A stretch of DNA of 64,000 nucleotides from the NCBI GenBank assembly GCA_027083345.1, contig JALWOZ010000012.1, forward strand, positions 4,025 through 68,024, written 5' to 3'. Positions within the stretch are counted from its first letter, which is position 1. Every line of letters begins with the position of its first letter. The translations under genes and the position numbers were made by a program. Of the stretch, positions 1 to 64,000 are shown piece after piece. The notes under the pieces are model-generated. The model ran no database searches. It worked only from the letters and a program-made list of their open reading frames with translations, and was not told the origin of the DNA. This DNA is from Candidatus Kaiserbacteria bacterium. GTDB taxonomy: Bacteria > Patescibacteriota > Minisyncoccia > Phycocordibacterales > UBA2100.

Positions 1-2430
1 ATCTTGTGTATCTATATACTCTTTACTTATAACTTTATTAACTGATTGCATATTCTCTATAGATTTTAAAACTTGCAAATTGTATGCATCTTCCATTTCT
101 TTAAACAACCTCAAACCTTCTTTCTTATACTCAACTAAAGGATCCCTCTGACCATAAGCCCGTAAATTTACACTCTGCCTTGTGTAATCCATTAGCTCTA
201 TATGCTCTACCCACAACAGGTCTATGGTTTGTAATAATATAGACCTTAACATGTTATAAAATGCCTCCTCTCCTAATAAGTCCTTCTTTTCTTTTATTAA
301 ATCTTTAATATCTATATTTTTTGGTGCGAGTCTACTCGATATGGCTCTACTATTATCACTACCACTAATCATCTCGGGTAACTCGGCACTGTGGTTGTGT
401 ATCTCGTTATACCGAGCTATGTCCTCTAACTCCTTATCTAAATCTGTATTATCTCCAAACAATATCTTATTCCTTTTACCGTATACTTTATGTCTTTGTT
501 TGTTTAATATATCATCATAAGCTAATACCTGCTTTCTATTATCAAAATTAAATCCCTCTATCTTTGTTTGAGCACTCTCCAATGCTTTACTTATCATCTT
601 TTGCTCAATTGGCTCATCTTCAGGGATACCAAAACGCCCCATCATATTTTTTATCATATCACTGGCAAATATCCTCATTAGAGAGTCCTCTAACGATACA
701 AAAAACTGGGTCTCTCCCTCATCTCCTTGTCTGCCTGCCCTACCTCTTAACTGATTGTCTATTCTACGAGCCTCGTGACGCTCTGTACCCAAAACAAATA
801 GCCCACCCAAACCTTTAACCTCTTGCCTCTCTTCTTCAGTAGCGTCTGGTCCTCCTAATTTAATATCAACTCCACGTCCAGCCATATTCGTAGCTATAGT
901 TACAGCCCCTTTACGCCCAGCCATAGCTATTATCTCTCCCTCTCTCTCGTGATTCTTGGCATTAAGCACCTCATGCTTGATACCCTCCTTATCCAGATAT
1001 GCGCTTAGTAACTCATTAGTTTCAACTGACGCTGTACCTATTAAGATTGGTTGTCCATTGTTATGCACCTCAGCGACTTTACGAGCTATAGCTTTAAATT
1101 TCCCCTGCTGAGTTTGATAAATTAAATCATTCTTATCTATACGTTTTGGAGGAATATTTGTTGGAATCTCTACTGTATTTAGACCATAAACTTTAAAAAA
1201 CTCTTCGGAGCTAGTTACCGCTGTACCTGTCATGCCTGATAATTTTTTATACATCCTAAAGTAATTCTGATATGTTACAGATGCATAAGTCCTAGACTCT
1301 TTTTGAACTTCTACGCCCTCTTTAGCCTCTATTGCCTGATGTAGCCCTTCACTCCACCTTCTACCTGGTTGCATCCTACCGGTAAACTCATCTACTATTA
1401 TTACCTCACCATTTTTAACAACATAATCTTTGTCTCTTTTAAAAAGAGCTTCAGCTCTAACTGCGGTTTCTAAATGATGTACATACTTAATACCACCTTC
1501 TGCATATATATTATCTATCTTTAATATCTTTTCCGCTTTCTCTATGCCACTATCTTTTATCTGCACTGCTTTAAGCTTCTCGTCTACTTCATAGTCTGTA
1601 TCTCTCACTAATGTCTTAGCTATATTAGCAAAGGCTCTATAAAAATCTCCAGACTCAGAAGCTGGTGCGGAGATTATCAAAGGTGTACGAGCCTCATCTA
1701 TTAAAATTGAGTCTATCTCATCTATTATTGCAAAGTTAAAACCTCTCTGAGTAACATCTTCTATACTTTGCGCTATATTATCACGCAGGTAATCAAAGCC
1801 AAATTCACTGTTAGTACCATATGTTATATCTGCATTATAAGCCTCTTTACGAGTAACTGGTACCAATAACTCATCTTCTATTTTATAAGTACCTGTATCA
1901 TCTCGCTCTTTATCTACATCTCCACCTTGCTCTACACTCTTATACAAAAAAGACGCCTCGCTAACTATAACTCCAACCGATAAACCCAAAAATGCATATA
2001 TTTGCCCCATAAGTGCCGCATGTAGCTTTGCCAAATAGTCATTAACAGTAACTAGGTGTACACCTTTACCCTCTAAAGCATTTAAATATATAGGCATCGT
2101 GGCTACCAGAGTCTTACCCTCTCCTGTACGCATCTCAGCTATATCTCCATTATGAATCACAGCTCCACCTATCACCTGCACATCAAAAGGACGCATCCCT
2201 GTAGTACGCACAGATGTCTCTCTAACTACAGCAAACGCCTCAGGCAAGAGCATATCTAGAGTCTCTCCTTTGGACAATCTATCTTTAAACTCTTGAGTCT
2301 TAGCCTTTAATTCATCATCTGTTAACAACTTAATATTGGCCTCTAGTGCATTAACTACCGGCAAAACCTTCTTGGCAGTCTTAAATGCTTTAGAGTTCTC
2401 ATCTCCTAATATTGCTTTTAATATTGACAT
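1..2430 (-). CDS. secA: Preprotein translocase ATPase SecA. The N-terminus lies at 2430; the C-terminal part runs off the window start, so the gene is partial.
   Basis: Reverse-strand translation from the ATG at 2428-2430 reads MSILKAILGD... and contains MRTGEGKTLVA (the SecA Walker A) at about 2101-2160. The frame stays open to position 1. It is missing from the ORF track because it is truncated by the window edge. Confidence 0.85.
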   Translation of the reverse strand, partial: MSILKAILGDENSKAFKTAKKVLPVVNALEANIKLLTDDELKAKTQEFKDRLSKGETLDMLLPEAFAVVRETSVRTTGMRPFDVQVIGGAVIHNGDIAEMRTGEGKTLVATMPIYLNALEGKGVHLVTVNDYLAKLHAALMGQIYAFLGLSVGVIVSEASFLYKSVEQGGDVDKERDDTGTYKIEDELLVPVTRKEAYNADITYGTNSEFGFDYLRDNIAQSIEDVTQRGFNFAIIDEIDSILIDEARTPLIISAPASESGDFYRAFANIAKTLVRDTDYEVDEKLKAVQIKDSGIEKAEKILKIDNIYAEGGIKYVHHLETAVRAEALFKRDKDYVVKNGEVIIVDEFTGRMQPGRRWSEGLHQAIEAKEGVEVQKESRTYASVTYQNYFRMYKKLSGMTGTAVTSSEEFFKVYGLNTVEIPTNIPPKRIDKNDLIYQTQQGKFKAIARKVAEVHNNGQPILIGTASVETNELLSAYLDKEGIKHEVLNAKNHEREGEIIAMAGRKGAVTIATNMAGRGVDIKLGGPDATEEERQEVKGLGGLFVLGTERHEARRIDNQLRGRAGRQGDEGETQFFVSLEDSLMRIFASDMIKNMMGRFGIPEDEPIEQKMISKALESAQTKIEGFNFDNRKQVLAYDDILNKQRHKVYGKRNKILFGDNTDLDKELEDIARYNEIHNHSAELPEMISGSDNSRAISSRLAPKNIDIKDLIKEKKDLLGEEAFYNMLRSILLQTIDLLWVEHIELMDYTRQSVNLRAYGQRDPLVEYKKEGLRLFKEMEDAYNLQVLKSIENMQSVNKVISKEYIDTQD

Positions 2431-2450
2431 TTTACAAAGACTTCATACAC

Positions 2451-2511
2451 AGAGCGGATGACGGGTGCTAGCTCCAAAACGAAAATAATGAGTGCCGCCG
2501 CCACCCGCTCT
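2451..2511 (-). promoter_or_regulatory. Structured 5' leader of secA: an interrupted stem AGAGCGGGUG...CACCC...CCGCUCU that spans most of the predicted UTR.
   Basis: The inverted repeat agagcgg(2451-2457)/ccgctct(2505-2511) and the inner gggtg/caccc pairing are visible in the sequence. It sits between a candidate promoter and the secA ATG, in an unusually long (217 nt) intergenic region. Confidence 0.3.
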
Positions 2512-2527
2512 ATGTACGACACCGTAA

Positions 2528-2556
2528 AGTATAGCAATAATTACGCCTTGTGCCAA
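2528..2556 (-). promoter_or_regulatory. Candidate sigma70-type promoter for secA (TTGGCA, 17 nt spacer, TATACT on the minus strand).
   Basis: The hexamers are read off the reverse complement of 2528-2556. AT-rich DNA gives many false promoter-like matches. Confidence 0.3.
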
Positions 2557-2613
2557 ACTATATATTGTTGTATAATACTGTCGAGTGCCACTAAAGTGGA
2601 GCTTTAACGAAAA

Positions 2614-2647
2614 TACAAAAAAGACCGCCTTACGGCGGGCTTTTTTG
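2614..2647. terminator. Bidirectional rho-independent terminator: a GC hairpin flanked by an A-run and a T-run.
   Basis: The sequence aaaaaagaCCGCCttacGGCGGgcttttttg follows directly after the stop of the 2648..4555 gene. It has a T-run on both strands. Confidence 0.7.
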
Positions 2648-4555
2648 TTATAAGGATTGTCTCCTTTTACGAAGCTCTTCATCTACTCTTTTTAACAAAT
2701 TCTGTACTAACGTATTGTCTGGTACAAGTTTTAAAATACTTTCATAATATTCTTTAGACTTACTAAAGTCCCCTCTTAGCGCATAGTTATTACCTATAGA
2801 GGTTAGTATGCTAATCTTATTAGGAGATAACTCCAAAGCCTTTTGCAAAAACATGGCAGATAAATCATACTTGCCATAAGCGCGGAGCATGCCGGCTGTA
2901 AAGAATGGAAACCTAGCATCATTAGGATACTCATTCATCTGTAGTTGCATTTGTACCAAAGCAGAATTTGCAAATTGAGATTTAACCTTATCACTAATAC
3001 CTTTTACAGGAGCTAGCCTAGATGCAGTTTGTATAAATTGCTCTCTAGCTTCTTGAGTCCCTACAGAATTATAGCTTATTGCATCTAAAAATAACTCTCT
3101 CGATTTCTCTATCATAGAAGGACTTCTAGATGTTACCACAGCCTGCAGTAATGTCTTATTCTGTGCATATATAGGATAATTTAATAAGTATATTGATATT
3201 ATAGTTGTACTTAATACCACTATGAGTACAGTAGTGCGATATAATTTATTATTTGATAAACGGCTCTCTGCTATATCTGATATTGTATTATCACCTCCAG
3301 AAAATACTGAATGTAACCAAGCCAATAAAGAGAAAAATAATACATAACTAATCAAATTATCAAATACAAATAAATTATGTACACTGTAAGCCACTAGCAG
3401 ACTTATCAATAAACTCTTCTCTATAGAATCAAAATTTTTAAGTCGAAGCACCACTAAAAAAGTTGCCACGTATATTCCTAAATAAGCCAACAAACCCAGC
3501 GCCCCTGTTGCTATTAACCAATCTAATAGTATGTTGTGAGTCCTGTCGTACCATTGCTCAGCTTCATACATTCTAGGGTTATAATATTTATTAAAAACAT
3601 AATTAAAATTCTCCTGGCCCCACCCTAATATCGGCCTCTCTCCTACGCCCTTTAAAGCCGTACCCCAAACCATTAAACGCAAAGTTCCTGTAGAATGTCT
3701 ATCTTTTGTAGACAAAGACACATTAGCCAATCTGGAGAGCATGTTGTGATTTTGCACAAATGATGAATCTCTATTAAATAAAAAAATACCTGTTAATAAC
3801 ACAACTAAAGCTACAACTCCTATAGATATTTTGCGTAATAGCATATGACGCTCAGACCTAGCAAATACAATTGTCAACAATGCTAAGATTATTACACCTG
3901 CTACTAACCCAAGTAGTGCACCCCTTGTACCTGTATTCCATAAAACTACCGAATTTATCAAAATAAACAAACTGTATAACACTCTAGGCATTACCTCTTT
4001 ACTCTTGTAAAGAAAGAGACTTGCTAAAAATATATTAAATAGAGCATAAACCGCTAAGTATATTGGATTACCTGTAACTCCTGCTATACGCACTATACCA
4101 CCCGGTATCTCCAATAGAGCACCTAACCCCACTATTACACTAACAGCTAATGATACTTGCCAAAACCTCTCCCACAATTTACCTGAATTAAGAATGCTAC
4201 CCGCAACTATAAAATAAATATAAGAGTGCATCAAAGTAATAAACCCTTCCATACGCTCAAAATTACTCCAAAAACTCTTAAGAGGGGCCACTCCGACTAA
4301 ATCTGCAATGGCGACTATAACAACAAAAATACTCAGGGCCAGAGTAATAGGAGTCATCTTAGGCTTAGGCATCCCACCGAGTAACAATAAAGTCAACCAA
4401 CTACCGAATGCAACCTCTACCAAAATCCTAAATAATAAATTCTTACCTACTATATAAGGGAAGAAAGCCCAACTTGAAACATACAAAACAACAAAAGGTA
4501 TTGCAAATACACAAGCCAGTACCACTAAGCGTAACAATTTGCCTACATTACTCAT
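2648..4555 (-). CDS. Polytopic membrane protein with an O-antigen ligase (Wzy_C/WaaL-like) domain and C-terminal TPR repeats.
   Basis: It has many TM helices. The segment WGTALKGVGERPILGWGQENF...HNILLDWLIATGALG resembles the O-antigen ligase signature. The C-terminal NYALRGDFSKSKEYYESILKLVPDN is TPR-like. Confidence 0.55.
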   Translation of the reverse strand: MSNVGKLLRLVVLACVFAIPFVVLYVSSWAFFPYIVGKNLLFRILVEVAFGSWLTLLLLGGMPKPKMTPITLALSIFVVIVAIADLVGVAPLKSFWSNFERMEGFITLMHSYIYFIVAGSILNSGKLWERFWQVSLAVSVIVGLGALLEIPGGIVRIAGVTGNPIYLAVYALFNIFLASLFLYKSKEVMPRVLYSLFILINSVVLWNTGTRGALLGLVAGVIILALLTIVFARSERHMLLRKISIGVVALVVLLTGIFLFNRDSSFVQNHNMLSRLANVSLSTKDRHSTGTLRLMVWGTALKGVGERPILGWGQENFNYVFNKYYNPRMYEAEQWYDRTHNILLDWLIATGALGLLAYLGIYVATFLVVLRLKNFDSIEKSLLISLLVAYSVHNLFVFDNLISYVLFFSLLAWLHSVFSGGDNTISDIAESRLSNNKLYRTTVLIVVLSTTIISIYLLNYPIYAQNKTLLQAVVTSRSPSMIEKSRELFLDAISYNSVGTQEAREQFIQTASRLAPVKGISDKVKSQFANSALVQMQLQMNEYPNDARFPFFTAGMLRAYGKYDLSAMFLQKALELSPNKISILTSIGNNYALRGDFSKSKEYYESILKLVPDNTLVQNLLKRVDEELRKRRQSL

Positions 4556-4602
4556 TTAGCTAACATTGTAACAAGAACAACTAATATAACAAATATACTT
4601 AA

Positions 4603-6048
4603 CTATACTGCATTACGCACAAACATAGGTACTGAAGCCAAACCTATTATAGACAATAGACCTAAAAACCATCTAAGAGAGCCTTTAGGTAATACACCAA
4701 CGGATTTGACGCTCTCGCCAGACTTGTCTGTACTTGCATTAGGTATAGCTACTAAATCTTTTTTAACGACACTCACTACTCTTTTAGTTTTTAAATCTGG
4801 TTTTACTGTACGACTCTTTATGTGTCTACCTATTGCATAAATATTACCTTCTCGAGCTATAGTACTGTGAGTAGTTTTAATCTCAGTGTTAGTATCAACA
4901 TTACTATTTGTAAGCCCTGTATTTGTATTGTCAAACATGGTTTCTACTTTATCCTCTTTAAATGTAGAGGTGGAGGTTGAGATCGACTCCTTAACATTCT
5001 CTGCCTCTGGTTTTATACTACTGTCAATCACTCTCTTACCTAAAGCATTTATAAGCTGAGCCTTACTACCATATCTCTCTATGTCTATACCCATAACTCC
5101 TTCCGTTATCTTCATTATGCCATGAGCTGAAATTATAGAGTGTCTGGGTATATTAAAATCCTTATATCCAAACCTTATACGCCAACCATTTAACTCCACA
5201 GGTATATTTAAATTATTAACAATTTCTATATAGTGTTTATCTCTTGAGACAAATAGTCCGAAGTTAGGCTCAACCACATCAATATTAAATTTAGTATTAG
5301 CTTGCAATGTATCTTTTTTAGTATTTATATTAACTACATATGTACCTGTCAAACCATATAGATATTTATTAGCACAGGACCCTCTATCCGACCCATCTCC
5401 AAAAGTGATATAGCACTCAACATTTGTAATCTTACCTGTGGCATCATAGACCTCCGGCTCTATATAAACATTACTGCCCAATATTATCTGCATATCATCT
5501 ATACTCCTTACCTCAATATCTTGAGGAGGCTGTATCTCTACCGTATTCCATTTTGTAACCTCTTTATAAGTAGTTACAACACTGTGATCTTGTGTTGTTG
5601 AGCTGTCTACAACACTATTGTTACCTAAAGTAAAAGGTCCACTACCCGGCGTAGGGTCTCCCACCTGCCATGTACCATCTAATTGCTTTTGTAGAGACTT
5701 GCCCTCGTCATCTTTATTGTGGGTATATTTAATTTTATCTAGCAACTCTACAAAGTGATCGCCACTGCTGTTATACAATACTAAATTAGGGTCTAAATTA
5801 TCATTGTTTAATATTAAATATTCCCCAGGGTCAATGGTTGATACCTGCAAAGAGTTAATCTTCTTACCATCATCTATTTTTAATTTTAAACCTGTTAAGT
5901 CGTATACCTCATTACTATTATTAAAAATCTCTACAAATTCATTACCGCTTTCCGAGCCTGTAGGATCATGAAAAATCTCAGTAATAACAATATCTCCCAG
6001 TACTATATTTGGCAAAAATAATAAAAATATACCTAATAACCACCGCAT
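4603..6048 (-). CDS. Secreted or membrane-anchored protein with two lamin-tail-domain (LTD)-like modules.
   Basis: It has an N-terminal signal peptide (MRWLLGIFLLFLPNIVLG) and a C-terminal hydrophobic anchor. VITEIFHDPTGSESGNEFVEIFN and HYIEIVNNLNIPVELNGWRI match the LTD signature. Confidence 0.5.
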   Translation of the reverse strand: MRWLLGIFLLFLPNIVLGDIVITEIFHDPTGSESGNEFVEIFNNSNEVYDLTGLKLKIDDGKKINSLQVSTIDPGEYLILNNDNLDPNLVLYNSSGDHFVELLDKIKYTHNKDDEGKSLQKQLDGTWQVGDPTPGSGPFTLGNNSVVDSSTTQDHSVVTTYKEVTKWNTVEIQPPQDIEVRSIDDMQIILGSNVYIEPEVYDATGKITNVECYITFGDGSDRGSCANKYLYGLTGTYVVNINTKKDTLQANTKFNIDVVEPNFGLFVSRDKHYIEIVNNLNIPVELNGWRIRFGYKDFNIPRHSIISAHGIMKITEGVMGIDIERYGSKAQLINALGKRVIDSSIKPEAENVKESISTSTSTFKEDKVETMFDNTNTGLTNSNVDTNTEIKTTHSTIAREGNIYAIGRHIKSRTVKPDLKTKRVVSVVKKDLVAIPNASTDKSGESVKSVGVLPKGSLRWFLGLLSIIGLASVPMFVRNAV

Positions 6049-6054
6049 AACTTG

Positions 6055-7641
6055 CTAATCTTTTAAGATAGATCTTAAATCCTCCTCAGAGACCTCATTA
6101 ACTGATTGTACTTTTTGCTCTTCTTTTACTTGAGTAATCTTTTGTATAGCCAACCTTAACTCATTATTAATATCTTGCTTGGTCTCTTTCTTATCAGTAT
6201 TTTGTTTCTTAGATTTCGTGGTGATACTCTTATTGCTTTTTCTGTTGATAGAAGGACTTCGTTTTTTATTATCCTTATTCCCCTTATTAATATTTGTTTG
6301 TCTATTGGATTGCTTAGTTGGTATTAATCCCATCTTATCTATAAAAGCCTCCACATCAGCTTTAGGCTTTGCATATTTAGCTCTTGAGCTATCTATTATT
6401 TCTTTAACAAAAGTTACCTTAGATGCCACTATGGGCTCTATAGTCCTAGCAGAAAAAGGGGCAGATCCTATGCCATCTATCATCAGAGTTAAATATACTT
6501 GTGCAAAACCTAAATTAACTATGTCATCGGCAAAGAATGTCGGCTTATACATAGTCTCTAATACCTGTGCATCAAAAGGACCTACTCTAAATGTTATTGT
6601 TGTACCAACATTACCGAAAACGGCATTACGTATATTCTCCTCCATTTGCTCTACATATTGATGGGCTATTATAAGTGCCAACTTATACTTACGAGCCTCA
6701 GATAAAATATTTGCAAAAGAATCATTAACAACTGATTGGAATTCATCCACATACAAATAAAACGGTGGTAGAGAAGCTAACTCTAACTCACTTTGTTCAG
6801 CTCTGCTCATAGCAGATAGGTACATTTTAGTTACTAACATTGAACCTATCAAATCGGCATTTTGCTCTCCCATACGACCTTTAGACAAGTTGATTATAAA
6901 TATCTTTTTGTTGTCCATTAACTTTCTTATATTAAAAGTTGAGTCTGGCTGGGCTATAATATTGCGCACCAAAGGGTTAGAAACAAATTGCCCAATCTTA
7001 TTCTGTATAGCTGGAGTGGCCTCTTGAGCATACCTGTCGGTATAACCGGCAAACTCCACCTTCCAAAACTCCAATACTACAGGGTCTGTAACCTTATCTA
7101 AGACTTTATTGCGAAACTCTTTATTTATGAGCATCCTATTTATGTCTATTAATGTTGAATCCGGATACTCAAGTAAAGCTAATAAGACATTCTGTAATAT
7201 ATATTCCATCCTTGCACTCCAAGCATCTACCCAAACCCTCTTAAAGGCACTCATCAAACCAGCTACGACTAGGTGCCTCTTATCAAAACCAACATCTTCT
7301 AACACATTAAACCCTATGGGATTGTCTGTATCAAAAGGGGCAAAATATAATACATCTTTCACCCTATCTTGAGGCACAAATTCTAAAAGCTTCTCGGCCG
7401 CAGAGCCGTGTGGATCTATAAAACACATGCCCTCACCATTTTGGATATCTTGTATAGCCATATTCTCCAATAAAGTAGACTTGCCCATACCTGTCTTACC
7501 TATCACATACATATGTCGCAATCTGTCGTCAGGCTTTATACCGAAAGGTACATGTCTACCTCTAACATCTGTCATGCCAAAATAATTTATCTTACCATCT
7601 AATCTAGTATTAGAATTCAACTTAGCGTCTGTCTCATTCAT
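6055..7641 (-). CDS. P-loop ATPase of the FtsK/HerA/VirD4 superfamily (AAA_10 / T4SS-coupling-protein-like) with a lysine-rich C-terminal tail.
   Basis: It has a Walker A (IGKTGMGKSTLLENM), then CFIDPHGS (like AAA_10 DPxGEY), a Walker B (LYVDEFQSV) and an IIAHQ sensor. There are no N-terminal TM segments. Confidence 0.5.
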   Translation of the reverse strand: MNETDAKLNSNTRLDGKINYFGMTDVRGRHVPFGIKPDDRLRHMYVIGKTGMGKSTLLENMAIQDIQNGEGMCFIDPHGSAAEKLLEFVPQDRVKDVLYFAPFDTDNPIGFNVLEDVGFDKRHLVVAGLMSAFKRVWVDAWSARMEYILQNVLLALLEYPDSTLIDINRMLINKEFRNKVLDKVTDPVVLEFWKVEFAGYTDRYAQEATPAIQNKIGQFVSNPLVRNIIAQPDSTFNIRKLMDNKKIFIINLSKGRMGEQNADLIGSMLVTKMYLSAMSRAEQSELELASLPPFYLYVDEFQSVVNDSFANILSEARKYKLALIIAHQYVEQMEENIRNAVFGNVGTTITFRVGPFDAQVLETMYKPTFFADDIVNLGFAQVYLTLMIDGIGSAPFSARTIEPIVASKVTFVKEIIDSSRAKYAKPKADVEAFIDKMGLIPTKQSNRQTNINKGNKDNKKRSPSINRKSNKSITTKSKKQNTDKKETKQDINNELRLAIQKITQVKEEQKVQSVNEVSEEDLRSILKD

Positions 7642-7687
7642 ACATTTTATTATACCAGAGATTTATAATCTGCTATACTATATTTAT

Positions 7688-9589
7688 ATGCGCATATTAA
7701 CCGTATTACCTATTACTAATAACCAATATATAGAGGATCTATCCTACTTCTCTATTAAAGATATACCCTTGGGTGCTATTGTGGAAGCCCCTATTAAAGA
7801 TAAGTACATATCGGCAATAGTTATAGATAGTGTCGATGCCTCAAATATAAAAGCATCTATAAAGAGTAGCGACTTTGCATTAAAAAGGATAGGAGTAGCA
7901 CAACACAAAGAGATTTTACCGATAGAATTTGTACGTACGGCATCTATAATAGCTAACTACTATGCTACAAATATAGGCTCTGTCATCTACTCTATGTTAC
8001 CAAAATTTATATCAGATATAGACAATAGTACACATAAAAATATAACACATAAAAACTCTCTCTCTGAAGTATACGCTCTACAGGCCCCACTCAATGATAG
8101 GATATCTATATATAAAAATACAATAAGAGAGGCTTTTGCAAAGAAAGAATCAGTACTGATGGTATTACCCACTGTGGTATCTGCAATCTCAATATACGAA
8201 CACCTGTCTACCAACTTAAGAGATAGAGTCTACATATTAAATAACAAAACACCAAAAAGTAGGCAGGCAAAAATTTTTAATAAAATCCATGCTTCAACAA
8301 AATCTGTATTACTAATATCTACACCAAAGTACGCCACTTTATTTAGATCAGACATAAGCACAATAATAATAGAGGATGAATCCTCTGATGCCTACAATAC
8401 TTTAAAACGCCCATATATAAATATGGCCAAATTCATAGAGACTTACGCTAATCTATCAAAATTAAAATTGATTTTTGGAGGGACTGTGCTCTCCAGCAAA
8501 ATCAATTTAGAGTTAGATAAAGGTACTATCTCAGAACTAACTCCAAAATCAACAAGAGACAGAAATAAGACGAAAATAAAAATCTTAGATACAAGAAAAG
8601 AACTTGGCAGAAAAGAAAATACAAAAAAAAGCCTAAAACAAGCTGAAGTTAATTGTTTTAATCCAATTGATAACCGCCTAAGAAAAGTTATATACACAAC
8701 CATCTCTAAAGAAAAAAATGTGTTTATACTTGCTCCCAGACGGGGATTAGCACCACTTACAGTGTGTAGAGACTGTAAAACTCCGGTATTATGCTCTACA
8801 TGTAATACTCCCATAACTCTCCGCACAACCAAAACACAAAGAGAATTTTTATGTTATAAATGTGGAGAGACTAAAGACTCAGACACTACTTGCTCATATT
8901 GTAATAGCTGGAGACTAGATACTCTTGGTATAGGTATAGAGTTAATAGAAAAAGAACTGAAGAAAGAATTCAAAGTCAATATAACACGCATAGACAAGCA
9001 AACCACAAAAACCGACTCGCAAATACAAAGTGCCATAAATAGGTTTAATTCTAAGGGTGGCATCTTATTGGGCACGCAACTTGCTATACCACACCTACAT
9101 AAAATACCAATAGAGATATCAGCAATAGCTTCTCTAGACTCAATGTTATCTATACCTAATTTTGAGATAGATGAGAGAATATTCTCTCTCCTATTGCAAA
9201 TAAAAAACCTAACAAACAATACCCTATATATACAAACCCGACTCCCAGATAAAGAGGTTCTGACTCGCGCTCAAGAAGGAGACATTTCTAGATTTATGCG
9301 TGAAGAGCTAAAATTACGTAAAGAACTTAAGTATCCTCCCTTTACCGTTATGATAAGAATTACAGCTACTGGTAGTAAGAAAAGTATAATAGAGCAATTC
9401 CAAAATATTATGCCTAAAATAAAACCTTATAAACCTAGAATATTTAAACAATTTTATCAACTCTCCCCCAATAAATTCGCTCTACATGCATTACTACGTA
9501 TACCTACAAACAAATATCCTAATACTGAACTCGTAGAGATATTAAAAAACATCCAACCAACATTTGAGGTTAAGGTTAATATAGAGTAA
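7688..9589 (+). CDS. priA: Primosomal protein N' (PriA)-like protein with degenerate helicase motifs.
   Basis: It has a PriA-type Cys4x2 zinc-binding insert (CRDCKTPVLCSTCNT...CYKCGE...CSYCNS) and collinear similarity in the C-terminal helicase lobe (ILLGTQLA, YPPFTVMIRI). However the Walker A position reads QAPLNDRISIY (no GKT), the DEEH box is EDES, and the arginine finger is absent. Confidence 0.55.
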   Translation: MRILTVLPITNNQYIEDLSYFSIKDIPLGAIVEAPIKDKYISAIVIDSVDASNIKASIKSSDFALKRIGVAQHKEILPIEFVRTASIIANYYATNIGSVIYSMLPKFISDIDNSTHKNITHKNSLSEVYALQAPLNDRISIYKNTIREAFAKKESVLMVLPTVVSAISIYEHLSTNLRDRVYILNNKTPKSRQAKIFNKIHASTKSVLLISTPKYATLFRSDISTIIIEDESSDAYNTLKRPYINMAKFIETYANLSKLKLIFGGTVLSSKINLELDKGTISELTPKSTRDRNKTKIKILDTRKELGRKENTKKSLKQAEVNCFNPIDNRLRKVIYTTISKEKNVFILAPRRGLAPLTVCRDCKTPVLCSTCNTPITLRTTKTQREFLCYKCGETKDSDTTCSYCNSWRLDTLGIGIELIEKELKKEFKVNITRIDKQTTKTDSQIQSAINRFNSKGGILLGTQLAIPHLHKIPIEISAIASLDSMLSIPNFEIDERIFSLLLQIKNLTNNTLYIQTRLPDKEVLTRAQEGDISRFMREELKLRKELKYPPFTVMIRITATGSKKSIIEQFQNIMPKIKPYKPRIFKQFYQLSPNKFALHALLRIPTNKYPNTELVEILKNIQPTFEVKVNIE

Positions 9590-9638
9590 ATGTAGTGTTG
9601 TGCATTTCGGAGCTCTTATCACAATAAGAGCGAAGTAG

Positions 9639-9721
9639 TGCGCCGAGTAGGATTCGAACCTACGTAGGCAATTGCCAACCGGGTTACAGCCGGTCCCATT
9701 TAACCACTCTGGCATCGACGC
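9639..9721 (-). tRNA. tRNA-Tyr (anticodon GTA), type II with a long variable arm; no encoded CCA.
   Basis: Manual fold: acceptor GCGTCGA/TCGGCGC, anticodon stem ACCGG/CCGGT with loop CTGTAAC, variable arm GGCAATTGCC, T-arm GTAGG-TTCGAAT-CCTAC. Confidence 0.8.
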
Positions 9722-9755
9722 ATTGTCAAAATAGACTTAAGTAGTGTACCAGACT

Positions 9756-10958
9756 CTAGTAATTCTTCAACTGATTGGCGTAAGTATGTGTACGCATCTT
9801 CTCTAATGCTTTGGCCTCTATTTGCCTTATACGCTCGCGAGTAACACCAAAAACTTTACCCACCTCCTCTAATGTATGACATACTCCATCTTCTATACCA
9901 TTACGCAATTCTAATATTTTACGCTCTTTAGGAGAGAGTTCGTTAAGTACCTCTTGTAAATGATTATTTAATATTCTCTTGGCTGCACCTCTATCTGGAG
10001 ACTCTATTGAGTCATCAGTTTGAAATGACCCTAAAGTACTCTTAGTACCATCATCATCGTTACCAACAGGAGCCTCTAAAGACAAAGTCATTTGATTTAT
10101 CTTTTGTATATGGTAAACCTTCTCTACCTCTAAGCCCATCTCAACTGCTACCTCTTCAGCCAAAGGTTCTCTACCCAAATGCTGACTAAGTTCACGCAGT
10201 TTTTGTTTATATTTAGCTATAGTCTCTACCATGTGTACAGGAATACGTATAGTACGACTCTGGTCTGCTAAAGCGCGTGTAATAGCTTGACGAATCCACC
10301 AAGTCGCATATGTAGAGAATTTATAACCTTTTTTATAATCAAACTTATCAACAGCTTTAAAAAGCCCCAAATTTCCCTCTTGTATGAGGTCTAGTAAAGT
10401 AAGATCAGGAGACCTGTTTGCGTACTTCTTAGCTATAGATACTACTAATCTGAGATTGGATCGTGCTAAAAGATTGCGAGCCTCATCATCTCCCGTCTCA
10501 ATCCTCTTAGCCAGCCTCACTTCATCTGCTGCCGTAAGTAGAGGATATTGCCCTATCTCTCTTAAATACATTTGTACAGAGTCTCCACTACCATCACGCC
10601 CTTTTAATCTTTTACTCTCAAGTACAGCATCTGTCTCGGTGTCCTCACCTAACATACTACCACTCTCCAAAACATCTATACCAGCTATCTGAAAGTCGTC
10701 ATATAATTGTTCTAAAAACGAAACATCATCTTCTATAGTAGGGAAATCGTGGAGTATCTCATCGTAAGTAATATATCCTCTATTCTTACCCTTTGTCAAT
10801 ATCGCATTCTTGCGAACCTTTTTGTCTTTCTCAGTCAACCTTTTTGGACGAGTTATTACCTTTTTCTTATCAGACTTCTTTGCTGTAGCCTTTACACCCT
10901 TCTTAGCAATGCGAGTTTTCTTTTTTGTGTTTTTTGTATTTGTTTTTTTTACTGCCAT
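9756..10958 (-). CDS. rpoD: RNA polymerase sigma-70 factor RpoD with a lysine-rich N-terminal extension.
   Basis: It contains [41 protein letters not shown] (region 2) and region 4. The start was placed at the ATG for MAVKK at 10958; the ORF track extends to a TTG at 10982. Confidence 0.9.
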
Positions 10959-11068
10959 ATCATAAAATAGCTTATACTGCAAATAAAGTGCTATTACGCG
11001 CCACTATAACGTGCTTGTCAAGCTTTTGCAAGTAAATAAGCGCTAAAACTGTGTTTAACCCACTAACA

Positions 11069-12775
11069 TTATTTTAATGACTCTAGTGCGGAATTAACTT
11101 GCACTATTTGCTTATTTAATTCCTCAACTCTAGCATTATCTCCCTCTACTTCAGCTTTGTGTAACTCTTGCATAAGACTGAGCCTCTTTGACCTAAGGGT
11201 AGACTGCTGTAAATAATCGAGCCTCTCTGCCACAACAGCCTGCACAGACGCATTATTAGTATACATATCCTCCACATAAGATATATCACCATCATTGAGG
11301 TTCTCGACTACTGACTCATAATCCTTCTTATCTACTAATGCTAAAATTCTACTCCTTATTGCCTCAACATCTATAGCCTTATCGTCTAATGTCTCCTGCC
11401 ACGAGATTATAGATGCCAACATATACAGTGGACTAAAATGCTTTTTGTAATCTACACTCCTGGTCGGAGATAAAATCTGACGCTCCTCATTAGGTAAATG
11501 GATATTTGACAAAGTTAGCGTTACAGCAGATTCTGATGCTCCTATTTTGCCTGCCACCAATTTTATAAAATGTTCTTGGTCTATCTTACTCTGCACTCGC
11601 GCCACAAAAGGCAAGACAACCTCCTCTACTTTCTTTTTAAACTTCCTATCGTCTTCTGCATATTTATCTTTATATAAATCCAATAAAAATTCTATTATAT
11701 GCTTAGACTGTTTAACTAACTTTTTCCACTCTTCTTTACCGTCTTTATCTTTTAATAGATCCGCAGGATCTTGTCCTAACCCTAAACGCAAAACTTTAAC
11801 ATCAAAACCATTTTGCATTGCAATTATTGCGCTACGACCTGTAGCCTTTATACCTGCCTCATCTGCATCTAATGCTAAAATAAGATTCTTAGACATCCTT
11901 TTGAGTAAATTACAGTGCTCTACCGTTAAAGCTGTACCAGATATTGCTACAGTATTACAATATCCTGTTTGATGACATGCAATAAGATCCATCTGACCCT
12001 CTACCAAGATAGTAAAGTCATTCTTACGTATGCTTTGTTTAGCCATATCAAAACCATACAACACCTTAGACTTATTATATAACTCTGTCTCTGGGGAGTT
12101 AATATACTTAGCCACCTTATCGTCTTTATTACCAAATATACGCCCAGAGAAAGCAACAACCCTACCTGCAGAATCTCGTATAGGAAACATAATACGAGAA
12201 CGGAATCTATCATAATAACCTTTATCACCTTTAATAATGAGCCCAACCTTCTCTACAATAGTCTTATTATGCCCAGCTACCTCAAGAATATTCTCTACTG
12301 CGTGCCAATTATCTGGAGCAAACCCTATCTGAAAATGGCTAACAGTCTCTGCACTAAACCCTCTATCTTTGAGATAAGTCATAACCTCTTTGTTATCCTG
12401 TAATCTCTGATAATAAAACTCCGATGCGCTGGCCATACACTCAAACATCTGTTCCCTCTCCTCTACCTCCTCTTTACTCTTTTTAGGTCCATCATATTTA
12501 ATTTCTACTCCAGCCTTTTCGGCTAAGATTTTCAACGCACCTTTAAAATCTACTCCCTCCATATTCTCTATAAAAGTGAATATATCTCCATGCTCTCCAC
12601 AACCAAAGCAGTGGTAACTCTGGCGTGCAGGTGAGACAGTAAAAGATGGTGAACGTTCTGAGTGAAAGGGGCACCGCGCCTTCATATTAGCACCTGCGCG
12701 CTGTAAGGTAATATATTCGGATATTAAATCCACTATATCAATCCTATCTTTAATCTGTTCTACAGTTGAACTCAT
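11069..12775 (-). CDS. dnaG: DNA primase DnaG.
   Basis: It has the CHC2 zinc finger CPFHSERSPSFTVSPARQSYHCFGCGEHGD and a TOPRIM region (LVEGQMDL, DADEAG). Classic dnaG-rpoD synteny is present. Confidence 0.9.
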   Translation of the reverse strand: MSSTVEQIKDRIDIVDLISEYITLQRAGANMKARCPFHSERSPSFTVSPARQSYHCFGCGEHGDIFTFIENMEGVDFKGALKILAEKAGVEIKYDGPKKSKEEVEEREQMFECMASASEFYYQRLQDNKEVMTYLKDRGFSAETVSHFQIGFAPDNWHAVENILEVAGHNKTIVEKVGLIIKGDKGYYDRFRSRIMFPIRDSAGRVVAFSGRIFGNKDDKVAKYINSPETELYNKSKVLYGFDMAKQSIRKNDFTILVEGQMDLIACHQTGYCNTVAISGTALTVEHCNLLKRMSKNLILALDADEAGIKATGRSAIIAMQNGFDVKVLRLGLGQDPADLLKDKDGKEEWKKLVKQSKHIIEFLLDLYKDKYAEDDRKFKKKVEEVVLPFVARVQSKIDQEHFIKLVAGKIGASESAVTLTLSNIHLPNEERQILSPTRSVDYKKHFSPLYMLASIISWQETLDDKAIDVEAIRSRILALVDKKDYESVVENLNDGDISYVEDMYTNNASVQAVVAERLDYLQQSTLRSKRLSLMQELHKAEVEGDNARVEELNKQIVQVNSALESLK

Positions 12776-12812
12776 TTATACTTAGTATACCACGATGTTT
12801 TTTGCTTGCTAT

Positions 12813-13574
12813 TTATTGCCGTAGGTGCTCTTTTATATTATTTATAAGATTTATTCTATCATCTTTATTTGAAAAATTATGGTCTCCAGATAATTCCACA
12901 TAATTAATATTAGGTATGTGCTTATATTCATCAAATTCTTCACCATTACCAACTATTTGATCATTAAGTGGCTTAAATATAGTGACTTTAGATTTATTGG
13001 CCAAAGTAGTTAGGTCCTCTTTTATATTATATTCACTTAACTCAGACCAAAACTGTGGGCCAAGCTTTTGTACCTTACCAGAAGTACGTGGGTATGTTGT
13101 TATACCACTCTTGTCTACTATGCCTCCTTTACTTAAAATCCTCTGCTCTAACCTATCGGCTATATTTTGTAACTCTAAATTTGTTATACCTGTAAATATA
13201 ATCTTGTTTATACTATTAGGGTTAAATATTGTAGTAATGACAGTACCCATTGAGTGTGCTAATATATTAATAGATTTAACTGGGTACAACCTCCTAGCAT
13301 ACTCTACGACACTTTCAAGATCTTTAGCTGACTTATGTATACTATAGTCTTGCTCAGGACCTCCCGACTTGCCACAGCCAGATTGGTCAAAACGTAACAA
13401 TAAATAAGAGTCTTCAAGAGAATCTGCTATCTCGGCAAATAAATGGGTACCCTCTCCCTTATCTGTACCAAAACCGTGTACAAATATGATTAGATTCTCC
13501 GCATTCTCATTACCTTGTATAACAGTATCTAACTCCTCTTTATGTGTATTCTCAATTTTTACTCTCTTAAACAT
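12813..13574 (-). CDS. Alpha/beta-fold hydrolase.
   Basis: It has FVHGFG and the GxSxG nucleophile elbow AHSMG. Confidence 0.5.
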   Translation of the reverse strand: MFKRVKIENTHKEELDTVIQGNENAENLIIFVHGFGTDKGEGTHLFAEIADSLEDSYLLLRFDQSGCGKSGGPEQDYSIHKSAKDLESVVEYARRLYPVKSINILAHSMGTVITTIFNPNSINKIIFTGITNLELQNIADRLEQRILSKGGIVDKSGITTYPRTSGKVQKLGPQFWSELSEYNIKEDLTTLANKSKVTIFKPLNDQIVGNGEEFDEYKHIPNINYVELSGDHNFSNKDDRINLINNIKEHLRQ

Positions 13575-13594
13575 TATTTAATAGTATATCATAA

Positions 13595-13625
13595 GAGAAG
13601 ACTCTCCGTGACAGAGAGTCTTCTC
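13595..13625. terminator. Perfect 12-bp hairpin (gagaagactctc / gagagtcttctc) downstream of rpsI; a likely terminator.
   Basis: The inverted repeat is visible. The flanks are T-rich but interrupted. Confidence 0.45.
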
Positions 13626-13649
13626 TTAATTATTTCACACTTATTATTA

Positions 13650-14075
13650 CTATCGCTTGCTCCACTGTGGTGCCCTACGAGACTTTCTGAGGCCTGGTTT
13701 TTTACGTTCAACTTTACGAGGATCCCTTTTTAAGAATCCTTGTTTCTTCAAGTGATCTCTAAGTTCTTTATTATACTCCACCAAACCCCGCGCTATACCG
13801 TGTCTAAGTGCCTCTGCTTGAGCCGACACACCTCCTCCTTTTATAACTGCTGTTACCTCAAAGGTCAAATTAACATCATCTTGGGTTTTAAACACATCTA
13901 AGACAGTTTGTTGTAAAGCTTTTGTAGGGAAATAGTCTTCAAACTTTACAGGTTTCATTTTGTGCTCCACCTCTTTGAGTATTTCTATCTTTGTTTTACC
14001 TGCCTCTGAGATACGCACACGAGCACTAGCCGTTTTACGGCGTCCCACTGTCTCTATGTATTTGTCTTTTGCCAT
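13650..14075 (-). CDS. rpsI: 30S ribosomal protein S9.
   Basis: It ends with the S9 tail RKKPGLRKSRRAPQWSKR and contains GGGVSAQAEALRHGIARGL. Confidence 0.9.
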   Translation of the reverse strand: MAKDKYIETVGRRKTASARVRISEAGKTKIEILKEVEHKMKPVKFEDYFPTKALQQTVLDVFKTQDDVNLTFEVTAVIKGGGVSAQAEALRHGIARGLVEYNKELRDHLKKQGFLKRDPRKVERKKPGLRKSRRAPQWSKR

Positions 14076-14088
14076 AATCCTATGCTTA

Positions 14089-14442
14089 TTATTTAATTAT
14101 TAAATTCTTCATACGCTCTTTGCGCAACTTATTGGCTGGTAACATCCCATATACTGCTTTACGCAAAACTTCTGAAGCCCCATGCTGAGCTATCACATCT
14201 GCCATAGTAAATACTTTACGACCCCCCGGATAACCTGAGTACCTTTGATACTCCTTCTCTGACAATTTCTTATCTCCAAAAAATATCTTATCAACACCCT
14301 CCACTGAGACAGATACATTTACTACTACGTTAGGAGCATAATCAGGAGAGTCTTTACCTAATAATATGGTAGAGATCTCTGACGCTACTCTGCCCAACTT
14401 CTTGCCCTCTGCATTTATATTATACTCTTTTGTTTTAGTCAT
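14089..14442 (-). CDS. rplM: 50S ribosomal protein L13.
   Basis: Global similarity to L13 (KLGRVASEI..., GYPGG..., MLPANKL). Confidence 0.85.
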   Translation of the reverse strand: MTKTKEYNINAEGKKLGRVASEISTILLGKDSPDYAPNVVVNVSVSVEGVDKIFFGDKKLSEKEYQRYSGYPGGRKVFTMADVIAQHGASEVLRKAVYGMLPANKLRKERMKNLIIK

Positions 14443-14450
14443 AATAACAA

Positions 14451-14807
14451 TTATTTAATGAATTCAATCCTAGCATGGTCTCGAGTACTACCTGAGAACT
14501 TACCTAACTTGGTTATACGAATATATCCTCCCGGTCTATCTTTATACTCCTTAGCCAATTCATCGTGTAGCTTTTTAGAAGTCTCAACATCATTACCTAA
14601 TCGTGAAGCTATTACCCTACGACTTGCTACCGTATCCTTTTTTGCCAGAGTAACCAACTTCTCTACCATTGGACGTAACTCTTTAGCCTTTGCTAATGTA
14701 GTCTCTATAGAGCCCTCAAGTACCAAAGCCCTTACCAAAGATCTCAATAAAGCGGTACGTACCTTGCGTACTCTACCGAATTTTCTTTGTTTACTTTTGT
14801 GCTTCAT
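14451..14807 (-). CDS. rplQ: 50S ribosomal protein L17.
   Basis: It has the L17 N-terminus (MKHKSKQRKFGRVRKVRTALLRSL) and lies downstream of rpoA as usual. Confidence 0.85.
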   Translation of the reverse strand: MKHKSKQRKFGRVRKVRTALLRSLVRALVLEGSIETTLAKAKELRPMVEKLVTLAKKDTVASRRVIASRLGNDVETSKKLHDELAKEYKDRPGGYIRITKLGKFSGSTRDHARIEFIK

Positions 14808-14832
14808 AATCTCTCTTTATATATTTATTTAA

Positions 14833-15813
14833 CTATGCTCTTAGAGTAACTCCATAATTAGATAAGGCTCTTTTTATCTCTTGTAAGCCTTTTTGGCCAA
14901 GTCCTTGTATACCTAACAGATCCTCTTCTCTCTTTCTAACCAATCCGCCAATTGTGCGGATACCCGCCTCACTCATAGCATCTGCAACTCTTGTAGATAA
15001 TTTAAGTTCTTCTACTCTTGTTTTAAATATCTCAGCTGTATCAGGAGACTTGTCTTTCTTCTCCTCTTGATTTGAGTCAACATTCTCTACCTTAAGTGTA
15101 GTCTCGTCTACCTCTGGCTCCTCTTCTTTGAAGCCTATTATAGCCTTTAGTTGATGTATCATTATCTCAATAGACTTCTCTAGTGCATCATGCGCTGAGA
15201 TAGTACCATCTGTTTCTATAAATATCCTTAATCTATTATAGTCTGTCCTATCTCCTACACGCATATTTTCCACCTCATAATTTACTCTTTTTATAGGAGC
15301 AAAAGCTGCGTCGAGTGCTATAGCACCTATGTCTACCTTTTCTTTATTTAACTCCTCTTTTGGCACATATCCCAGACCAGTCTCTATGGTAAACTCCGCG
15401 TTAAAACTAACCTTACCTGTTATGTCTGCTATATATTGACCCTTATTCAACACCTCTACCTGACCGGGAGTCTCAATGTCTGCTGCCGTAACCACTTTGG
15501 GTCCTTTAATGGACATCTTAAGAGTCTGAGGTTCTGTAGTAGTTGTACTAAACCTAACCTTCTTTAGGTTTAACAATATTCTTATTACATCTTCTTTCAC
15601 ACCCTCTATAGTAGAGAACTCGTGGCTAACACCCTCTATTTTAACACTAGTTATAGCCACACCAGGTAGAGATGACAATATAATACGACGCAGAGAGTTA
15701 CCAACGGTATGTCCATAGCCCGGATAAAATCCATCTATCTCATAAATACCGCGATTCTCACTCTCCTCTACTATACGAGGTTTTGTTGGTAATGCTACTT
15801 GGTAATCTGACAT
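14833..15813 (-). CDS. rpoA: DNA-directed RNA polymerase alpha subunit.
   Basis: The N-terminal domain motif GYGHTVGNSLRRILLSSLPG is present, and the gene sits in the alpha-operon position. Confidence 0.9.
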   Translation of the reverse strand: MSDYQVALPTKPRIVEESENRGIYEIDGFYPGYGHTVGNSLRRIILSSLPGVAITSVKIEGVSHEFSTIEGVKEDVIRILLNLKKVRFSTTTTEPQTLKMSIKGPKVVTAADIETPGQVEVLNKGQYIADITGKVSFNAEFTIETGLGYVPKEELNKEKVDIGAIALDAAFAPIKRVNYEVENMRVGDRTDYNRLRIFIETDGTISAHDALEKSIEIMIHQLKAIIGFKEEEPEVDETTLKVENVDSNQEEKKDKSPDTAEIFKTRVEELKLSTRVADAMSEAGIRTIGGLVRKREEDLLGIQGLGQKGLQEIKRALSNYGVTLRA

Positions 15814-15846
15814 ATAAAAATTCTTTAGGATTTAATAATAAATACA

Positions 15847-16440
15847 TTAACGACTATAAAACTCAAATACTGACTGATAATCAAGTATTGTTGCTCCTTG
15901 TTCATACACAGGTACTGATTTAACTAGTACAGTCATCTTTTTATTGTCTACTGATAACCATTTTGGAGCCTTTTCTGTCATATCTCTATCTTTAAATACT
16001 AATTTGTTCTTACTACCGTCTTTAACACTAACCTCATCTCCAACAGCCAGCAAATGAGAGGGTACCTTAAGCTTTCGGCCGTTAACCTGTATATGTCCAT
16101 GAGAGACTAATTGTCTAGCCATACGGCGAGTAGAAGCAAACCCTGCTCTATATACTACATTATCAAGACGCATCTCGAGTAGAGAGTTCATAGTGTTTAC
16201 TGTATCTGCGCTAGACATAGCCAAGTCCACATACTTTCTAAGTTGTCTCTCTGTTATACCATAAGAAAACCTAACTTTCTGCTTCTCTATAAGTTGTTTA
16301 CCGTAATCAGACATCCCTCTACGTCTAGAACCTCCCTTTTTAGACTTAGCCTCAGAGAGTTGGAACTTTTGTGTTTGGCACTTCTCAAAGATACCACCAC
16401 CTAATCTTTTACATATTTTGTACTTTGGTCCAATTTTCAT
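15847..16440 (-). CDS. rpsD: 30S ribosomal protein S4.
   Basis: It has the S4 N-terminus (MKIGPKYKICKRLG) and an S4 RNA-binding domain. Confidence 0.85.
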   Translation of the reverse strand: MKIGPKYKICKRLGGGIFEKCQTQKFQLSEAKSKKGGSRRRGMSDYGKQLIEKQKVRFSYGITERQLRKYVDLAMSSADTVNTMNSLLEMRLDNVVYRAGFASTRRMARQLVSHGHIQVNGRKLKVPSHLLAVGDEVSVKDGSKNKLVFKDRDMTEKAPKWLSVDNKKMTVLVKSVPVYEQGATILDYQSVFEFYSR

Positions 16441-16464
16441 AAATTATATTCAATTTTAATGATC

Positions 16465-16899
16465 TTATACTCTTCTTGCTTTAGGGGGTCTAGGTCCATT
16501 ATGTGGCACGGGAGTCTCATCTCTAACACTAGTAAGGTTTATCCCTGTAGCAACAAAAGCCCTCAATGCACTCTCGCGGCCAGAGCCTACCCCCTTAATA
16601 ACAGCACTGACTTCTTTTACTCCCATCATCTTAGCCTTCTCTCCTACAACTTCTCCAACCTTAGCAGCGGCAAATGGAGTGCTCTTTTTCGCTCCAGAGA
16701 ATCCTAATGCTCCAGAACTAGACCATGCAACAACATTACCAGACATATCTGATAAATTAACTTTAGTATTATTATAAGTTGCTTGCACATTTAAAATACC
16801 TTCTGCAAGTTTCTTTTTGCTAGTCTTTGCTAAAGCACGAGCCTTCAAACCCTTACTCATTGTACTGCCTTTCTTTTTTACTATTCTCTTCTTACCCAT
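16465..16899 (-). CDS. rpsK: 30S ribosomal protein S11.
   Basis: It shows S11 core similarity and the C-terminal PHNGCRPPKARRV-like tail. Confidence 0.85.
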   Translation of the reverse strand: MGKKRIVKKKGSTMSKGLKARALAKTSKKKLAEGILNVQATYNNTKVNLSDMSGNVVAWSSSGALGFSGAKKSTPFAAAKVGEVVGEKAKMMGVKEVSAVIKGVGSGRESALRAFVATGINLTSVRDETPVPHNGPRPPKARRV

Positions 16900-16909
16900 A
16901 ATTAAATTG

Positions 16910-17308
16910 TTATTTCTTCTCTACTTTTACCTTACCACTCGTCATAGTCTTACGAGCCTTATGCATAGCATGTATACCACTAGGCACAGTACGATTGTTT
17001 GTTTTAGTTGTTTGCCCTCGCAATTTCATATTGCGACTGTGTCTATCACCTCTCCTACTGCCAATGTCCTTGAGTCTTTTAATACTAGCGCTCTTCTCTC
17101 TCTTTAAATCACCTTCTATTACGAAACTCTCAACAGCAGAACGAATCTCTGTCTCTTTTTTAGTATCTATATCAGCCGGCCTACTGCCAGCATCTATACC
17201 CAACTTAGACAATATGTCTTGAGCTCTAGACAAGCCAATACCATATATAGCTGTGAGGCCATACTCTAATCTCTTATTATCTGGTATTGTGATTCCTGCA
17301 ATTCTCAT
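16910..17308 (-). CDS. rpsM: 30S ribosomal protein S13.
   Basis: It has the S13 N-terminus MRIAGITIPDNKRLEYGLTAIYGIG. Confidence 0.85.
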   Translation of the reverse strand: MRIAGITIPDNKRLEYGLTAIYGIGLSRAQDILSKLGIDAGSRPADIDTKKETEIRSAVESFVIEGDLKREKSASIKRLKDIGSRRGDRHSRNMKLRGQTTKTNNRTVPSGIHAMHKARKTMTSGKVKVEKK

Positions 17309-17341
17309 AACTCAATCTTTTTTGCTTTTATTTATAAATAA

Positions 17342-17458
17342 TTAACCTTGCCTTTGTTTATGTCTAGGGTTTACTTTACATATAACTCGTACACTACCAT
17401 TACGACGCAAAACTTGGCAATCCTTACAAATCTTTTTTACTGATGATTTTACCTTCAT
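17342..17458 (-). CDS. rpmJ: 50S ribosomal protein L36 (38 aa, zinc ribbon).
   Basis: My own translation gives [38 protein letters not shown]. It is absent from the ORF track because it is shorter than 60 aa. Confidence 0.85.
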
Positions 17459-17459
17459 A

Positions 17460-17708
17460 TTATGTTTGTCTTCTTGTTATGCGAGCCTTACCGCCATATG
17501 GATCTACAACCATAAGTACGGTATCTCCAACCAAAACCTTGATACGAAACTTACGCATCTTACCTGAGAGGAAACCTATAACCTCTTGCTCTGTATCCTT
17601 CACTAAAATCCGGAACATAGCATTAGGTAATAGCTCTGTTACTACTCCCTCAGTTAATTCTTGTTCTTGTTTTGCCACAACATTTTTTACCCAGCCACCA
17701 TCAAACAT
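17460..17708 (-). CDS. infA: Translation initiation factor IF-1.
   Basis: An S1-like OB fold is visible ([48 protein letters not shown]). The start was placed at MFDGG; the track ORF is extended upstream. Confidence 0.8.
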
Positions 17709-17762
17709 GACAGAGACATGGATTGCGCCAAATACTAACAAGTTAACTTGATATTGTCAACT

Positions 17763-19037
17763 TTAGTAACTTACTCCCCTGGTATACCGATTAGCCGGGT
17801 CCCATATCATATACCCACCCGTAACTCCAGCATCTCGACTAGCTTTTATCTGGGCATTGACCTCTGCTATGCCATAATTACCCCCGTAATCAAAATCTTG
17901 CAACCACGGGCGCATTTTCTCAGTGCTGTATATAGGCTTTTTATATATAGCTGGTGTACTGGTAGACACGCGAGTATAAGCAAATGAGGCTATCTTTGTA
18001 CTTGTTGCCATAGTACGCTCTACGGCCTTTTTCATAGAGTAGTTAACGACACTATATACATCACTATTAGGATTCTTCAACCCTATAAATCCGGGAGGGT
18101 AATGGCTCGGATACACCATTGGTGCAACTGCATCAAAATACGGTAAGGTCCTTTCAAGTACTTGCCCTATTGTCAAATCATCATAATTAGTTGCAGTCAT
18201 ACCAAAAAGATCAGCAGAGAGCATGGGCCTATCTCCTAACTTATATGATGAGCTGAGTTGCTCATGCAAATAAACAAAAAACTTCTCTAAATTTTTAGCT
18301 CTATTAGCATCTGTAACAACTCCATTAACTCCTGATAAAGAATAGTAAACATCTTTCATTGGGCCGTCTGAGGGGTATCTAATATAGTCAAAATTTAACT
18401 CATCAAAACCTAATTTGTCGTGAGATTCTCTAGCTAAGGTTATTATATAATCCCAATACTTTTTAGCTCCTACATCTATAAAATGCAAACCCTTATAATC
18501 AGACCAAGGTACAGTGGGGACACTTGCTTTATGCACTGCGAGCTCGGGATGATTTTTAGCATATAAAGGATCTTGGAAGACGGTAATACGCCCAATCACA
18601 TAAATATCATTATCATGTAATTCCTCTATAAAACTTTTTATGTCATTAATTTTACATCCTCTGCCCTCTGCACCCTCTGCTAAAATTTTAGCCTCCGTAG
18701 GCACAGAGATCGTACCTGTGTAATCTTTAATGTCTATAACTATGGCATTTAATTCTGTTTGCTTGATCAGATTTAGTAGTTTACTACGCAACTCCTTACT
18801 AGCACCATAACATGCAGTCATATATATACCTCTCACCTCTTTAGGCATCTCAACATGTTTAACTATTGGTCCCTGCACTAAAGTACGATCTGAAACAGTT
18901 GAAGTAGCCGAATTATAAGATACTTGATCAATATTAAAATCACTTACAAAAAAGCTCCACAAAGCTACTAAAACAAGTACTAGAATCCCCACAATTCCTA
19001 TTATTGTTACTCTAGACGGTTTATTATTTCTGCTCAT
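17763..19037 (-). CDS. Membrane-anchored putative glycoside hydrolase (TIM-barrel, DUF4015/GHL-like).
   Basis: It has an N-terminal TM helix. The NAIVIDIKD motif and overall pattern resemble the putative glycosyl hydrolase family; the assignment is tentative. Confidence 0.4.
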   Translation of the reverse strand: MSRNNKPSRVTIIGIVGILVLVLVALWSFFVSDFNIDQVSYNSATSTVSDRTLVQGPIVKHVEMPKEVRGIYMTACYGASKELRSKLLNLIKQTELNAIVIDIKDYTGTISVPTEAKILAEGAEGRGCKINDIKSFIEELHDNDIYVIGRITVFQDPLYAKNHPELAVHKASVPTVPWSDYKGLHFIDVGAKKYWDYIITLARESHDKLGFDELNFDYIRYPSDGPMKDVYYSLSGVNGVVTDANRAKNLEKFFVYLHEQLSSSYKLGDRPMLSADLFGMTATNYDDLTIGQVLERTLPYFDAVAPMVYPSHYPPGFIGLKNPNSDVYSVVNYSMKKAVERTMATSTKIASFAYTRVSTSTPAIYKKPIYSTEKMRPWLQDFDYGGNYGIAEVNAQIKASRDAGVTGGYMIWDPANRYTRGVSY

Positions 19038-19052
19038 AATTATGCCAGTATA

Positions 19053-19730
19053 CTAGCTACTGACAATAACCACAAACTCTCCTTTTTGTTTTTGTGGATT
19101 AGATTCTAATTGTTTTAGTAATTCTTTAGCTGTGCCTTGCAACACTTCCTCATACACTTTAGTTAACTCTCGTGCCAATGTCACTTTCTTATCCTCACCC
19201 ACAAATCCTTCAAGCTCCTTCAACAGCTTTAAGATTCTGTGGGTTGATTCATAAAAAACTACAGTCTGCTTTAATGACGCGACTTCCTTAAGAGCCGTTT
19301 GTCTACCTTTCTTCTGTGGTAAAAATCCTAAAAATGTAAACTTATTTGTTGGTACACCTGCAATACTTAGCGCTGCAGTTAAGGCACTTGCACCAGGTAC
19401 TGCAACAACTCCTAAATCATTCTCTTTGGCAGAGCTAACTAGTCTTACTCCAGGGTCTGAGATACCGGGTGTACCGGCATCACTAACATAAACAATATCC
19501 TTACCCCCTTGTAATAGCTCCAGAGCTAACTCTATCTTTTGTTCTTCTGTACGAGCATTCATACTAACCATATTAGCCTTAATACCGTGATGATGTAGCA
19601 ACTTGCCCGTAACTCTAGTATCTTCACAAAACACGGTGTCCACCTCAGAGAGCACTCTCAAGGCGCGCAAAGTAATATCCTCAAGGTTACCTATAGGAGT
19701 TGCTACTATGTATAGTTTCCCTTTGTTCAT
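19053..19730 (-). CDS. rsmI: 16S rRNA (cytidine1402-2'-O)-methyltransferase RsmI.
   Basis: It has the characteristic RsmI N-terminus LYIVATPIGNLEDITLRALRVLSEVDTVFCEDTR. Confidence 0.8.
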   Translation of the reverse strand: MNKGKLYIVATPIGNLEDITLRALRVLSEVDTVFCEDTRVTGKLLHHHGIKANMVSMNARTEEQKIELALELLQGGKDIVYVSDAGTPGISDPGVRLVSSAKENDLGVVAVPGASALTAALSIAGVPTNKFTFLGFLPQKKGRQTALKEVASLKQTVVFYESTHRILKLLKELEGFVGEDKKVTLARELTKVYEEVLQGTAKELLKQLESNPQKQKGEFVVIVSS

Positions 19731-19800
19731 TACGTTGAGTATATATCAAAACCTACTCTATACAATGCCAAAAAATAAAACTCTGTTATACTTAAAGTTA

Positions 19801-21222
19801 ATGAAGAAGGCACATGTAATAGGAGTAAGTGGAGTAGCCATGAGCGCAACAGCCAAACTACTCCTAGACAAAGGTTGGGAGGTTACTGGCTCTGATGAAG
19901 CATGTTATCCACCTGCGAGTACTTATGTAGAGAAGCTTGGTTTTACATTCTACAAAGGCTATACTCCAAACAACATACCAAAAGATGTGGATCTAATAAT
20001 AGTAGGTCGCAACGCACAACTAGACCCAAAAGTTAATACTGAGGTTCAAGAAGCATTAAAGCTAAAGAATGCTGGCAAGGTTAATATACTATCTTACCCA
20101 CAAGCATTACGTGAGCTTAGTGATGGTATGAATAGAGTGGTTGTAGCCGGTAGTTATGGCAAAAGTACCGTAACATCTCTAATCTCTTATATACTTGTGC
20201 ACGCCGGTAAAGAACCCGGATACTTTATAGGAGCATACCCGAATGATATGGAATACACCTCAAACCTTGGCAAGGGTGAGGTTTTTGTAATGGAAGGAGA
20301 TGAGTACCCCACAGCGCATGGTGATAATCGCGCCAAATTCTTACACTATGAGCCTAACACCGTACTACTCACCTCTATAGACCATGACCATGTTAATGTT
20401 TACCCTACTTATGATGATTATAAAAAGCCTTTTATAAAGCTTCTACAAGGCTTGCCTAAGGACGGCCTGCTGGTAGCCTGCACAGACAATGTAGGAGTTA
20501 ATGAAGTTGGATATAATACAAATGCAGAGGTAGTAACATATGGAGTGTATAATGATGCAACCTGGACAGCACAAAATATAACCTACAGCGAGACAACTAC
20601 ATTTGAACTACGCAAAGACGGCATCACCATAACAAACCTGGAAACGCAATTACTGGGTAAACATAATGTACAGAATATCGTAGGGGCTTCGGCTCTGCTA
20701 CTCGAGAGGGGTCTCGTAACTCCTAATGAGCTTACTGATGCTATTAAGAACTTCAGTGGAGTAAAGCGCCGACTTAATAGAATCACAAACAATAACACTA
20801 TACCTGCCTACGAAGGCTTTGGCACCTCATATGAGAAGGCGCGTAGCGCCATAGGAGCAATAAAGTTGCATTATCCTAACAAAGACATGTTGATATTATT
20901 TGAGCCTCACACCTTTAGCTGGCGTAATAGAGATGCACTCTATTGGTATGATGATGTGTTTAGGGAGGCCTCTGCTGTACTCGTCTTCCACCCCGCTGAA
21001 CAAGGTGCAGGCACTCATAAACAACTCTCGCAAGCGGAGATTGTGGAGCGTATAAACAATAGTGGTGTACAGGCAATAGCAGTTAATAATGAGGAGGAAG
21101 TGCATGAGCAACTAAAAAGCCTAATAAACCCAAATACAACCTTATTAATCCTCTCTTCTGGTAACTTAGATGGAGCTCTAGACAACTTACCTAAGTGGCT
21201 CAATAAACTTAACATAAAATAA
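19801..21222 (+). CDS. mpl: Mur ligase family enzyme, most like UDP-N-acetylmuramate:tripeptide ligase Mpl / MurC.
   Basis: HVIGVSGVAMSATAKLL (MurC/Mpl N-terminus) and EGDEYPTA (Mpl-like EGDEYD) are present. The start was set at MKKAH (19801); the track ORF starts upstream inside rsmI. Confidence 0.65.
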   Translation: MKKAHVIGVSGVAMSATAKLLLDKGWEVTGSDEACYPPASTYVEKLGFTFYKGYTPNNIPKDVDLIIVGRNAQLDPKVNTEVQEALKLKNAGKVNILSYPQALRELSDGMNRVVVAGSYGKSTVTSLISYILVHAGKEPGYFIGAYPNDMEYTSNLGKGEVFVMEGDEYPTAHGDNRAKFLHYEPNTVLLTSIDHDHVNVYPTYDDYKKPFIKLLQGLPKDGLLVACTDNVGVNEVGYNTNAEVVTYGVYNDATWTAQNITYSETTTFELRKDGITITNLETQLLGKHNVQNIVGASALLLERGLVTPNELTDAIKNFSGVKRRLNRITNNNTIPAYEGFGTSYEKARSAIGAIKLHYPNKDMLILFEPHTFSWRNRDALYWYDDVFREASAVLVFHPAEQGAGTHKQLSQAEIVERINNSGVQAIAVNNEEEVHEQLKSLINPNTTLLILSSGNLDGALDNLPKWLNKLNIK

Positions 21223-21223
21223 T

Positions 21224-21982
21224 ATGAAGTTATTTAGTAGTGAATTTGCACATAACTACGGTACGTACTCTTTTGGATATTGTAACTATTGTAAATATGA
21301 AGCCGGAGACTCTCTTAGTGAGATATACAATAAAGGCTACTTACCCTACTCGGGCTCTAGTGATGTTTTTGATACTTTCTATATGGCGCGTAGTACCCGT
21401 CTATATTTAAAAGACTGGAAACCCAATAGTGAGAACCGCAGAGTATTGCGCAAACACAAAGATACATTTAAGCGTACAAAATATATAAAAAGAGACTTTA
21501 CTATAAGTGAAGATTTTAAAGAGTTTTGCTTAAACTACTTTAAAGAACATCATGGCAAACACACAATGCCAAAAGGGCGTCTAGAGCATATCTTGCAAGA
21601 ACAAGCCCTTACACACATTGTACAATACGATGTTGCCGGAGAATTGGCAGGCTATGTATTTTTAGCTCAAGACGCAGATATTACCCATATATGGTTCTAC
21701 TTCTACGCTCCTGAATATTCTAAAAACTCTTTTGGTATGTGGGTTATGCTTAATGAGGCTCTAGAAGCTCAAAAAGATGGGCAAGTATATTTTTATCTTG
21801 GTACAGCATATGGAGACAAATCAAGATACAAAATGAACTTTTCTAACCTGGAGTTTTGGGATGGTGCTATTTGGCAACAAGACAAGAAAAATAATGAGGT
21901 TAAAGCCCGCATAAAAAATGACCACTTAGACCTAGTAGACTCTACAGACAACTTTAAAAAGAGTAAGTATAACTTCTTTTAA
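21224..21982 (+). CDS. bpt: ATE/Bpt-family aminoacyl-tRNA--protein transferase (an N-degron pathway enzyme).
   Basis: The N-terminal FGYCNYC and the C-terminal block FYAPEYSKNSFGMWVMLNEALEAQKDGQVYFYLGTAY...YKMNFSNLEFW are collinear with Bpt/ATE_C. Confidence 0.5.
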   Translation: MKLFSSEFAHNYGTYSFGYCNYCKYEAGDSLSEIYNKGYLPYSGSSDVFDTFYMARSTRLYLKDWKPNSENRRVLRKHKDTFKRTKYIKRDFTISEDFKEFCLNYFKEHHGKHTMPKGRLEHILQEQALTHIVQYDVAGELAGYVFLAQDADITHIWFYFYAPEYSKNSFGMWVMLNEALEAQKDGQVYFYLGTAYGDKSRYKMNFSNLEFWDGAIWQQDKKNNEVKARIKNDHLDLVDSTDNFKKSKYNFF

Positions 21983-22062
21983 AAAACAATTTACTTGTAT
22001 AAGCCAATCATCTGTAGTATAAACACATACGGACAATAAAAATTGAAAAAAGGAGTCTTAAA

Positions 22063-22839
22063 ATGGTTTATCAGTTTAGTATACCTCGCTCGGATATTTG
22101 GGTGAGCATTTTTGATCCCAGTTACGGGGTCAAGATTGATCGCAAAAATTTTGATACCTTCCGACCAATTGCGGCAAAACTACCTAAGTGGGTCAAGCAT
22201 CTGTATATGCCGAAACCTACGCAATTCAACGCAAAAGTCGTTGAGCCTCCCGACTTTTGGGAGAGCTTCAATGTAGGGAGGGTCAAGGTGCATCAAGGCG
22301 TACTCGCTGACGGGTGCATTATACCGCCCAAAAGCGCCTTCGCCGTGACCTCGGCCGATTGCCCAACAATCGTTGCCTATGGCAACGATATTAACGGCCA
22401 TTTGCAGGTTGTCGCGGCGCACGCCGGGCGCGACAGCTTGGTAAAAGGCACTGACATCATGTCTATGTCAGACAAGAGTGTAGTCGCAAATGCTGTGGGC
22501 AAACTGACATCGGCTGGTGTGCCTGCAAAAAAAGTGCATATGCACATTTACTGTGGCATCCGAACGGGGTTTACTCACCCGCTGGATCACCCCCAGTATG
22601 GAGCGAAGAACCGGAGGCTCTTTGTGTATGCAAATATGTACAAAGGAGCTATTCGCAACGAAGAGACTTGCGAGATTGACCTCTATGAGCTCATTAGGGG
22701 TCAGGCCATGGACTGTGATGTGCTGCCCAAAAATGTCGTATTTGACGACGTTGACACCGGCGCGGACAAGCGCTGGGCAAGTACCAGTCGTGAGCCCGGC
22801 ACAGACAAGAGGAATCTTGTCATCGTGTGCCGAGGATGA
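22063..22839 (+). CDS. YfiH/PgeF (Cu-oxidase_4/DUF152)-like protein; compositionally foreign (GC-rich).
   Basis: VTSADCPTIVAY (T-A-D-C-x-P) followed by AAHAGRDS (like HAGWRG) are present. There is a strong SD (aaaggag) 7 nt upstream. GC is markedly above the local background by eye. Confidence 0.4.
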   Translation: MVYQFSIPRSDIWVSIFDPSYGVKIDRKNFDTFRPIAAKLPKWVKHLYMPKPTQFNAKVVEPPDFWESFNVGRVKVHQGVLADGCIIPPKSAFAVTSADCPTIVAYGNDINGHLQVVAAHAGRDSLVKGTDIMSMSDKSVVANAVGKLTSAGVPAKKVHMHIYCGIRTGFTHPLDHPQYGAKNRRLFVYANMYKGAIRNEETCEIDLYELIRGQAMDCDVLPKNVVFDDVDTGADKRWASTSREPGTDKRNLVIVCRG

Positions 22840-22847
22840 GAATCAAC

Positions 22848-22876
22848 AAGCGCGGACTCTGCGGAGCCCGCGCTTT
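22848..22876 (+). terminator. GC-rich hairpin terminator after the YfiH-like gene.
   Basis: The sequence aagcgcgg-N12-ccgcgcttt is followed by T's. Confidence 0.5.
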
Positions 22877-22883
22877 AACAATG

Positions 22884-22957
22884 TACGCGTACCAGGATTC
22901 GAACCTGGGACCTCATCAGTATCAGTGATGCGCTCTAACCAACTGAGCTATACGCGT
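22884..22957 (-). tRNA. tRNA-Ile (anticodon GAT).
   Basis: Manual fold: acceptor ACGCGTA/TACGCGT, D-arm GCTC/GAGC, anticodon stem CATCA/TGATG with loop CTGATAC, T-arm CCAGG-TTCGAAT-CCTGG. Confidence 0.75.
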
Positions 22958-23006
22958 ATAACGATAAATACTGTGCGAAGAAGTATATCAGACTTTTTGT
23001 AGATTT

Positions 23007-23822
23007 CTACCTATCTAAGCCCTCGCCTAATCTACTATAATTCTTAATAACCTCACCACAATGACGACAATGTACTGCATCAAGTTCATGCATTGAGAGA
23101 CCACATTTACTGCACTTGACATGTGCCCTCTTACCTCGGAATACGGCTCTGGACATATGCATAAAGAGCAAGATGCCGACAACCATTGCAACAACAGAGA
23201 TAAGCTTCCCTCCCTGCCCAACCACTGTAACATCTCCATAGCCTGTGGTGGTCAGAGTAGAAACTGCAAAATACAATGCATCTATATATGTATTAATATT
23301 AGGATTATGAGTAACTTGAGAAGCATAAATAACAGCAGTGGTTACCAATAAAAATATAATAAAGTTAATAACACTAGCCACTATATCCCAATTACGCGCA
23401 ACTACCTGACTCTGGATTTTAGACAAATTCATTATCCTGTATATACGAAATACTCGTATCCACTTTATAAGCCTAAGTGCTGCAAAATTACCAACAAACA
23501 ATGGCATAAAAAGCGAACCTATAACAAGAACGTCTATAAGACTAAACAAATTGAAAACAAATTTAACCTTTTTAGGTGATACCCATAATTGAGCCAAATA
23601 TTCTAATGTAAACACTAAACCAAAAAACACTTCTATACTCTTGATAAGCCAATGTCTCTCAGGGAAAGCTACCTCTATTATAAACAAAGAGAAAACAAAA
23701 AGGTTAACAATTATCAATATAATATAAAACTGCTGACTTTGCTTGCTCTTACCCGCAAACAGACTACGCACCTTCTTCTTTAACTTGTCCCTAGTTTTTT
23801 GCTGATCTTTTTTAACTGTCAT
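23007..23822 (-). CDS. Voltage-gated-type potassium channel (6TM) with a C-terminal zinc-ribbon.
   Basis: It has the K+ selectivity filter TTTGYGDV and an S4-like segment with R at every third position (LRLIKWIRVFRIYRI). The C-terminal sequence CSKCGLSMHELDAVHCRHCGEV forms a Cys4 ribbon. Confidence 0.65.
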   Translation of the reverse strand: MTVKKDQQKTRDKLKKKVRSLFAGKSKQSQQFYIILIIVNLFVFSLFIIEVAFPERHWLIKSIEVFFGLVFTLEYLAQLWVSPKKVKFVFNLFSLIDVLVIGSLFMPLFVGNFAALRLIKWIRVFRIYRIMNLSKIQSQVVARNWDIVASVINFIIFLLVTTAVIYASQVTHNPNINTYIDALYFAVSTLTTTGYGDVTVVGQGGKLISVVAMVVGILLFMHMSRAVFRGKRAHVKCSKCGLSMHELDAVHCRHCGEVIKNYSRLGEGLDR

Positions 23823-23900
23823 ACGTATACCACTACTTAAAGACTACTTTTGTACCCTTAAGTGTAGCATGTATTATACCACTTTCTTTAAGAACTTGCT

Positions 23901-25700
23901 CTACTGAATATATGGCGCTCGCGGAGTACCATTCCATCGAACGTATTCAACTTCAACATCAGGTTTGGCGTTTGGTACAGGGAAACCTAAATTGCTACCG
24001 AAAAACAATCTACTATATAATTTTGAGCCGTCAAACCCACATACATACGGCGCAACATCTCCCCCTATATGATAATCATAAATAACAGGTATAGGATTAT
24101 CGTCAAGATACACATATGCATAAATACTCTCTTTAGGCAAAACTAAACGTATTTTATGGAACTTGTCAGTCAAGTCTGTTTTATATGTATCAAACCCTAC
24201 TCCAAGCGTACCTGAAGACATAGTAATACCATCCGGAGACAAACTAAGGGTTACTGTGCCAAACTGACTAAGATAAGAAACTACCCAAGCATTACTGTCG
24301 CTGTTAGGTTTAACACGTGCTTTTACCTCTAATGTAATACCGCTAGTGCCTGTAGTACCACTTGGACTACATACCATATGTGAAGAAGCATCATTCCAAA
24401 GAGTTGTATTTGGTAAAGATCCCGCAACCACACCCTGTCCTCCATACAAAGCACCGTTAAACCCTTGTACAGAATTAATCATGCCAGAGAAAGCCTCGCT
24501 AATCGAAGCACTAATCGGCAAAGATGGTATTGTTGGTTTTTGTTGTACTGGCGTTAATCTCTGAGAAGGTGCGAAGCTACCTAATCTATATTTAACATAA
24601 TCTATCACATATGCTGCATTTTTATCCGGAGCATTGCTTGCATCTCCTATAAGTAACTGGGGATATTTATAATAAGTCTGCAACTCTTGAGAAAGGCTAT
24701 TTTGAGTAGGAGCCATAGCATACCCAGCCTCTACACCATCAATATAAACATGCATCCTATATGCAGACCCTTGTTTATTGCTTTGTGTAATCCGTATAGT
24801 ATGGAACTTTGATCCTCCTCCAAAATCTCTCGTAAACACATTATCATCTACGTCTCCAGTCCCTACACGAACAGTACCTATACGAGAATTCCAAGTAGGA
24901 GTTAGTGAGACTCTCCATTGAGCACGACCTTTCTCTCCAACAAAACTAACTATAAAACCATCTTTATCTGTTTGCTCATATAATTTAACTCGCATCTCTA
25001 CGGTCATTCCTTTATCTACTGCACTATCAAGCAGAGGATCACGAATCCAAAAATTACCTGTCTCTAATTTATCTATAGCCCGATACCCCACATCATACGT
25101 GTCGACATCCATAAAACCACGTGATGGATAATTTAACCGTTGTGAGGCACTAAATAAAGGTTTGCCTGTATTGGCCATATAATTCCAATCATCCGGTCCT
25201 CCAATATCCCACCTAAAGGGATTTGGTACATTATCTGATGGAGTATCTGAACCATCAAATACATTATGCCACAAACCTCCATCAAACGTATAATTCCACA
25301 TAGCGGAACGTTCATTTATAAACGTTTGAGAATCTTGAGATTGGCATGTTGCATTTGTGTATGAACCATCCAATATCCCATCTATACAAGTCCTAACCTG
25401 ACTTTGACATTGACTGCCGTAAGGTACTGTCGAATCTTTATATGCTATTACATTACTCCCATGCGCTATGGTCTGCCCACCAAAAATACAAGACTTAGGA
25501 GCAACACACGACTGTTTAGATGAAGCTGAATAAGCATTCAATTCTCTCTTTAATTCAACAATTTGAGTTTGCAGCAACCCTATTATCTTAAGTAGAGACT
25601 GAATTTGATTAAATAATACGTCTGCCGTAACTGCACGAGCTGTTACAGGCAATACAAAAAATATTGCGACTATTAATAGTGTTAATATTGTCTTTCTCAT
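23901..25700 (-). CDS. Large secreted hypothetical protein with a signal peptide and an N-proximal coiled coil.
   Basis: MRKTILTLLIVAIFFVLPVTARA looks like a signal peptide. No recognisable catalytic motif was found. The start was chosen at the ATG at 25700; the track extends to a TTG at 25727. Confidence 0.4.
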   Translation of the reverse strand: MRKTILTLLIVAIFFVLPVTARAVTADVLFNQIQSLLKIIGLLQTQIVELKRELNAYSASSKQSCVAPKSCIFGGQTIAHGSNVIAYKDSTVPYGSQCQSQVRTCIDGILDGSYTNATCQSQDSQTFINERSAMWNYTFDGGLWHNVFDGSDTPSDNVPNPFRWDIGGPDDWNYMANTGKPLFSASQRLNYPSRGFMDVDTYDVGYRAIDKLETGNFWIRDPLLDSAVDKGMTVEMRVKLYEQTDKDGFIVSFVGEKGRAQWRVSLTPTWNSRIGTVRVGTGDVDDNVFTRDFGGGSKFHTIRITQSNKQGSAYRMHVYIDGVEAGYAMAPTQNSLSQELQTYYKYPQLLIGDASNAPDKNAAYVIDYVKYRLGSFAPSQRLTPVQQKPTIPSLPISASISEAFSGMINSVQGFNGALYGGQGVVAGSLPNTTLWNDASSHMVCSPSGTTGTSGITLEVKARVKPNSDSNAWVVSYLSQFGTVTLSLSPDGITMSSGTLGVGFDTYKTDLTDKFHKIRLVLPKESIYAYVYLDDNPIPVIYDYHIGGDVAPYVCGFDGSKLYSRLFFGSNLGFPVPNAKPDVEVEYVRWNGTPRAPYIQ

Positions 25701-25713
25701 AAACTGTAGTGTA

Positions 25714-25793
25714 ACATATGTAATCAATATAACTACTACTTTATACTAACACAACACTACTATACATATGTTATCAATTAATGTTGTCAATTA
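25714..25793. repeat. Three copies of an ATGTWATCAAT(TA) motif upstream of the secreted-protein gene. Two copies are tandem 13-mers (25768-25780 and 25781-25793) and one copy lies at about 25714-25728.
   Basis: Direct repeats are visible in the sequence, with 12/13 and 14/15 identities. They are a candidate operator or promoter element. Confidence 0.35.
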
Positions 25794-27931
25794 AAGATAA
25801 TTTTATCACCCTTAAGTGTAGCACGGATTGTATCACCGTCTTCAAACTTACCTCCAATAAGTGCCATTGCCAGCTCATCTAAGAGCTCTGTCTGTACGGC
25901 CCTCTTGAGCGGACGCGCACCGTACGCTGGGTCATAACCAACCTTTGCTATATGATCTTTAACAGCGTCATCTACCTCTAGGGTAATATTGCGCTCGTCT
26001 TTAATACTCTTTATTACTTGCTTGATTTGTATCTCTGCTATCTGTCGTAACATCTCTTTATCAAGAGCTGTAAATTGCACTATGTCGTCAATTCTATTCA
26101 AAAACTCTGGCCTAAAGTGCACTCTCACAGCATCCATCACCTTCTTCTCAGCACTCTTATCTACCTTGCCATCTTTGTCTCCAAGTAAGAATTCACTACC
26201 GATGTTACTTGTGAGTATGATTATTGTATTACTGAAGTTGACAGTCCTGCCATGATTGTCTGTGAGTCTACCATCGTCAAGAACCTGCAAGAGTAAGTTA
26301 AATACCTCCGGGTGAGCCTTCTCAACCTCATCAAAGAGCACTACTGAGTATGGCCTACGGCGCACAGGCTCTGTGAGTTGCCCTCCCTCCTCGTGACCGA
26401 TGTAGCCAGGAGGCGCACCTATAAGCCTGGCTACAGAGTGCTTCTCCATATACTCACTCATATCTATCCTCACCATCGCCTTCTTGGAGTCAAAGAGCTC
26501 TAGTGCAAGCGCTCTTGCAAGCTCCGTCTTGCCGACCCCTGTAGGCCCAAGGAAGAGAAATGAACCAATGGGCTTCTCATGACTCTTGAGGCCAGCGCGA
26601 CTCCTGCGCACCGCACGCGCCACAGCGCTCACAGCCTCCTCTTGCCCTACAACATGCTTTTGCAATTGCTCCTCAAGCTTTGTCAACTTGTCTGCCTCGG
26701 CCTCTACAAGGCGCTCGCTTGGTATACCCGTCCAGTGAGCCACTACCTTTGCCACATCCTCCTCTGTCACTTCCTCACGGATCATACGCTTGCTCTCTGG
26801 TATGACCTCAAGCTCCTTCTGCAACTCTGCTATCTCCTTCTCTAGCTTTGGTATTTTATTATATTGTATTTCCGCAACCTTCTCATATAGTGCCTCACGC
26901 TCATACTGCTCCATCTCCGTCCTTAAGTAGTCTATCTTCTCAGCAACCTCTTTTTGTTTGGCCAGAGCCTCCTTCTCCTTCTTCCACTGCTCCATCTCTT
27001 TATCATTCTCCTCTTTGAGATTTTTGATCCTCTCCTCTATTTTTTGCAATTTCTCTTTATTCTTTGTGCCTTTCTCTTTCTTTAGCATCTCCTTCTCTAT
27101 CTCTAGGCGGGCTATCTCTCTGTTGGCACTGTCTAGCACAGCAGGCATACTCTCTGCCTCTGTCTTAAGCACGCTTGTGGCTTCATCTACCAAATCTATT
27201 GCCTTATCTGGTAAAAAGCGGTCTGAGATGTACCTGTCTGAGAGCTTAGCGGCAGCCACAAGAGCCTCATCTGAGATGCGTACTCCGTGGTGTACCTCAT
27301 ACTTCTCTTTAAGCCCTCGCAAGATTGCTATTGTGTCCTCCACACTCGGCTCACCAACATATACTGGCTGGAAGCGTCGCTCTAACGCCTGATCCTTCTC
27401 TATATATTGTCTGTACTCCTCTAGGGTAGTGGCTCCTATCATATGTAACTGCCCGCGCGCAAGCATGGGCTTAAGCATATTGGCCGCGTCCATTGCTCCG
27501 CTTGTTTTGCCTGCTCCAACTATAGTGTGGAGCTCGTCTATAAAGAGTATTATCTGTCCCTGAGCCTTCTCCACCTCCTCAAGGAGCTTCTGCAAGCGCT
27601 CCTCAAACTCACCTTGATACTTGGCCCCTGCTATGAGGCTACTCATCTCTATCCCTACCACTCTCTTATCTTTAATACTCTCTGGTACATCTCCTGCAAT
27701 TATCCTCTGTGCTAACCCCTCCACTATAGCCGTCTTACCGACTCCGGGCTCGCCAATGAGCACGGGGTTGTTCTTACGCCTCCTGGCAAGCACCTGCATC
27801 ATACGACGCACCTCCTCGTCTCTACCTATCACCGGGTCGAGCTTACCCTCCTTGGCAAGTGCTGTGAAGTCTGTACCGTACTTCTCTAACACACTCTCAT
27901 TTTGACCTTGTTGTGATTGTTGGTTTGGCAT
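25787..27931 (-). CDS. clpB: Clp/Hsp100 AAA+ chaperone, ClpB-like, with a long coiled-coil M-domain and two AAA modules; no N-terminal domain.
   Basis: It has two Walker A motifs ([18 protein letters not shown] and [15 protein letters not shown]), a long KE-rich coiled-coil middle region, and a C-terminal D2 small domain. At 714 aa it is shorter than canonical ClpB. Confidence 0.8.
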
Positions 27932-27967
27932 AAGCTCTATAGATTAGTTAATAATTTTAATATTTAT

Positions 27968-27995
27968 ATTATACACCGCCTGTCAAGTATCACAA
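27968..27995 (-). promoter_or_regulatory. Candidate clpB promoter (TTGTGA, 16 nt spacer, TATAAT on the minus strand), about 35 nt upstream of the ATG.
   Basis: A perfect -10 hexamer was read from the reverse complement of 27968-27973. The -35 is moderate. Confidence 0.35.
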
Positions 27996-28085
27996 AAACT
28001 TGCAAATTGCTCTCTCTCTTGGTATTTTTGTCTTTAGAGTCACAATAGCAATTCCGCCAGTGGCAAAAACAAGGAGGAAAAAAAT

Positions 28086-28232
28086 ATGGGGAGAAAGATG
28101 AGAACAGCCCCTCAGAAAAAACACGCAATGAGGGGATTCGTACCTCGTTGCGGAAGGGGGTCTAACGGCCCCAAGAAAATGAAAGCTCGGTGCTGTCTGA
28201 GTAGACACAGGCGTAGGAGGAAACCTGTATGA
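28086..28232 (+). other. GC-rich small ORF (48 codons) preceded by a strong SD and encoding a very basic Cys-containing peptide (MGRKMRTAPQKKHAMRGFVPRCGRGSNGPKKMKARCCLSRHRRRRKPV). It could instead be a structured ncRNA.
   Basis: AAGGAGG lies 8 nt before the ATG at 28086, the frame is open to the TGA at 28230-28232, and a hairpin terminator follows about 30 nt later. It is below the ORF-track size cutoff. Arg-rich ORFs can arise by chance in GC/purine-rich DNA. Confidence 0.25.
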
Positions 28233-28262
28233 TCTCTCAATGAACATCAAAGGAACATCAAA

Positions 28263-28291
28263 GCCCCAAGATAGTAATATCTTGGGGCTTT
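28263..28291. terminator. Perfect hairpin gccccaagata-gtaa-tatcttggggc flanked by AAA and TTT. It is a candidate terminator for the 16S transcript (minus strand) and/or the small plus-strand cassette.
   Basis: The inverted repeat is visible. The U-tracts are short (3 nt) on both sides. Confidence 0.45.
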
Positions 28292-28684
28292 AACTTATCC
28301 GTTACAATTAAATAGCTAATCACCATACACTAAACCTGCAATTTCTCAATTACACAGTCTTAAAAATGTAGAAACAAATGAGTGTATACTCTTTTGTTTC
28401 GTCCACTTTACCACAGTGCACTCTCTGCTGTGGATTTCGGCTGTCTTTCCAGCTGTCATGTATAGATTAAGGTGCAATACAATTGCCCAATAGCAATAGT
28501 GCTATTATCGACAAGTAAGTCAAGTATGCGTACGCAATACTCGACGGATTCCATTTGGATTGATTCCACGACCAGCTTCCGCTAGCCGTGCCTTGTTACG
28601 ACTTATACCTTGTCACTGAATTTACCTTAGGCTGCCATAAAGACAGACTTTGGGTACTCCCAGCTCCCTTGTATTGACGGGCGG

Positions 28685-29576
28685 ATTGCAATAATGAAGG
28701 TTATCATCTTGCGTTCCCACGTAGCAAACGGTTTTCCCGTACTACGCGAGTCCAATAGTTCACTGATTCATACTTTGCTTAAAAGTACGAATCTTTTCAA
28801 TACCTTTTGGTGTCAGATGCTTACCTTGGCTAACCAAGTCTGCAATCTGACAAAAGATTTTGAAGCTTCTACCTTTAGAGGTAGTCTGCAGTTTATGCTT
28901 TTTGAAAAATGGAATCAGTGTTGACTCTATATCTCTCCAAGCACTTACAGTGTATCTATAACACTGAGTGTGATTTTTACGTTGTTCTTTTTGAAAATAT
29001 ACATTGCCACAATTAAGGGTTTTGCATATTCTATCTAGTATTCCTTTGTCTTTTGCTTGTAATTTTAAGTGAAAGTGCAACTGCACCTTATATCCACTTT
29101 TATAAGCTTTTGACTTAACAATACTGACATAAAAACAACCTTCACCATCAGTGATACCAACAATGTAATCTGCTGATACTATCGGTTTCGTCCTTCCCAT
29201 GCTACTTATTATAACATAACTTGCTATAATTAGATTGACGCATGGTACTACGACTCAGCTGACTTCTCATAACTTCTGACAAAACCTTTTCGGTGTCATG
29301 AGATCTCCCTGGGTCACTCTACATACCATTCTAAACATCCAACTACGACTTTTATCGTATACTTCTTCAATACCCACCAGAGTGAATCGTATACGTCGTT
29401 TTGATTATCATGTATTGCTACATGGAAGGCTGTTCTTCGCTACTTAGACCCTTCAGACGCTCTCTCGCGAGACGCGTCCTGTCTTTTCACTACGCTTATC
29501 TTACAACCGGTTGACTATAAGTAAGGGATTGATTTTAACAATCTGGCATTTTGTAGAGCTGCCAGGCACAGTTATT
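28685..29576 (-). mobile_element. Intervening sequence (intron-like) inside the 16S gene that carries a homing-endonuclease ORF.
   Basis: 16S collinearity with E. coli is broken after ...CCGCCCGTC on one side and resumes at GTACTCACA on the other. The insert is AT/GC-mixed and encodes a LAGLIDADG protein in the same orientation as the rRNA. The group I versus other class was not determined, and the boundaries are accurate to about 2 nt. Confidence 0.7.
28760..29200 (-). CDS. LAGLIDADG-family homing endonuclease (single-motif type).
   Basis: IVGITDGEGCFYVSI is a canonical LAGLIDADG motif. The 146-aa size fits homodimeric I-CreI-like enzymes. It is located inside the rRNA insertion. Confidence 0.75.
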   Translation of the reverse strand: MGRTKPIVSADYIVGITDGEGCFYVSIVKSKAYKSGYKVQLHFHLKLQAKDKGILDRICKTLNCGNVYFQKEQRKNHTQCYRYTVSAWRDIESTLIPFFKKHKLQTTSKGRSFKIFCQIADLVSQGKHLTPKGIEKIRTFKQSMNQ

Positions 29577-31008
29577 TGTGAGTACAAGGCTCGAGAACGT
29601 ATTCACCGTGACTTGCTGATTCACGATTACTAGCGATTCCGACTTCATGAGGTCGAGTTGCAGACCTCAATCCGAACTTGGGCTACTTTTAGGGATTTGC
29701 TCCAGCTTACGCCATCGCGCCCCTCTGTAGTAACCATTGTAGCGTGTGTGCAGCCCGGGATGTCAAAGGGACATGCTGACTTGGCGTCATCCTCACCTTC
29801 CTCCCCCGTGAGGGGGCAGTCTCGCCTGACAAATATAACAGGCAACGAGGGTTGCGTTCGTTACCCCACTTAAGGGAACAATTCAAACCACGAACTGACG
29901 ACAGCCATGCATCACCTGCCTAACACCCTCGAAGGAACCTATCTTTCAATAGGCGTGCAGTTAGGTTTCAAACCCCGGTAAGGTTTTCCGTTTAGCTACG
30001 AATTAAGCCACGCGCTCCACCGCTTGTGCGAGCCCCCGTCTATTCCTTTGAGTTTTAAACTTGCGTTCGTACTACCCAGGCGGTCCGTTTAACGCGTTAG
30101 CTACGTCTCAGAGAGGGTCGATGCTCCCTAAAACTAACGGACAGCGTTTAGGCCTAGGACTACTGGGGTATCTAATCCCATTCGCTACCCTAGGTTTCGT
30201 GTCTCAGCGTCAGGAGTGGTCCAGTGTGTTGCCTTCGCTTTTGGTGTTCCCCAAGATATCAACGGATTTCACCCCTACACCTTGAGTTCCACACACCTCT
30301 ACCATCCTCTAGTGTTGCCGTTTCGCTCGCCTTCCCGGGGTTAGGCCCCGGACTTTAACAAACGACTAACAACACCGCCTACACACCCTTTACGCCCAGT
30401 GAATCCGGGTAACGCTTGAGGCTCACGTATTACCGCTCCTGCTGGCACGTGATTAGGAGCCCCTTATTCATGAGGTAACGTCAATAAACTTCCTCCCTCA
30501 TAAAAGGTATTTACGCACCGAAGTGCTTCATCTACCACGCGGCATCGCACCGTCACACTTTCGTGCATTGCGGATGATTCTCGACTGCAGCCTCCCGTAG
30601 GAGTTTGGACCGTGTCTAAGTTCCAATGGTGGGGGTCAGGCTCTCACCTCCCCTAAGCGTCGTAGCCTTGGTAAGCCATTACCTTACCAACAAGCTGATA
30701 CTAAGCAGGCCGCTCCATAAGCGATAAATCTTTCCTCTTGCGAGATATCGTGTATTATCCTGGATTTCTCCAGGTTATTCACGACTTATGGGTACGTTCC
30801 TACCTGTTACTACCCCGTTTGCCATGGGTCTAACCCATTCGACTTGCATGCCTTATCCATGCCGCCAGCGTTCACCCTGAGCTAGGATCAAACTCTAATT
30901 AAAAAGTGAACGAAACAAAAGAAAATACAATCTTTTGATATCGTGGTTGTTACTGATTCTTTTAAAACGTAATGTTTTGTGTAGTTTAAACTTTTCTAAA
31001 CAAAAAGA

Positions 31009-31037
31009 AATATACAGGTTTTGTATATATGATGCAA
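31009..31037 (-). promoter_or_regulatory. Candidate 16S promoter P2 (TTGCAT, 17 nt spacer, TATATT), about 115 nt upstream of the mature 16S 5' end.
   Basis: The hexamers were read from the reverse complement. The context is AT-rich, so specificity is low. Confidence 0.3.
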
Positions 31038-31153
31038 ATATATACTTAATAAAAAATTAAATATAATTTGCTTCTATCTATTCAATTATCAACGAACTTG
31101 CCCTGAACAAAGTTGAAGGGCTAACTTGAGCGCAAAGCGCACAAGTGTCGCCT

Positions 31154-31181
31154 ATTATACACATAAGTTAATGCTATGCAA
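31154..31181 (-). promoter_or_regulatory. Candidate 16S promoter P1 (TTGCAT, 16 nt spacer, TATAAT), about 260 nt upstream of the 16S 5' end.
   Basis: A perfect -10 hexamer and a good -35 were read from the reverse complement of 31154-31181. Confidence 0.35.
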
Positions 31182-31191
31182 ACGATATTAA

Positions 31192-31659
31192 TTATTTTAT
31201 GTCTACAATCTTCTTGAATCTGACTTCTGAAGAAGGCACATCTTCATCAATATCTTTATAAGCTAAAATATAAGTACTCTTATCTTTTAATACCGCAAAC
31301 TCTTTTCCCGCTCCACCCCAATAGCAAGTGTATGCTGTAATTACCCTATCTTCACTTGTATGAGACATACCATCTGTGCACCCTACCAAAATACCATCAT
31401 CACCTTTTAGAAAATCTGTCATGTTATATGTTGTACCATGTATATTAAGAGACAACTCATAAATAGGAGCACCGTAATCTGTATCACGCACCTTTCGAGA
31501 AAGCCAATGAAAATCAGATCGGTTATACGACTTAGTTTGTACTACATCTTTACTTTCTCTTTTTGTAATTGATTCTGACATATCAAAAAAATACCAAACA
31601 CCTCCCATTACGACTCCACCTATAATTACACCCACCAAAATACATAAAAACTTCTTCAT
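31192..31659 (-). CDS. Small membrane-anchored hypothetical protein.
   Basis: It has an N-terminal TM helix (ILVGVIIGGVVMGGVWYFF). There are no recognisable motifs. Confidence 0.35.
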   Translation of the reverse strand: MKKFLCILVGVIIGGVVMGGVWYFFDMSESITKRESKDVVQTKSYNRSDFHWLSRKVRDTDYGAPIYELSLNIHGTTYNMTDFLKGDDGILVGCTDGMSHTSEDRVITAYTCYWGGAGKEFAVLKDKSTYILAYKDIDEDVPSSEVRFKKIVDIK

Positions 31660-31714
31660 AATATATAATAGTTAAAGAAAAATTAATAAATATTACAAAA
31701 CAAATTATAATATA

Positions 31715-32656
31715 TTATTTAAGCATTCTCCACTTTTTGATCACCACCAAAAGCGGTGAAGCTAAGAATATACTTGAGTATGTTCCAGCTATCACACCTG
31801 CTATGAGTGTTAATGCAAAGTTTTGTGTAACTACCGGGCCTACGAAGTAAAGTGCTAGCAGAACTATAAGAGTAGTGAAGGATGTGTTAACAGAACGAGT
31901 GATTGTCTCGCTAAGCGCCTTGCCCACAGTGTCTCCAAAATCCTCCTCTCTGTTGTGGTCGGCATTATCCTTAAGGTGCTCCCTAACCCGGTCAAACACG
32001 ACAATAGTGTCGTTAACTGAGTAACCAAGTATTGCTAATAGTGCCATTACAAACAATACACCTACCTCAGCCCCGACAAAGTGCCCAAGCAAAGCAAATA
32101 TGCCCACAGGCACAAGCACATCGTGAGCAAGTGCAACAATAGCCACTAAGCCATATATCCAAGAGGACACTCCGTGTGAGTCGCGTATTACAGTGATTAC
32201 ACCTGTTTTAGACGTCTCTGTCCTTACAACAGGAGGCCTGAAGGCAAATGCTATAAACAGCACAATAGCTAGCATCACTAAACCAATGGCCCACAAAGCC
32301 TTGCTCTTAAGCTCTTGCCCAATAGTTGGCCCCACCTCAGAGAAGTTGTTTACAGTTGCTCCTTGCTCACTAATGGTCTTGAGCACCTCTTGCCGTTGTG
32401 TGCTCTCAAGAGTCTTTGTCCTGAGTACAAATCCTCTCTCTCCAGACTGCCTCAGTGAGTACTCTCCAAGGTCATACCCTGAGAGTGCCTCGTCAATAGT
32501 AACCTTAGAACACCCTTGGCAATCAAACTCTACTAATGTACCACCTGTGAAGTCTATACCAAGCTTAAGTCCAAAGAATGCCGTAACACCAATAGACAAA
32601 ACTACTACAATTGTAGTTATTATAAAAAATATTTTTTTATATTTAACTATCTTCAT
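31715..32656 (-). CDS. secF: Protein-export membrane protein SecF.
   Basis: GIDFTGGTLVEF and six TM segments are present. It is adjacent to secD. Confidence 0.85.
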   Translation of the reverse strand: MKIVKYKKIFFIITTIVVVLSIGVTAFFGLKLGIDFTGGTLVEFDCQGCSKVTIDEALSGYDLGEYSLRQSGERGFVLRTKTLESTQRQEVLKTISEQGATVNNFSEVGPTIGQELKSKALWAIGLVMLAIVLFIAFAFRPPVVRTETSKTGVITVIRDSHGVSSWIYGLVAIVALAHDVLVPVGIFALLGHFVGAEVGVLFVMALLAILGYSVNDTIVVFDRVREHLKDNADHNREEDFGDTVGKALSETITRSVNTSFTTLIVLLALYFVGPVVTQNFALTLIAGVIAGTYSSIFLASPLLVVIKKWRMLK

Positions 32657-32658
32657 AC

Positions 32659-34005
32659 TTATGATTTAAATCCATTACTGAATAATTTCTTCACCCAGCC
32701 CTTATTCTCATAGTCTCCGATAGCCAACAAGAATATACGAGTGACTATAATAGCCGTAAACATTGACACAACAACACCAATACCAAATACGAGTGCAAAT
32801 CCTTTAACCAAGCTTGTACCAAACCAAAAGAGTATTATAGCAGTGATGATGCTACTTAAGTTACCATCTCGTATAGAGAGCCACGCACGCTTAAAGGCAG
32901 ATAGCATAGCATTATGCAACCACGTACCTTGCTCTTGTAATTCCTCTTTAAGACGCTCAAATATTAGCACATTTGCGTCCACTGCAAGGCCGATAGATAA
33001 TATAAATCCAGCGATACCAGCTGCTGTGAGTGTAACGGGTAAGAGTTTAAATATTGCAAGCATAATCGCTATATATGTACCAAGTGAAATTGTAGCAATA
33101 ATTCCTGGCACACGATACCAAACAATCAAGAAGAGCGCTACAAAGGCAAGCCCCCAAACTCCAGCAAAAGTCCCTCTCTCAACAGCGTCTGCTCCTAAGC
33201 TAGCTCCAATGGTTTGGGCACTAAGCAAATCTATACTAACTGGTAATGCTCCGTAATTAAGATTGCGCACAAGTTCTCGTGCCTCCACAGGAGTAAAACC
33301 TCCACTGACTGTTGCCTGCCCACCCGGTATCTCCTCTCGTATAACCGGAGTACTTATAGGAGACCCATCTAAAAATATACCCATTACCACCCCGATATTC
33401 TCTTTAGTAAGTTTAGCAAAAAGCTTGCTACCCTCTGAATTAAACTGCAAACTGACTATAGGCTCATTAGCTAGGGCACCTCTACCATTACCAAATTGCA
33501 AAGTTGCTCTCTTTAAATATTTACCTGTCAAGCCAGTACTTTGCCAAGCATTTAATTTTTGTACTTTGCCATCTTTACTCTTAGCCTCAACTGACCTAGC
33601 CAACTTAAACTCTAATACGGGAGTCTTACCTATCATTTTTATAGCCTGCTGAGTATCAGTAATACCAGGTAACTCAACAATAAGCCTATCTTGACCTCCA
33701 CTCTTTTGTGTCTGTACAAGTGGCTCTGCTACACCAAACACATTTACTCTGCGCTCTATAGTATCTCGCAAGGCCTGCATTGAGCTAATACGGTCTGCTT
33801 TTGGTAATGTCTCAGTATTAGCCTTATATAAAAGTAGTGTACCTCCAGATAGGTCTAAGCCAAGCTTAAAAGGATGCGTAGCCGAAGTAGTAGTTGCCTG
33901 TCCGTCAATAGTGGCCACTTGTGGCAATTCACTAGAATATACAAACCAACCAATGCCAAATCCAGCAACAAGTAACATTAGAGCAATAATCCGTGTCTTT
34001 AACAT
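32659..34005 (-). CDS. secD: Protein-export membrane protein SecD.
   Basis: LGLDLSGGTLLLY and the C-terminal TM bundle are present. The start was placed at MLKTRII; the track ORF extends upstream to 34053. Confidence 0.85.
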   Translation of the reverse strand: MLKTRIIALMLLVAGFGIGWFVYSSELPQVATIDGQATTTSATHPFKLGLDLSGGTLLLYKANTETLPKADRISSMQALRDTIERRVNVFGVAEPLVQTQKSGGQDRLIVELPGITDTQQAIKMIGKTPVLEFKLARSVEAKSKDGKVQKLNAWQSTGLTGKYLKRATLQFGNGRGALANEPIVSLQFNSEGSKLFAKLTKENIGVVMGIFLDGSPISTPVIREEIPGGQATVSGGFTPVEARELVRNLNYGALPVSIDLLSAQTIGASLGADAVERGTFAGVWGLAFVALFLIVWYRVPGIIATISLGTYIAIMLAIFKLLPVTLTAAGIAGFILSIGLAVDANVLIFERLKEELQEQGTWLHNAMLSAFKRAWLSIRDGNLSSIITAIILFWFGTSLVKGFALVFGIGVVVSMFTAIIVTRIFLLAIGDYENKGWVKKLFSNGFKS

Positions 34006-34137
34006 TGTGAGGTAGTATATAACCAGGCAAAGATAAAAGCAAATTACTTGCAAAACAAAAACCCCTCAGGCACCAAGACTAATCAAAAAGATTAATCAAA
34101 GTGCCCAAGGGGCAAAAGCCTAATGATTGGTTAGACT

Positions 34138-34851
34138 TTACTTAAGTTGTGGGTTTATGTTGCACGAGAACGCACAACTCCCGATACTCCAACATTCGCC
34201 ATCAGGAATATACGCACTCACTTCCCATCTTCGCAATACACCTCTCCAGCGTACATTAACAGAGAAGATCTCGTTATGGACTCCACGAACATAGAAGATA
34301 TTCCAGTTGCCATTAGTAACGAAAACCGCAGTTCTTCCGTTTTGTTGTTCATCAATCATATAGGCAAGATACGTACAGAAACTGTAAGTATCTTCAAAGA
34401 CATGGTTATTCGGCATTTCCTCTCGAATCTCTGTGTCATCAGCATCTTTTGTGAGACAATAAATTACAATAGTCGCCGATGGTACAGACCCCTGCAACTC
34501 TATAGCCCGTAGTATCTTATCATTGAAATCATCTGATACATATAACCCATTACGAGTCTTGAAGTACCTATATATATTTGGGTTAAAACTAGCCATCCTG
34601 GTTGGCAGTGTAAACTCACTACTACGTTCAAGAGCGCTTTTGGTTATTGAGACTTTTACCTTTCCGGACAGATAGTCCCTAACTGACTGCTCACCACCAA
34701 GTTTTTTAACCAGCGCGTTGAGCTGGCCTACGGTGGGATTTTTCGAAGCAAAATTTGTTATAACATTTCTCCTTGGGCTTCTTTGCCAATTTGACACATC
34801 TAAACCGAGGCAGGTACTGCTCCCACAATGGTCACAGCAATAAAACACCAA
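34138..34851 (-). CDS. Hypothetical protein in a compositionally atypical (GC-elevated) island. The N-terminus is Cys-rich (CCDHCGSSTC).
   Basis: It is a 237-codon ORF with elevated GC. No family was recognised and the start is uncertain. Confidence 0.35.
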   Translation of the reverse strand: MVFYCCDHCGSSTCLGLDVSNWQRSPRRNVITNFASKNPTVGQLNALVKKLGGEQSVRDYLSGKVKVSITKSALERSSEFTLPTRMASFNPNIYRYFKTRNGLYVSDDFNDKILRAIELQGSVPSATIVIYCLTKDADDTEIREEMPNNHVFEDTYSFCTYLAYMIDEQQNGRTAVFVTNGNWNIFYVRGVHNEIFSVNVRWRGVLRRWEVSAYIPDGECWSIGSCAFSCNINPQLK

Positions 34852-34970
34852 TTAATTATATTGGCATCTCTTTGCCATGACCATTTATTTACAACTTATT
34901 ATAAAGGAACTATGACAATCTATACTACAGATACTAAACTGTGTCCAGTTTTGACTGTTGTCGGCGCCAT

Positions 34971-35008
34971 AAAAAAGTCCCTCAATGCACTTAGTGTACG
35001 TAAGGGAC
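34971..35008 (-). terminator. Hairpin terminator after the 200-aa island gene: gtccct-N20-agggac followed by T6 on the minus strand.
   Basis: The inverted repeat plus the aaaaaa run (T-run on the minus strand) are visible. Confidence 0.5.
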
Positions 35009-35038
35009 AAAGGTTCTAAGGTTCAAAGAACTTAGTTC

Positions 35039-35641
35039 TTAGCGACCAAGTTCCTGTTGCGGTACAACCACACGATGACGATCGCCGGCATCCCAGACAC
35101 CGTCGTTCTCGAAGCGATACGTGCACACCTTGAGCTCATCAGAGTCCACGTAGGCATCCGCTACAAACGGAACATCTTCAACCACCAACAGGAAGAAGGT
35201 ACAGTAACCGCCCTGCCGAAGCTTGTCGCGGTGCTCGCGACAAAAATCGATAATCTGCCCCTGTGTAAGGCACAGATCTTTAATTTTGCCGAGAGAGCCA
35301 AACACTTCGCCAAATGTGGCGTTTTTGTTCAACTCTCGCACCTCAACTGGCGCGGCTTTCGTAGCCACACCAGATGACTTGTCTATGCCCCATTCTTTGA
35401 AATCTGGGTCCAGCCATCCGGTGAAGACATCACCGGCATCTGCAATAGTCTCGGTGCCATCCGTTGCACCGACCATGATCACTTCGTCGCCATAAAGGCG
35501 ACGAAGAATCTTTGGTTGAATCAAATCCTGAATTGCCTCTGAAACCGCATCGGGGTCAAGCAATCCTTCACGCACTCTCCAAAACGCATCTGCTTGTTGC
35601 CGTGCGAATCTGCCCAGCACTTCGTCTGATACTTTTTGCAT
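35039..35641 (-). CDS. Hypothetical protein, strongly GC-rich relative to the genome and preceded by an SD-like GAGGA.
   Basis: It is a 200-codon ORF. Its composition is about 20 percentage points above background by eye. No family was recognised. Confidence 0.4.
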   Translation of the reverse strand: MQKVSDEVLGRFARQQADAFWRVREGLLDPDAVSEAIQDLIQPKILRRLYGDEVIMVGATDGTETIADAGDVFTGWLDPDFKEWGIDKSSGVATKAAPVEVRELNKNATFGEVFGSLGKIKDLCLTQGQIIDFCREHRDKLRQGGYCTFFLLVVEDVPFVADAYVDSDELKVCTYRFENDGVWDAGDRHRVVVPQQELGR

Positions 35642-35853
35642 CTGACTATCCTCTTCAGTTTCGCTGTTGAAATTCTAACTCCGCCAACATGACTTCGCCA
35701 CAGCGTAAGATGTTCCTCACACATGAACACATTACGCTACGGCGAAGTTACTGCAAATTAAGCACTTATTAACCTTATTTGTAAAAGGACGAAACTGTTA
35801 AGTTAGTAACATAATATTAGCCTGAAGTCAAGTTCCTACTTAACTAAGTTGCT

Positions 35854-36690
35854 TTAATTCTGTTGTCTTTTCCACTCGTACATAGTTAAAGCTGCAGCTA
35901 CTGATACATTTAGTGACTCTACTCCATTTTGCATTGGTATATGCACTAAGAAGTCGCACTTCTCTTTGGCTATTCTGCTAAGACCACTGCCCTCTGCCCC
36001 TACAACCAACACAGTCTTAGCATCAAACTCTTGCTCCCACATACTCTTGCTAACTTTTTGCCCCGAGTAACGCTCGGGACGATTGTCTGAGAACAATCGG
36101 ATATTCTCTCCTGGTTCAGCATCACTCTCGACTAAGTCTACGCCATATGTCCAGAAGCCTAAGCTCTTAAGCTTCTCTAATGTGTTACTTATATTTGCCA
36201 CCTGCACTATGGGCACCTTCGTAACCACCCCAGCTGAGGTCTTAAACACTGTAGCATTCACCGGCGCTTGGCTAGCATTGGCAACAAATACCGCACTGAC
36301 TCCCGCGGCGCCAGCCGAGCGCACTATTGCTCCGAAGTTTTGCGGATCCTCTATCTTATCAAGTACCAGCACCAGCTCCTTACCTCTCTTCTTGGCTTTG
36401 ATCAGAGCAAGCCAATTCTTAAAATCTAGATATTTAAAAGCTGTCAACTTTGCCATCACCCTTTGTGTGCGCACCTCACCCACTAGTGCCTCAGCCTCTT
36501 TCTTGCTTATATACCGCGTTGGAATCTTAGCACGCTTAACGGAATTAATTATCCCTGCAAAATCATGCTTATCCCTCTGAGTAAAGTCTACAAATACTAC
36601 CTCAGAGACATCTTTAGGCTTGCTACTGAGCAACTCTGCAACGGCATTTTTACCATAAACATAAAATCCATTATTCTTATTGCTGTTCAT
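35854..36690 (-). CDS. rlmB: TrmH/SpoU-family rRNA 2'-O-methyltransferase (RlmB-like).
   Basis: SpoU motifs LVLDKIEDPQNFGAIVRSAGAAG and VGAEGSGLS...ESLNVSVAAA are present, together with an N-terminal substrate-binding domain. Confidence 0.75.
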   Translation of the reverse strand: MNSNKNNGFYVYGKNAVAELLSSKPKDVSEVVFVDFTQRDKHDFAGIINSVKRAKIPTRYISKKEAEALVGEVRTQRVMAKLTAFKYLDFKNWLALIKAKKRGKELVLVLDKIEDPQNFGAIVRSAGAAGVSAVFVANASQAPVNATVFKTSAGVVTKVPIVQVANISNTLEKLKSLGFWTYGVDLVESDAEPGENIRLFSDNRPERYSGQKVSKSMWEQEFDAKTVLVVGAEGSGLSRIAKEKCDFLVHIPMQNGVESLNVSVAAALTMYEWKRQQN

Positions 36691-36728
36691 GATTAGTACA
36701 ATAACATTAGTTATTAGAAAACTCTACA

Positions 36729-37862
36729 CTAAGCTCCTAAAAACTCTTTATCTAACAAATCTGGGTGGACTGCTCTACTATAGCGGTACATAGCCGTAAC
36801 CATTCCGAGTGCTAGTGCCTCTGCCACGAGATGCGAACCACCATAACTCATAAATGGTAGGGTTACTCCAGTAACTGGCAAAATACCAATATTCATTCCT
36901 ACATTAACAAAAAAATTGCTTACAAACACTGTTGCCACACCTATTGTAAACAAAGTCTCAAAATTTGTAACACCTCGCGAAGCAAAAAAGAGTATCCGCC
37001 ATATTATTATGGCAAAAAGTATAAAGAATATTAATGCACCTACAAAACCCCACTCTTCTACAAAAGCGGCAAATATGAAGTCAGTCTCGTATTCGGGTAA
37101 GAATTTTAGCTTACTTTGAGTACCATAACCCAACCCCTTACCAAGTACTCCACCAGAGCCCACAGCAATGGTAGACTGATATGCATTGTAACCTGCACCT
37201 CGCACATCTGCTAAAGGATGTACAAAAGATATAATTCTATCTCTTTGATAATCTTGAAAAACAAATTGCCAAGCACCACCTACCGCAACTGCTCCTAAAA
37301 TAAAGATTACTGCCAGATGCTTCTTAGATATACCAGAAGCAAGGACTACGCCAAACCAAATTAAAGCTATTATCATAGCAGACCCAAAGTCAGGCTGTAA
37401 TAATATTAAAGCAAATATGACAAAAGCATATACTCCCGAAACTATAACATGTCTAATACTAGCTATCTCAACATGTCTGCGAGAGAAATATTTTGCCAAT
37501 ACCAACACCACAGCAAGCTTAGCTAACTCACTAGGTTGCACGGCAAAAGCACCTAAATCTATCCAAGATTGGGCTCCTTGAAAGGCACTACCTATGACAA
37601 ACATAAAAATAAGTAAGATAACTACTCCCAAATATATAGCCGTAACAACTTCACTCCTCCGTAAAAATCTATAATCTATAAAACTAGATATTAAAAAAAC
37701 CAAGGTTGATACGCCTAGCCATATAAGTTGTTTTTGTACAAATATATTAGAATTCAAAGAGCTCATAGCAGATAAGCCAAAGAAGGAAACCAGTAAAACA
37801 CTTATCATTAACGCCGGATCTATTAAGGAGAAAGTATACTTAAAAAAGTTATTAACTCTCAT
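36729..37862 (-). CDS. ftsW: SEDS-family peptidoglycan glycosyltransferase FtsW/RodA.
   Basis: It has ten TM segments and a conserved C-terminal block (GGSHLVAEALALGMV). Confidence 0.75.
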   Translation of the reverse strand: MRVNNFFKYTFSLIDPALMISVLLVSFFGLSAMSSLNSNIFVQKQLIWLGVSTLVFLISSFIDYRFLRRSEVVTAIYLGVVILLIFMFVIGSAFQGAQSWIDLGAFAVQPSELAKLAVVLVLAKYFSRRHVEIASIRHVIVSGVYAFVIFALILLQPDFGSAMIIALIWFGVVLASGISKKHLAVIFILGAVAVGGAWQFVFQDYQRDRIISFVHPLADVRGAGYNAYQSTIAVGSGGVLGKGLGYGTQSKLKFLPEYETDFIFAAFVEEWGFVGALIFFILFAIIIWRILFFASRGVTNFETLFTIGVATVFVSNFFVNVGMNIGILPVTGVTLPFMSYGGSHLVAEALALGMVTAMYRYSRAVHPDLLDKEFLGA

Positions 37863-37864
37863 AA

Positions 37865-38671
37865 TTATAAAGAGTCTACTGGTGGTAAGAGTGGTACTAT
37901 ATCTACCCTTGATACAAATGTCCCAAGAGACTTAGGCCAAGTAAAGACTATCTTTCTATCTGAGTCTGGAGGTAAGAGATCTATAACAGTACGAGATGCT
38001 CCTACAGCATTACCTGCCCTATCAAACAGTGTTGCCACAACCACTAAATTATGCAATGAGTAGACTCCTCTATTTTGTATTTTTGCAGATAATCTTGGTA
38101 AACCGTTGGCTATCTTAAACTCTTTCTCTGCTACTGAGACTTCTGCTATTAGGTCTGACTTCATCTTCTCCCATACCGGTCTTTGCGTAAACTCAAAAAT
38201 AGTTCTCTTTGGGACCCTCTTACCTGTTTGTAAATTACCCTCAAATATAGGCACTACCTTGCTAGGAGGTATAAACGTCTCTCCACTACGCTCGGTTATA
38301 ATTATGTTGTCTTCATCATATAACTTAAAGGTATATTTGATATTACGTATACCTCCTCTAGTATTAGGATTTTCTACATAAGCTACAGAACTATACAATC
38401 CGGGCACTACCATAAAAGACCTTGCCCACTTATTTAATAATGGTTTTAAATCTGCTGGGTTTAAATAACGACATGGCCCACCAAGATCAACAGCGGTCTC
38501 ACCTTGATTTTGTATCCCATCAAAACAAGTCAAAGGAGGGTTCAGAAATTTATATATACTAGAAGCAGACAAAGCAAGAATGATCAATATAAATATAGAG
38601 ATATATATAAACCTCATCTTATTTGCCCATCTTTTACTCATGATATTAAAATTGTACCATAATTTTAGCAT
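37865..38671 (-). CDS. Membrane-anchored hypothetical protein, probably in an operon with ftsW (the two genes are 2 nt apart).
   Basis: It has an N-terminal TM helix. No family was recognised. Confidence 0.35.
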   Translation of the reverse strand: MLKLWYNFNIMSKRWANKMRFIYISIFILIILALSASSIYKFLNPPLTCFDGIQNQGETAVDLGGPCRYLNPADLKPLLNKWARSFMVVPGLYSSVAYVENPNTRGGIRNIKYTFKLYDEDNIIITERSGETFIPPSKVVPIFEGNLQTGKRVPKRTIFEFTQRPVWEKMKSDLIAEVSVAEKEFKIANGLPRLSAKIQNRGVYSLHNLVVVATLFDRAGNAVGASRTVIDLLPPDSDRKIVFTWPKSLGTFVSRVDIVPLLPPVDSL

Positions 38672-38708
38672 TAATTAGAATAGATAATATAACCTACTCA
38701 AGCTTTAG

Positions 38709-39788
38709 TTAAAGATGTGTGGGCTTATCTATTAATTTAACATCTATGTTAGTATCATCACCACTAATTTTAAATACATCTTTATCTATCTTCTCCAACT
38801 CTTTCGACGAATTATTATAGTGGTTAACCACAGTGCCTAATTGCGTGCCCAATTTATTATGATACTCATTATATTTATCTAAATGTTTACCAAGTTTACT
38901 CACATTTTTAATAATATCTTGCGCCTTCTCCTCTACCTCTAGGGCCTTGAGTCCTTGCAAAACTGTCTGCAGATATGCTAAGAAGGAGGTCGGGGACACT
39001 ATAATGACTTTATATTCTCGTGCTGACTTTTGTAAAAGGTTCTCATCTCCTCCTATCTTATTAGTCAATAGGTCATAATATATGCCCTCACTTGGTATAA
39101 ACATAAAAGCAAATTCCATTGTCCCATCCTGCGGTTTTATATACTTACTCGTCTCTTTGATACGGAGTTTTAAATCATTAACAAAAGACTTCTCTAAGAC
39201 TAGCCTCTCCTCCCCCTCACTCTCTATCATTCTATTATAATTTTCTAAAGAGAATTTAGAGTCTATAGGTACAACCTTATCTTTAACAAAAACCACTGCA
39301 TCTACTATCTCTCCACTTGGGAATGCGTATTGGATCTTATAACTCTCGGGAGGTAATACATTTTGTAATACAGTTTCAAGATAATACTCCCCAAGTACCC
39401 CACGTTGCTTGGGGTTTTGCAATACTTGACTGAGGTTTTTTAATTGTTCTGAGAAACCTATAACCTGCTTATTAGTCTCACCAAGCTTGGTGAGTCCCTC
39501 AGTAACCTCACGTACAATCCTAGTGCTCTCTCCTAACTGAGCCTTAACAGAGGCATTGATATCTCTAGAGCTCTCTCCCAATTTATAGTCAAAAGTCTTA
39601 CGCATCTCTTGTAATTCCTTCTGCAAAAAGTTAAAACCATCTTGCATACGTTGAGCTTGTATATCTGAATTATTATTATCTTTTAAGTTAAGCCTACTCC
39701 TTTTTAAGATAAAAAATACCAAAAATATATTAAATAGAGCAAAAGAGGATACTAATATCCCTATAACTATATAATCAATCATCTGCAT
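38709..39788 (-). CDS. rmuC: DNA recombination protein RmuC.
   Basis: It has an N-terminal TM helix and a coiled coil. The C-terminal block MEFAFMFIPSEGIYYDLL resembles the RmuC core. Confidence 0.65.
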   Translation of the reverse strand: MQMIDYIVIGILVSSFALFNIFLVFFILKRSRLNLKDNNNSDIQAQRMQDGFNFLQKELQEMRKTFDYKLGESSRDINASVKAQLGESTRIVREVTEGLTKLGETNKQVIGFSEQLKNLSQVLQNPKQRGVLGEYYLETVLQNVLPPESYKIQYAFPSGEIVDAVVFVKDKVVPIDSKFSLENYNRMIESEGEERLVLEKSFVNDLKLRIKETSKYIKPQDGTMEFAFMFIPSEGIYYDLLTNKIGGDENLLQKSAREYKVIIVSPTSFLAYLQTVLQGLKALEVEEKAQDIIKNVSKLGKHLDKYNEYHNKLGTQLGTVVNHYNNSSKELEKIDKDVFKISGDDTNIDVKLIDKPTHL

Positions 39789-39806
39789 ATTGACAGTATA
39801 TCATAT

Positions 39807-42470
39807 CTACAACCTCTTGCGCACAAAGACAACTTTAGCTACCTCTACTACTATCACATTAGCTACCCCTAATAAAAGTAGAAGTAATGCACTTGTAATA
39901 GAGATAGGTTCTATTGACAAAAGAAGCATAATAGGTGGCCATGTTATAGCCAAAAATAATAACAAAGTAGACACAGCCATAGCTATCAACAAAAAACTAT
40001 TAGATAATAACGTTGTTCTCCACACAGGCCTTTTTAAGCTTTTGAATGAGAAGGCAAGGAATATAGAGTCTAGTGATATGGCAACAAACATTACAGTACG
40101 TAACTCTTGTAGACCCAAATGCATATAATTAAGAATAGCATATAAAACTATCAACAACCCTCCCGTAAACAGAGAGATAAATATTATCATCTTACCGACT
40201 CCGCCCTCTAAGAGAGAGTTGCTGCTGTTTCTAGTTTTACTCTCCATAAGTCCTTCATCGGCAGGCTCAAAAGCAAAAGGAAAACTCATAAACCCTCCTC
40301 CTATTATATTAGCCCATAATATTTGAGCAGGTAATAAAGGTAATTGTAACCCCGCTACCATACTCCCACCTATTAAGATAATATCACTAGCACTAGTGGT
40401 TAACAAATAACTAACTATCTTACGCATGTTTGAGAATGCCCTTCTACCCTCTTTAATAGCCTCTATTATAGTAACAAAACTACCTGAAGTGAGAATTATA
40501 TCTGATGCATCCTTAGCTACCTCAGTACCATTGCCCTGTGCTATCCCTATATCAGCCGAGACTAAAGAAGGTGCATCATTAACTCCGTCTCCTGTCATAG
40601 CAACAACTTCTCCGGCTTCTTTTAGAATGGTTATCAATCTTAACTTTTGATCTGGTAACATCCTAGCGAATATACTGTCATTGTGTACCGCCAGCAAGAT
40701 AGCCTCATCTGCCAAAGTATCAAAATCTCTACCCAAAACTATGTTAGCCGAATTCAACCCAGCTTTCTCCGCCACCGATTTAGCTGTCTCACTATAATCT
40801 CCCGTAGCCATTATAACCTTTATACCGGCATTTTTAGCTGTTTTTATAGCCTCCGATACATCATCTCTTAAAGAATCAGAAAAAGAAAGTAGCCCACAAA
40901 AAGTAAAACCTAAAGACTCGCCCTCCTCTGGATCTTTAATATCCTCAGGTATAACACACTCAACACTGTCTCTATATCCAATCGCTGTAAACCCTTTACC
41001 TTTTAGACTCAATTCTTTTTGTAACTTAGTATAGTCTTCTCTTATATCACTCGTTAAAGGCTTCCTCTCTCCATTGTGCAGATAATGGGTAGAATGTTCT
41101 AATATATGCTCTGGGGATCCTGTTATATACACTCTAGATTTATTGCTAAAAACATTGAGAGAGATAGCGTACCTGCGCTTTGATTCAAATTGTACAAATT
41201 CTAATCTATTATTACCTTGTGCAAATAACTCATCTTGTTGTAAACCGGAAAGCATTGCTCCTTTTATTATAGCCTGCTCAATGGGTCTACCATGTACTAT
41301 GTTTTTACCATCTTCGTCTATACTAATAAAAGCGTCCGACGCTAAGACAGCAAACTTTACCACACTTAAAGCATCTCCTTCAACATCTTTTATAGGTATA
41401 GATTTAATAACTCCAGAATTAGCTATATGCACTTGCTCTAGCTCCATAGCCCCTTTTGTTAAAGTACCTGTTTTATCTGTTACTATAACTGTCGTAGAGC
41501 CTAGTGTCTCTGTTGCCATTAAGTTCTTAACCAACCCTCCTTTACGCATAACAGACTCCATTGCCACTGCCAAAACAACAGTAACAGCTGCCGGCAAGCC
41601 TTCAGGCATAGCAGCCACTGCAACAGCTACCGCTAATAATAACATATCGGCCACACTACCTCCTCTCAAAATACCAAGTGTAAATATAATAGCGATTATT
41701 ATACCTATGGCTATAACAATATTGTAAGCTAATGCTGTGATACTCTTACTTAAAGCCGTGTCCTTAGACTCGACACTCTTTGTTATTAAAGCTAAATCTC
41801 CCAATAATGTCTCAGACCCTGTCGCAACAACTACACCAACACAAAATCCTTCAACTATAGAAGTCCCCATAAAAACCATATTAGATTGTTCAGAGACTGG
41901 CAAATCTACGTCTTTTAAAATGCCTAGAGATTTCTTAACAGGCTTCAACTCTCCAGTAATGGGAGATTCATTAACTTGGAGTCCTGAGCTACTTACCAGC
42001 CTAATATCAGCAGGCACCTTATCTCCTCCGCTTAAATATACTACATCTCCCGGTACTAACCCTATAGAGCTTATCTCTATCTTAACCCCATCTCTTAAAA
42101 CAATAACTGTAGAATACGCTGTCTTAGATATATTCTCTAAGACTCTAGTAGATTTATCCTCTTGTAAAATACCTATACCTACGCTCGTAAGTATGGCTAA
42201 AAACATAACCATAGCATCAGCATAAGACGCCAAAAAAATAGTAACGATAAATGATACTAATAATATCAATACTAACGGTGAGGAAAATTGTCTAATAATA
42301 ACACGAAGTATATTATATCTATTGACTCTCTTTAAGGTGTTCTCTCCAAACTCTTTTTGCAAGAATTGTATTTGCCCCATAGACAAACCTTTACTAATAT
42401 TTGTGTTTAAAGCCTTCTCAATCCCTTTAATACTCCTAGTGTGCCAAGCTATTTTACTATTATTTAGCAT
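39807..42470 (-). CDS. P-type cation-transporting ATPase (type II, Ca2+/Mg2+-like).
   Basis: It has the phosphorylation motif DKTGTLT, the TGES-like actuator motif, the hinge GDGVNDAPSL, and ten TM segments. Confidence 0.85.
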   Translation of the reverse strand: MLNNSKIAWHTRSIKGIEKALNTNISKGLSMGQIQFLQKEFGENTLKRVNRYNILRVIIRQFSSPLVLILLVSFIVTIFLASYADAMVMFLAILTSVGIGILQEDKSTRVLENISKTAYSTVIVLRDGVKIEISSIGLVPGDVVYLSGGDKVPADIRLVSSSGLQVNESPITGELKPVKKSLGILKDVDLPVSEQSNMVFMGTSIVEGFCVGVVVATGSETLLGDLALITKSVESKDTALSKSITALAYNIVIAIGIIIAIIFTLGILRGGSVADMLLLAVAVAVAAMPEGLPAAVTVVLAVAMESVMRKGGLVKNLMATETLGSTTVIVTDKTGTLTKGAMELEQVHIANSGVIKSIPIKDVEGDALSVVKFAVLASDAFISIDEDGKNIVHGRPIEQAIIKGAMLSGLQQDELFAQGNNRLEFVQFESKRRYAISLNVFSNKSRVYITGSPEHILEHSTHYLHNGERKPLTSDIREDYTKLQKELSLKGKGFTAIGYRDSVECVIPEDIKDPEEGESLGFTFCGLLSFSDSLRDDVSEAIKTAKNAGIKVIMATGDYSETAKSVAEKAGLNSANIVLGRDFDTLADEAILLAVHNDSIFARMLPDQKLRLITILKEAGEVVAMTGDGVNDAPSLVSADIGIAQGNGTEVAKDASDIILTSGSFVTIIEAIKEGRRAFSNMRKIVSYLLTTSASDIILIGGSMVAGLQLPLLPAQILWANIIGGGFMSFPFAFEPADEGLMESKTRNSSNSLLEGGVGKMIIFISLFTGGLLIVLYAILNYMHLGLQELRTVMFVAISLDSIFLAFSFKSLKRPVWRTTLLSNSFLLIAMAVSTLLLFLAITWPPIMLLLSIEPISITSALLLLLLGVANVIVVEVAKVVFVRKRL

Positions 42471-42528
42471 AATATGTTATTATAGCAGGTACTGATACAA
42501 AGATATTAAATTATTAACAAAATAAAAT

Positions 42529-42987
42529 ATGAAAGAAAAAATACGAGAAGCGATGAAAGATGCCATGCGCAATAAAGATATGGAAAGGGTTACTGTACTG
42601 CGAGGACTGCTTGCCAATTTTACCAATGAGCTTGTAGCACAAAAGCGTCCACCAACAGAGGAGCTCTCTGAGGCAGACATACTCAAAGTACTCAAGCGCG
42701 CAGCAAAGCAACGTAAAGATAGCATTGAGCAATTCACCAAAGGCGGTAGACAAGAGCTTGCAGATAAAGAACAACGAGAATTAGAGATTATAGAAGTTTA
42801 TCTACCTGAGACTGTTAGCATAGAGGAGATTGAAAAAGTTGTACAAAACAAGATAGATGAACTTGGTATAGACCCTTCGACGGACTCAAGACAAGCTGGC
42901 AAGCTTATGGGCGCTGTGATGAAGGAGCTTGCCGGCAATGCCGATGGTAATGATGTTAAAGAGGTTGTTACTAAACTACTTGCATAA
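42529..42987 (+). CDS. yqeY: GatB/YqeY domain protein.
   Basis: It shows global similarity to YqeY (MKEKIREAMKDAMRNKD...). Confidence 0.7.
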   Translation: MKEKIREAMKDAMRNKDMERVTVLRGLLANFTNELVAQKRPPTEELSEADILKVLKRAAKQRKDSIEQFTKGGRQELADKEQRELEIIEVYLPETVSIEEIEKVVQNKIDELGIDPSTDSRQAGKLMGAVMKELAGNADGNDVKEVVTKLLA

Positions 42988-43011
42988 AGATTAAATAAAT
43001 GATATAAAAAG

Positions 43012-43105
43012 GGTCGGTGAGGTCTTCGTAACGAAGACCTCGGGTCAACAAGGAATCGTAAAATTCCGAGAAAGACCCGAGTAATCTAACAAGACCTCGC
43101 CGACC
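43012..43105 (+). ncRNA. GC-rich structured RNA element with mutually exclusive pairings. Either a 13-bp outer stem forms (GGTCGGTGAGGTC / GACCTCGCCGACC), or a local 10-bp hairpin forms (GAGGTCTTCG-TAA-CGAAGACCTC), alongside a second stem (CTCGGGTC...GACCCGAG).
   Basis: All of these complementarities are visible in the sequence. The element lies in the yqeY 3' region, just upstream of a terminator. The strand is assumed from that terminator. Confidence 0.3.
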
Positions 43106-43109
43106 ACAA

Positions 43110-43138
43110 CCGTAGACTCTGTTCTACGGTTTTTATTT
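43110..43138 (+). terminator. Rho-independent terminator ccgtaga-N6-tctacgg followed by T5.
   Basis: The hairpin plus T-run are visible. Confidence 0.6.
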
Positions 43139-43159
43139 TATATAATAATAATTTAACTA

Positions 43160-44491
43160 CTACTTAGAAAGGAGTGTGTCAATCCTATTCATATCTCGAG
43201 GGAAGAGGCTTGCCTCGCGCACATTACCTATACCTAAGAATTTCTCTGTCAGACGCTCAAGCCCCATACCAATACCTCCATGCGGAGGTAATCCGTACTT
43301 AAATGCCTGCAAATAAAACTCGAATGCCTCTGGCTTAAGACCCTTATCTTTAATCTTCTGTACCAATTCGTCATAATTATGTACTCTCTGCCCACCACTA
43401 ACTATCTCAACACCACGAAAGAGTAAGTCAAAGCTCTTTGTGAACCCTTTATCCTCCTCGTCTTCATAAGTGTAGAATGGTCTCTTGTTCACAGGATAAT
43501 GAGTTATAAAGATAAAGTCGCTACCAAGCGTCTCCTTTGCATATTTGCATAAAAACTTCTCATGACTTGGCTCAAGGTCTGGCTCCCCAGTACAATCCTC
43601 ACCGGTCTCGCTCTTTATAATCTCCTGCGCCTCACTAAGCTTCATAAACGGAATCTCATTCGGCACAAGTGGTAACTCTACTCCAAAGTCATTAAGGGTT
43701 TCTTTATGTTCTGCCTCCACTGCGCTCACTATGCCCTTAATAACCTTTGTAAGCATTTCCATAACATCTCTATGGTCATTTATAAATGCCATCTCAAAAT
43801 CTATTGACGTGTACTCACTTAGGTGTCTTGTTGTTGCACTCTTCTCTGCTCTAAATACTTTAGTTGTGGCAAACACTCTCTCAAATACTCCGGTCATCAT
43901 CTGCTTATAAAGTTGCGGGCTTGATGCTAGGTATGCTGTACAATCTTTAAAGTACTCAAGCTTAAACACATCTGCCCCACCCTCTGCATCACCCCCAACG
44001 ATCGCAGGCGCTTGAAACTCTGTAAAACCATTACCATTAAGAGTCTGCCTAAAGGCTTTAAGTATTGTGGCCTGCAAGGCGAATGTCCTGCGTGCCCTAT
44101 CTCTACGGAGTGTAAGTGGCAGATTATCAAGATAAGTATCTTGATTAAGCTCAGTCTCTATGTCAAACGGCAGCTCCGCAGCCTCACTAAGTACCTTAAC
44201 CTCTTTAATACCAAGCTCTAGCTCGCCATTGAGCTCGTCTTTACGCATCTTCTCTGGGCGCCCCTTAACCTCACCGACTATCTCTACCACCCATTGCTCA
44301 CGAAGCTTCTGACTCTCTGGTAAAGCTGTATCATTATAATCTGCACTTGCCACTGCCTGCACTGTGCCTGTCCTATCTCTCGGCACTATAAAGGCCACCT
44401 TGCCGTGATCGCGCACAGCGCTTACCCACCCGGCAACCTTCACATCCTCACCTATGTGATCTTTTAAGTCTTTTATCAATACTCTTTCCAT
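43160..44491 (-). CDS. asnS: Class IIb aminoacyl-tRNA synthetase, asparaginyl/aspartyl-tRNA synthetase type.
   Basis: It has an N-terminal OB-fold anticodon-binding domain. The motif 2-like FRAEKSATTRHLSEYTSIDFE and the motif 3 GGIGMGLERL are present. I cannot confidently separate AsnRS from archaeal-type AspRS. Confidence 0.65.
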   Translation of the reverse strand: MERVLIKDLKDHIGEDVKVAGWVSAVRDHGKVAFIVPRDRTGTVQAVASADYNDTALPESQKLREQWVVEIVGEVKGRPEKMRKDELNGELELGIKEVKVLSEAAELPFDIETELNQDTYLDNLPLTLRRDRARRTFALQATILKAFRQTLNGNGFTEFQAPAIVGGDAEGGADVFKLEYFKDCTAYLASSPQLYKQMMTGVFERVFATTKVFRAEKSATTRHLSEYTSIDFEMAFINDHRDVMEMLTKVIKGIVSAVEAEHKETLNDFGVELPLVPNEIPFMKLSEAQEIIKSETGEDCTGEPDLEPSHEKFLCKYAKETLGSDFIFITHYPVNKRPFYTYEDEEDKGFTKSFDLLFRGVEIVSGGQRVHNYDELVQKIKDKGLKPEAFEFYLQAFKYGLPPHGGIGMGLERLTEKFLGIGNVREASLFPRDMNRIDTLLSK

Positions 44492-44554
44492 ATTAATGTT
44501 ATTACAATTACTATTGAAGGAAATTTCAGAAACTATTTTGCAAACCCATTTTCC

Positions 44555-45502
44555 TTATAATACCACACCAAGTCGGTCGCGCACGAGCTGCATCTTGGCA
44601 TCTGCAAGCTCGTGCGCGATATTGGCGCCGTTATCTAATATCTCTTTCACACCCTCTACATCTTTTGCAATCTCAGCTCTACGCTCACGCATTGGCGCTA
44701 TAAATGCGTCAACATCCTCTGCCAATATACGCTTAAGCTCGCCATACTTGCCCTTATACTCCTCATATATTGGAGCAAGCTCCTCCTCACTCTTAAAGAG
44801 CTTGTGCAACGCATACACATTCTCCGGCCTATCTCCACTTGAGTCTGTTACTATCTTCTTCACTAATCTTTCTATCTCCTCTCTTGAAGCAAAGAGTGGT
44901 ATTGTATTGTCATAGCTCTTACTCATTTTACGCCCATCTAGCCCCGGCACCGTCTCTACACTTTCTACAATTATAGATTCAGGTAAAGTAAATATATCTC
45001 CATATATCTTATTAAACTTTTCTGCTATATCTCGTGTAAATTCTAAGTGCTGTTTTTGGTCCTTACCTACAGGCACTGCAGTAGCATCGTACAGCAAAAT
45101 GTCTGCCGCCATAAGTATAGGATAATTAAATGTACCTACATTAATGTCTACCCCCTTAGCCTCTGCATCTTTATATGCATGAGCTCGCTTTAAGTAGCCC
45201 ATCTGCACTATAGTATCAAACACCCAAGCAAGCTCAGTGTGTGCGGATATACGTGATTGTTGATACAATACAACATTCTTAGAATCTAAACCTATAGCTA
45301 GGTAGTCTATTATCAGATCTAATATATTCTGCCTCATCTCCTCTCTGTTTTGCAGAGTATTAAGTGCATGATAGTCAGCTATAAAGATAAAAACCTCATC
45401 ATACTCAGACTGCAACTCTACAAACTGCCTCATAGCACCGAAATAATTGCCTATATGTGGCCTACCAGACGGCTTTACTCCAGATAACATTCTCTCTTTC
45501 AT
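44555..45502 (-). CDS. trpS: Tryptophanyl-tRNA synthetase.
   Basis: It has HIGH-region PSGRPHIGNYFGA and KMSKS. The start is uncertain (ATG at 45502 or 45490; the track extends to 45520). Confidence 0.85.
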   Translation of the reverse strand: MKERMLSGVKPSGRPHIGNYFGAMRQFVELQSEYDEVFIFIADYHALNTLQNREEMRQNILDLIIDYLAIGLDSKNVVLYQQSRISAHTELAWVFDTIVQMGYLKRAHAYKDAEAKGVDINVGTFNYPILMAADILLYDATAVPVGKDQKQHLEFTRDIAEKFNKIYGDIFTLPESIIVESVETVPGLDGRKMSKSYDNTIPLFASREEIERLVKKIVTDSSGDRPENVYALHKLFKSEEELAPIYEEYKGKYGELKRILAEDVDAFIAPMRERRAEIAKDVEGVKEILDNGANIAHELADAKMQLVRDRLGVVL

Positions 45503-45541
45503 CACTAGCAATAGTAACAAGTATTATGGTATTATACAAAT

Positions 45542-47092
45542 ATGAGCAACTTTAAAATACCAACTTTACAAGAGGTTCTAGACCTATCAGAAATACACTC
45601 TAAAAATGACAAAGCTCTTGTGGGCAAGGCTTATAGTTTTGCGCAAGAAGCACATAAAGGGCAAAAACGATACTCTGGTGCTCCCTACTTTCAACACGTT
45701 GCTACTGTAGCCGAGTATCTTGCAGAACTTGGTATGGAGGCAACTGTTGTCAGCGCCGGCATATTACACGACACGGTAGAAGATACTGAGGTAGAATTAG
45801 ATGATATTAAAAAAGAGTTTGGACAAGAGGTAGCTCTGCTAGTAGACGGAGTTACAAAACTCGGAGAGGACAAAGTGAGATACAAGGGCACAGATAGACA
45901 TGTTGAGAGTTTGCGTAAGCTCTTCGCTGCTACGGCCACAGATGTGCGAGTGCTTATAATTAAGCTTATGGATAGGCTACACAATGCTCGTACACTACAA
46001 CATGTACCCCAACACAAAAGAGAAAGGATAGCTAAAGAGACTCTTGAGATATATGCCCCTATCGCCTTCCGTTTAGGAATGGGAGTTTTGCAAAAAGATC
46101 TAGAGGACGCGGCATTTCCCCACGCTGAACCAAAAGAATACAAGAAGGTTGCGCAGATATTAAAAGAGCGCAAAGCTGAGACAAAAAAGTGGTTAGACAA
46201 AGCACAAAAAGACATTCGTACAGAGCTTGCTAAAGCGGGCATACGCAACTTCCGCACTCAGAGACGAGTAAAAGGAGTCTATAGTCTATATAAGAAGTTA
46301 ATAAAAAAAGATTGGGATGACACAAAGATAAATGATATTTTAGCGTTAAGAATTATAGTAAACACGGTGGATGACTGCTACAAAGTCTTTGGAGTGGTGC
46401 ACAAAATATGGACTCCTGCACCGGGCAGGATTAAAGACTACATATCCAATCCTAAACCAAATGGCTATCAAAGCATCCACACCACAGTCAAGACAGACGT
46501 AGGAGGCTTTTTAGAAGTACAAATACGCACAGAGGAGATGCATCGCGAAGCACAATACGGTCTCGCCGCACATATGAATTACAAACTTGGTAAAACAAAT
46601 AAAGCTGGTAACTCGGTCTTTAGTTGGATAAGCCAATTACTACCTTCTAATAAACAACGCAAACATAAGGAGTACGCCGTAAAACGCTTAGGTAGTAATA
46701 CAGACAATACCGAGAAAGATACTCCCTATTGGCTCAAACTATTAGCAGAAGCTAAAGAATCTAAAGGGGAGGAATTTATACAAGATATGAAGGCGGACTT
46801 CTTCTCTCATCGTATATTTGTTTTTACTCCCGGGGGAGATGTTATAGACTTACCGGTAGGAGCAACACCCATAGACTTTGCATATTGCATACATTCTGAT
46901 GTTGGTGATCATTTAGCCAGCGCAAAAATAAATGGCAAAATGTCAGCAATAGACACAGAACTGCAAAACGGAGATTATGTAGATGTAACTACTAAAAAAA
47001 CATCTCACCCTACACGCAAATGGATAGACTCTACTAAAACAAATTTAGCAAAGCGTAAAATACGAGCCTACTTACAAGAGAACAAGAAGTAA
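45542..47092 (+). CDS. rel: RelA/SpoT-family (p)ppGpp synthetase/hydrolase with HD, synthetase and TGS domains and no ACT domain.
   Basis: It has the HD domain (HLLEVA-like, ILHDTVEDT), the synthetase motif RIKDYISNPKPNGYQSIHTTV, and the TGS segment IFVFTPGGDVIDLPVGATPIDFAY. Confidence 0.85.
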   Translation: MSNFKIPTLQEVLDLSEIHSKNDKALVGKAYSFAQEAHKGQKRYSGAPYFQHVATVAEYLAELGMEATVVSAGILHDTVEDTEVELDDIKKEFGQEVALLVDGVTKLGEDKVRYKGTDRHVESLRKLFAATATDVRVLIIKLMDRLHNARTLQHVPQHKRERIAKETLEIYAPIAFRLGMGVLQKDLEDAAFPHAEPKEYKKVAQILKERKAETKKWLDKAQKDIRTELAKAGIRNFRTQRRVKGVYSLYKKLIKKDWDDTKINDILALRIIVNTVDDCYKVFGVVHKIWTPAPGRIKDYISNPKPNGYQSIHTTVKTDVGGFLEVQIRTEEMHREAQYGLAAHMNYKLGKTNKAGNSVFSWISQLLPSNKQRKHKEYAVKRLGSNTDNTEKDTPYWLKLLAEAKESKGEEFIQDMKADFFSHRIFVFTPGGDVIDLPVGATPIDFAYCIHSDVGDHLASAKINGKMSAIDTELQNGDYVDVTTKKTSHPTRKWIDSTKTNLAKRKIRAYLQENKK

Positions 47093-48007
47093 TTAACCAT
47101 TAAACCTCTCCTCAAGTGCTGGCACAATTTGCTTCTTACGAGAGACTAGGTTGTCTACATATAGAGTACCATCTCTCTCCTCTGCATTAAATACCTCTTT
47201 AAATAGTTGTGTAGTGTCCTTGTCTGAAGTCGCGGTGTAACTCTCCTCATTAAGTATGTCTACTATAGTAAAGATTATCCCCTTGAGCCCCTCTCGCTCT
47301 TGTATAGCCTTAAGTCCGTCTTTAATCTCGTCCAGTCTGCCCAATCCGTATGATGGACTAGTAGTCTCCATAACTCCTATTGTGTATTTATCCCCTCCGA
47401 AGGTAAACTCCTTATAGTCAAGAGTTATCAAGCTCTCCACATCTATATCCCCCAAGTCGCTCTTGGCATTAAACATCTCTAGTGAATAAGCCTCTATATC
47501 GCTTATCTCCGCCACCTTATTAAGCTTCTCTAGTATTTCCTTGTCCTCAGCGGTGCTCGTAGGAGAGCGGAAATGGAGTGTGTCTGAGAGTATTCCGCTT
47601 ATAAGCATTGTCGCCTCCTCCTTAGAGAGCTCTATTCCATTAGTAAAGAACTTCTTAGCAACAATACTGCAAGATGAGCCTATGGGCTGTATGTCCATCT
47701 CTATGGGCTTAGAGGTTTTAACATCCACCTTATGATGGTCTATTATGCCTACAAGATCTAACTCGCCTAGGTTGTCTATACTCTGCCCTGCCTCGTTATG
47801 GTCTAAGAGTATCACTTCACTACCTGCAGGTAACTCAAGCTGTACTTGTGGCGCTTCAATGCCCAACTCATCAAAGACGAACTGTGTCTCACGATTAAAG
47901 GTCCCCAGTGCATACACCTTAGACTCTACACCTGTCTTTTTTAAAAATGATTGATAAACAACAGAGCTACATATAGCATCTGTATCCGGATTCTTGTGTC
48001 CTATTAC
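47093..48007 (-). CDS. ppaC: DHH-family manganese-dependent inorganic pyrophosphatase.
   Basis: It has the DHH N-terminus GHKNPDTDAICSSV and a DHHA2 C-terminal domain. The start was set at MKYVIGHK; the track extends to 48052. Confidence 0.75.
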   Translation of the reverse strand, partial: VIGHKNPDTDAICSSVVYQSFLKKTGVESKVYALGTFNRETQFVFDELGIEAPQVQLELPAGSEVILLDHNEAGQSIDNLGELDLVGIIDHHKVDVKTSKPIEMDIQPIGSSCSIVAKKFFTNGIELSKEEATMLISGILSDTLHFRSPTSTAEDKEILEKLNKVAEISDIEAYSLEMFNAKSDLGDIDVESLITLDYKEFTFGGDKYTIGVMETTSPSYGLGRLDEIKDGLKAIQEREGLKGIIFTIVDILNEESYTATSDKDTTQLFKEVFNAEERDGTLYVDNLVSRKKQIVPALEERFNG

Positions 48008-48052
48008 ATATTTCATAATTAATATATTATCATCACTAATAATCTTGTACAA

Positions 48053-49750
48053 CTACATTCTTTCTGGAGTGTTGATGCCCAAGATTTGCAAGCCGTTTTT
48101 AATTGTCTGAGCTGTTACCTCTGTTAGGGCTAGTTTGTAGTGCTCCGCATCTGTGCCGTCTAGTATCTTGCCCTGCGCATACCAGCTGTTGTATGCGCTA
48201 GCCAGGTCATTGAGATAATTTGCAATATGATGTGGCTGGTACTCCAGAGCCGCACGCTTCACTACCTCTGGAAATCTATAAAGCAACTTCTCTATGTTTG
48301 TATGCACCCAGTCTCTCGGCACTTGCACTTTTATGTCTCCTCTATGCGGATATGCCTTCGCCATCACCGACTTACACCTCGCATATGTATACTGCAAGTA
48401 TGGCCCAGAATCCCCCTCAAATGAGAGCGACTGCTCTATGTCGAAGGTGATATTCTTACCCATGCCTACCTTCACTATCGCATACTTAACAGCGGCAATT
48501 GCCACCATCTCTGCAGACTCCTCTGTCATCTCAGAACCTGATTCTTGCGCTCTCTCTAAGGCGGAGCTCTTTACAGAGTCTAGTATGTCTACCGCAAGAG
48601 GCACACCACCACTCCTAGAGGAGATCTTGCCCGTTGTGAGAGCAAGCCTGCCATGCTGGAGGAATAGCGACTTCTCTGCCCACTCTCTGTTAATAAGCTC
48701 TGCCGACTTCTTCACCAGCTCAAAGTGTTGCTTCTGCTCTACATCTGTAACTGTTATAGACTTATCAAAGTCATACTCTCTAAACTTAATACTAAGTAGT
48801 CCAGTGTCTTTAGCTAAATATGTACCAAAGCCGGCTGAGTTGATATACACATTGTCAAATAGTCCGTGCTCCGAGCCTCTGAATATCACAGCTCCGTCAG
48901 ACTCCTCAAACACACTCGGCACATTCTCAAGCACAATCCTCTTACCCTCCTGCTCAGCCTGAGTCTCAAATATCAGCTTGTCAAAGTGCGAGCCGAGCCG
49001 AGCTATGATGTTATTGAAGTACTCTAGCGAGAGCTCCCTACCCCTCTTATACACCTCGTACTCCGGTGAGTCCTCTTTGTTATATATATTGGTGTTTATT
49101 TCATTTATGCGAGCCTTTGCCCCCTCACTCTCTTTATACGCTTCTACACCCTTAACATACGCCTCGCCCACCTGCTCTATGGTAAAGTTCTCCGCAATAC
49201 CCATCTCTATGATACCCCACACCGCCTTGGCAATACCAGGCGACACATCTGAGGGGAAGGATATTGCAGTAACATAAGCACCAGCAAATTGCATTAAGCG
49301 TACAAGTGCCTCACCATATGTATTATTAACCAAATGCCCAATGTGGAAGGGTTTAAAAAGATTCGGCGAGCTATGCTCTAGTAGTATCTTCTCTCCGCTG
49401 AGAGCATCACTCTTGCCCCACTCTCCTCCGCGCTCTAAAGCCTCAGCAACACTATGCTCAAAGAACTCCTCAGAGAGGTGGAAGTTGATAAACCCTGGCC
49501 CGGCAATCTCTACCCTATCAACCCACTCAATCTCCGGCAACTTAGACACAATCTCCTCAGCCAACTCCCTGGGACTCTTACCCAACCCCTTAGAAAGTCG
49601 CATGGCAACATTACAAGAGTAATCACCGTGAGTTAAGTCAGCCGGATGCTCCAAAGTTATCTCAGTACCACTCACATCAATACCAACACCCGCACTCTCA
49701 AGAGCCTGCTTAAGCAGGCCTTTAATTACATCTTGTATCTCAACAGTCAT
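48053..49750 (-). CDS. argS: Arginyl-tRNA synthetase.
   Basis: It has the HIGH motif SPNLFKPFHIGHLVNN, the DALR anticodon-binding domain, and typical length. Confidence 0.85.
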   Translation of the reverse strand: MTVEIQDVIKGLLKQALESAGVGIDVSGTEITLEHPADLTHGDYSCNVAMRLSKGLGKSPRELAEEIVSKLPEIEWVDRVEIAGPGFINFHLSEEFFEHSVAEALERGGEWGKSDALSGEKILLEHSSPNLFKPFHIGHLVNNTYGEALVRLMQFAGAYVTAISFPSDVSPGIAKAVWGIIEMGIAENFTIEQVGEAYVKGVEAYKESEGAKARINEINTNIYNKEDSPEYEVYKRGRELSLEYFNNIIARLGSHFDKLIFETQAEQEGKRIVLENVPSVFEESDGAVIFRGSEHGLFDNVYINSAGFGTYLAKDTGLLSIKFREYDFDKSITVTDVEQKQHFELVKKSAELINREWAEKSLFLQHGRLALTTGKISSRSGGVPLAVDILDSVKSSALERAQESGSEMTEESAEMVAIAAVKYAIVKVGMGKNITFDIEQSLSFEGDSGPYLQYTYARCKSVMAKAYPHRGDIKVQVPRDWVHTNIEKLLYRFPEVVKRAALEYQPHHIANYLNDLASAYNSWYAQGKILDGTDAEHYKLALTEVTAQTIKNGLQILGINTPERM

Positions 49751-49869
49751 AAGCTCAATGGTACACCAAACTCATAATTTATAAAACCCCATAACCCTTG
49801 ACAAATGTGGGGGGTGATAAGGTGAATATGTTGCCAACTAGGCAACTCTTCAACAGAAAGGAGGCTACT

Positions 49870-50007
49870 ATGCCCTATCAAACTGAAGAACAGTTCCACA
49901 ACAAATACTTCCTGTGTTCCATCGGGGGGAGTGGCGACTGGGATGATGGCGCCGCCAGCGACCAGGGCAATGGTGACAGCTCTGGTGATGTGGGTAATGA
50001 CCTGTAA
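49870..50007 (+). CDS. Small acidic peptide gene (45 aa, MPYQTEEQFHNKYFLCSIGGSGDWDDGAASDQGNGDSSGDVGNDL) in a GC-rich mini-cassette.
   Basis: There is a perfect SD AAAGGAGG at 49857-49864 with 5 nt to the ATG, an upstream TTGACA at 49797-49802, and a strong terminator at 50027-50070. It is below the ORF-track cutoff as a standalone ORF. It conflicts with an antisense 91-codon ORF. Confidence 0.35.
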   Translation: MPYQTEEQFHNKYFLCSIGGSGDWDDGAASDQGNGDSSGDVGNDL

Positions 50008-50026
50008 ATTCCCACTCATCACCTAG

Positions 50027-50070
50027 GCCCAATTCCGTGTTACAATACATGCGGGATTGGGCTATTTTTA
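50027..50070 (+). terminator. Rho-independent terminator: GCCCAATTCCG-N14-CGGGATTGGGC followed by tattttta.
   Basis: An 11-bp stem with one G-U pair, followed by a T-rich tail, is visible. Confidence 0.6.
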
Positions 50071-50098
50071 ATAATTTTCTACATTATTCTATGATCTT

Positions 50099-51079
50099 AT
50101 GAACTTATTCAAAGTCACAGCAAATAAAGAACTAGCTAGATTCTTCTGGCTACAATCTATGACACAGTGGATATGGTCTGCTCAAATACCTCAGTTAGTA
50201 AATCCGGCATTTAACAAACTGATAGCTGATTTTGTTAAAGATAATCATGTATTAATACATAAATGCAAAGAAATATTATCCGAGAAAGAACATAGCTTCA
50301 AGCTCATCTGGGATGTATATTTGAACAAAAATCTACTCAATGACGCTAACCTGGCGCCAATAAATAATTTGCTGCATGTCTTCAGTCCCGTATTCGACAT
50401 TATATGGGAATCTGAATTACCTCAAATAGATCAATGGTCAAAGCAAATCAATGCTGATTTTACAGAAGAACATCAATTATTTATAAAAAAAGTAAAACAA
50501 TTCTTGCAAAGTAATTTTGCCCAAAAAACACCAATAACCATATACCCATTATTGTGTAGCAAAAATCTTACAACATCTCTAATAAATAAAGATCATCCTA
50601 ACATAATACTAGCACAACACTGGGGGTGCTTTAATAATAAACAGATTATCATCAAATCATTAATGCATGAATATGTACACATGTTACAGAATAATTCAAA
50701 ATCCGATGAATTTCTGCGCACGGCTTTTATTAAAGTTAAAATACCAGAAAATCTTAAAGATACTGAAAATGCACCGCCGCTTAGTTATGTAGCACGAGAG
50801 ATTTTGGTACAATCTTTAGTGTCTACAGAATTACCCTCTTACTACTCAGTATATTTTCACCACAATAATGAATTCAGTAACATACATAAACCCCAGTCTA
50901 TAAAAAATGAGTTGAATAAAAAAACCTATCATGATTGGTACTCTCATATAAGATATATAGCATACGAAAGTCAAAATATATTAAATGAATATATGCAAAA
51001 AGAGAAATCTATAGACCAAGAGTATTGTGATAAATTAGCTAAAATAACTATTAATCATATTAATAATCTTAATAGTTAA
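50099..51079 (+). CDS. Hypothetical protein with an HExxH motif (LMHEYVHML); a possible zinc-metallopeptidase-like protein.
   Basis: Only the HEYVH motif was recognised. It is AT-rich, with native-like composition. Confidence 0.3.
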   Translation: MNLFKVTANKELARFFWLQSMTQWIWSAQIPQLVNPAFNKLIADFVKDNHVLIHKCKEILSEKEHSFKLIWDVYLNKNLLNDANLAPINNLLHVFSPVFDIIWESELPQIDQWSKQINADFTEEHQLFIKKVKQFLQSNFAQKTPITIYPLLCSKNLTTSLINKDHPNIILAQHWGCFNNKQIIIKSLMHEYVHMLQNNSKSDEFLRTAFIKVKIPENLKDTENAPPLSYVAREILVQSLVSTELPSYYSVYFHHNNEFSNIHKPQSIKNELNKKTYHDWYSHIRYIAYESQNILNEYMQKEKSIDQEYCDKLAKITINHINNLNS

Positions 51080-51828
51080 GATTTGATTACATGACACGGA
51101 GCAAATACTGTATCGTAGAATACTTCACCGGCTTCCAATCTTTTCTGATTATAATTAACTTTAAAATATATGGCCTTGTTTTTATCTGACAAATTCCTAT
51201 TAACTATATTTGCCAATAAATCTAAGTTACTAATAACAATCTCCCTTGACGTATTTGCACGAGCGTTAGCAAAGATTGGCAATAATATACCTTTAGAGAT
51301 ATATTCCTTAGCGTATACTGTTAAAAAGTGCACCATTAGTCTACCTCCAACCGATTTTGAATCTTTTGTGGTCATCCAATCTGTTATATAAATTATCCTT
51401 TTTGAGTTCCTTACACCTTCATATGCAGTTATATATCCATCTAACTTCCCAGAATTATCTCTATGCAAAAAAGATAACTTTGGGTATCCTCTAGCAATAC
51501 TCAATACATCACAGGCAAATAATATCAACTCATGTTTCCATTCTGGCTTACACAAATCTGGGTTATCTGTATATATTTCTTTTTCTAAAGCCACTATGTC
51601 AGTTGTATTACAACCATATGATTCTTGAATACCTATCTTTTTTATAATGCACTTTTCGGAGTCTAACAATCCCATGTCTATAGCTTTTGTAACCTCTTCT
51701 TTTGTCAAACATAAGAACGGTACTCTAAATAATCCATTTAATAAACGATCTTGAAGACTATCTCTATTTTTTAAATTTTCCATAATCCCAATTTTCAACT
51801 CAGTTTCATAATCGTACACCAAACTCAT
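51076..51828 (-). CDS. Hypothetical protein, possibly with a GNAT-like acyl/acetyltransferase fold.
   Basis: KSVGGRLMVHFL resembles the GNAT motif A region. It is the last gene of a tight five-gene minus-strand operon. Confidence 0.3.
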   Translation of the reverse strand: MSLVYDYETELKIGIMENLKNRDSLQDRLLNGLFRVPFLCLTKEEVTKAIDMGLLDSEKCIIKKIGIQESYGCNTTDIVALEKEIYTDNPDLCKPEWKHELILFACDVLSIARGYPKLSFLHRDNSGKLDGYITAYEGVRNSKRIIYITDWMTTKDSKSVGGRLMVHFLTVYAKEYISKGILLPIFANARANTSREIVISNLDLLANIVNRNLSDKNKAIYFKVNYNQKRLEAGEVFYDTVFAPCHVIKS

Positions 51829-51831
51829 AAT

Positions 51832-53055
51832 TTATAAAGCTTTGTTTTTGTGTAAGAATATTAGCGCCATTAAACCTATGGTCGCGAATGTACCCGCCGA
51901 TAGTAGTAGTGCCACCGGCAAAGATAGTAAATCACTAGCATAGCCCAGTGCCGGCCCTACAATTATAAACATCAAACGTCCTACAAGATTCTTGATAGAC
52001 AATACAGTCGCTCGGACATCAGACTCAATCCTCCTATGTACATAATCTCTCAATATAGGTTGTTGCACCGCACGCACAAAGTAGAACACAAGTATCACCG
52101 GCAATATTATTAGTGATGGATACAACCCAAGCAATATATAAGTAGTGACCACAAGTATCACTAAAGCAATAAGAGCCTTGCGTAACCCAAGCAGATTCTC
52201 AAACTTGGTAGCAAACATAGCAAACACTCCTATAGAGACATTTAATATCGCCCAGAGCACACCAAACCAAGCTATGGGTATATTGAGTAACTGCCAATAC
52301 GGCTGCATAAACCAAACAAACACAAGAGTAGAGGTGTTGATGGCGCCAGCATATATAATGATCCACTTAAGCTCCTTGTGCCCGTGTAGAGAATATTTGA
52401 TAATCTTAATCATCTCTTGCCAGAGATTTGCAGAGGTGTCTTTAACCCGCTTAACAGCCGGCTCAACTAAAGATATTGTGATTGGTATTGTGGGAATCAA
52501 TACAACAGCCCAGATTATAAACGGATACCTCAAGTTGATAGCCCCTATTATGCCCCCGGCAACACCACCGATAGCTTGTGAATATGCCCCTATAGCGACT
52601 ACTTTAGACTCAATACGCTTATGCTCATCAGTCTTGCCTAGGCCTATCAAGGTGTTATATAGCAGAGCCGAGTCTGCCCCGGAGATGAATGCATGGCCAA
52701 CGCCCAGCACTACCTCGGCAAATAATATCGCCCAGAATCCATATGCCAGAGCATAAACCACAGCCCCAAGAGTAATGACGAGGGACCCTAGCACCAACGC
52801 TCTCTTGTGCCCGAGCTTGTCAGATATATAACCAGACGGGATCTCAAATAATAAGACCGAAATAGAGAAGACAGCCTGCACCACAAATACATCTTGCATA
52901 GAGAGCCCATTCTCTTGGAAGAAGAGCGTAACAATCGGCATAGTGATCATCATCCCAAGCAAGCCGTGGAAGATATACAACTTCTTAATATTACCCTCTA
53001 AATACTCTTGATTTAACTTTAACATTAAAGCTAGGATAGCATTACCTACATACAT
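51832..53055 (-). CDS. MFS transporter (12 TM).
   Basis: It has twelve predicted TM helices and MFS-like loop motifs (GYISDKLGHKRAL). Confidence 0.7.
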   Translation of the reverse strand: MYVGNAILALMLKLNQEYLEGNIKKLYIFHGLLGMMITMPIVTLFFQENGLSMQDVFVVQAVFSISVLLFEIPSGYISDKLGHKRALVLGSLVITLGAVVYALAYGFWAILFAEVVLGVGHAFISGADSALLYNTLIGLGKTDEHKRIESKVVAIGAYSQAIGGVAGGIIGAINLRYPFIIWAVVLIPTIPITISLVEPAVKRVKDTSANLWQEMIKIIKYSLHGHKELKWIIIYAGAINTSTLVFVWFMQPYWQLLNIPIAWFGVLWAILNVSIGVFAMFATKFENLLGLRKALIALVILVVTTYILLGLYPSLIILPVILVFYFVRAVQQPILRDYVHRRIESDVRATVLSIKNLVGRLMFIIVGPALGYASDLLSLPVALLLSAGTFATIGLMALIFLHKNKAL

Positions 53056-53095
53056 TTACCAACAACCAGGTCACTGGTGTTTTATATCGAGATAA

Positions 53096-54736
53096 TTATT
53101 TAAAAGCAACCACAGGCAACTCTATGGTGAAGGTTGAGCCTTTGTTTAGACCCTCTGACTCTACCCATATTTTACCTTTATTTGCCTCTATCAAGTTTTT
53201 AGCTATAAAGAGCCCCATACCCGTACCAAAGGCGTCTGTCTCCTTAGCATTGTCTGCCCTTGTAAACTTGTCAAACAAGCCAGCTACCTCTCCTTTTGCC
53301 ACCCCTATACCTGTGTCTTTAATACTCACGCGCACGCGCTTGCCACTCTCACTCAGCTCTGTGCGCACCTGTACCTCACCCTTATGAGTATACTTAATGG
53401 CATTCTCCAAGAGTGCATTGAGTACTTGTGTAATATTGTTCTTGTCAGCTTTAACCATACACTTATCACCCTCTACATCGTGCTCTATTGTCATCTTAAT
53501 ACCCTTATCTTGTGCATTAACTAAGCGTACTTCAACCCTCTCGTCTACAAGCTCGCACAGGTCAAACTCCGTCATATTCTGCACTACATTATCCTCCTCA
53601 ATGCGCGCAATGTTCATATAGTCATTAATCGTCTCCGACATCACCTTACTGGCAGACAAAATATTATTTATAGGCACTTTGGCACTCTTAGGCATATCTC
53701 CATAATCTCCTTCTAAGATTAAAGATGCATAACCATTAATAGCCGTAATAGGCCCGCGCAATTGATGAGTAGCAATATGCAAAAACTCATTCTTCTTCTC
53801 GTCTAGTTCTTTAAGTTTTTTGTTCGCCTTTTCTAAACTTGTAGCTACCTCTTCAATACGTTCTTTAGTGCTTATTTCTTTTTTCATTGTGTGAATTATC
53901 ATATAACCTAAAAAAGTAAATATAATAAGTGGTATAATTGTCAAAATACGAGTCGTAATAGTTTGACTAAATAACACATTAATAGATAATAAGACCCAAC
54001 TTGCTGACACGACCAGTTCCGTCAACGCTATTTTAGTATTAAAAATTTGTTCTTTATAAATTCCGTAAGTTATAAAAGCCGCCATAAAAGATATGCTTAT
54101 CTGTCCTACCCAATTAAAAGTAAAATCCCCTGTTATTGGTAAAATGAGATTAGTCACAAAACTAATAAACGTCGCAACACTAGCTCCAATTATTAGGTAA
54201 AATATCTGACTTCTAGTAACTAGTTTTTTGGTATTTCTATAAGTATCAATTAAGATACCAAATCCTATACTAAACAAACTAAACAAATAAAAACCATACA
54301 CAATATGTAAGATATTATTAAATAATATCACTTGTTCACCTATAGTTGGTCGTAGCACACCCAAAATAAGTAAATCGGGGCTAAATACTAAATACAAAAT
54401 CGACACTAGAGATAAAAAGAAAGATGCGGATATAATCTTATAATGCAAAATCTTAATTTTAGCCAACGCTGCAGCTAGATAAATAAAAGACAGAGGTATT
54501 AGCGCGGCATCTGCGTATAGTAAACGTGTAATAAATAAGTTCCAACCATCAGAAAATGGATGGCTACGATAAATAATCATTAACACTCCCCATAAACTCA
54601 CTATAATAGTCAATACAAATAATCTTTTGTTAATTGATTCTTTTGGATTATGGGCAAATATAATAACTCCATAAATAAGATTCAATAAAACCGAAAAACC
54701 TATTAAAGTATTAATTACTGTGAGACCTGTACTCAT
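53096..54736 (-). CDS. Sensor histidine kinase with an N-terminal 7-8 TM sensor domain. No cognate response regulator is nearby.
   Basis: It has the H-box EFLHIATHQLRGPITAI, the N/G1/G2 boxes (LENAIKYT, DTGIGV, GTGMGL), and multiple TM segments in the first 260 aa. Confidence 0.8.
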   Translation of the reverse strand: MSTGLTVINTLIGFSVLLNLIYGVIIFAHNPKESINKRLFVLTIIVSLWGVLMIIYRSHPFSDGWNLFITRLLYADAALIPLSFIYLAAALAKIKILHYKIISASFFLSLVSILYLVFSPDLLILGVLRPTIGEQVILFNNILHIVYGFYLFSLFSIGFGILIDTYRNTKKLVTRSQIFYLIIGASVATFISFVTNLILPITGDFTFNWVGQISISFMAAFITYGIYKEQIFNTKIALTELVVSASWVLLSINVLFSQTITTRILTIIPLIIFTFLGYMIIHTMKKEISTKERIEEVATSLEKANKKLKELDEKKNEFLHIATHQLRGPITAINGYASLILEGDYGDMPKSAKVPINNILSASKVMSETINDYMNIARIEEDNVVQNMTEFDLCELVDERVEVRLVNAQDKGIKMTIEHDVEGDKCMVKADKNNITQVLNALLENAIKYTHKGEVQVRTELSESGKRVRVSIKDTGIGVAKGEVAGLFDKFTRADNAKETDAFGTGMGLFIAKNLIEANKGKIWVESEGLNKGSTFTIELPVVAFK

Positions 54737-55848
54737 ATTTTATTAATTCTACTCCTTAACATATTAACAACATTCTCAATATATTTATCTGAAATAACCC
54801 CTATAAAATTCTGATATTCTGGTAATTGAAATCCTAATTTATGACCTAATCTCGCCACATAATCTACTTGATCTAATGTGGCTCTACCAATAACAAAATT
54901 GGCACAAATGTCATTATATGCTAAAACCATAACTTCGACTAAACAGCAATAATTTATATTATCACCATGTAACCCTATATCAAAATTTACATTGACCCCC
55001 GGAGTCAAAACTGCTCCTGCTTCTATTACCATAACATCATTACGATCAAAGACTTCTTCTGACACATCGGACGGTTGTGCGTCGTCCACAATAAAGGTAC
55101 CAGGAGATACATAATCAGACAGAATAGTTGCTCCTGGTGCATTAGTGGCGGTTATAATAATATGAGCTTTTTTAATAATATTCATATCATCTGTAATAAT
55201 GACATTTTTCATCATTTTTCTAAATGTGTCCTTTATTAATTTATGCTTCCTTTTCAGATCTACAAGTAATATTTTTTTAAAAGGCTCTCTAGCCAAAAGT
55301 TGTGCTGAAATACTACCCACTGAACCAGCAGCTCCTACAACCGCAATTATTATACTCGCATAATTTAAATTATTCTTGAAAATAAAATCTCTTACGTACT
55401 CCGTAACATTATACCCTGTATAAGCATGTCCAGTTGTGATGCAGATATTATCAATATCAATAAGTTTCTTACCGCCGTGCGACAACGAAGAAGTTAGTGC
55501 GCCTAATCCAACTATTCTCACACCCATGTTCCTAGCCTTTCTAATTGCTCGACGTATTTGAATAACCGCATATCTACGATACTTCAACATAGTATTAGTA
55601 GACATAGGCAAAGAGATAACAACACCTCGTATTAAATTACCATTTTTATCCTCTAGACCTGTGATGTCAGCTATTTTAACTGGTCCCATTATAAATTCAA
55701 AAATAGTTAAGACCCAACCGGGAACATATTTAAATATTTTAAACTTTTTTAATATTTCCTTTTTTGTGCGTGGGTGCACTATAAAAGCATAGTCATATTT
55801 AACTGATGTACCCTTATTAATCTTATTGGACTTTAATTTAGAATTCAT
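54733..55848 (-). CDS. Homolog of cyanobacterial long-chain acyl-ACP reductase (AAR family; NAD(P)-binding).
   Basis: It is collinear with AAR: FIVHPRT~LIGHLTS; AVIQIRRAIRKARNMGVRIVGLGALTSS~ATRKVLNAMSHAQKHGIDISALGGFTSI; TTGHAYTGY~TTGNTHTAY; IAVVGAAGSVGSISAQLL~VAVVGATGDIGSAVCRWL (Rossmann). The comparison uses a remembered reference sequence. Confidence 0.55.
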   Translation of the reverse strand: MNSKLKSNKINKGTSVKYDYAFIVHPRTKKEILKKFKIFKYVPGWVLTIFEFIMGPVKIADITGLEDKNGNLIRGVVISLPMSTNTMLKYRRYAVIQIRRAIRKARNMGVRIVGLGALTSSLSHGGKKLIDIDNICITTGHAYTGYNVTEYVRDFIFKNNLNYASIIIAVVGAAGSVGSISAQLLAREPFKKILLVDLKRKHKLIKDTFRKMMKNVIITDDMNIIKKAHIIITATNAPGATILSDYVSPGTFIVDDAQPSDVSEEVFDRNDVMVIEAGAVLTPGVNVNFDIGLHGDNINYCCLVEVMVLAYNDICANFVIGRATLDQVDYVARLGHKLGFQLPEYQNFIGVISDKYIENVVNMLRSRINKI

Positions 55849-55860
55849 AACATTATTAAT

Positions 55861-56559
55861 TTATTGCAACTTAATAAGTATATTCTCTCTCACATTGTTA
55901 ACTAAAACTTCGTATGTATCTTTATTAGACTCTTTAACTCTAGCCTTAATCTCAATAGACTTCCCGTAGTAAATAAATACCCTAGCCTTCCTCAAGAAGA
56001 TATTCTTAAGACTTAATTTATAAGTACCCTTTATGGCTACAGGTATTATAGAGGCCTTTGTCTCGGACGCTAAATATACGATTCCCCCATGAAATTCTTG
56101 TAATTTGCCATCTTCAGTTATTTTACCTTCAGGATACATACACAATGGATACCCGTCTTTTAAATTACTTACTTGTGTTCTTAATGATTTTGCATAGTCT
56201 CCATTACCTCTCTCTAAAGGATACGCACCCCATAATGCAAAAACATACTGCAAGATACCGCTTCTATACAAGACACCTAACCAACCTCTTTTATTAGACT
56301 CTTTAAATGCATATATAGGTGCCGTAACGTATATCATAGGACTCCACCTAGAGAACCAAGGCAAAGCCGCCCTCACAAGCCAAGAGTCCAACTCATGAGC
56401 ATGATTAGGCGCAAATATGACTTTACTAGACACACTTTTTAAATTCTCTAGTCCCTTAATCTCCAAATGCATGAAAAATTTAAAAAACAACCTAAAAAAA
56501 GGCCACGAGATAAACTGTATCATAAATGGGATAATAATTTTAAATCGTACCTTCCTCAT
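55861..56559 (-). CDS. plsC: 1-acyl-sn-glycerol-3-phosphate acyltransferase family (PlsC-like).
   Basis: It has the HX4D motif APNHAHELDS and the downstream YPEGK motif, with an N-terminal hydrophobic segment. Confidence 0.7.
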   Translation of the reverse strand: MRKVRFKIIIPFMIQFISWPFFRLFFKFFMHLEIKGLENLKSVSSKVIFAPNHAHELDSWLVRAALPWFSRWSPMIYVTAPIYAFKESNKRGWLGVLYRSGILQYVFALWGAYPLERGNGDYAKSLRTQVSNLKDGYPLCMYPEGKITEDGKLQEFHGGIVYLASETKASIIPVAIKGTYKLSLKNIFLRKARVFIYYGKSIEIKARVKESNKDTYEVLVNNVRENILIKLQ

Positions 56560-56626
56560 AAACCATAGCTTAACATAGACTTAAGTATATACATAAACAA
56601 GGCAAACTCCTTACATCCTTATACCA

Positions 56627-59494
56627 CTAAATTATCTCAACCTTAAACTCTCCCTCACTAAAATTAAACTTATTTATAAAAGTCTGCTTTGTTATGTCTA
56701 TCTCAAACTTTTGTATTATCCTCTGCTCTTCTTGTGAGGCAGTTACGTTTGCTCCTGTATACTCTCCAGCCTTAAGACCTGCACTCTTACGAGCCTTCTG
56801 CATCTCTCTAACTATCTCTCTCAACTTGCCCTCCTCTATTAAATCGTCAGTGAGGACAGTATCTAGCCCAACCTCATATTGTCCCTCAGGTTCAAAAAAT
56901 ACAGATTTAACATTAAGCTCATCTGCTATAATATCCTTAAGTTCTTGGGATAACTCACTATATCTTAATGTAACTGAGGCTAGAGGTTGTCTCACATTTA
57001 TATGAGCCTCTTTGCGTGCATCTAACGCCTTAGTTATGAGTTTACGTACCTCCTCCATCTCTTCTATTATCTTAGAGTCTACACTCTTTATTGAGCACCA
57101 CCTTGCCAAATGCACACTCTCTACATCGTCAGCCCTCTTAACTCTATGCCACAACCAATCAGCATGAAATGGTGCAAAAGGTGCCAACATCTTAGACAAT
57201 TTACGCAATACAAAACGAGTTGTCTCTAGAGCCTCACGCTTGTCTTGCTTATCCTCACCTTTAAACCTGTCCCTACTACGACGGATATACCAAGTAGAAA
57301 GGTCATCTACAAAATCAACAAAACCTCTTGAGGCCTTGTCTAGCTCATACTCCTCCATAGACCTAGTTACCTCATTATGTAATAGCTCTATACGGGCTAT
57401 AATCCATCTATCTAATATATTTCTACTATCAGACTTACTCTCGTGCTCTAATGAGTCTTTATATAATTCATAAAACTCATATACATTAACCAACCGCCCA
57501 AACATCTTACGGGTAATCTCTTCAACACCCTTCTCTGAAAAAAATAGATTCTCCGCCCTAACGACAGGTGAACTTAATATATAAAGACGCATAGAGTCAG
57601 CTCCATATTTATTAATCATATACATTGGGTCTGGATAATTCTTTAAACTTTTGCTCATCTTTTTACCATCCTCTGCTAAAACCATCCCTGTAGTAACAAC
57701 ATTTTTGAATGCGTTTTTATCAAATAAAGCACCTGAAAGCACATGCTGATAATAAAACCAAGTACGGCACTGGTCTTGAGCCTCAGCTATAAAGTCGGCC
57801 GGCACCCGCTTAATAAACTCATTCTTATTCTCAAATGGATAATGCAAAGAGGCATATGGCACAGACCCGGAGTTAAACCAGGTGTCTAATACATCTGGTA
57901 TGCGCATCATCTGCCCTTTGCCACACTTGCTACAATGCCAAGTTACAGTATCTACTACATCTTTATGTAAATCATTAACTCTTGTACCACTAAGCTCCTC
58001 AAGCTCGTCTATACTCCCCACTACCACCTCACTATCGCACTCACTACACCTCCATACAGGCATGGTATTAGCCCAAAAGCGATTACGAGAAATAGACCAA
58101 TCACGAGCACCCTCAAGCCACTTACCCCAACGTCCTTGCTTAATGTGTTTTGGAGTCCAATTTATATTCTCTGCATATTTAATTAACTTGCTCTTTATCT
58201 CCTCCACTTTTACAAACCAACTTGACGTAGCATAGTTAAGTAGCGGGGTATCACAACGCCAACAATGTGGGTAGCTGTGCTCTATTTTCTTTTTATTAAA
58301 GAGCTTATCGTTATGCGCCAGCCATTTTATTATCTCTATGTCTGTCGCCATATGATCATCTTTGGGCTTTACATTGAGGCCGGCAAAGTCAACAACCTCA
58401 GGTTTAAAATTACCTGCAATGTCTACATGCTGCACAAACGGTAATCCAACCTCTTTAGCCAACTCCATGTCCTCAGCTCCAAATGCAGGAGCCTCATGAG
58501 CTACACCTGTACCATCCTCATCTGAGATAAAGCCCGCAGGATATATCTGCCAACCGTTCTCTCTGTGCTCTAGGCTCTTGTCGTCATAGTAATAATCAAA
58601 GAGGGGCTTATACTTTTTGCCCACCAACTCACTACCTTTATACTCTGCGACTATCTTATACTCTTCATCACCAAAAGTGTCATCTAAACGCCTCTTTGCT
58701 AAGATAAACCTAACGGTGTCCCCACTCTCATTATCTACCTTCTTTATGGTTACGTAATCTATATCAGCACCAACTGCTAGCGCCACGTTACCCGGCAATG
58801 TCCACGGAGTTGTCGTCCAAGCCAAAACATATGTCTTTGGCTCGTCTATTAACTCAAACTTTACTGTTACTGAGAGGTCTTTAATATCTGCATACCCCTC
58901 GGCAACTTCACTCTGACTCAATGTTGTCTCACATCGTGGACAAATATGCATAGGCCTATGACTCTCATATACTAGCCCCTTCTCATATAATTGCTTAAAA
59001 GCCCACCACTCGCTCTCCATAAAGGTTGTGTCCATTGTTTTATAAGCATGCTCCATATCTACCCAGCGTCCTATACGTGGTATTATCTTCTCCCAAGTTT
59101 CTGCATACTCAAATATTTTGCCTCTACAAGTGTCATTAAACTTTTTAACTCCTACCCTCTTTATATCCTCTCTACCCGAGATCCCCAACTCCTTCTCTAC
59201 AATATTCTCTATAGGCAAACCATGACAATCCCAACCCCATTGCCTCTTAACTCTATAACCTCTCATAGTCTTATAGCGAGGGATGGCATCTTTAACAAAG
59301 CTCTGCAACAAGTGTCCATAATGAGGTAACCCTGTGGCAAATGGAGGACCATCATAAAAGGAGAACTCCTTAGGACTGCTCTCTCCTGCCGGGGTCTCAA
59401 TAGACTTAGTAAAGATCTTTTGTCTATCCCAAAAATCCAAGACCTCCTCCTCTCTTAATGCTATGTTGGATTTCTCTATTACTTCTTTAGACAT
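56627..59494 (-). CDS. ileS: Isoleucyl-tRNA synthetase, type 2 (eukaryote-like) form.
   Basis: It has PPFATGLPHYGHLL (the type-2 HIGH region), KMSKSL, and an editing domain. It is 955 aa. Confidence 0.9.
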   Translation of the reverse strand: MSKEVIEKSNIALREEEVLDFWDRQKIFTKSIETPAGESSPKEFSFYDGPPFATGLPHYGHLLQSFVKDAIPRYKTMRGYRVKRQWGWDCHGLPIENIVEKELGISGREDIKRVGVKKFNDTCRGKIFEYAETWEKIIPRIGRWVDMEHAYKTMDTTFMESEWWAFKQLYEKGLVYESHRPMHICPRCETTLSQSEVAEGYADIKDLSVTVKFELIDEPKTYVLAWTTTPWTLPGNVALAVGADIDYVTIKKVDNESGDTVRFILAKRRLDDTFGDEEYKIVAEYKGSELVGKKYKPLFDYYYDDKSLEHRENGWQIYPAGFISDEDGTGVAHEAPAFGAEDMELAKEVGLPFVQHVDIAGNFKPEVVDFAGLNVKPKDDHMATDIEIIKWLAHNDKLFNKKKIEHSYPHCWRCDTPLLNYATSSWFVKVEEIKSKLIKYAENINWTPKHIKQGRWGKWLEGARDWSISRNRFWANTMPVWRCSECDSEVVVGSIDELEELSGTRVNDLHKDVVDTVTWHCSKCGKGQMMRIPDVLDTWFNSGSVPYASLHYPFENKNEFIKRVPADFIAEAQDQCRTWFYYQHVLSGALFDKNAFKNVVTTGMVLAEDGKKMSKSLKNYPDPMYMINKYGADSMRLYILSSPVVRAENLFFSEKGVEEITRKMFGRLVNVYEFYELYKDSLEHESKSDSRNILDRWIIARIELLHNEVTRSMEEYELDKASRGFVDFVDDLSTWYIRRSRDRFKGEDKQDKREALETTRFVLRKLSKMLAPFAPFHADWLWHRVKRADDVESVHLARWCSIKSVDSKIIEEMEEVRKLITKALDARKEAHINVRQPLASVTLRYSELSQELKDIIADELNVKSVFFEPEGQYEVGLDTVLTDDLIEEGKLREIVREMQKARKSAGLKAGEYTGANVTASQEEQRIIQKFEIDITKQTFINKFNFSEGEFKVEII

Positions 59495-59569
59495 AAAACC
59501 GATAACTTAAACTCAGTTTTATTATTGCATAAAAGCTATACTTTATCAATTTAGAGTACCTATGTAACT

Positions 59570-60727
59570 CTACTTCCAATCAGTTAAATAAATACCTTTT
59601 ATATTCGTCTTATCAATCTTCATTACACTAGACAAATACTTTTGCTCTTTTAGAGAGTAGTAGCGTATCCCCGACTGCACATCACCTATATCACTATTTA
59701 ACCAAGATGTAACAAACGCTAATGTATTATTATTTTTGTCAAAAACAGGGTTAGTGGCCACGATAGGTAGAGTTGGTAATGCTGTAAATATCCCTTTCTT
59801 CCAATCTTGGACTCTTATAATCGTAACCAATCTCTCTTTTGGTGAACTCAATGCAAAGTAACTACCATCATCTGCAACATCAAAACCATTAACAATGCTT
59901 ATTGGGCTTAAGCTCTTCCACACTAATTGCTCTCTCTTAGTTAATAGATCATATACATACACTCCATCATTGCGCAAAAACGCAAAAGAGCTTTGGCTTA
60001 TCCACTTGGGATACAGACCATTTGTTATCAATGTCTTATCTGTATCATTAACTAAATATATATTCCAAGACTCTGCCGGCACATTATTGGGCTCATTACT
60101 TGCCTTAGCAAGATTCTCCTTACTTAAAGATGCATAGAGTATCGCTCCACTATTAGAGACTACAGGAGCAGACCTCATATAGTCCTCATCACTATGCACA
60201 GATACCAGCTTGGCTGTTTTTAATAATTTAATGAGACCATTAGCATCTTTGGCTGTCTCTACACTAGCTAAATATATATCATAAGTATTTGCATCTTCAA
60301 CAGTATCTTTTGTAGTAGCTAAATATGCAATATATGCCTCATTGCCCGACACATTATATTGGAGAGATACGGCATCACTACCATTTATCTTATTGACTGG
60401 TAAGCTCACAATCTCTCCACTAAGAGTATTTAATAGTGCCGGCACAGGCGTACCGCTGGCAGATATTACAGAGACGAGTATCTTGCCCTCCGGGAGACTG
60501 TCAGAGTAGCTGATGAGTTGCGCATTGCTTTCAGTCTCTAAATTAACAATTTTAGCTGTGCGCTTGTATATATTATTTAGCACATTATCTTTTAATACGC
60601 TATCATTGCCAAACACAGAGTATACAATAACACCAACACTTAAAATAATAACTAATATGACAATGTTTGTGTATACTCTGCGATTAAACATATAAACCCT
60701 TATTAAAATTACTAAATCTCTTGCCAC
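59570..60727 (-). CDS. Membrane-anchored extracytoplasmic hypothetical protein (possibly beta-propeller-like).
   Basis: It has an N-terminal TM helix. The body is repetitive and beta-rich, with no clear motif. Confidence 0.35.
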   Translation of the reverse strand: MARDLVILIRVYMFNRRVYTNIVILVIILSVGVIVYSVFGNDSVLKDNVLNNIYKRTAKIVNLETESNAQLISYSDSLPEGKILVSVISASGTPVPALLNTLSGEIVSLPVNKINGSDAVSLQYNVSGNEAYIAYLATTKDTVEDANTYDIYLASVETAKDANGLIKLLKTAKLVSVHSDEDYMRSAPVVSNSGAILYASLSKENLAKASNEPNNVPAESWNIYLVNDTDKTLITNGLYPKWISQSSFAFLRNDGVYVYDLLTKREQLVWKSLSPISIVNGFDVADDGSYFALSSPKERLVTIIRVQDWKKGIFTALPTLPIVATNPVFDKNNNTLAFVTSWLNSDIGDVQSGIRYYSLKEQKYLSSVMKIDKTNIKGIYLTDWK

Positions 60728-61893
60728 TCTGGTACTAAGCGGACTGTTACGGAGTCTGTTATTTGCTCACCATTTAGACCTTCACAAGTAAGGTTGTAAG
60801 TAGTTTGGGTTACAATCTCACTAGAGATATGGTCTCCGTTAATACCGCTCCAACCAGCACCTCCATCACCATTAGAGCCGGATACACTACAAGACTTTGT
60901 ATATGCTGAAAGCCATACTATATTGGCTCTCTTTGTCTTTTTAACTAATATCGGCCTTGCAAATATCTGTGCTGTAGGCTCTCCTACGGTAGGTGGAGAG
61001 AGCTCTACCCATGTTACATCACCAGACCCTCCTGTGAGGCTCTCTGTTGGGTAACGAGTAATATAGCACACTCCGGCTCCACACCCTCTAACTCCAGTAG
61101 CTACTCCGCTGTCTAATTGCACAGTACAAACCCCTGATGGATTTGGCACATTTGGCGCATTACATGAGTATGAGCCGGAACCTCCTATGCACTGTGTGCC
61201 ACTATTAACCTCTCCACAGATATTAGGGAAAGATTCACAACTAGAGGGTGTGCAGGATTGTGATTGTGTCGGTGGAGATACTGGAGGCGTAGGTGGAGTT
61301 GGTGGAGTTGGAGGCTCTGGTATATCACAAGAGGCGGAGCGTGAGGCACTCTTGCCAGAGCCGGTAACCGGCCCTAAAACTACATATTCTGAAGGACAAC
61401 ATGTGCCATTAGACACCGTCTGAGTACCAGGGGGACAACTTGATGTATTTGGACCGCCTGAGGATCCGTTATTACTGTCGGTATTGTGGTAGGTAATAGT
61501 ATTGTATGTACCGTCTCCGTTATTGTAAAACTGAGTACCTCCCGTAACTTGTGCGAACCAAGACGGTGTTGTGTTGGTTATTACACTCAAATTATCACTG
61601 TTATTAAATGTATCTACAGTTATATAAGAAGAGCCTCCCGGTTTTGAATTGTCTAAATAAACTTGATCTATAACATTCGTTGTTTCATCAGTAAAGCTGT
61701 CCCAGCTATCAAAAAGATTTATTTCGGAGTTAGAAAATGCATAAGTATATATATAAGGGAATAACAATAATACAAATACTGTACTAGCAATATATAACTT
61801 ATTGTAATTATTTAACATGCATTTTGTACTATATCTAATAACACAATCCATTCTATCACACATAAGATATTTATAACAATATAATACACACAT
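60712..61893 (-). CDS. Secreted Cys-rich hypothetical protein with a Pro-Thr-rich linker (PEPPTPPTPPTPPVSPP).
   Basis: It has an N-terminal hydrophobic signal/anchor. A tandem 9-nt repeat (ggtggagtt) at about 61270-61320 encodes PTPP repeats. No family was recognised. Confidence 0.4.
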   Translation of the reverse strand: MCVLYCYKYLMCDRMDCVIRYSTKCMLNNYNKLYIASTVFVLLLFPYIYTYAFSNSEINLFDSWDSFTDETTNVIDQVYLDNSKPGGSSYITVDTFNNSDNLSVITNTTPSWFAQVTGGTQFYNNGDGTYNTITYHNTDSNNGSSGGPNTSSCPPGTQTVSNGTCCPSEYVVLGPVTGSGKSASRSASCDIPEPPTPPTPPTPPVSPPTQSQSCTPSSCESFPNICGEVNSGTQCIGGSGSYSCNAPNVPNPSGVCTVQLDSGVATGVRGCGAGVCYITRYPTESLTGGSGDVTWVELSPPTVGEPTAQIFARPILVKKTKRANIVWLSAYTKSCSVSGSNGDGGAGWSGINGDHISSEIVTQTTYNLTCEGLNGEQITDSVTVRLVPEWQEI

Positions 61894-61983
61894 AATTCAG
61901 TTAATAACCGAAACAAAAACCTTGTAATAATATGCGTCTTATGTATTATTAAAGTATCGTTCATTACAGATAGGATATTTCTC

Positions 61984-62427
61984 ATGATGAAAGTTGTTTT
62001 TGGGGCTACTATGGCTCTCTTCGCACTCAGTACACAAACACAAGCTCGTGTGCTGAGCAACAATCATGGTGTCGTGTGTGTCATTGGCACATTTATACCA
62101 CCTCATGGCATGGAGCTCAGTGGTAAAGGGGGGTGGGACATTGGCGACCGCAAAAGCCACTTTTCCAACAGTCAGGAGCCGTTCGTACAAACTTGTATGA
62201 ACTACTCCATAGGAAAAGACACACCGACAAAAGGTATGGTTTCAGTGCCGTACAGCACTGAATTCTTCGGCAATGACCCCACCCGCTTTGGGGTATTGGC
62301 ATGCGTCAAAGGAGGGGGTGCGCTCCGCTTTGACAAAGTCATCAATCCCAAAGGGAACTTCCGATACCAATTTAAGGAATCGGAATTCGTACAAGACGGG
62401 CCGGCAATACGAAAGTATTGTCACTGA
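61984..62427 (+). CDS. Small secreted Cys-containing hypothetical protein; GC-elevated and followed by a GC hairpin terminator.
   Basis: It has a signal peptide (MMKVVFGATMALFALSTQTQA). Its composition is clearly above background by eye. Confidence 0.4.
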   Translation: MMKVVFGATMALFALSTQTQARVLSNNHGVVCVIGTFIPPHGMELSGKGGWDIGDRKSHFSNSQEPFVQTCMNYSIGKDTPTKGMVSVPYSTEFFGNDPTRFGVLACVKGGGALRFDKVINPKGNFRYQFKESEFVQDGPAIRKYCH

Positions 62428-62443
62428 CACCTCTCTACACTCT

Positions 62444-62479
62444 CCCGCGCGATATAGCATTGCGCGGGGGTATTTTGTT
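62444..62479 (+). terminator. Hairpin cccgcgc-N11-gcgcggg followed by a T-rich tail.
   Basis: The inverted repeat plus tattttgtt are visible. Confidence 0.5.
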
Positions 62480-62503
62480 ATAATTCAGTTACAACTCAAT
62501 TAA

Positions 62504-62995
62504 TCAAACCTTACGAGACAAGGCTATGGCAACAAGAGATACGGCTGTTATATAAAACTTGTATGTAGCTGACGCTAATATGCTTGTAACTTTAGGTCCA
62601 AATGTATACAAAGTAGAAAAGTCGATTATGCCGGCAGATATTACAACTACCAGAGCTGTGGCCCCAGAAGACGCTAAAAGAATCTTAAAAATCTCTCTAT
62701 TGTCACTAAGTCCACTTGTGTCTCTGTTTAACACCCATGCAGATACAACTGTGATAATGGCAAAAAGCGCCGGCTCTCCCCAACCAAGTTTATAAGGGAA
62801 AATTGTGTAGACAAAGGCGGCGATAGGTATTGCAAGAGCGAGCTCTGAGAGAGCTTTAACCCCTCGCATAAAGCCGTATATAACAAAAGCTATGAGCAAC
62901 AACCCTATAACTAACACATCGGGATAATTAGACACTTGTGCTATAATGCCTCCTGTAGTTGTTGCATCCATATTACAAGTGTAACACAAGCACAT
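62504..62995 (-). CDS. Small polytopic membrane protein (about 4 TM), hypothetical.
   Basis: Its hydrophobicity pattern supports this; there is no motif. Confidence 0.35.
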   Translation of the reverse strand: MCLCYTCNMDATTTGGIIAQVSNYPDVLVIGLLLIAFVIYGFMRGVKALSELALAIPIAAFVYTIFPYKLGWGEPALFAIITVVSAWVLNRDTSGLSDNREIFKILLASSGATALVVVISAGIIDFSTLYTFGPKVTSILASATYKFYITAVSLVAIALSRKV

Positions 62996-63023
62996 ACCAC
63001 TCGAGCTACTACTTGTGTATAAT

Positions 63024-63608
63024 TTATTCTTTAAAATCTCCGACTATTACTCTTGCTGGGCGGATTACACCACTTGCACTCTTGTAGCCCTTGCGGAGGA
63101 TCTTTTGTACCTTATTTGCTTGGGCTTTATCTACCACCTCTATGTGCTCTGCGGCCTCGTGTAAGGCATTGTCAAACTCATCACCCACCTTACCAAATGA
63201 AGTTATACTATGTTGTTCTAATGCACTTATTAACTGTGAATGCACAAACTCCATACCCTGGCGCCATGCAGAGTCTATCTGCTCCCAAGCACTCCCCTGC
63301 ATTGCCGAGTCAAAGCTGTCCAGAGCTGGTAGTAAGCTCTCCAGCACTTGCTCTGCACCACGCCCTTTAGCTTGTGCCAGCTTCTCAGATTCTGCCTTTT
63401 TACTATTAACTACATCTGCCTTGAGACGTTGCCAGCCATCAAGATTCTCTTTAGCTTGCGCTTTGGTCTCTTTAAGTTGCTTCTTGAGCTTGGCTATTTG
63501 CTTGCTCTCAGAAGAGCTAAGAGAATTCTTACCTTGCACCATATCACTATCTGTTTCCGGCTCAAATACTACATCATCTATGTTTTTCTCTTGCTTTATT
63601 TTACTCAT
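63024..63608 (-). CDS. grpE: Nucleotide exchange factor GrpE.
   Basis: It has a coiled-coil N-terminal half. The C-terminus ILRKGYKSASGVIRPARVIVG matches the GrpE beta-domain (VLQKGY.L.DRVLRPAMV). Confidence 0.75.
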   Translation of the reverse strand: MSKIKQEKNIDDVVFEPETDSDMVQGKNSLSSSESKQIAKLKKQLKETKAQAKENLDGWQRLKADVVNSKKAESEKLAQAKGRGAEQVLESLLPALDSFDSAMQGSAWEQIDSAWRQGMEFVHSQLISALEQHSITSFGKVGDEFDNALHEAAEHIEVVDKAQANKVQKILRKGYKSASGVIRPARVIVGDFKE

Positions 63609-63657
63609 CGCAATAGTCTAACATTTTGCAAATTATTATGCCACACCTATTGCACTA

Positions 63658-63978
63658 TTATTGTTTTAGAGTACCTAAATTAGGGATAGATTTTAAAAGT
63701 CTTTGTATATCCACACCTTGCAAATTAATATTGTTAGACAAATCTTGAGCTTGTCCAACAGCTCCTTGTACTTGTTGCAAGGCATCTAGGCTTTGCTGGA
63801 TTATTGGTTGTAATAAATTAAAATATAACCAAATAGGCACTCCGAGCATCAATATCCAAAAGAGTAGCTTAAACAAGAAGCCCCACCGAGCTCCGGCACG
63901 CATCTTTTTTAATAACTTATTATTCTCTACCACTAGGGCATATGTTTGCTCTAGTAGATCCTCTTTACTCTCATGCAT
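63658..63978 (-). CDS. Small membrane hypothetical protein upstream of grpE.
   Basis: It has one TM helix (FLFKLLFWILMLGVPIWLYF). No family was recognised. Confidence 0.3.
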   Translation of the reverse strand: MHESKEDLLEQTYALVVENNKLLKKMRAGARWGFLFKLLFWILMLGVPIWLYFNLLQPIIQQSLDALQQVQGAVGQAQDLSNNINLQGVDIQRLLKSIPNLGTLKQ

Positions 63979-64000
63979 GGTTTTATTATAGCACTATATA

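Follow-up and report, generated by a model that had tools for sequence, protein, structure and literature searches.

A probable unannotated gene for an ultra-basic 48-residue peptide between clpB and the 16S rRNA gene of a Parcubacteria/Paceibacteria-type CPR bacterium

The intergenic region between clpB and the 16S rRNA gene of this Parcubacteria/Paceibacteria-type CPR bacterium contains a short ORF preceded by an SD-like motif, which raises the question of whether the region encodes a peptide or a structured RNA. An earlier note on the 64,000-nt stretch of DNA analysed here (the window) had held a peptide and an sRNA to be equally possible; the peptide is now backed by frame-specific conservation, whereas the sRNA half of that claim found no support. 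The best explanation, which we consider likely, is that positions 28000-28291 form a self-contained, monocistronic and unannotated plus-strand gene for an ultra-basic peptide of 48 residues that matches no known family.

A small transcription unit divergent from clpB

The unit lies on the plus strand, at window positions 28000-28291, and consists of a promoter, a leader of about 50 nt with a hairpin, an AAGGAGG motif, an ORF (here called type A) and a terminator hairpin:

28000..28005, plus strand: -35 hexamer TTGCAA of the small-gene promoter, read from the sequence
28020..28028, plus strand: extended -10 element TGGTATTTT, from the alignment of five cassettes
28036..28085, plus strand: 5' leader of ~50 nt, with a 5'-proximal hairpin (28039-28043 / 28060-28064) followed by an A-rich single-stranded stretch
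28071..28077, plus strand: SD-like AAGGAGG, spaced 8 nt from the ATG, read from the sequence
28086..28232, plus strand: type A ORF of 48 codons, TGA stop included, from the ORF list and conserved in the sister species L082/L083
28260..28291, both strands: terminator hairpin with a perfect 14-bp stem and AAA/TTT flanks, read, folded and scanned

The 48-codon frame opening at 28086 and the AAGGAGG ahead of its ATG are both found exactly as the earlier note had reported them. The -35 and -10 boxes are separated by 17 nt, and alignment of the five cassettes found at this position, which carry either the type A ORF or an unrelated type B ORF, showed TTGC of the -35 box to be invariant (TTGCAA or TTGCTT in all five) and the extended -10 element, TTGGTAT(T)TTT, to be almost so, L082 and L085 each having a 1-nt gap. 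This TG-extended -10 element is in the style of other promoters of the same genome. A simple promoter scanner missed the small-gene promoter, since its scheme gives TATTTT too low a score. We infer a transcription start at about 28036, and an extended -10 promoter of the form TTGCAA-N17-TATTTT, with TG (TGG) inside the spacer, would then drive a transcript of ~255 nt. The clpB gene (25787-27931, minus strand) has its promoter at 27995-27968, divergent from that of the small gene and about 30 nt away.

Folding with RNAfold placed a hairpin at an equivalent position in all five leaders, of 8-9 bp in those of the relatives and weaker, of 5 bp, in the window. The L081 and L082 leader stems differ by two-sided paired changes, identified by eye (G-C/U-A, A-U/G-C and C-G/U-A), and the 5' hairpin probably stabilises the small-gene mRNA. 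In the minimum free energy folds of four leaders the GGAGG-like motif is unpaired; in the L081 leader part of it is paired by a short outer stem, and the centroid fold of the window leader also pairs its motif. In the proposed transcript, the A-rich part of the leader and its GGAGG motif would precede the 48-codon ORF.

On its other side the unit faces the 16S rRNA gene, which is on the minus strand and interrupted by an intron, with its 3' exon ending near 28556. The 16S trailer extends to ~28375, and the processing stem that it forms with the leader closes at 28375-28409. The perfect hairpin that had been noticed past the ORF is present as a 14-bp stem at 28260-28291 (arms AAAGCCCCAAGATA / TATCTTGGGGCTTT, loop GTAA), begins 27 nt past the stop codon and was called on the minus strand by a terminator scan at 28294-28257. 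RNAalifold retained its stem, with four compensatory pairs in the comparison of the window with L082, and in every related cassette a GC-rich hairpin of its own follows the stop codon directly. This hairpin is a bidirectional intrinsic terminator common to the small gene on the plus strand and the convergent 16S unit on the minus strand, and in the proposed mechanism it would end the 16S rRNA transcript as well.

The description of the stretch as GC-rich is correct relative to its flanks, the ORF having a GC content of 0.52 as compared with 0.32 in the spacer towards clpB and 0.38 in the stretch towards the 16S end (0.39 in the whole window). However, with clpB at 0.48, this is merely the coding and rRNA level of the genome, and high GC alone is therefore no argument for a structured RNA.

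Conservation of the reading frame against an RNA reading

The SecD-SecF-16S-clpB synteny is conserved in relatives, and the sister species L082/L083, whose ClpB is 87% identical to that of the window, has an orthologous ORF of 47 codons (MPRKQKNTPQKKLVMRGFKSRCGKGSKGPKKMGNKCCKSQFRHRRHA) in matching position and orientation. The conservation and synteny check proposed in the earlier note thus found the frame kept and unbroken, with a start identical relative to the GGAGG motif and a stop within one codon. The type A peptide detected its L082-type orthologue by tblastn with an E value of 1e-14 (~1 Mb of DNA searched). The two ORFs share 57% nucleotide identity and 59% amino-acid identity (27/46), synonymous codon changes underlie 12 of the 27 identical residues, and the differences are distributed over the three codon positions as 16/15/28. 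The ORF frame is the sole one of the six that is open in both species; in the other five, stops occur in one or both species and the identities numbered 11-21. The chance of both ORFs staying open is 1.2%, and column permutation gave a null of 14.1 +/- 2.3 identities with a maximum of 23, the observed 27 being reached in 0 of 20000 permutations.

In this single pairwise comparison, which comprises the two independent type A sequences, pN was 0.29 and pS 0.95 for the type A ORF. The corresponding values for ClpB were 0.088 and 0.78, and because its synonymous sites are saturated, unconstrained DNA should be unalignable at this distance. Judged from the sequences, the type A ORF is shown to be under protein-level purifying selection across saturated divergence. 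The ORF strand is also purine-rich, as are other coding strands, with an AT skew of +0.3 to +0.5.

On sequence grounds the comparison speaks strongly for a coding ORF and against an sRNA, and it is unlikely that the plus-strand transcript is non-coding or mainly non-coding, with an ORF that is incidental or part of a dual-function RNA. A compact ~255-nt unit under its own promoter and terminator is typical of sRNAs, and in a host devoid of an anti-SD the role of the GGAGG motif might be to pair with RNA instead of binding the ribosome; RNAalifold indicated a possible 4-bp pairing between it and CCUC in codons 19-21. The region also folds better than shuffled sequences on both strands (z -4.5 and -3.7), to which the terminator hairpin makes most of the contribution. 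Inside the ORF, RNAalifold retained hairpins in the window and L082, one of which (GGGGGUC-UAAC-GGCCCC vs GGGCUC-GAAA-GGGCCC) has one compensatory pair at synonymous sites. A local hairpin formed by CCCCTCA (28108-28114) and TGAGGGG (28129-28135) exists as described, but L082 does not retain the largest hairpin of the window ORF (GCAAUGAGG...CCUCGUUGC). Against an sRNA there is, above all, the frame-specific and third-position-biased conservation, with its synonymous changes within identical residues. Moreover, three species carry the unrelated type B ORF in an equivalent transcript frame, open and with a third-position excess; since a different ORF would not take over the place of a structural RNA, type B counts against this reading.

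Searches for known RNAs agree. No Rfam family, whether 5S, SRP, tmRNA, RNase P, 6S, riboswitch or sRNA, matched at gathering threshold within 27932-28560, and none in the ORF at E<0.05. Permissive Rfam searches matched the terminator hairpin to sar RNA (24 bits vs 43, below threshold) and, as the best match in the ORF, gave the lncRNA TUSC7 (20.6 bits vs 65, E=3), which is meaningless. In the window ARAGORN found just tRNA-Tyr (9638-9721) and tRNA-Ile (22883-22957), and no tRNA or tmRNA in the cassette.

Variation of the slot and an SD-like motif in a host devoid of anti-SD

The cassette is not uniform across the 11 relatives compared. Besides the window, one other species has type A (2 of ~11 related species sampled), and type B, whose basic peptide is unrelated to type A, is present in three (L081, L085 and L090/91). 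In the remaining relatives the slot that runs from the 16S terminator to the clpB promoter is empty or otherwise occupied, the whole cassette being missing from L084, L087 and L088, whose 16S is the same, with clean indel boundaries relative to L087 and L088. Type B cassettes have a promoter, leader hairpin, GGAGG motif and terminator as in type A, and their ORFs are mutually 47-58% identical by tblastn (50-60% to L081 in a separate comparison), with an excess of third-position differences (5/5/12, 7/4/9 and 6/4/10). Homology of types A and B was rejected, as no tblastn similarity was found, and the idea that type B is a truncated bS22/S21, suggested by an 'F-K-SCK' motif, was rejected for want of HMM support. 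As far as its distribution in these genomes indicates, the small gene is accessory and not core, being absent from some close relatives and replaced by type B in others, and this patchiness argues against any essential role.

The presence, absence and replacement of such genes at one intergenic slot among close relatives could also point to a small toxin of a toxin-antitoxin-like or competition module, type I-like, with antisense provided by read-through from 16S or clpB. Like type I toxin ORFs, the type A gene is very small (<60 codons) and intergenic, with a structured 5' leader and a strong RBS-like motif, and it evolves fast, judging by its pN beside that of ClpB. However, nearly all type I toxins are defined by a hydrophobic or transmembrane segment, and neither peptide type has one in its sequence; unlike these toxins, the type A peptide has no hydrophobic helix and is polycationic throughout, not amphipathic. 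Neither an antisense promoter nor a conserved antisense RNA is evident, since the minus-strand scan yielded the clpB promoters and the terminator; the bidirectional terminator shields the ORF from 16S read-through; and Pfam and PHROGs gave sub-threshold matches for the L081 type B peptide alone. We therefore regard a toxin as quite improbable.

Slightly less probable still is that the ORF is a non-functional relic of a recent or foreign insertion, for instance from an SD-using donor, that is decaying in this lineage. Such an origin would fit the patchy distribution with its clean boundaries, an SD-like motif that is foreign to the translation style of the host, and the absence of homologues from every library searched. 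Yet the ORF is intact, with its length and motifs conserved across synonymous saturation, its promoter is in the extended -10 style of the host and conserved in five species, and no transposase genes or repeats were found, nor any similarity by phage tblastn or plasmid blastn.

The SD-like motif deserves separate consideration. In the window and seven relatives the 16S 3' end reads ...GGTCGTGGAATCAATCCRAATGGAATCC, and neither CCTCC nor CTCCT occurs in the 330 nt that follow GTCGTAACAAGG. A 16S rRNA without anti-SD has previously been described for a subgroup of Parcubacteria (PMC9297842). Genes of the host are mostly SD-less or leaderless, a 5-mer SD core being present in 3 of the 44 long ORFs of the window, whereas all five small ORFs (types A and B) have GGAGG, GGGAGG or GAGGAG 4-10 nt before the ATG. 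The claim that the ORF is SD-led is thus correct as to the presence of the motif and its conserved position, but in a host whose 16S carries no CCUCC and whose other genes mostly lack SD motifs, classical SD/anti-SD pairing cannot be assumed, and the putative RBS of the small gene cannot act by the textbook mechanism. The idea that an intron splits off a 3' exon with CCUCCUU, in which case AAGGAGG would be the complement of the true 16S end, was rejected, as relatives differ in the motif and genomes without the cassette lack it.

The least probable reading assigns the stretch to the minus strand, as a pre-16S 3' trailer or spacer or as a degenerate tRNA- or tmRNA-like remnant: tRNA genes follow 16S in many bacteria, CCUCCUU at 28077-28071 would mimic the missing 16S 3' end, UUCCUCCUUG resembles the canonical 16S 3' terminus that the host 16S lacks, and the T-arm-like motif of the earlier note (GAGG-UACGAAUCC-CCUC) is present, but this hairpin is not retained in L082, ARAGORN and Rfam are blank there, the strong terminator at 28294-28257 separates the cassette from a trailer with a processing stem at 28375-28409, the CCUCC complement is not conserved (CCCUCCCUU in L082 and L085, UUUCCUCCCUG in L081, CCUCUCCUC in L090), and the cassette is missing in L084, L087 and L088 despite the same 16S.

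The type A peptide and its candidate functions

The peptide encoded in the window (MGRKMRTAPQKKHAMRGFVPRCGRGSNGPKKMKARCCLSRHRRRRKPV) has 48 residues and a mass of 5.6 kDa, with 18 K+R, no D or E and a computed net charge of about +17.6. It is extremely basic, as had been claimed, although the computed pI is 12.0 and not above 12. Three cysteines were counted instead of the four reported (C22, C36 and C37, spaced C-x13-CC), all conserved in L082, as are the blocks PQKK, MRGF, RCG-GS-GPKKM and CC-S; the positions of His are not conserved. A zinc ribbon or zinc knuckle has four ligands, typically in two CxxC/CxxH pairs, and the type A peptide has no CxxC pairs. A single-sequence AlphaFold model was of low confidence (pLDDT 68), with a lone C-terminal helix at residues 30-44.

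The type A peptide matched no family at E<=10 in Pfam and NCBIfam, and no PDB chain matched the two-sequence type A profile at E<=10. The suggested likeness to bL34, zinc-ribbon or protamine peptides was accordingly not borne out, and the proposed profile check found no HMM match to bL34 or other small ribosomal proteins. The type B profile likewise matched no PDB sequence, and nothing significant was found in PHROGs for either type. Among the five peptides, L081 type B alone gave weak matches, both sub-threshold: Histone_HNS_N in Pfam (E 0.0025, 18.1 bits vs a cut-off of 24.5) and phrog_33867 in PHROGs (E 0.038); the others had not even weak ones. A word-indexed search of 5.8 billion proteins, run with an alignment of each type, found no match, nor did an exhaustive phmmer search of 1.84 billion representatives with the type A peptide as query. 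Exact look-up showed none of the five peptides to be present in the protein collection, even where the gene was called, and therefore these protein-library negatives, nearly blind to such short ORFs, are weak evidence. Scans of viral contigs with both types and of metagenomes with the cassette promoter pattern were also negative. A metagenome scan with the clade-specific 16S tail gave one locus, in which the cassette is absent, and a contig scan with ClpB returned 80 loci of unrelated phyla (55-62% identity), which is uninformative because ClpB is too conserved.

Its composition suggests that the type A product is polycationic and probably acts by binding to nucleic acid or to the ribosome. 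Binding would be electrostatic, and the likeliest target would be rRNA or the ribosome, after the example of tiny basic ribosomal or ribosome-associated proteins such as bS22, bL37 and RMF/SRA; alternatively, the target may be DNA, which the peptide would compact in the manner of protamines or H1. The three cysteines may bind metal or form disulfides.

Both bS22 and bL37 were reportedly first seen in cryo-EM structures of mycobacterial ribosomes. They have 33 and 24 residues and pI values of 12.75 and 12.02, were missed by annotation, and pack their Lys and Arg against rRNA helices (bioRxiv 10.1101/2023.03.31.535098). The type A peptide is similarly short, basic and unannotated, and its gene adjoins 16S; however, unlike bS22 (PF08213/DUF1713) and bL37 it matches no Pfam family or PDB chain, ribosome structures included, and whereas those proteins are conserved across a phylum, type A occurs in 2 of ~11 species and its ribosome association is putative. 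Proteins of the bL34 (rpmH), bL36, bL31 and bL33 types (38-55 aa) are of similar length and Arg/Lys-rich, with some Cys, and an 'RGF...NG' stretch is loosely reminiscent of bL34 (PF00468), but type A has neither an HMM match nor CxxC pairs, its gene lies outside the rpmH-rnpA and spc-operon contexts, and its distribution is patchy.

RMF and SRA (bS22 in E. coli nomenclature) are small basic ribosome-associated factors of stress or stationary phase. The type A gene resembles theirs in encoding a small, basic, accessory protein from a monocistronic unit with its own promoter and terminator, although no sequence similarity was found in Pfam, NCBIfam or PDB. It adjoins the stress gene clpB, which would fit stress-linked expression, and the shared intergenic region suggests that the two genes may be co-regulated. 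A further resemblance, mainly of type B, is to H1- and protamine-like proteins such as chlamydial Hc1/Hc2 in the extreme richness in Lys, Arg and Ala; the cassette peptides are much shorter, and the match to the H-NS N-terminal coiled coil, of one type B peptide and none of type A, is compositional.

We regard as speculative and rather unlikely a broader proposal in which type A and type B are interchangeable polycationic accessory parts or modulators of a reduced CPR ribosome, analogous to bS22, bL37 and RMF, with the GGAGG leader serving a non-SD mode of initiation or regulation. Such a leader might pair with another rRNA or mRNA site, or might be a protein-binding operator for autoregulation.

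Should the peptide of this probable small gene prove to be an orphan that the cell can do without, it would amount to no more than a routine gap in annotation. Tiny basic proteins are, on the other hand, systematically overlooked by annotation, bS22 and bL37 having reportedly been discovered by cryo-EM alone, and the composition of the reduced ribosomes of CPR/Patescibacteria is known almost solely from genome inference. A conserved and unannotated ultra-basic micro-gene beside the single 16S gene would be a definite target for searches of CPR ribosome preparations or metaproteomes, and a GGAGG-like motif kept in all five small ORFs of a lineage devoid of anti-SD, and for the rest largely leaderless, may offer a testable handle on its translation initiation.

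A plus-strand gene between the 16S rRNA gene and clpB

The closest named homologues of the window's ClpB are from Candidatus Paceibacterota/Parcubacteria, and its source is a CPR/Patescibacteria bacterium. On the minus strand the order is SecD, SecF, the 16S rRNA gene and clpB (25787-27931), and the interval between the last two contains, on the plus strand, a promoter, a leader, an ORF and a terminator, showing that this small unit is an independent gene:

28000-28005, plus strand: -35 hexamer TTGCAA, read in the sequence
28020-28028, plus strand: extended -10 element TGGTATTTT, read in the sequence
28071-28077, plus strand: SD-like AAGGAGG, read in the sequence
28086 (ATG) to 28230-28232 (TGA), plus strand: 48-codon ORF; the ORF listing gives the peptide of the earlier note
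28260-28291: perfect 14-bp hairpin flanked by AAA and TTT, 27 nt past the TGA, read and folded

The -35 and -10 elements are separated by 17 nt, the leader is about 50 nt long, and the clpB promoter (TTGTGA-16-TATAAT, 27995-27968, minus strand) lies back-to-back with this one. Re-reading confirmed the AAGGAGG, the start codon, the frame and the perfect hairpin described in the earlier note, but the peptide contains three Cys where four had been counted; its strongly basic character holds (net charge +17.6), with a computed pI of 12.0 where more than 12 had been predicted. The GC content of the ORF (0.52) does exceed that of the clpB-side spacer (0.32) and the 16S-side stretch (0.38), but this is simply the usual value for coding and rRNA sequence in this genome (clpB 0.48; whole window 0.39). 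The ORF strand is purine-rich, as are other coding strands of the window (AT skew +0.3 to +0.5).

Contents of the slot in related loci

Eleven related loci (L numbers), reached from ClpB homologues at 80-93% identity, were compared by aligning the 16S-clpB spacer and then scanning it for ORFs. The SecD-SecF-16S-clpB synteny is kept in most of them, and the slot is occupied as follows:

L082/L083 (one species, ClpB 87%): 47-codon orthologue MPRKQKNTPQKKLVMRGFKSRCGKGSKGPKKMGNKCCKSQFRHRRHA of the window ORF (together type A), same place and orientation
L081, L085 and L090/L091 (the last two one species): unrelated basic peptide (type B), e.g. MAFTKSCKKKRAEMKAKRAAKAAKKRKMTKRAKRAAKWGYDLHELTD; minus-strand ORFs of 42-47 aa at L081 4343-4483, L085 2488-2613, L090 737-868 and L091 244-375
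L084, L087, L088: cassette absent, the 16S terminator abutting the clpB promoter
L086/L089: 132-aa membrane-like ORF in place of the cassette
L092, L093: different upstream regions

Three type B peptides are 47-58% identical to one another by tblastn and 50-60% to that of L081 by alignment, and three related species share the pattern M-[AS]-F-x-K-S-[CG]-K-x-K...K-[WL]-G-[YF]...E-L; a family search with type B found no match, and it is called as a gene in L090/L091 only. The hydrophobic ORF of L086 (2415-2813) and L089 (1883-2281), both on the plus strand, fills the spacer, is co-oriented with clpB and has the start context AATGGAGGAGATTTGATG.

All five cassettes share the promoter (TTGC at -35 and a nearly invariant -10 element, TTGGTAT(T)TTT), a 5'-proximal leader hairpin of 8-9 bp (weaker in the window, 5 bp) and a GGAGG-like motif 4-10 nt upstream of the ATG, and each has its own GC-rich hairpin past the stop codon. 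Near-identical promoters and leaders precede different ORFs in L082 (type A) and L085 (type B), so one ORF has been swapped for another behind a shared expression platform. The small gene is shown to be an accessory, replaceable cassette.

Coding capacity and possible function

Between the window and L082, ClpB is saturated at synonymous sites (pS 0.78; pN 0.088), so that unconstrained DNA should no longer align. In the same pair the small ORF stays open without disruption and retains 57% nucleotide identity and 27 of 46 residues, 12 of these through synonymous codon changes; over the three codon positions it differs at 16/15/28 sites (pN 0.29, pS 0.95). The five alternative frames gave 11-21 identities, with stops in at least one species, and 20,000 column permutations gave 14.1 +/- 2.3 (maximum 23), none reaching 27 and only 1.2% leaving both frames open. 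Excess third-position change was also found in the type B ORFs. We conclude from these alignments that the small ORF is probably a protein-coding micro-gene, which supports the peptide half of the earlier note's reading; the substitution pattern shows purifying selection at the protein level. At non-synonymous sites the type A peptide changes some three times as fast as ClpB, yet it is clearly constrained.

The structured sRNA proposed as an equal possibility found no such backing. RNAalifold on the two type A sequences recovered some shared structure: the terminator, a GGGGGUC/GGCCCC hairpin in which one pair is compensatory and falls at synonymous sites, and a 4-bp helix that may join the GGAGG motif to codons 19-21. 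Neither the largest hairpin of the window's ORF nor the minus-strand 'T-arm' hairpin is conserved in L082, ARAGORN found no tRNA or tmRNA in 27932-28560, and Rfam at gathering thresholds gave no known RNA there, permissive settings adding nothing beyond noise (on the terminator hairpin sar RNA, 24 bits vs 43; a eukaryotic lncRNA, E=3). The transcript may have an RNA-level role in addition to coding.

The suggested likeness to bL34 or zinc-ribbon peptides was not borne out, the type A peptide having no match in Pfam, NCBIfam, PHROGs or PDB sequences, nor among viral contigs, phages and plasmids. It also had none among 5.8 billion clustered proteins and 1.84 billion representatives, a weak negative because, by exact look-up, none of the short cassette peptides is present in that collection.

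The type A product would be a disordered polycation (AlphaFold single-sequence model with pLDDT 68 and a C-terminal helix only), and such a peptide would act through nucleic-acid binding. Its nearest functional analogues would be bS22 (33 aa, pI 12.75) and bL37 (24 aa, pI 12.02), very small and extremely basic ribosomal proteins that annotation likewise overlooked (bioRxiv 10.1101/2023.03.31.535098), RMF/SRA-type factors and, especially for type B, H1-/protamine-like DNA binders; for one type B peptide H-NS_N came up below threshold. Sequence tests placed the peptide in none of these families, and its uneven occurrence among relatives speaks against a core role in the ribosome. A toxin-like role is a minority alternative, which loses ground because the peptide has no hydrophobic segment and no antisense partner is visible.

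The 16S rRNA gene and its missing anti-SD

The rRNA side of the slot comprises:

28556-30903, minus strand: 16S rRNA gene, split by an intron
about 28685-29521, minus strand: 16S intron, ~840 nt
28760-29200, minus strand: LAGLIDADG endonuclease ORF in the intron, 146 aa (Pfam E 1e-21)
28530-28600, minus strand: 16S 3' end without the anti-SD CCUCC (GGAAUCAAUCCRAAUGGAAUCC in the window and six of seven relatives; GGAAUCAAUCCGAUAGGAAUCC in L090)
22883-22957, minus strand: tRNA-Ile(GAT), ~5.6 kb downstream of the 16S end

The intron lies just before CCGCCCGUCA, which we take to be about E. coli position 1398/1399; it is present in L081 and L084 and absent from L082 and L088. LAGLIDADG-bearing rRNA introns are normally group I, so that the marginal Rfam match to group-II D1-D4 (29190-29301, 37.7 bits vs a cut-off of 35) is unusual. 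A 35-nt pair, 86% complementary, brackets the gene (trailer 28375-28409, 5' leader 30903-30937) and is presumably a pre-rRNA processing stem. The ~180-nt trailer (28375-28556) is 80-92% identical to those of relatives, and a hairpin inside it shows what look like compensatory changes (ATAATAGCACT...ATTGCTATT vs TTTCTGTGCC...GCACAGAA). Given the 3' exon end near 28556 and the trailer position, the hairpin at 28260-28291, which on the plus strand comes right after the small ORF, also terminates the minus-strand 16S unit, as the earlier note had guessed.

tRNA-Ile(GAT) usually follows 16S in rRNA operons; here clpB and a 608-aa Cys-rich ORF (23901-25727, minus strand; no family in a Pfam search) intervene, and the window holds no 23S or 5S gene, so that the 16S gene is unlinked. 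ClpB is short in this clade (670-720 aa; the 670-aa homologue P0005 covers 94% of the query), Clp_N (PF02861) being absent from homologues P0001-P0016; more distant Paceibacterota proteins of ~860 aa have it, and a few equally distant ones of ~705 aa (P0019, P0020, P0023) do not.

The window 16S ends in ...GGTCGTGGAATCAATCCAAATGGAATCC, where E. coli has GGATCACCTCCTTA. Six of seven relatives differ from it solely at the R position of GGAATCAATCCRAATGGAATCC, L090 additionally having GATAGG where the others have RAATGG, and CCTCC was not found within 330 nt in the window or the seven relatives. Loss of the anti-SD motif has already been reported in a Parcubacteria subgroup (PMC9297842). A displaced 16S 3' end complementary to GGAGG was considered and rejected, because the complement varies among relatives and does not occur in loci that lack the cassette. 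The gene starts of the window agree with the missing anti-SD: most have no SD motif, a 5-mer SD core preceding only 3 of the 44 long ORFs, and 14 have a TATAAT/TATACT-like box, often TG-extended, at most 18 nt from the start codon (e.g. starts 7641, 12775, 13574, 19037, 39788 and 42470 (-)), which points to widespread leaderless mRNAs.

A second small ORF with a strong SD-like motif (AAAGGAGGCTACTATG), of 45 codons (49870-50007, plus strand), lies between divergent genes (48053-49750, minus; 50099-51079, plus) and would encode an acidic, Gly/Asp/Ser-rich peptide, MPYQTEEQFHNKYFLCSIGGSGDWDDGAASDQGNGDSSGDVGNDL.

A GGAGG-like motif in five of five small cassette ORFs is unexpected where the anti-SD is missing and SD-led genes are few. 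MFE folds leave the motif single-stranded in four of the five leaders, the exception being L081, where part of it falls in a short outer stem; in the centroid fold of the window's leader it is paired. What emerges is an orphan micro-gene, unannotated and set in a variable slot, and its one real curiosity is this SD-like leader in a host that lacks the anti-SD.

Follow-up and report, generated by a model that had tools for sequence, protein, structure and literature searches.

The window, i.e. the whole 64-kb stretch of DNA analysed here, carries one visible 16S rRNA gene on its minus strand (Rfam SSU_rRNA_bacteria RF00177, 1268 bits). The gene is full length and high-scoring, and it is split by an intron. 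The intron junctions were set by alignment to L137, an intron-less relative, and the boundaries hold to ±1–2 nt. Inside the intron, the ORF at 29200–28760 encodes a LAGLIDADG protein (Pfam LAGLIDADG_1, E = 1e-21), and a match to Rfam group-II-D1D4-1 (29301–29190, 37.7 bits) lies just 5′ of this ORF. Exon 2 ends in AAGUCGUAACAAGG, followed by helix 45, which reads CACGGCUAGC–GGAA–GCUGGUCGUG (28590–28567). Helix 45 is intact, having a 10-bp stem with 10 standard pairs out of 10 and a GGAA loop. The coordinates of this gene, of its flanking elements, and of the start-site signals discussed below are collected in Table 1.

Table 1. Features of the 16S locus and start-site signals in the window
Feature	Position	Strand	Basis or remark
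16S exon 1, 5′ end to ~E. coli position 1400	29579..30903	-	RF00177; junction by alignment to L137
16S intron, ~894 nt, with LAGLIDADG homing-endonuclease ORF	28685..29578	-	alignment to L137
16S exon 2, starts CCGCCCGUC at 28684; shortened h44, then helix 45	28567..28684	-	sequence; L137 alignment
16S 3′ tail GAAUCAAUCCAAAUGGAAUCC, no anti-SD	28546..28566	-	sequence; lineage comparison
Tail mini-hairpin UCC (28559–28557), loop AAAU, GGA (28552–28550)	28550..28559	-	MFE fold
Trailer: long hairpin GUCGAGUAUUGCGUACGCAUACUUGAC 28545–28519, then conserved GUCGAU 28512–28507	28507..28545	-	fold
Pre-16S processing stem, 3′ strand	28384..28409	-	pairs with leader 30930–30903
Pre-16S processing stem, 5′ strand; leader adjoining the mature 5′ end upstream	30903..30930	-	pairs with 28409–28384
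AAGGAGG box, 8 nt before ATG of 48-aa basic ORF (28086–28232)	28071..28077	+	ΔG −11.4
PgeF-like 5′ region: TAGTATAAAC box 22015–22024, unstructured leader, AAGGAG 22050–22055	22015..22062	+	7-ortholog alignment
GGAGG, 5 nt before ATG of 45-aa acidic ORF (49870–50007)	49860..49864	+	AAGGAGG, ΔG −11.6
Weak purine box GAAGAGGAUAGUCAG before 200-aa ORF 35641–35039	35642..35656	-	ΔG −5.8, GC3 0.52
Leaderless-type promoter TATAAT, ends 7 nt before ATG of ORF 7641–6055	7649..7654	-	1 of 18
Leaderless-type −10 box	7674..7679	+	among 18
Leaderless-type −10 box	12784..12789	-	among 18
Leaderless-type −10 box	42479..42484	-	among 18
Leaderless-type −10 box	39795..39800	-	among 18

The counterpart of the window tail in E. 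coli is GAUCACCUCCUUA. In the ungapped register, the CCUCC core corresponds to AAUCC in the window (28561–28557). Nowhere between the 16S leader and the processing stem, a span that takes in the intron, does the sense strand contain CCUCC. The first-pass annotation had described an intact helix 45 followed by a reduced CCUCC core. Its observation of a missing anti-Shine–Dalgarno (anti-SD) sequence is correct, since the precursor is devoid of CCUCC and the position of the core reads AAUCC. The canonical SD/anti-SD arrangement, with CCUCC in a single-stranded 16S tail, was not found in the window. Neither was the sequestered anti-SD of the Bacteroidia type, as the anti-SD is absent and not occluded.

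The precursor is closed by a processing stem. The leader–trailer duplex has an energy of −51.1 kcal/mol, as compared with −30.5 ± 4.2 for shuffled sequences, and comprises 21 consecutive base pairs plus extensions. This stem is kept in the relatives L245–L247. In the trailer, the GTCGAT motif was present in 54% of 136 sequences versus 2.8% in shuffles.

Conservation of the tail and its mini-hairpin

The tail was compared across genomes in two scans. Scan 1 took one genome per species and looked for GAAU after helix 45. Besides many Bacteroidota (GAAUACCUCCUUU), its hits included about 26 MAGs of the CPR whose titles read Candidatus Paceibacteria, Paceibacterota, Taylorbacteria, or Nomurabacteria. 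All of these ~26 MAGs had the helix-45 type of the window, with tails such as GAAUAAUUCAAUUUGAAA. The broad genome-scan pattern (...GAAT) retrieved mostly Bacteroidota with GAAUACCUCC, which were kept as a comparison set only. Scan 2 searched metagenomes with the helix-45 sequence alone, leaving the tail unconstrained, and added 120 further loci. Over both scans, CCTCC followed helix 45 in only 1 of 141 sequences, namely L211. The comparison with related CPR 16S tails proposed by the first-pass annotation showed the absence of the core in the other 140.

Approximately 140 Paceibacteria/Parcubacteria 16S genes share a conserved tail of ~18 nt with the consensus GAUUAAUUCAAUUUGAAA. Positions G1, A2, and U8 show little or no variation, and C9 occurs in 82%. 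The conserved tail retains G1530/A1531 and the U-C of the old core. Its information content is high up to position 18 and less than 0.25 bit beyond it. [quoted passage not shown]

The window 16S matched metagenome contigs of its own tail type with at best 84–86% identity. Its closest relatives, the syntenic contigs L245, L246, and L247, have the tail GAAUCAAUCC–GAAU/GAUA–GGAA(U/A)CC. The shared helix-45 and tail signature assigns the window organism to the Paceibacteria/Parcubacteria, and its 16S is with good confidence one of a large clade with a replaced anti-SD core. L211 was rejected as a close relative, although it combines the same helix 45 with a canonical tail: it is at most 78.5% identical and therefore uninformative on the transition between the tail types.

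The MFE fold of the window tail predicted a mini-hairpin of UCC and GGA, in which what is left of the anti-SD would itself be base-paired. In the lineage, this hairpin has 3–5 bp with compensatory changes. Among the close syntenic relatives the UCC/GGA arms of the window version are constant, and the loop varies (GAAU, GAUA). We applied a position-restricted test, in which the 5′ arm starts at tail positions 6–9 and only Watson–Crick pairs count. An exact 4-bp hairpin was found in 99 of 136 distinct sequences against a shuffle mean of 16.5 (maximum 30, 300 shuffles), a significance that the shuffles overstate since the tail sequences are phylogenetically related. The relatives displayed at least 8 compensated arm types, including (5′/3′) TTCA/TGAA (56 sequences), TCCA/TGGA (16), TTTC/GAAA (8), TTTT/AAAA (7), TTCC/GGAA (5), CTCA/TGAG (2), and GTCA/TGAC (1).

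In the CM alignment, 76.5% of the cells of the tail helix were paired, and both sides changed in 4 of 4 pairs. The whole-structure covariation was 0.155, as compared with 0.073 for shuffled sequences and at most 0.072 for the slid-partner controls. The ungapped MAFFT alignment A1 under-counted the pairs because the loop lengths differ, and it was set aside. A loose search, accepting the best hairpin anywhere with G–U pairs allowed, was not discriminating in these A/U-rich tails (≥ 4 bp in 90% of real vs 67% of shuffled tails). The tail helix itself is short (3–5 bp) and A/U-rich.

As judged from the sequences compared, the tail is a conserved replacement and not a product of random decay. The description of the tail as degenerate in the first-pass annotation was not borne out, since a lineage-wide conserved segment with a covarying mini-hairpin occupies its place. 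The hairpin would be part of the mature rRNA or would set its 3′ end. The tail palindrome could also be a DNA- or protein-binding site rather than an RNA hairpin.

Start-site signals and the mode of initiation

SD-like pairing was calculated for a simple ORF set as the duplex energy against ACCUCCUUA, comparing upstream regions (−20..−1) with random intragenic sites. For 52 ORFs of the window, the mean ΔG was −1.04 upstream and −2.87 at intragenic sites; values ≤ −4.5 kcal/mol occurred in 8% and 28%, respectively. The same script applied to 55 E. coli genes as a control gave −5.13 versus −2.19, with 67% versus 11% at ≤ −4.5 kcal/mol. For 333 genes of the relatives, the means were −2.22 upstream and −2.64 intragenic. 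SD-like pairing was depleted upstream of the window genes, and the pooled relatives showed no enrichment. Enrichment was absent from the Bacteroidota loci compared, too. These calculations applied the free-energy method suggested in the first-pass annotation to the genes of the window and of the relatives, and its statement that native starts have no SD motif held for the window ORFs.

A different signal was found close to the start codons. A −10-like hexamer 6–11 nt before the ATG (starting at −16..−11) was present in 18 of 51 window genes versus 2.9 expected, often in the extended TGnTATAAT form. TGGTAT and TATACT were the top enriched 6-mers in the −22..−1 region. In the relatives, 23% of the genes had an ATG-proximal −10 box, as compared with 4% in the Bacteroidota loci. 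Given a box 6–11 nt before the ATG, transcription would start on the AUG itself or right beside it, a geometry that marks leaderless transcripts. Genes without an ATG-proximal −10 box, e.g., the rpsM–rpsK–rpsD–rpoA–rplQ–rplM–rpsI cluster, have short A/U-rich spacers upstream.

Initiation that is SD-less and, for many genes, leaderless, on a ribosome with a replaced 16S tail, is very probably the best explanation of these observations. Since the tail has no anti-SD and the remnant is predicted to be paired, start sites would not be chosen by SD pairing. In about one third of the genes, the −10 box (often TGnTATAAT or TATACT) would direct transcripts to begin on the AUG or only a few nucleotides from it. 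Such leaderless mRNAs may be read directly by the ribosome with the initiator tRNA, and operon-internal genes may start after short, A/U-rich, unstructured spacers. The claim of the first-pass annotation that the host does not use SD pairing is supported by the missing anti-SD and by the lack of an SD signal in the great majority of genes, both of the window and of the relatives.

Other readings of the tail were weighed against this model. A damaged tail, resulting from a pseudogene, an assembly error, or a chimera, has nothing in its favor except the unusual sequence. The 16S gene is full length with a high score, near-identical tails and trailers recur in the independent assemblies L245–L247, and the matching tail type is common to ~140 sequences; the probability of damage is negligible. 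The first-pass annotation had offered the alternative that the true 3′ end is a CCUCCUU at 28071–28077, joined to the tail by the removal of a second intron. The CCTCCTT string does exist on the minus strand, i.e., on the rRNA strand, ~470 nt downstream of the tail, but it is exactly what the AAGGAGG box, located 8 nt before the plus-strand ATG at 28086, reads on the opposite strand. The processing stem closes the precursor ~300 nt before 28077, and a hairpin-plus-U terminator-like element (28293–28262) lies between the stem and the string. The Rfam search of 27000–31500 returned no intron family at E ≤ 1 beyond the known intron. In L247, only 330 nt lie between the tail and clpB, and they contain no CCUCCUU; the string is missing from L246 as well. 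In 132 related trailers, CCTCC was observed 10 times versus 8.0 expected. The early closure of the stem, the antisense identity with an RBS-like box, and the L247 sequence refuted the second intron, which we regard as highly improbable.

A new SD/anti-SD pair, i.e., an mRNA motif complementary to the new tail (e.g., GGAUU with AAUCC), is very unlikely. GGAUU does occur in the upstream regions of a few genes, such as those at 13650 and 14089, but the duplex energy of window genes to their own tail was −2.97 upstream and −3.71 at intragenic sites. Anti-tail 5-mers were found in 12% of upstream regions, as compared with 19% intragenic and 31% shuffled, and the tail segment itself is paired in the predicted hairpin. 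We also tried CACCUUAAUCU, which is single-stranded in the trailer of the family, as a displaced anti-SD. It was rejected on account of its CACCT count (10 observed vs 15 expected) and its mismatch to the AGGAG consensus of the boxes.

The core finding is a further example of a trait already published for the Parcubacteria, since the loss of the anti-SD in this group has been reported, with CCTCCT found in just 48% of its members (Tsurumaki et al. 2022, RNA 28:1041; PMC9297842). The Parcubacteria without an anti-SD overlap with the group lacking uL1, and SD helices are probably not formed in them (PMC9297842). Like the window, this subgroup has CPR 16S genes without CCUCCU after helix 45 (PMC9297842). 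The searched text of that paper reports the presence or absence of the motif and describes neither a replacement tail with a hairpin nor a leaderless promoter signature or residual conserved GGAGG boxes. Our search of the literature returned no description of the replacement tail and its hairpin, of a leaderless signature for the Paceibacteria, or of GGAGG boxes that are conserved. What our results add to the published presence/absence is that the tail was replaced by a conserved structured element and not eroded, that leaderless promoters probably take over start-site selection, and that conserved GGAGG boxes persist on a handful of genes, which offers a handle on SD-like sequences in a setting without an anti-SD.

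In most Bacteroidota, the anti-SD is occluded rather than lost. The SD-scarce genes of Flavobacteriia/Bacteroidota resemble those of the window, but most Bacteroidota keep GAAUACCUCCUUU, unlike the window, and the ATG-proximal −10 box is rare in their loci, unlike those of the Paceibacteria. The Nanoarchaeia and mammalian mitochondria share with the window the loss of the core along with leaderless transcripts, which in the window are predicted; they represent another domain and an organelle, respectively, and a conserved tail hairpin is not described for them. Mitochondrial mRNAs are leaderless. The mammalian mitochondrial SSU rRNA has no anti-SD (PMC10582724), and the loss of CCUCC in Nanoarchaeia was linked with leaderless mRNAs in a 2024 survey (PMC10783764). 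CCUCCU is also missing from Chryseobacterium, Elizabethkingia, and Blattabacterium (PMC6107228; PMC10783764). Organisms without CCUCCU generally have no SDs and no compensating SD, and in some genomes −10-like TATACT motifs are what is enriched upstream (Amin et al. 2018, PMC6107228).

The KH domain of Era recognises GAUCACCUCC in the 16S tail (Tu et al. 2009/2011, cited in PMC10582724), and the tail positions changed in the window lineage coincide exactly with this recognition sequence. Most Paceibacteria are reported to have no era (PMC12641178). This correlation from the literature fits a relaxed constraint on the tail: the loss of SD use, together with the loss of the tail-binding factor Era, may have allowed the tail to change. 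None of rplA, era, and der lies within the window, which covers 64 kb of the genome and has no bearing either way. In practical terms, gene finders and expression designs that assume SDs will mis-call starts in a very large, mostly uncultured group, and CCUCC fails as a landmark for annotating the 16S 3′ end in Paceibacteria of this tail type.

SD-like boxes on a few genes

The gene at 22063–22839 (+) encodes a divergent Cu-oxidase_4 (PgeF/YfiH-like) protein of 258 aa (Pfam) with ~12 detectable homologs. Six of these lie on contigs (L243, L245–L249), giving seven genomes with the window. The gene order matches the window over ~20 kb in L245–L248. It runs dnaG–hydrolase–rpsI–rplM–rplQ–rpoA–rpsD–rpsK–rpsM and onward infA–DUF4015–rsmI–mpl–(bpt)–22063 gene–...–clpB–16S–secF–secD–spoU. 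L245, L246, and L247 share the window's type of 16S tail, in which the anti-SD is missing. The stored parts of L248 and L249 contain no 16S 3′ end, and neither does L243.

In the window, the 22063 start is preceded by AAGGAG at 7-nt spacing (ΔG −8.2). AGGAG or GGAGG stands 6–9 nt before the ATG in 7 of 7 genomes, with ΔG values of −8.2 to −12.9, while the orthologs have only 37–64% protein identity to the window protein. Almost none of the neighbouring genes has a comparable box. A TAGTATAAA box ~45 nt from the ATG is likewise common to the upstream regions of the seven orthologs. With a box 6–9 nt before the ATG, the upstream TAGTATAAA, and an unstructured leader, the 22063 gene has the appearance of one transcribed with a leader and a classical RBS. 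A regulatory hairpin hiding the GGAGG of this leader was rejected, as RNAalifold predicted 0 pairs. The GC3 of the gene is 0.36 in L246, 0.41 in L247, and 0.41 in L248, not above that of the neighbouring genes. The synteny, the conservation of the box in all seven genomes, and the unremarkable GC3 indicate that the gene was not imported recently, and selection appears to maintain its box.

The first-pass annotation had listed four compositionally foreign starts with strong SD boxes (22063, 28086, 49870, and 35641). Strong boxes were indeed present at 22063, 28086, and 49870; the start at 35641 has only GAGGA. All four starts belong to the seven highest-GC3 ORFs of the window. The foreign nature of the GC-rich genes was not confirmed. 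The 28086 cassette has a promoter-like TTGCAA-17-TATTTT upstream and a terminator hairpin at 28262–28293. Positional counterparts of its ORF with similar boxes are found in L245 and L246; L247 has none, the cassette being absent there. The peptides of the window, L245, and L246 are not alignable, and the coding status is therefore uncertain. The 49870 cassette has a TTGACA promoter-like site and a terminator, and its ORF had no match in Pfam and Rfam. Relaxing the Rfam threshold and the Pfam cutoff, the latter to E ≤ 10, gave nothing usable for the small cassette ORFs. The 200-aa ORF at 35641 has no Pfam family; its orthology to a 203-aa ORF of L246 was rejected because blastp similarity was absent.

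In the relatives, SD-like genes had a GC3 excess of +0.063 versus +0.004 for the others (p = 0.001), a weak association. Boxes with ΔG ≤ −8 preceded 8–9% of the genes with an upstream gap > 40 nt and 2–3% of the leaderless-type or short-gap genes, with 2% for the leaderless type; inside genes their frequency was 4.5%. The association between GC3 and boxes is partly a trivial composition effect, a G-rich motif being likelier in GC-rich DNA.

Two accounts of these boxes deserve attention. According to the first-pass annotation, they are relics of a donor, i.e., non-functional leftovers of recent transfer from SD-using organisms. We consider this possible, though on the unlikely side. The presence of boxes on 4 of the 7 highest-GC3 ORFs agrees with it, as do the full sigma-70-type promoter/UTR/terminator units of the 28086 and 49870 cassettes, unlike native genes, the location of the 35641 gene in a segment missing from L245 and L247, and the higher GC3 of SD-like genes in the relatives. 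For 22063 it was refuted, since this gene is syntenic and vertically inherited, keeps its box at 37–64% protein identity, and is not above its neighbours in GC3 in L246, L247, and L248. The 28086 cassette is positionally conserved in two relatives, the GC-rich clpB (GC3 0.52) and argS (0.51) have no box, and a G-rich motif is anyway likelier in GC-rich DNA. A donor relic is thus only partly tenable: the association with GC-rich genes exists, but the explanation is insufficient.

Alternatively, a few leadered mRNAs may still use GGAGG, read by a partner other than a 16S CCUCC, in which case SD-type recognition would be reduced and not abolished. The reader would be some other RNA, a protein, or a second 16S copy with an anti-SD, lying elsewhere in the genome, of which the window covers 64 kb. 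This account, which we judge unlikely, draws on the pgeF-like gene with its conserved −10-like box ~45 nt upstream, unstructured leader, and box in 7 of 7 genomes amid box-less neighbours. The small basic ORF beside the 16S gene, boxed in three genomes, points in the same direction, as does the frequency of ΔG ≤ −8 boxes at gaps > 40 nt (8–9% vs 4.5% intragenic) in the relatives. Against it, the 16S precursor has no CCUCC and CCTCC is not enriched in the 132 trailers. Overall, the boxes are in only slight excess, which local GC confounds; no box precedes the leadered clpB, and a candidate reader was not found. A quite improbable variant holds that the hairpin of the UCC remnant is an in-cis SD mimic, yet GGAGG promotes or controls initiation without 16S CCUCC pairing. 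If so, the selected GGAGG boxes of the pgeF-like gene and the small basic ORF would act by a route outside 16S pairing.

A cultured relative among the Paceibacteria exists, Minisyncoccus archaeiphilus (PMC12281837), which in principle opens the role of the SD-like boxes to experiment. Conserved, well-placed GGAGG boxes on a few genes would be unexpected if nothing in the cell read such boxes.

Processing and interruption of the 16S gene

The 16S trailer was compared with those of related loci. The motif GUCGAU was found in 54% of 136 Paceibacteria trailers versus 2.8% in shuffles, at a median distance of 54 nt from helix 45. This motif may be a processing signal. The trailers of the clade were also enriched in the consensus CGGAACAAAAGAC. 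In the window, a structured trailer, conserved at the family level, is enclosed by a leader–trailer processing stem, the 5' strand of which is flush with the mature 16S 5' end, while the 3' strand lies approximately 155 nt past helix 45.

The gene is interrupted by an intron. Immediately 5' of its LAGLIDADG ORF, Rfam returned a group-II D1-D4 match (37.7 bits, gathering threshold 35); none of the D5/D6 models matched the intron. The intron is present in the syntenic relative L245, and it is missing from L137 and apparently from L247; it is thus mobile among close relatives.

Features around the 16S gene and elsewhere in the window
Feature	Position	Strand	Remark
tRNA-Ile(GAU) gene	22883-22957	-	
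Small cassette with 48-aa ORF	27990-28300	+	convergent with the 16S
GUCGAU motif in 16S trailer	28507-28512	-	match to motif of related trailers
16S intron with LAGLIDADG endonuclease ORF	28685-29578	-	insertion at approximately E. coli position 1400
Leader–trailer processing stem of 16S	30903-30930 (5' strand), 28384-28409 (3' strand)	-	
Second small GC-rich cassette	49790-50070	+	

Gene neighborhood and small cassettes

The usual place of tRNA-Ile(GAU) is the 16S–23S spacer. Here, it was located 5.6 kb downstream of the 16S, with clpB, an ORF of 608 aa and a gene for a K+ channel lying in between (23007-27931). No 23S rRNA gene was found within the 64-kb window; the rRNA genes are therefore unlinked.

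In the cassette beside the 16S, a sigma-70-like promoter and AAGGAGG precede a very basic ORF, which is followed by a strong terminator hairpin. Its promoter/UTR is kept in L245, and basic ORFs of 46-47 aa occupy the equivalent position in L245 and L246; none was found there in L247. For its product, a tiny ribosome-associated protein is one possibility and an RNA is another. The second cassette runs from a TTGACA promoter-like site through GGAGG and a 45-aa acidic, Gly/Asp-rich ORF to a terminator, and gave no match in Pfam and Rfam searches.

GC3 variation and the secD–spoU region

The G+C content at third codon positions (GC3) ranged from 0.24 to 0.61 among the genes of the contig (25787-27931, 48053-49750 and others). 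clpB was GC3-rich both in the window (0.52) and in the relative L243 (0.57), so the bias of this gene recurs in more than one genome, and recent transfer is an incomplete explanation. In L245 (0.46) and L247 (0.43), clpB was close to the level of the adjoining genes.

In the syntenic relative L246, secD and spoU flank a bAvd gene (15582-15932), an accessory gene of diversity-generating retroelements; the equivalent position in the window is taken by unrelated ORFs (34138-35641).

Follow-up and report, generated by a model that had tools for sequence, protein, structure and literature searches.

The single 16S rRNA gene visible in the analysed window (64,000 nt of DNA from a Candidatus Kaiserbacteria bacterium, a member of the candidate phyla radiation, CPR) is interrupted between A1398 and C1399 in E. 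coli numbering by an insert of 894 nt, which extends from position 29578 to 28685 on the minus strand. This insert is very probably a mobile group II intron with a IIC-like core, in which a LAGLIDADG homing endonuclease gene occupies the usual place of the reverse transcriptase gene. It would illustrate clearly how a group II ribozyme can swap its reverse transcriptase for a DNA-level homing enzyme. All features described here lie on the minus strand and are given in window coordinates.

Insertion site and exon boundaries

The 16S rRNA gene was identified on the minus strand by a match to the Rfam model SSU_rRNA_bacteria (RF00177) with 1268 bits. Comparison with the E. coli 16S rRNA gene by blastn revealed that collinearity is lost at position 29578, and MAFFT alignment demonstrated that the in silico-spliced gene is collinear with its E. 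coli counterpart to the 3' end. The numbering was anchored on GUACACA (1392 to 1398) and on AAGUCGUAACAAGG (from 1492). The 5' exon (29579..30903; E. coli 1 to 1398) is collinear with E. coli to 29578/29579, and its last bases are GCCTTGTACTCA, ending at A29579. The 3' exon (28553..28684; E. coli approximately 1399 to 1542, with an approximate 3' end) begins at C28684 with CCGCCCGTC and is 97% identical to the 3' exon of the intron-bearing relative L002. Together, the exons of the window locus form an intact 16S gene.

The same junctions were found in 57 of 57 related loci. In each, the 5' exon ends in TTGTAC(T/A)CA and the insert ends in AAT in front of CCGCCCGTC; A, T, C, and G are about equally frequent as the first intron base. 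Seven intron-less metagenomic 16S genes (L082 to L088) carry the exact sequence CCTTGTACTCACCGCCCGTCAATACAAGGGAGC, and intron-less relatives with 95 to 96% 16S identity read GTACTCA directly followed by CCGCCCGTC. One of the seven, L083, is 95.1% identical to the spliced window gene in an unbroken alignment that covers the latter's full 1457 nt. Because the 57 locus junctions and the seven intron-less genes agree, the boundaries of the insert (28685..29578) are fixed. The intron-less alleles match the sequence expected from removal of all 894 nt, which would imply precise excision.

An earlier note on this DNA had located the break near E. coli position 1390 to 1400 and had estimated the insert at approximately 0.9 kb, and the site and length determined here confirm both statements. 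Its boundaries of 28685 to 29576 (892 nt) were correct at the 28685 end, whereas the other end had to be moved to 29578, as the first two intron bases (CA) had been counted as exon. A 5' exon ending in GTACTCACA was rejected because it adds 2 nt that are present neither in E. coli nor in the intron-less relatives. In the RF00177 match, the 3' end of the model was forced into the intron at 29522, 56 nt inside. Standard annotation would therefore miss the true 3' exon. The intron further splits the site of the universal primers 1391R/1392R (E. coli 1392 to 1406) and adds 0.9 kb to 27F-1492R amplicons. Consequently, organisms with the intron would escape amplicon surveys or appear there at the wrong size, and their 16S annotation in assembled genomes would be faulty.

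Domain structure and ribozyme class

Comparative analysis of the insert revealed covariation support for all six group II domains across 49 to 52 relatives, with 97% of the positions paired versus 28 to 43% in slid controls. The RNAalifold consensus comprised 62 pairs, 52 of which showed compensatory changes. For domains I to III together with the IBS1-EBS1 pairing, 97.0% of 3461 alignment cells were paired and compensatory changes occurred in 53 of 67 pairs; the slid controls reached 31 to 41%, and none of 500 shuffles attained the observed values. Domains V and VI were likewise paired to 97.0%, with 13 of 22 pairs compensatory and 28 to 43% in the slid controls. These sequence comparisons assign the insert to group II, with a IIC-like core, and not to group I, which settles the class that had previously been left open.

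Domain I (29308..29566) was defined by RNAalifold, with helices that are 93 to 100% paired and compensatory changes in every helix. RNAalifold and pair counts placed its closing helix at 29566-29562 with 29312-29308 and its inner helices and hairpins at 29559-29552/29323-29316, 29543-29527, 29484-29446, and 29393-29358. Domain II (29261..29307) contains 11 pairs, 8 of them compensatory, that are 96.8% paired. It lies within a match to RF01998 (group-II-D1D4-1) of 37.7 bits, which is marginal given the gathering score of 35; this score was reached in one of eight relatives scanned. The J2/3 linker (29255..29260) is part of the near-invariant sequence GAGAAGUCAGCUG, recognized by its invariant alignment columns and by the RF01998 consensus AGAAgUCAGCAGAg. 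Domain III (29190..29254) is covered by the same RF01998 match and has helices that are 95.6 to 100% paired. The J2/3 and domain III sequence of the window (AGAAGUCAGC...GUCGUAGUACC...GGGAAGGAC) presumably resembles that of the Oceanobacillus iheyensis intron O.i.I1.

Domain IV (28752..29185) holds the open reading frame (ORF) as its loop on a basal stem formed by CCGAUAG (29185-29179) and CUAUUGG (28758-28752). This 7-bp stem was 95% paired, with 32 distinct sequence pairs, versus 18 to 46% at shifted registers, and several pair types occurred at five of its seven positions. Domain V (28716..28750; 35 nt) comprises a 10-bp lower helix, a UU bulge (28727-28726), a 4-bp upper helix, and a GAAAA loop; its 14 pairs, 5 of them compensatory, were 99.5% paired. 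The catalytic triad position is occupied by C28748-G28747-C28746 with a G.U wobble, and CGC with G.U was present in 44 of 45 distinct sequences. Domain VI (28688..28712), with eight pairs counted and all of them compensatory, carries a bulged adenosine, A28692, which is located 8 nt before the 3' end and is invariant in 49 of 49 sequences. The intron ends in AAU (28687-28685); AAU is found in 47 of the 49 sequences and GAU or CAU in the others, so that AU is common to all. A covariance model of domains V and VI (R1) gave a single match in the window and likewise a single one in each of 79 of 80 related loci, beside the endonuclease gene, with 31 of the matched loci being outside the set used to build the model. 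With regard to IIC traits, the CGC triad and a ribozyme of approximately 450 nt without the ORF were observed, and the target is an rRNA strand rather than a terminator.

The Rfam model of domains V and VI, RF00029, had no match in the window at E ≤ 10 and none at the gathering score in the eight relatives scanned. The covariation evidence shows that negative results for Patescibacteria which rest on RF00029 alone undercount group II introns. Scans of 3.2 kb and 1 kb around the insert against Rfam at E ≤ 10 revealed no group I match, and the other matches were weak chance ones (sar, SL2, Afu_182, and TUSC7).

A group I intron would be the usual partner of a LAGLIDADG gene. In CPR rRNA genes, group I introns are also more common than any other type, more than half of the inserts being group I-like (PMC11270868), and a genuine group I intron (RF00028, 74 bits) is present at another place in the 16S gene of the relative L065. 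This interpretation is nevertheless effectively refuted for the window insert, where a search at E ≤ 10 did not return RF00028. The final base of the 5' exon is A and not U, a feature that had rightly been noted before as atypical for group I, and the last intron base is U and not G. The covariation-supported domain V, the bulged A of domain VI, and the EBS1-IBS1 pairing are those of group II.

The group II-like fold might also be the relic of an intervening sequence that is cut out by host RNases of the RNase III type, leaving an unligated but functional 16S rRNA. Fragmenting inserts of this kind are known from bacterial rRNA genes (PMC11270868). We consider this quite improbable, since strong purifying selection, accompanied by compensatory changes, acts in 79 of 80 relatives on the domain V triad and bulge, the branch A, and EBS1-IBS1, and the ends of the insert do not pair into an RNase III stem. 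Moreover, a break at 1398/1399 in the decoding center would be expected to be unusually harmful.

5' linker and exon recognition

Between the exon and the first conserved motif lies a linker, CAAAUAACU (29570..29578), which is absent from the intron-less alleles. The linker is A-rich with an unconserved first base; in 45 of 52 relatives it is 9 nt long (range, 8 to 12 nt). It is followed by GUGCC (29565..29569), the counterpart of the canonical group II motif GUGYG. This motif reads GYGCY in 52 of 52 sequences (GCGCU in 16, GUGCC in 13, GCGCC in 12, and GUGCU in 11), so that its fifth base is a pyrimidine, versus G in canonical GUGYG. The intron therefore does not start with GUGYG as its first five bases; GYGCY sits 8 to 12 nt inside.

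The last five exon bases, ACUCA (29579..29583), constitute IBS1 and pair with EBS1 (UGGGU; 29372..29376) in the terminal loop of the domain Id hairpin, inside the conserved sequence GGUGRGU. The EBS1 consensus is UGRGU, and the 5-bp interaction was 99.2% paired. Among 52 sequences, the IBS1/EBS1 combinations were ACUCA/UGAGU in 36, ACUCA/UGGGU in 10, ACACA/UGUGU in 4, and ACUCA/UGAGG in 2. The exon change from U to A is answered by an EBS1 change from A to U in all four relatives with the ACACA exon. The EBS1-IBS1 pairing puts the 5' splice site at the boundary between exon and linker, which lies 9 nt ahead of GYGCY, and the intron-less relatives, which read GTACTCA followed directly by CCGCCCGTC, indicate that the linker is removed.

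Splicing at GUGCC itself, with the 9-nt linker retained in mature 16S rRNA as a lineage-specific insertion, would fit the invariance of GYGCY and the unconserved base at the exon/linker junction. It is very unlikely, as the pairing partner with which EBS1 covaries is the exon sequence immediately preceding the linker and not the linker itself, whose sequence and length vary, and as intron-less alleles of close relatives are without it. Splicing 1 to 33 nt upstream of GUGYG is known from other rRNA group II introns (PMC4424553), and 5'-terminal linkers with such upstream splicing have been described for other LAGLIDADG group II introns (PMC4424553, PMC13190283).

The LAGLIDADG endonuclease gene

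The insert encodes a 146-amino-acid protein (28760..29200) with a single LAGLIDADG motif, IVGITDGEGCF, at residues 13 to 23. This ORF had been recognized from the sequence alone as a LAGLIDADG protein in rRNA orientation, and profile analysis substantiated the assignment: Pfam LAGLIDADG_1 matched with 78.2 bits, above its cut-off of 23.1 (E = 9.6e-22). Within the core GITDGEG, D18 and E20 are invariant among 23 sequences. Searching for homologs of the protein revealed 810 sequences; the nearest solved structures are I-OnuI-family enzymes, both halves of which align to the ORF protein (E = 1e-42).

The reading frame is threaded through the ribozyme. Its start codon is located in the 3' strand of domain III, GCAUGGGAAGGAC, and its body forms the domain IV loop. 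In relatives, the protein comprises 152 amino acids ending in TIGLA, and the ORF normally terminates in domain V, with its last codons (GLA and stop) serving as the domain V 5' strand. The window sequence (28742..28762) has a premature TGA (28762-28760) followed by six codons and TAG (28744-28742), at the place where relatives continue with R-TIGLA and stop. The TGA corresponds to CGA in L002, so that a C-to-T change introduces the stop six codons early; the whole LAGLIDADG fold is left intact. Compared with a 98% identical relative, the protein also shows three amino acid changes, including F for the nearly invariant L140. Given the premature stop and these changes, the enzyme of the window genome could be decaying. 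Translation of this TGA into an amino acid, which occurs in certain CPR lineages, was considered and is regarded as unlikely for this lineage; the closest relative has CGA at this position.

The premature stop, together with the presence of only one visible 16S gene in the window, could also mean that splicing has been lost and that the window holds a 16S pseudogene or a misassembly. Such a state is highly improbable: the ribozyme outside the ORF has only five differences from that of L002, all helices of the window are still paired, the exons form an intact 16S gene, and dozens of independent assemblies show this organization.

Proposed mechanism

For a mobile group II intron of this kind, the ribozyme would splice the transcript through two transesterifications. 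The first step would be initiated by the 2'-OH of A28692, producing a lariat, or by water. IIC introns often use water in vitro. Splicing is predicted to restore the decoding center strand GUACUCA-CCGCCCGUC. Since the intron interrupts this most conserved strand and only a single 16S gene is visible in the window, splicing must be efficient. The protein may form homodimers that cleave the intron-less form of the 16S rDNA at the insertion site, after which the intron would be copied in by double-strand break repair, that is, by DNA-level homing instead of retrohoming. The intron-less junction of L083 and L085 is a candidate substrate of the predicted endonuclease.

Comparison with known systems

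rRNA introns with homing endonuclease genes, which the earlier note had cited as documented in CPR bacteria, have indeed been published for this 16S site (PMC11270868). That study (Tsurumaki et al., J Bacteriol 2024) describes "group II intron-like" inserts at 16S site 16IS9, around position 1400, with 53 inserts counted, 39 of which have a LAGLIDADG_1 ORF. 16IS9 agrees with the window element in clade, gene, Rfam-based group II call, presence of a LAGLIDADG_1 ORF, and lack of a reverse transcriptase, and also in site within the resolution of the study. On this basis, the window element is another instance of 16IS9, and the insert class is already known. The searched parts of PMC11270868 contain no exact splice sites, 5' linker, EBS1, domain V/VI anatomy, or overlap of ORF and ribozyme, and these are the features worked out here.

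A second similar system is the rns-1396 family of giant sulfur bacteria (Thiomargarita; Salman et al. 2012), analyzed by Liu et al. 2026 (PMC13190283). Like the window element, it consists of bacterial 16S group II introns with a IIC-type backbone in the same conserved helix 44 strand; every member has a 5'-terminal linker, and the LAGLIDADG ORF, located in domain IV, has a single motif (PMC13190283). The family has no EBS2 (PMC13190283). Its junction is GUACA/CACCGC (1396/1397, Table S4 of that study), whereas that of the window is GUACUCA/CCGCCC (1398/1399), 2 nt downstream. Site 1396/1397 was found neither in the window nor in the 57 relatives, all of which use 1398/1399. EBS1 also differs, being UGUAC in rns-1396 and UGRGU here, the families being compared by description.

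Fungal and algal mitochondrial rRNA genes contain LAGLIDADG group II introns with 5'-terminal insertions (Toor and Zimmerly 2002; Li et al. 2011; PMC4424553), for which loss of EBS2 has been reported (PMC4424553). The combination of a group II ribozyme with a LAGLIDADG gene in rRNA and splicing upstream of GUGYG is shared with the window element, whose protein is closest to the fungal I-OnuI family. However, the fungal and algal introns belong to class IIB1 and mostly encode two-motif monomers, whereas the window intron is IIC-like, with a CGC triad and a single-motif protein. Furthermore, their linker goes along with loss of the branch-point A, whereas the bulged A is kept in 49 of 49 sequences here. 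With canonical group IIC introns, represented by O.i.I1, the window intron shares a ribozyme of approximately 450 nt outside the ORF, the CGC triad, and a short IBS1. It differs from these introns in that they encode a reverse transcriptase, target terminator or attC hairpins, and have GUGYG right at the splice site.

Distribution and mobility

The intron family was restricted to CPR/Patescibacteria genomes in the collections searched, with 166 endonuclease-encoding stretches confirmed by tblastn among GTDB species representative genomes. We lean slightly toward the view that the 1398/1399 inserts of Patescibacteria form a family of their own, one that is very widespread and whose IIC-like group II ribozymes are structurally intact. 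A 2026 survey reported group II introns to be absent from Patescibacteria (PMC13011429), and a 2026 census of LAGLIDADG group II introns included one CPR member only (PMC13190283). If the inserts do represent such a family, its escape from RF00029 would explain both the negative result of PMC13011429 and the single CPR entry in PMC13190283. In contrast to the linker-bearing fungal introns, such a family would combine an invariant branch-point A with a variable base at the 5' splice site. Either the lariat would then form at a nucleotide other than G, located 9 nt before GYGCY, or domain VI would be retained for a different reason.

For reverse transcriptase-encoding group II relatives, a blastn search with the domain II-III segment against plasmids returned only a 34-nt chance match from Entomospira. 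In favor of mobility, the intron-less L083 (95.1%) and L085 (96.3%) are as close to the window in 16S as the intron-bearing L002. Between the window and L002, a single pair of metagenome-assembled sequences, the intron, again in line with mobility, was 98.4% identical versus 95.6 to 96.3% for the flanking exons (Fisher P = 1e-4 to 2e-3).

Boundaries of the insert in the 16S rRNA gene

Searching the window with Rfam revealed a bacterial SSU rRNA gene on the minus strand (RF00177, 1268 bits). In blastn comparisons, E. coli genomes covered this gene only as far as window position 29578. Read along the RNA strand, the gene proceeds through ...GAAUACGUUCUCGAGCCUUGUACUCA, is followed by 894 nt of foreign sequence, and resumes with CCGCCCGUCAAUACAAGGGAGC... 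on to GUCGUAACAAGG and the 3' end. In silico removal of 29578..28685 (minus strand) made the gene collinear with the E. coli 16S to the 3' end. With GUACACA (1392-1398) and AAGUCGUAACAAGG (from 1492) as numbering anchors, the insertion was located between A1398 and C1399 (E. coli numbering), in the decoding-centre strand. Alignment of the spliced gene to E. coli placed the true 3' exon at 28684..~28553 (minus strand). The Rfam SSU model delimits the gene as 29522..30903 (model positions 1-1533), which takes in 56 nt of the intron and leaves out 28553-28684. Because this alignment pushes the 3' end of the model into the intron (match end 29522), the real 3' exon would drop out of an automatic annotation, which will be wrong at the 3' end of such 16S genes.

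Homologues of the open reading frame (ORF) in the insert number 810 in the protein collection. When one genome per GTDB species was scanned, 166 stretches were confirmed to encode a relative; of these, the best 80 were analyzed (loci L002-L081). Host labels of these best 80 of 166 are nearly all Patescibacteria/CPR, including Paceibacterota, Kaiser-, Wolfe-, Nomura-, Giovannoni-, Doudna-, Vogel-, Niyogi-, Harrisonbacteria and others; the exceptions are a few loci labelled just "bacterium" and L072, labelled Gammaproteobacteria. A simple pattern search found identical junctions in 57 of the 80 loci, consisting of ...TTGTAC[T/A]CA, an insert of 814-1028 nt and CCGCCCGTC; in one further locus, L044, the insert measures longer solely through an N gap. 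All four bases occur in roughly equal proportion at the first position of the insert, so the exon end must be A1398. A metagenome scan with the flanks of the window lineage yielded seven contigs with the intron-less junction CCTTGTACTCACCGCCCGTCAATACAAGGGAGC. One of them, L083, aligned unbroken with the spliced window gene over all 1457 nt at 95.1% identity, and another, L085, over 1229 nt at 96.3% identity. Exact removal of all 894 nt thus recreates a natural 16S sequence. Collinearity with E. coli after removal, the junctions of the relatives and the Pfam match of the ORF confirm the claim of an earlier note that a LAGLIDADG-encoding insert splits the 16S gene. Its interval, 28685-29576, was right on the 3' side and 2 nt short on the 5' side, which is corrected here to 29578.

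Three related loci showed further irregularities. On the UBA3527 scaffold (L044:2061-2420), an intron-bearing junction is followed by 271 N and then by TACGTTCCCGAGCCTTGTACTCACCGCCCGTC, an intron-less junction that leads into the same exon; this suggests a sampled population with both alleles, or else a scaffolding artefact. L065 carries an additional group I intron elsewhere in its 16S gene (L065:781-1063; RF00028, 74 bits). In L002, a gap between blast segments revealed ~170 extra nt near 16S ~160-175 (L002:804-973), which are absent from the window gene and represent another insert at a different site.

Comparative evidence for a group II ribozyme

The model group-II-D1D4-1 (RF01998) matched 29301..29190, a stretch that lies just 5' of the start codon and extends over it, with 37.7 bits (gathering score, 35). 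As this was the sole relevant Rfam match and marginal alone, the structure was tested by comparison. An alignment of the last 80 intron bases and 8 exon bases from 49 sequences revealed a 35-nt domain V hairpin in which a 2-nt bulge in the 3' strand separates a 10-bp lower helix from a 4-bp upper helix capped by a GAAAN loop. The catalytic-triad position is occupied by CGC, with the middle G in a G.U wobble. A 3-nt joiner leads to the domain VI hairpin. Its bulged A is invariant and lies 8 nt from the end of the intron, which terminates in AAU. In domains V and VI, 97.0% of the cells were paired and 13 of 22 pairs showed changes on both sides; slid registers reached 28-43%, and none of 500 shuffles scored as high.

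Folding of the 5' part of the intron (52 sequences) with RNAalifold gave 62 pairs, 52 of them with compensatory changes. Domain I is closed by a CCUGG/CCAGG helix directly 3' of GUGCC and contains nested helices and three hairpins; domain II, a near-invariant joiner GAGAAGUCAGCUG and domain III were also recognized. Across domains I to III and the pairing between the last five exon bases (IBS1) and their intron partner (EBS1), 97.0% of the cells were paired and 53 of 67 pairs were compensatory (slid controls, 31-41%). The 7-bp stem of domain IV (29185-29179 with 28758-28752, minus strand) was 95% paired, compared to 18-46% at shifted registers. A covariance model of domains V and VI matched exactly once in the 64-kb window and once in each of 79 of the best 80 of 166 related loci, 31 of these 79 having played no part in building the model. 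The sole miss was L035, whose stored sequence stops 2 nt past the ORF match (length 2925, match 2501-2923). Eight loci (L018, L024, L030, L033, L034, L041, L057 and L060) carry ~40-55 extra nt downstream of the ORF, inside the model span; their matches extend over 129-142 nt versus ~88 and score 49-60 bits versus 75-107.

On this comparative evidence, the insert RNA is assigned to the group II ribozymes, with an IIC-like core. A group I intron is excluded by the missing model match, the wrong terminal bases and the group II fold. That the element is a dead intron or a pseudogene is unlikely, given that its helices are intact and the arrangement recurs across assemblies.

A 5' linker precedes the conserved GYGCY motif

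The canonical GUGYG was absent from the intron 5' junction in the 52 aligned sequences. The intron begins with an A-rich linker, 9 nt long in 45 of the 52 (range, 8-12; CAAAUAACU in the window), followed by an invariant GYGCY, the counterpart of GUGYG. The terminal loop of the domain Id hairpin carries a conserved GGUGRGU. Its UGAGU, which in the window is UGGGU at 29376-29372, can pair with the five bases that end the exon, ACUCA (29583-29579); in four relatives with the exon sequence ACACA, the loop reads UGUGU. This EBS1 pairing and its covariation with the exon indicate that what is held at the active site is the exon end and not the linker. The pairing and the intron-less alleles jointly place the 5' splice site at A1398/linker, so that the linker leaves with the intron. 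Excision by host RNases without ligation is highly improbable, as it fits poorly with the selection seen on every catalytic element. That the mature rRNA keeps the linker is likewise highly improbable, since both the EBS1 covariation and the intron-less alleles contradict it. Fungal rRNA group II introns are documented to splice 1-33 nt upstream of GUGYG (PMC4424553), and a "5' terminal linker" is given for several LAGLIDADG group II families, the bacterial one included (PMC13190283). The earlier note had left the intron class open; its interpretation is supported, and the comparison settles the class as group II, IIC-like, with a 5' linker.

The endonuclease ORF is threaded through the ribozyme

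The ORF (29200..28760, minus strand) encodes 146 aa with one motif, IVGITDGEGCF (Pfam LAGLIDADG_1, 78.2 bits). The closest solved structures are two-domain fungal mitochondrial enzymes of the I-OnuI family, both halves of which align to the ORF product (E 1e-42). It is therefore a single-domain protein, which presumably works as a homodimer. The proteins of the relatives comprise 152 aa and end in ...MNQR-TIGLA. In the window, a premature TGA at 28760-28762 (minus strand) replaces the CGA of the 98%-identical L002, so the protein lacks its 6 terminal residues (RTIGLA), which lie outside the conserved fold. It also differs from L002 at three amino acids, one of them the nearly invariant L140, here F, and the endonuclease may be in early decay in this genome.

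The 3' strand of domain III consists of the start codon and first codons (AUG GGA AGG AC), and the domain IV stem is formed by codons 6-8 (5' strand) and the T-I-G codons (3' strand). In the relatives, G-L-A-stop (GGA CUC GCG UAG) coincides with the 5' strand of domain V and takes in the CGC triad. This double use of the coding sequence as ribozyme strands explains the strong conservation of MGRT at the N-terminus and of TIGLA at the C-terminus. In more distant relatives (L064-L080), domain III lacks the ORF ATG; the start lies upstream and the frame runs through J2/3, where AGAAGUCAGCUGAG gives the peptide ..RSQLR.., so that the coding frame spans even more of the ribozyme.

Predicted splicing and mobility

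From established group II chemistry, we infer that domain V would bind the catalytic metals and that either water or the 2'-OH of A28692 would attack the 5' junction, which EBS1-IBS1 holds in place. In the second step, the exon released from this junction would react at the 3' junction, immediately behind AAU. An EBS3 G would pair with C, the base that opens the 3' exon; a possible candidate for this G lies in the GA/GAA internal loop of domain Id and is invariant, as is the C. As in its family, the LAGLIDADG protein would cut intron-less rDNA, and repair would copy the intron in. Intron-less and intron-bearing alleles show equal 16S divergence from the window (95-96% identity). Between the window and L002, a single pair of metagenome assemblies, the intron is 98.4% identical (14 differences/894 nt) and the exons are 95.6-96.3% identical (Fisher p = 1e-4 to 2e-3). 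The allele distribution and this identity contrast fit mobility of the element, as read from the sequences.

Comparison with published elements

In a survey of CPR rRNA genes, Tsurumaki et al. 2024 report 53 "group II intron-like" inserts, mostly at 16S position ~1400 (16IS9); 39 of the 53 encode LAGLIDADG proteins, with LAGLIDADG_1 predominant at 16IS9, and none encodes a reverse transcriptase. Precedents in fungi and giant sulfur bacteria are cited there (PMC11270868). The window element is one of these 16IS9-type inserts, and the class is therefore rated already known. Among 753 LAGLIDADG group II introns, Liu et al. 2026 list a single bacterial family, rns-1396 (PMC13190283). This family is built on an IIC backbone and lacks EBS2; every member has a linker, and a single-motif enzyme is encoded in domain IV. 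Apart from one Saccharimonadota genome, it consists of Thiomargarita and relatives. The rns-1396 junction, GUACA/CACCGC, lies 2 nt upstream of the window junction, and a CCGCCC 3' exon occurs in none of the entries of Liu et al., which indicates that the CPR 1398/1399 family is absent from that census. In fungal linker-bearing introns the linker accompanies loss of the branch-point A (PMC13190283), whereas the bulged A is invariant in the window family. Worth keeping are the exact anatomy of this family, the evidence on its size and the finding that a linker coexists in it with a branch point that has not been lost.

A 2026 survey with RF00029 alone found no group II introns in Patescibacteria (PMC13011429). 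RF00029 did not match domains V-VI in the window at E <= 10 or in 8 relatives at the gathering score, which accounts for that null result. The evidence points to a family much larger than Rfam-based counts suggest.

Neighbourhood of the 16S gene

In the 16S 3' tail (28553-28567, minus strand), GGAAUCAAUCCAAAU replaces E. coli GGAUCACCUCCUUA, and the CCUCC anti-Shine-Dalgarno core is therefore missing. Most related loci show the same change, e.g., GGATTAATTCCAATTGGA; GGATCACCTCCTTT is kept in seven (L057, L065, L066, L072, L073, L079 and, nearly, L071). No 23S or 5S rRNA was found 3' of the 16S gene, and the whole 64 kb gave no match to an LSU model; here, the rRNA genes are not linked. The next same-strand genes include an ORF for a Clp/Hsp100-type ATPase (25787-27931, minus strand, 714 aa) and tRNA-Ile(GAT) (22883-22957, minus strand). 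Between the 16S and ATPase genes, a perfect GC-rich hairpin at ~28259-28295 (AAAGCCCCAAGAUA...UAUCUUGGGGCUUU), with a weak plus-strand "sar RNA" match, is probably a terminator or a processing stem.

Follow-up and report, generated by a model that had tools for sequence, protein, structure and literature searches.

The two adjacent genes between secD and rlmB, designated ORF A and ORF B, very probably encode diverged paralogues of a Patescibacteria-restricted family of DGR target proteins that has no Pfam model; judged from sequence, the pair would lack a cassette in cis, and ORF B would be a retired target. What looked like "hypothetical proteins in a GC island" thereby becomes a case, open to testing, of DGR target genes apart from their retroelement.

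Locus layout and composition

Both genes lie on the minus strand, as do the flanking secD (32659-34053) and rlmB (35854-36690), within the 64-kb stretch of DNA that was analysed as a whole (the window). The initial annotation had described two same-strand ORFs of 200 and 237 aa at this position, and both are real, the second length applying to a TTG start.

35039-35641, minus strand: ORF A, 200 aa, ATG start; assigned to the A type of the Patescibacteria DGR variable-protein family
35649-35653, minus strand: GAGGA Shine-Dalgarno motif of ORF A, read from the sequence, 7 nt upstream of the ATG
34138-34797, minus strand: ORF B, 219 aa from GTG 34797, or 237 aa from TTG 34851 (34138-34851); assigned to the B type of this superfamily; target probably retired
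34855-34883, minus strand: promoter-like site upstream of ORF B, TGGTCA-17-TATAAT, 10/12 consensus match

With a GC content of 0.517, ORF A ranks first among the 49 long ORFs in the window (mean 0.394, sd 0.048), in agreement with its earlier description as strongly GC-rich and preceded by a GAGGA motif. ORF B had been called moderately GC-elevated, which was not borne out: its GC of 0.417 takes rank 13 of 49, about 0.5 sd above the mean. Composition departs sharply for ORF A only, and ORF B is near-native; the claim of a sharply deviating region thus holds for one of the two genes, and comparable values are found in housekeeping genes of the window (ClpB 0.48, ArgRS 0.47, with rlmB at 0.447). 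The 16S gene region reaches up to 0.52.

From this composition, a small foreign island had been proposed. Such a recently imported island, carrying a toxin/immunity or anti-phage defence pair, would fit the high GC of ORF A, the highest in the window, as well as the arrangement as small, adjacent, same-strand genes with their own terminator each. However, high GC turned out to be a family-wide trait, with family genes lying approximately 10 GC points above their flanks in 99% of 79 Patescibacteria loci. Since this excess is common to the whole family and ORF B is compositionally native, the high GC is not evidence of recent import, and in annotation it should be read as a trait of these genes rather than as a sign of recent transfer. 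Neither an integrase, a tRNA nor a flanking repeat bounding the pair was found in a whole-window repeat search and a tRNA check, which also counts against an island. Conserved synteny was considered as evidence and rejected, as only 4 of 159 family loci lie near rodA/ftsW or secD, which is about the estimated chance level in small genomes. Family genes or cassettes were seen near orf268-rodA/ftsW in loci L022, L084 and L141 and near secD in L014 and L022.

The start of ORF B decides on its reported Cys-rich N-terminus (CCDHCGSSTC). A public gene call (P0033) starts the ORF at GTG 34797, and another call gives 236 aa, the latter speaking for the longer form. In a three-sequence alignment, the sole other relative of ORF B starts at residue 33, and in a profile search the best stretches of the relatives begin at position 3 or later of the 219-aa protein, mostly at position 14 or beyond. 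The promoter-like site ends at 34855, just 4 nt ahead of the TTG; it is a consensus match only, and the number of such sites equals the shuffle expectation. Together, the GTG call, the later starts of the relatives and the promoter-like site render the Cys-rich N-terminus doubtful, and it is probably an artefact of ORF extension.

A family of DGR target genes

Scans of both proteins against Pfam, NCBIfam, PADLOC and PHROGs gave no usable match, confirming that neither belongs to an annotated family, and Pfam scans of 120 aligned relatives were equally empty. For ORF A, 32 homologues were found at E 1e-23 to 1e-46; the family HMM score was 260 bits, and the comparison with P0006, which is accompanied by VR, TR, Avd and RT, reached E 1e-40. 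The profile search with ORF B returned 1,426 cluster representatives at E<=1e-3, with a family HMM score of 244 bits and an E of 5.5e-31 against P0034, which likewise has VR, TR, Avd and RT. Clustering at 50% identity divides the superfamily into more than 1,400 clusters. When the two families were compared by hhalign, the probability was 97.3% (E 2.1e-11, 173 columns), and on this profile evidence the two ORFs encode distant paralogues, a relationship that the initial annotation had missed. The family consists of small, soluble proteins, and neither a signal peptide nor a TM segment was found in the window pair.

A set of 177 family genes was fetched from Patescibacteria genomes and metagenomes. 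A local TR was present in 80 of these, at a median offset of 441 nt downstream, and 1,105 of 1,128 TR-VR mismatches (98%) were located at TR adenines; because of this bias, the TR-VR relation in the homologues is not one of ordinary duplication. In the VR/TR pairs examined in detail, every core mismatch fell on a template A. The homologues adjoin bAvd and RVT_1 genes, with an RT in 36 and an Avd in 41 of 79 GTDB loci, the titles of which are mostly those of Patescibacteria/CPR lineages. In the cassettes of relatives, the VR makes up the last ~40 codons of the target gene and is followed by the TR, an Avd in opposite orientation and an RT of the DGR type. Tandem targets also occur: A-then-B tandems with an own TR for each gene in the live loci L101 and L066, and A-A tandems in L115, L117 and L147 as well as in the bare locus L079. 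The layout of the window pair (A, short spacer, B) resembles the target part of these compound cassettes, L079 aside, minus the machinery.

These relationships also bear on the proposed toxin/immunity or defence island. The lack of an annotated family for both proteins would suit it, but the two are paralogues of one family and not a complementary pair, and the 80 TR-bearing relatives are DGR targets. A PADLOC scan, which the initial annotation had suggested, produced a fragment of ORF B at E 0.039 with no passing stretch and nothing for ORF A. We therefore regard a defence or toxin/immunity island as extremely unlikely.

Variable regions and codon signatures

Segments that correspond to the VRs of the family were located at the 3' ends of both genes.

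35057-35173, minus strand: VR-like segment of ORF A, residues 157-195, VPFVADAYVDSDELKVCTYRFENDGVWDAGDRHRVVVPQ; can be aligned with the VRs of live loci
34159-34272, minus strand: VR-like segment of ORF B, EIFSVNVRWRGVLRRWEVSAYIPDGECWSIGSCAFSCN; codon signature apparently decayed

At the ten columns where TRs carry AAY, the codons of ORF A are GAT TAC GAC AAG TGC TAT AAC GGT GAT GAT. Nine of these ten are NNY, compared with 19 of 38 at the other columns, which is consistent with the codon signature of adenine mutagenesis at a chance probability of about 0.01-0.04. Across the family, NNY accounts for 96% of codons at variable columns in live loci and for 95% in bare ones, while other columns show 58%. 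In the AlphaFold model of ORF A (pLDDT 92.6), residues 162/164/166 and 171/173/175 are predicted to alternate on two adjacent strands, and residues 179, 181, 184 and 187 would be placed in the loop that follows. The structure of ORF B was predicted with a pLDDT of 90.0.

ORF B presents a different picture. At the eight columns with AAY in B-type TRs, its codons are AAT CGC AGA GAA AGT TAT GAA AGT, so that NNY is found in 5 of 8 variable columns versus 25 of 44 elsewhere, whereas three live B-type VRs have NNY in 24 of 24. The three non-NNY codons could alternatively stem from a TR with different codons, the number of live B-type loci for comparison being three.

Elements downstream of the stop codons

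The 3' flanks of both genes contain elements that recur in the family.

35005-35036, minus strand: CTTWG-like array after the ORF A stop codon; CTAAG, CTTTG, CTTAG, CTTTG and CTTAC at 8-nt spacing
34971-35008, minus strand: terminator-like hairpin (GTCCCT...AGGGAC) with T-run after ORF A; -22.4 kcal/mol, z -2.5
34060-34113, minus strand: long terminator hairpin after ORF B, with a CCCCTTGG/CTTTG motif in the 5' arm and a T-rich tail

Three of the units after ORF A are exact CTTWG copies with a spacing of 8. Downstream of 157 family genes, CTTWG reaches a density of 2.03 per 90 nt, compared with 0.11 both upstream and on the opposite strand, 0.31 for shuffled sequence and 0.19 behind TRs. The dominant spacing in the family is 8 nt (89 spacings), with harmonics at 16 and 24 nt. 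The hairpin and T-run downstream of ORF A had already been recognised as a terminator in the initial annotation, and TCCCT...AGGGA hairpins followed by a T-run were also seen in the family 3' flanks inspected. These flanks are strongly structured, with mean z values of -4.2 to -4.5 and 89-94% below -2. The terminator hairpin of ORF B, which had been overlooked, is much stronger than that of ORF A: it folds at -42.3 kcal/mol (z -7.4), none of 200 shuffles folds as well, and its inner stem is terminator-like.

The structured 3' flank of the family is thus present behind both ORFs and the CTTWG array behind ORF A. This flank is specific to VRs and is common to a remote target (L071) and a cassette copy (L056). 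It could be a candidate homing signal, and it equally resembles an ordinary terminator.

Absence of a local cassette and the fate of bare copies

No RT, Avd or TR was found across the window plus about 10 kb past its 3' end. With regards to the TR, no A-compatible repeat for either VR was detected in the window or in the flanks L010 and L012, while the positive controls scored 118/118 and 119/119. A TR cognate to ORF A would be expected to fit WWWRWARMRRAWRMMWAMRWRRAMWMWRAWRARMWMAARRWRWRMAMRWAWMRMWWMRARAAMRAMRRWRWMWRRRAWRMMRRMRAWMRWMAWMRWRWRRWWRWAMMRMAAM (coding strand of 35057-35168, each position being the VR base or A). The whole-window repeat search likewise returned no TR/VR-type repeat touching either ORF. 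Searches of the window by tblastn with two Patescibacteria DGR RTs and Avds, queries that match 64-79 of 159 family loci, gave a best E of 2.7 for RT and of 0.054 for Avd (26 residues). As no TR, RT or Avd was found for the pair, its DGR membership rests on homology and signatures. In a metagenome scan, the best relative was 52% identical.

The same bare state applies to 28 of the 57 family loci that are flanked by 5 kb or more on each side. This proportion of about half of the well-flanked loci without any DGR part, together with the very large size of the family as seen in the B-type clusters, would agree with a core function independent of DGRs, in which the window copies were never diversified and DGRs captured only some members. 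However, the NNY excess of the bare copies is situated at exactly the TR-AAY columns, and ORF A behaves alike. We consider a never-diversified pair very unlikely, because this excess is hard to explain without past templated adenine mutagenesis. In addition, both ORFs keep the VR-flank element, which is absent after TRs.

A further explanation is that a DGR cassette elsewhere in the genome still rewrites the VRs in trans, which would make live remote targets of the pair, or at any rate of ORF A. One such case was found in the family: the VR of L071 fits the TR of L056, the two loci lying on separate contigs of one MAG. All mismatches but one coincide with TR adenines, and the 3' flank is common to both loci. 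Moreover, bare copies match cassette-linked ones not only in NNY but also in CTTWG units (2.03 and 2.04, respectively), ORF A has an NNY pattern consistent with the codon signature and an intact 3' element, and remote or non-adjacent DGR targets are documented (PMC5758913). On the other hand, TR and RT are absent from the 64 kb and the adjoining 10 kb, and no close paralogue of either ORF was present in a protein collection that included the Logan and ENA assemblies of this sample, the best non-self matches being 50% identical for ORF A and 41% for ORF B. Finally, three variable-column codons of ORF B end in A, which is impossible from AAY-templated mutagenesis. Remote service of the pair is accordingly a tentative reading, which deserves some weight but which we do not favour.

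Proposed explanation

In the explanation that we prefer, a diverged target pair without a cassette in cis, the past of the genes would follow the established DGR mechanism, from which the following steps are inferred. TR RNA would be reverse-transcribed with adenine-specific errors, and the resulting cDNA would replace the VR, thereby randomising about ten AAY-encoded residues. In the model, these residues take alternate positions along two neighbouring beta-strands and extend into the loop that follows, which would probably create a face for ligand binding. ORF A may have been diversified until recently or may still be rewritten in trans from a cassette at another site of the genome, since a pattern consistent with the codon signature, the CTTWG array, the hairpin and the high GC are retained. 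ORF B is most likely a retired target and would now be a fixed-sequence binding protein, as its signature appears to be lost and its GC is near-native.

The evidence supports accessory genes linked to a mobile element rather than housekeeping genes. DGR variable proteins are thought to serve ligand binding or host interaction, which makes such a role plausible for the pair by analogy. The host-interaction function considered in the initial annotation is retained in this sense, without the two-function toxin/immunity or defence module. A more far-reaching interpretation would see in the superfamily an unrecognised DGR hypervariation scaffold that presents its variable residues on one face of a beta-hairpin, in the strand- and VR-specific CTTWG array with its hairpin a cis signal through which a single cassette could rewrite dispersed copies in trans, and in the bare pair live receptors instead of relics; we judge this combination to be rather unlikely.

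About half of this large Patescibacteria family is equally bare, and such copies would be either served in trans or retired as fixed-sequence binders. Their fate matters for the share of the hypervariable repertoire that is in play in these tiny, host-dependent bacteria. Two further leads arise from the analysis: a domain predicted with high confidence that has no detectable structural relative and would be a new scaffold or else a minimal variant of the C-type lectin, and a conserved periodic 3' element as a possible target-recognition signal of CPR-type DGRs.

Comparison with known systems

The structure prediction suggested in the initial annotation gave the confident models described above, but no structural relative: Foldseek searches against PDB and BFVD returned no match at E<=1e-3 (best E 0.37-0.64). 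By sequence, no match to any PDB chain or to Pfam models of the FGE-sulfatase/DUF1566 type was found. The predicted domain is compact, comprises about 110 aa without inserts and carries six variable residues that alternate on two regular beta-strands. Its predicted element order, beta-alpha-alpha-beta-beta-beta-beta, is the one described for the DGR CLec core (PMC5006420). With CLec DGR proteins such as Bordetella phage Mtd, Treponema TvpA and nanoarchaeal AvpA, it further shares a VR at the C-terminal gene end, about ten AAY-templated variable residues, a non-variable aromatic residue inside the VR (W183/F177), a final non-variable strand (RVVVP) for which the 3' end of the VR codes, and a hairpin downstream of the VR. 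It differs in the lack of a sequence or Foldseek match, in its compactness without inserts and in the regular beta-strands that carry the six variable residues; a CLec fold is thus a candidate assignment.

Remote targets are known from other DGRs. The DGR of Treponema denticola has seven scattered targets, as cited in PMC5758913, and targets more than 100 kb away were described for only one non-CPR lineage (Wu et al., PMC5758913). The window genes share with remote targets the target-type gene, the VR with a putative 3' recognition flank and the distance from any RT. L071/L056 is one such case in the family, while for the window pair, for which no cognate TR was located, remote service is a possibility.

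The closest parallels are the CPR DGR "clade 2" targets (Roux et al. 2021, PMC8144416) and UVR1-6 (Wu et al. 2018, PMC5758913), which show the same restriction to Patescibacteria and consist of small targets without TM segment, signal peptide or recognisable domain, with an Avd and RT cassette and a VR class not assignable to CLec or Ig. The window copies differ by having no cassette, and the 8-nt CTTWG array is not mentioned in these two papers (no dedicated search). The window genes belong to this "clade 2"/"unknown VR" target group as a whole. With toxin-antitoxin and defence islands, the pair has in common that small, adjacent, unannotated genes are involved, one of them compositionally odd; it differs in that the genes are paralogues instead of complementary partners, give no PADLOC hits and have relatives in a DGR context. 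Very probably, the pair belongs to a known kind of system and has either been cut off from its cassette or is supplied by one from a distance; we do not regard it as a toxin or defence island.

Gene pair between secD and rlmB

The observation in the initial annotation of an unusual two-gene island was real, but its interpretation had to be changed. Judged by their relatives, ORF A and ORF B appear to be a paralogous pair of variable-protein genes of a diversity-generating retroelement (DGR), lying in the window without the retroelement. The more interesting part lies in the family-level leads, namely the fold question, a periodic 3' array and the frequency of bare copies. The features of the locus are as follows:

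32659-34053, secD, flanking ORF B
34060-34113, strong terminator hairpin of ORF B (z -7.4)
34138-34851, minus strand, ORF B, 237 aa counted from the first TTG
34971-35008, hairpin and T-run 3' of ORF A
35039-35641, minus strand, ORF A, 200 aa, ATG start
7 nt 5' of the ORF A ATG, GAGGA motif
35854-36690, rlmB, flanking ORF A

The same-strand arrangement between secD and rlmB, the GAGGA Shine-Dalgarno motif of ORF A and the folding of its 3' hairpin with T-run were all recovered as first described. The GC elevation claimed for both genes held for ORF A, whose value of 0.517 is the highest among 49 long ORFs in the window (mean 0.394 ± 0.048), but not for ORF B (0.417, rank 13). As housekeeping genes such as ClpB (0.48) and ArgRS (0.47) are likewise GC-rich, and so is the 16S gene region (0.52), the genome is compositionally patchy. 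The reported Cys-rich N-terminus of ORF B probably falls in an unconserved extension: one of the public gene calls has its start at GTG 34797 (219 aa), the sole other relative in a three-sequence alignment begins at residue 33, and a promoter-like TATAAT ends 4 nt ahead of the TTG.

Elsewhere in the window, the ORF with the second-highest GC (22063-22839, plus strand; 0.511) adjoins a tRNA (22884-22957), and its only match was a sub-threshold Cu-oxidase_4 (YfiH-like) hit. The 16S rRNA gene (29522-30903, minus strand) covers the full Rfam model within just 1,382 nt. Approximately 220 nt downstream of it lies a match to group II intron domains D1-D4 (29190-29301, minus strand), adjoined by an ORF (28760-29200) for a LAGLIDADG endonuclease (E 1e-21). 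23S rRNA was not detected in the window.

Protein family and DGR context

As initially noted, neither protein matched a recognised family; Pfam, NCBIfam, PADLOC and PHROGs gave no match, and a Pfam scan of all 120 proteins in the A and B alignments was equally empty. For ORF A, 32 homologues with 41-56% identity were found. A word-seeded search returned only two for ORF B; in a full profile search, the cluster representatives at E<=1e-3 numbered 1,426, almost all of them about 200 aa long. The profiles of the two families matched each other with a probability of 97.3% (E 2.1e-11), collinear across 173 columns, which makes ORF A and ORF B diverged paralogues within one superfamily. The protein collection, with the Logan and ENA assemblies of the same sample among its contents, yielded no close paralogue of ORF A or ORF B; the nearest relative in the metagenome collection was 52% identical. 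One protein of 926 aa (P0046) matched the B-type profile at five distinct places along its length, so the domain also exists as tandem repeats inside one large protein.

The genomic surroundings of the homologues were decisive for the DGR link. The genes of P0034 (B-type) and P0006 (A-type) are each followed closely by a bAvd accessory gene and an RVT_1 reverse transcriptase (RT) gene, and their final ~118 nt recur 453-490 nt downstream, with all mismatches in the repeat cores at adenines of the downstream copy. A variable region (VR) within the gene and a downstream template repeat (TR) that mismatch only at template adenines are the hallmark of a DGR. The comparison was extended to 79 loci from GTDB species representatives, titled mostly as Patescibacteria (Paceibacterota, Nomura-, Kaiser-, Moran-, Falkow- and Yonathbacteria; some with automated 'Saccharibacteria' or 'Gammaproteobacteria' labels), and 80 metagenome loci. 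Among 177 full-length family genes, 80 had a local TR, lying a median of 441 nt downstream, and 1,105 of 1,128 TR-VR mismatches (98%) fell on TR adenines. RT and Avd homologues were found in 64-79 of the 159 loci, commonly in the order target, TR, Avd (opposite strand), RT.

Some loci are compound. L101 and L066 combine an A-type target and, after it, a B-type target, each having a separate TR. The same-strand A-then-B tandem in the window resembles the target part of such cassettes. In both L066 (5809-9914) and L101 (2944-6646), the two target types share one RT; L066 has two Avd genes. L115, L117 and L147, also compound, carry a tandem of two A-type targets ahead of one TR. L001 is the Campbellbacteria locus whose ORF B homologue was the closest by word-seeded search; there (10424-13393), genes for the ATPase and platform of a type IV pilus/T2SS begin within or just past the DGR RT gene.

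The proposed toxin/immunity or defence island was rejected, as the two ORFs are paralogues within one family. Foreign origin could not be demonstrated either: ORF B is not elevated, and the high GC of ORF A is a family property rather than a sign that the gene entered this genome recently, since family genes exceed their own flanks in 99% of the 79 loci (mean 0.506 vs 0.403), cassette-linked and bare alike. Three B-type genes lie 4-9 points above their loci. In loci L013-L091, the excess of ~10 points spans the entire family gene and not the VR alone.

Missing cassette and state of the variable regions

The window holds exactly two family members. Neither RT nor Avd was found in it by tblastn (best E 2.7 and 0.054, the latter over 26 residues). 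When each position on both strands was scored as 'same base or A' against each VR, no possible TR emerged in the window; the best non-self scores equalled background, and positive controls scored 118/118 and 119/119. The 187-241 nt between the two genes and the 84 nt from the ORF B stop to the secD ORF leave too little space for a TR. A second assembly of the same population (L010) showed no DGR part in the ~10 kb past the window's 3' end either. About 8-10 kb past that end, it encodes a large serine recombinase (L010, 153-1820; Resolvase/Recombinase/Zn-ribbon) adjoining genes for a protein kinase and an SMC-like ATPase; this region near the contig end may be a mobile element.

The bare state is common in the family: of the 57 loci flanked by 5 kb or more on both sides, 28 carry no DGR part. 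Bare copies can be live, as seen in L071 and L056, which come from different contigs of one MAG. The bare VR of L071 differs from the TR of L056 at adenines only, with one exception, and has >40 nt of 3' flank in common with the cassette-linked VR of L056.

Adenine mutagenesis leaves the third codon base untouched, so diversified codons remain NNY (ending in a pyrimidine). With the final 50 codons of all A-type genes aligned, ten columns were variable (AAC or AAT in at least 60% of TRs). NNY reached 96% there in cassette-linked and 95% in bare genes, against 58% at other columns. ORF A (GAT TAC GAC AAG TGC TAT AAC GGT GAT GAT) has NNY at 9/10 variable columns vs 19/38 elsewhere, and by this modest statistic looks recently diversified or still targetable. 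For ORF B, eight variable columns were defined from three live B-type loci, which score 24/24; ORF B itself has 5/8 vs 25/44 elsewhere, with AGA, GAA and GAA breaking the rule. Because this signature is broken and its GC is near-native, ORF B looks, on similarly modest statistics, like an older, retired target.

Periodic element in the 3' flank

CTTWG occurs 2.03 times per 90 nt after family stop codons, compared with 0.11 both upstream and on the other strand, 0.31 in shuffled sequence and 0.19 past the TRs; the distance between units has a sharp maximum at 8 nt and harmonics at 16 and 24. The array (window 35005-35036 and 34060-34113; first ~90 nt past the stop in L013-L171) is strand-specific and absent after TRs. 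In inspected family flanks, it is followed 3' by a long TCCCT...AGGGA-type hairpin and a T-run, and strong structure is typical of family 3' flanks (mean z ~-4.4). Three exact units, 8 nt apart, and the hairpin follow ORF A; ORF B has a hairpin with the motif inside its 5' arm. A hairpin past the VR is a known target-recognition feature of DGRs. Array and hairpin may form a target-recognition signal or, equally, part of an ordinary or unusual terminator. The DGR papers cited here, which were consulted on other points, do not mention the periodic array. Directly past the terminator T-run, six loci (L026, L013, L017, L016, L042, L155) carry a (G/A)TATAAT or GTATACT box, a possible promoter for the TR RNA; the ORF A flank has no such box.

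Predicted structure and comparison with known DGR targets

AlphaFold models (pLDDT 92.6 for ORF A, 90.0 for ORF B) both begin with a helical segment that leads into a domain of ~110 residues; neither protein has a signal peptide or TM segment. The ORF A domain is predicted to run through strand 97-104, helices 110-115, 120-123 and 127-136, and strands 148-154, 157-166, 169-176 and 190-194, the VR taking in the final three of these strands. On two adjacent strands, variable residues 162/164/166 and 171/173/175 alternate, and 179, 181, 184 and 187 lie in the loop thereafter; W183 and the terminal RVVVP strand are invariant. In three respects ORF A resembles the C-type lectin core described for DGR targets (PMC5006420): the order of its elements, an aromatic that stays constant, and a last strand, encoded by the 3' end of the VR, that does not vary. 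No fold is assigned to the domain, and we estimate a minimal C-type lectin variant to be somewhat likelier than a new scaffold. The lack of a signal peptide or TM segment agrees with published statements that the DGR targets of CPR bacteria have no recognisable domains (PMC8144416, PMC5758913).
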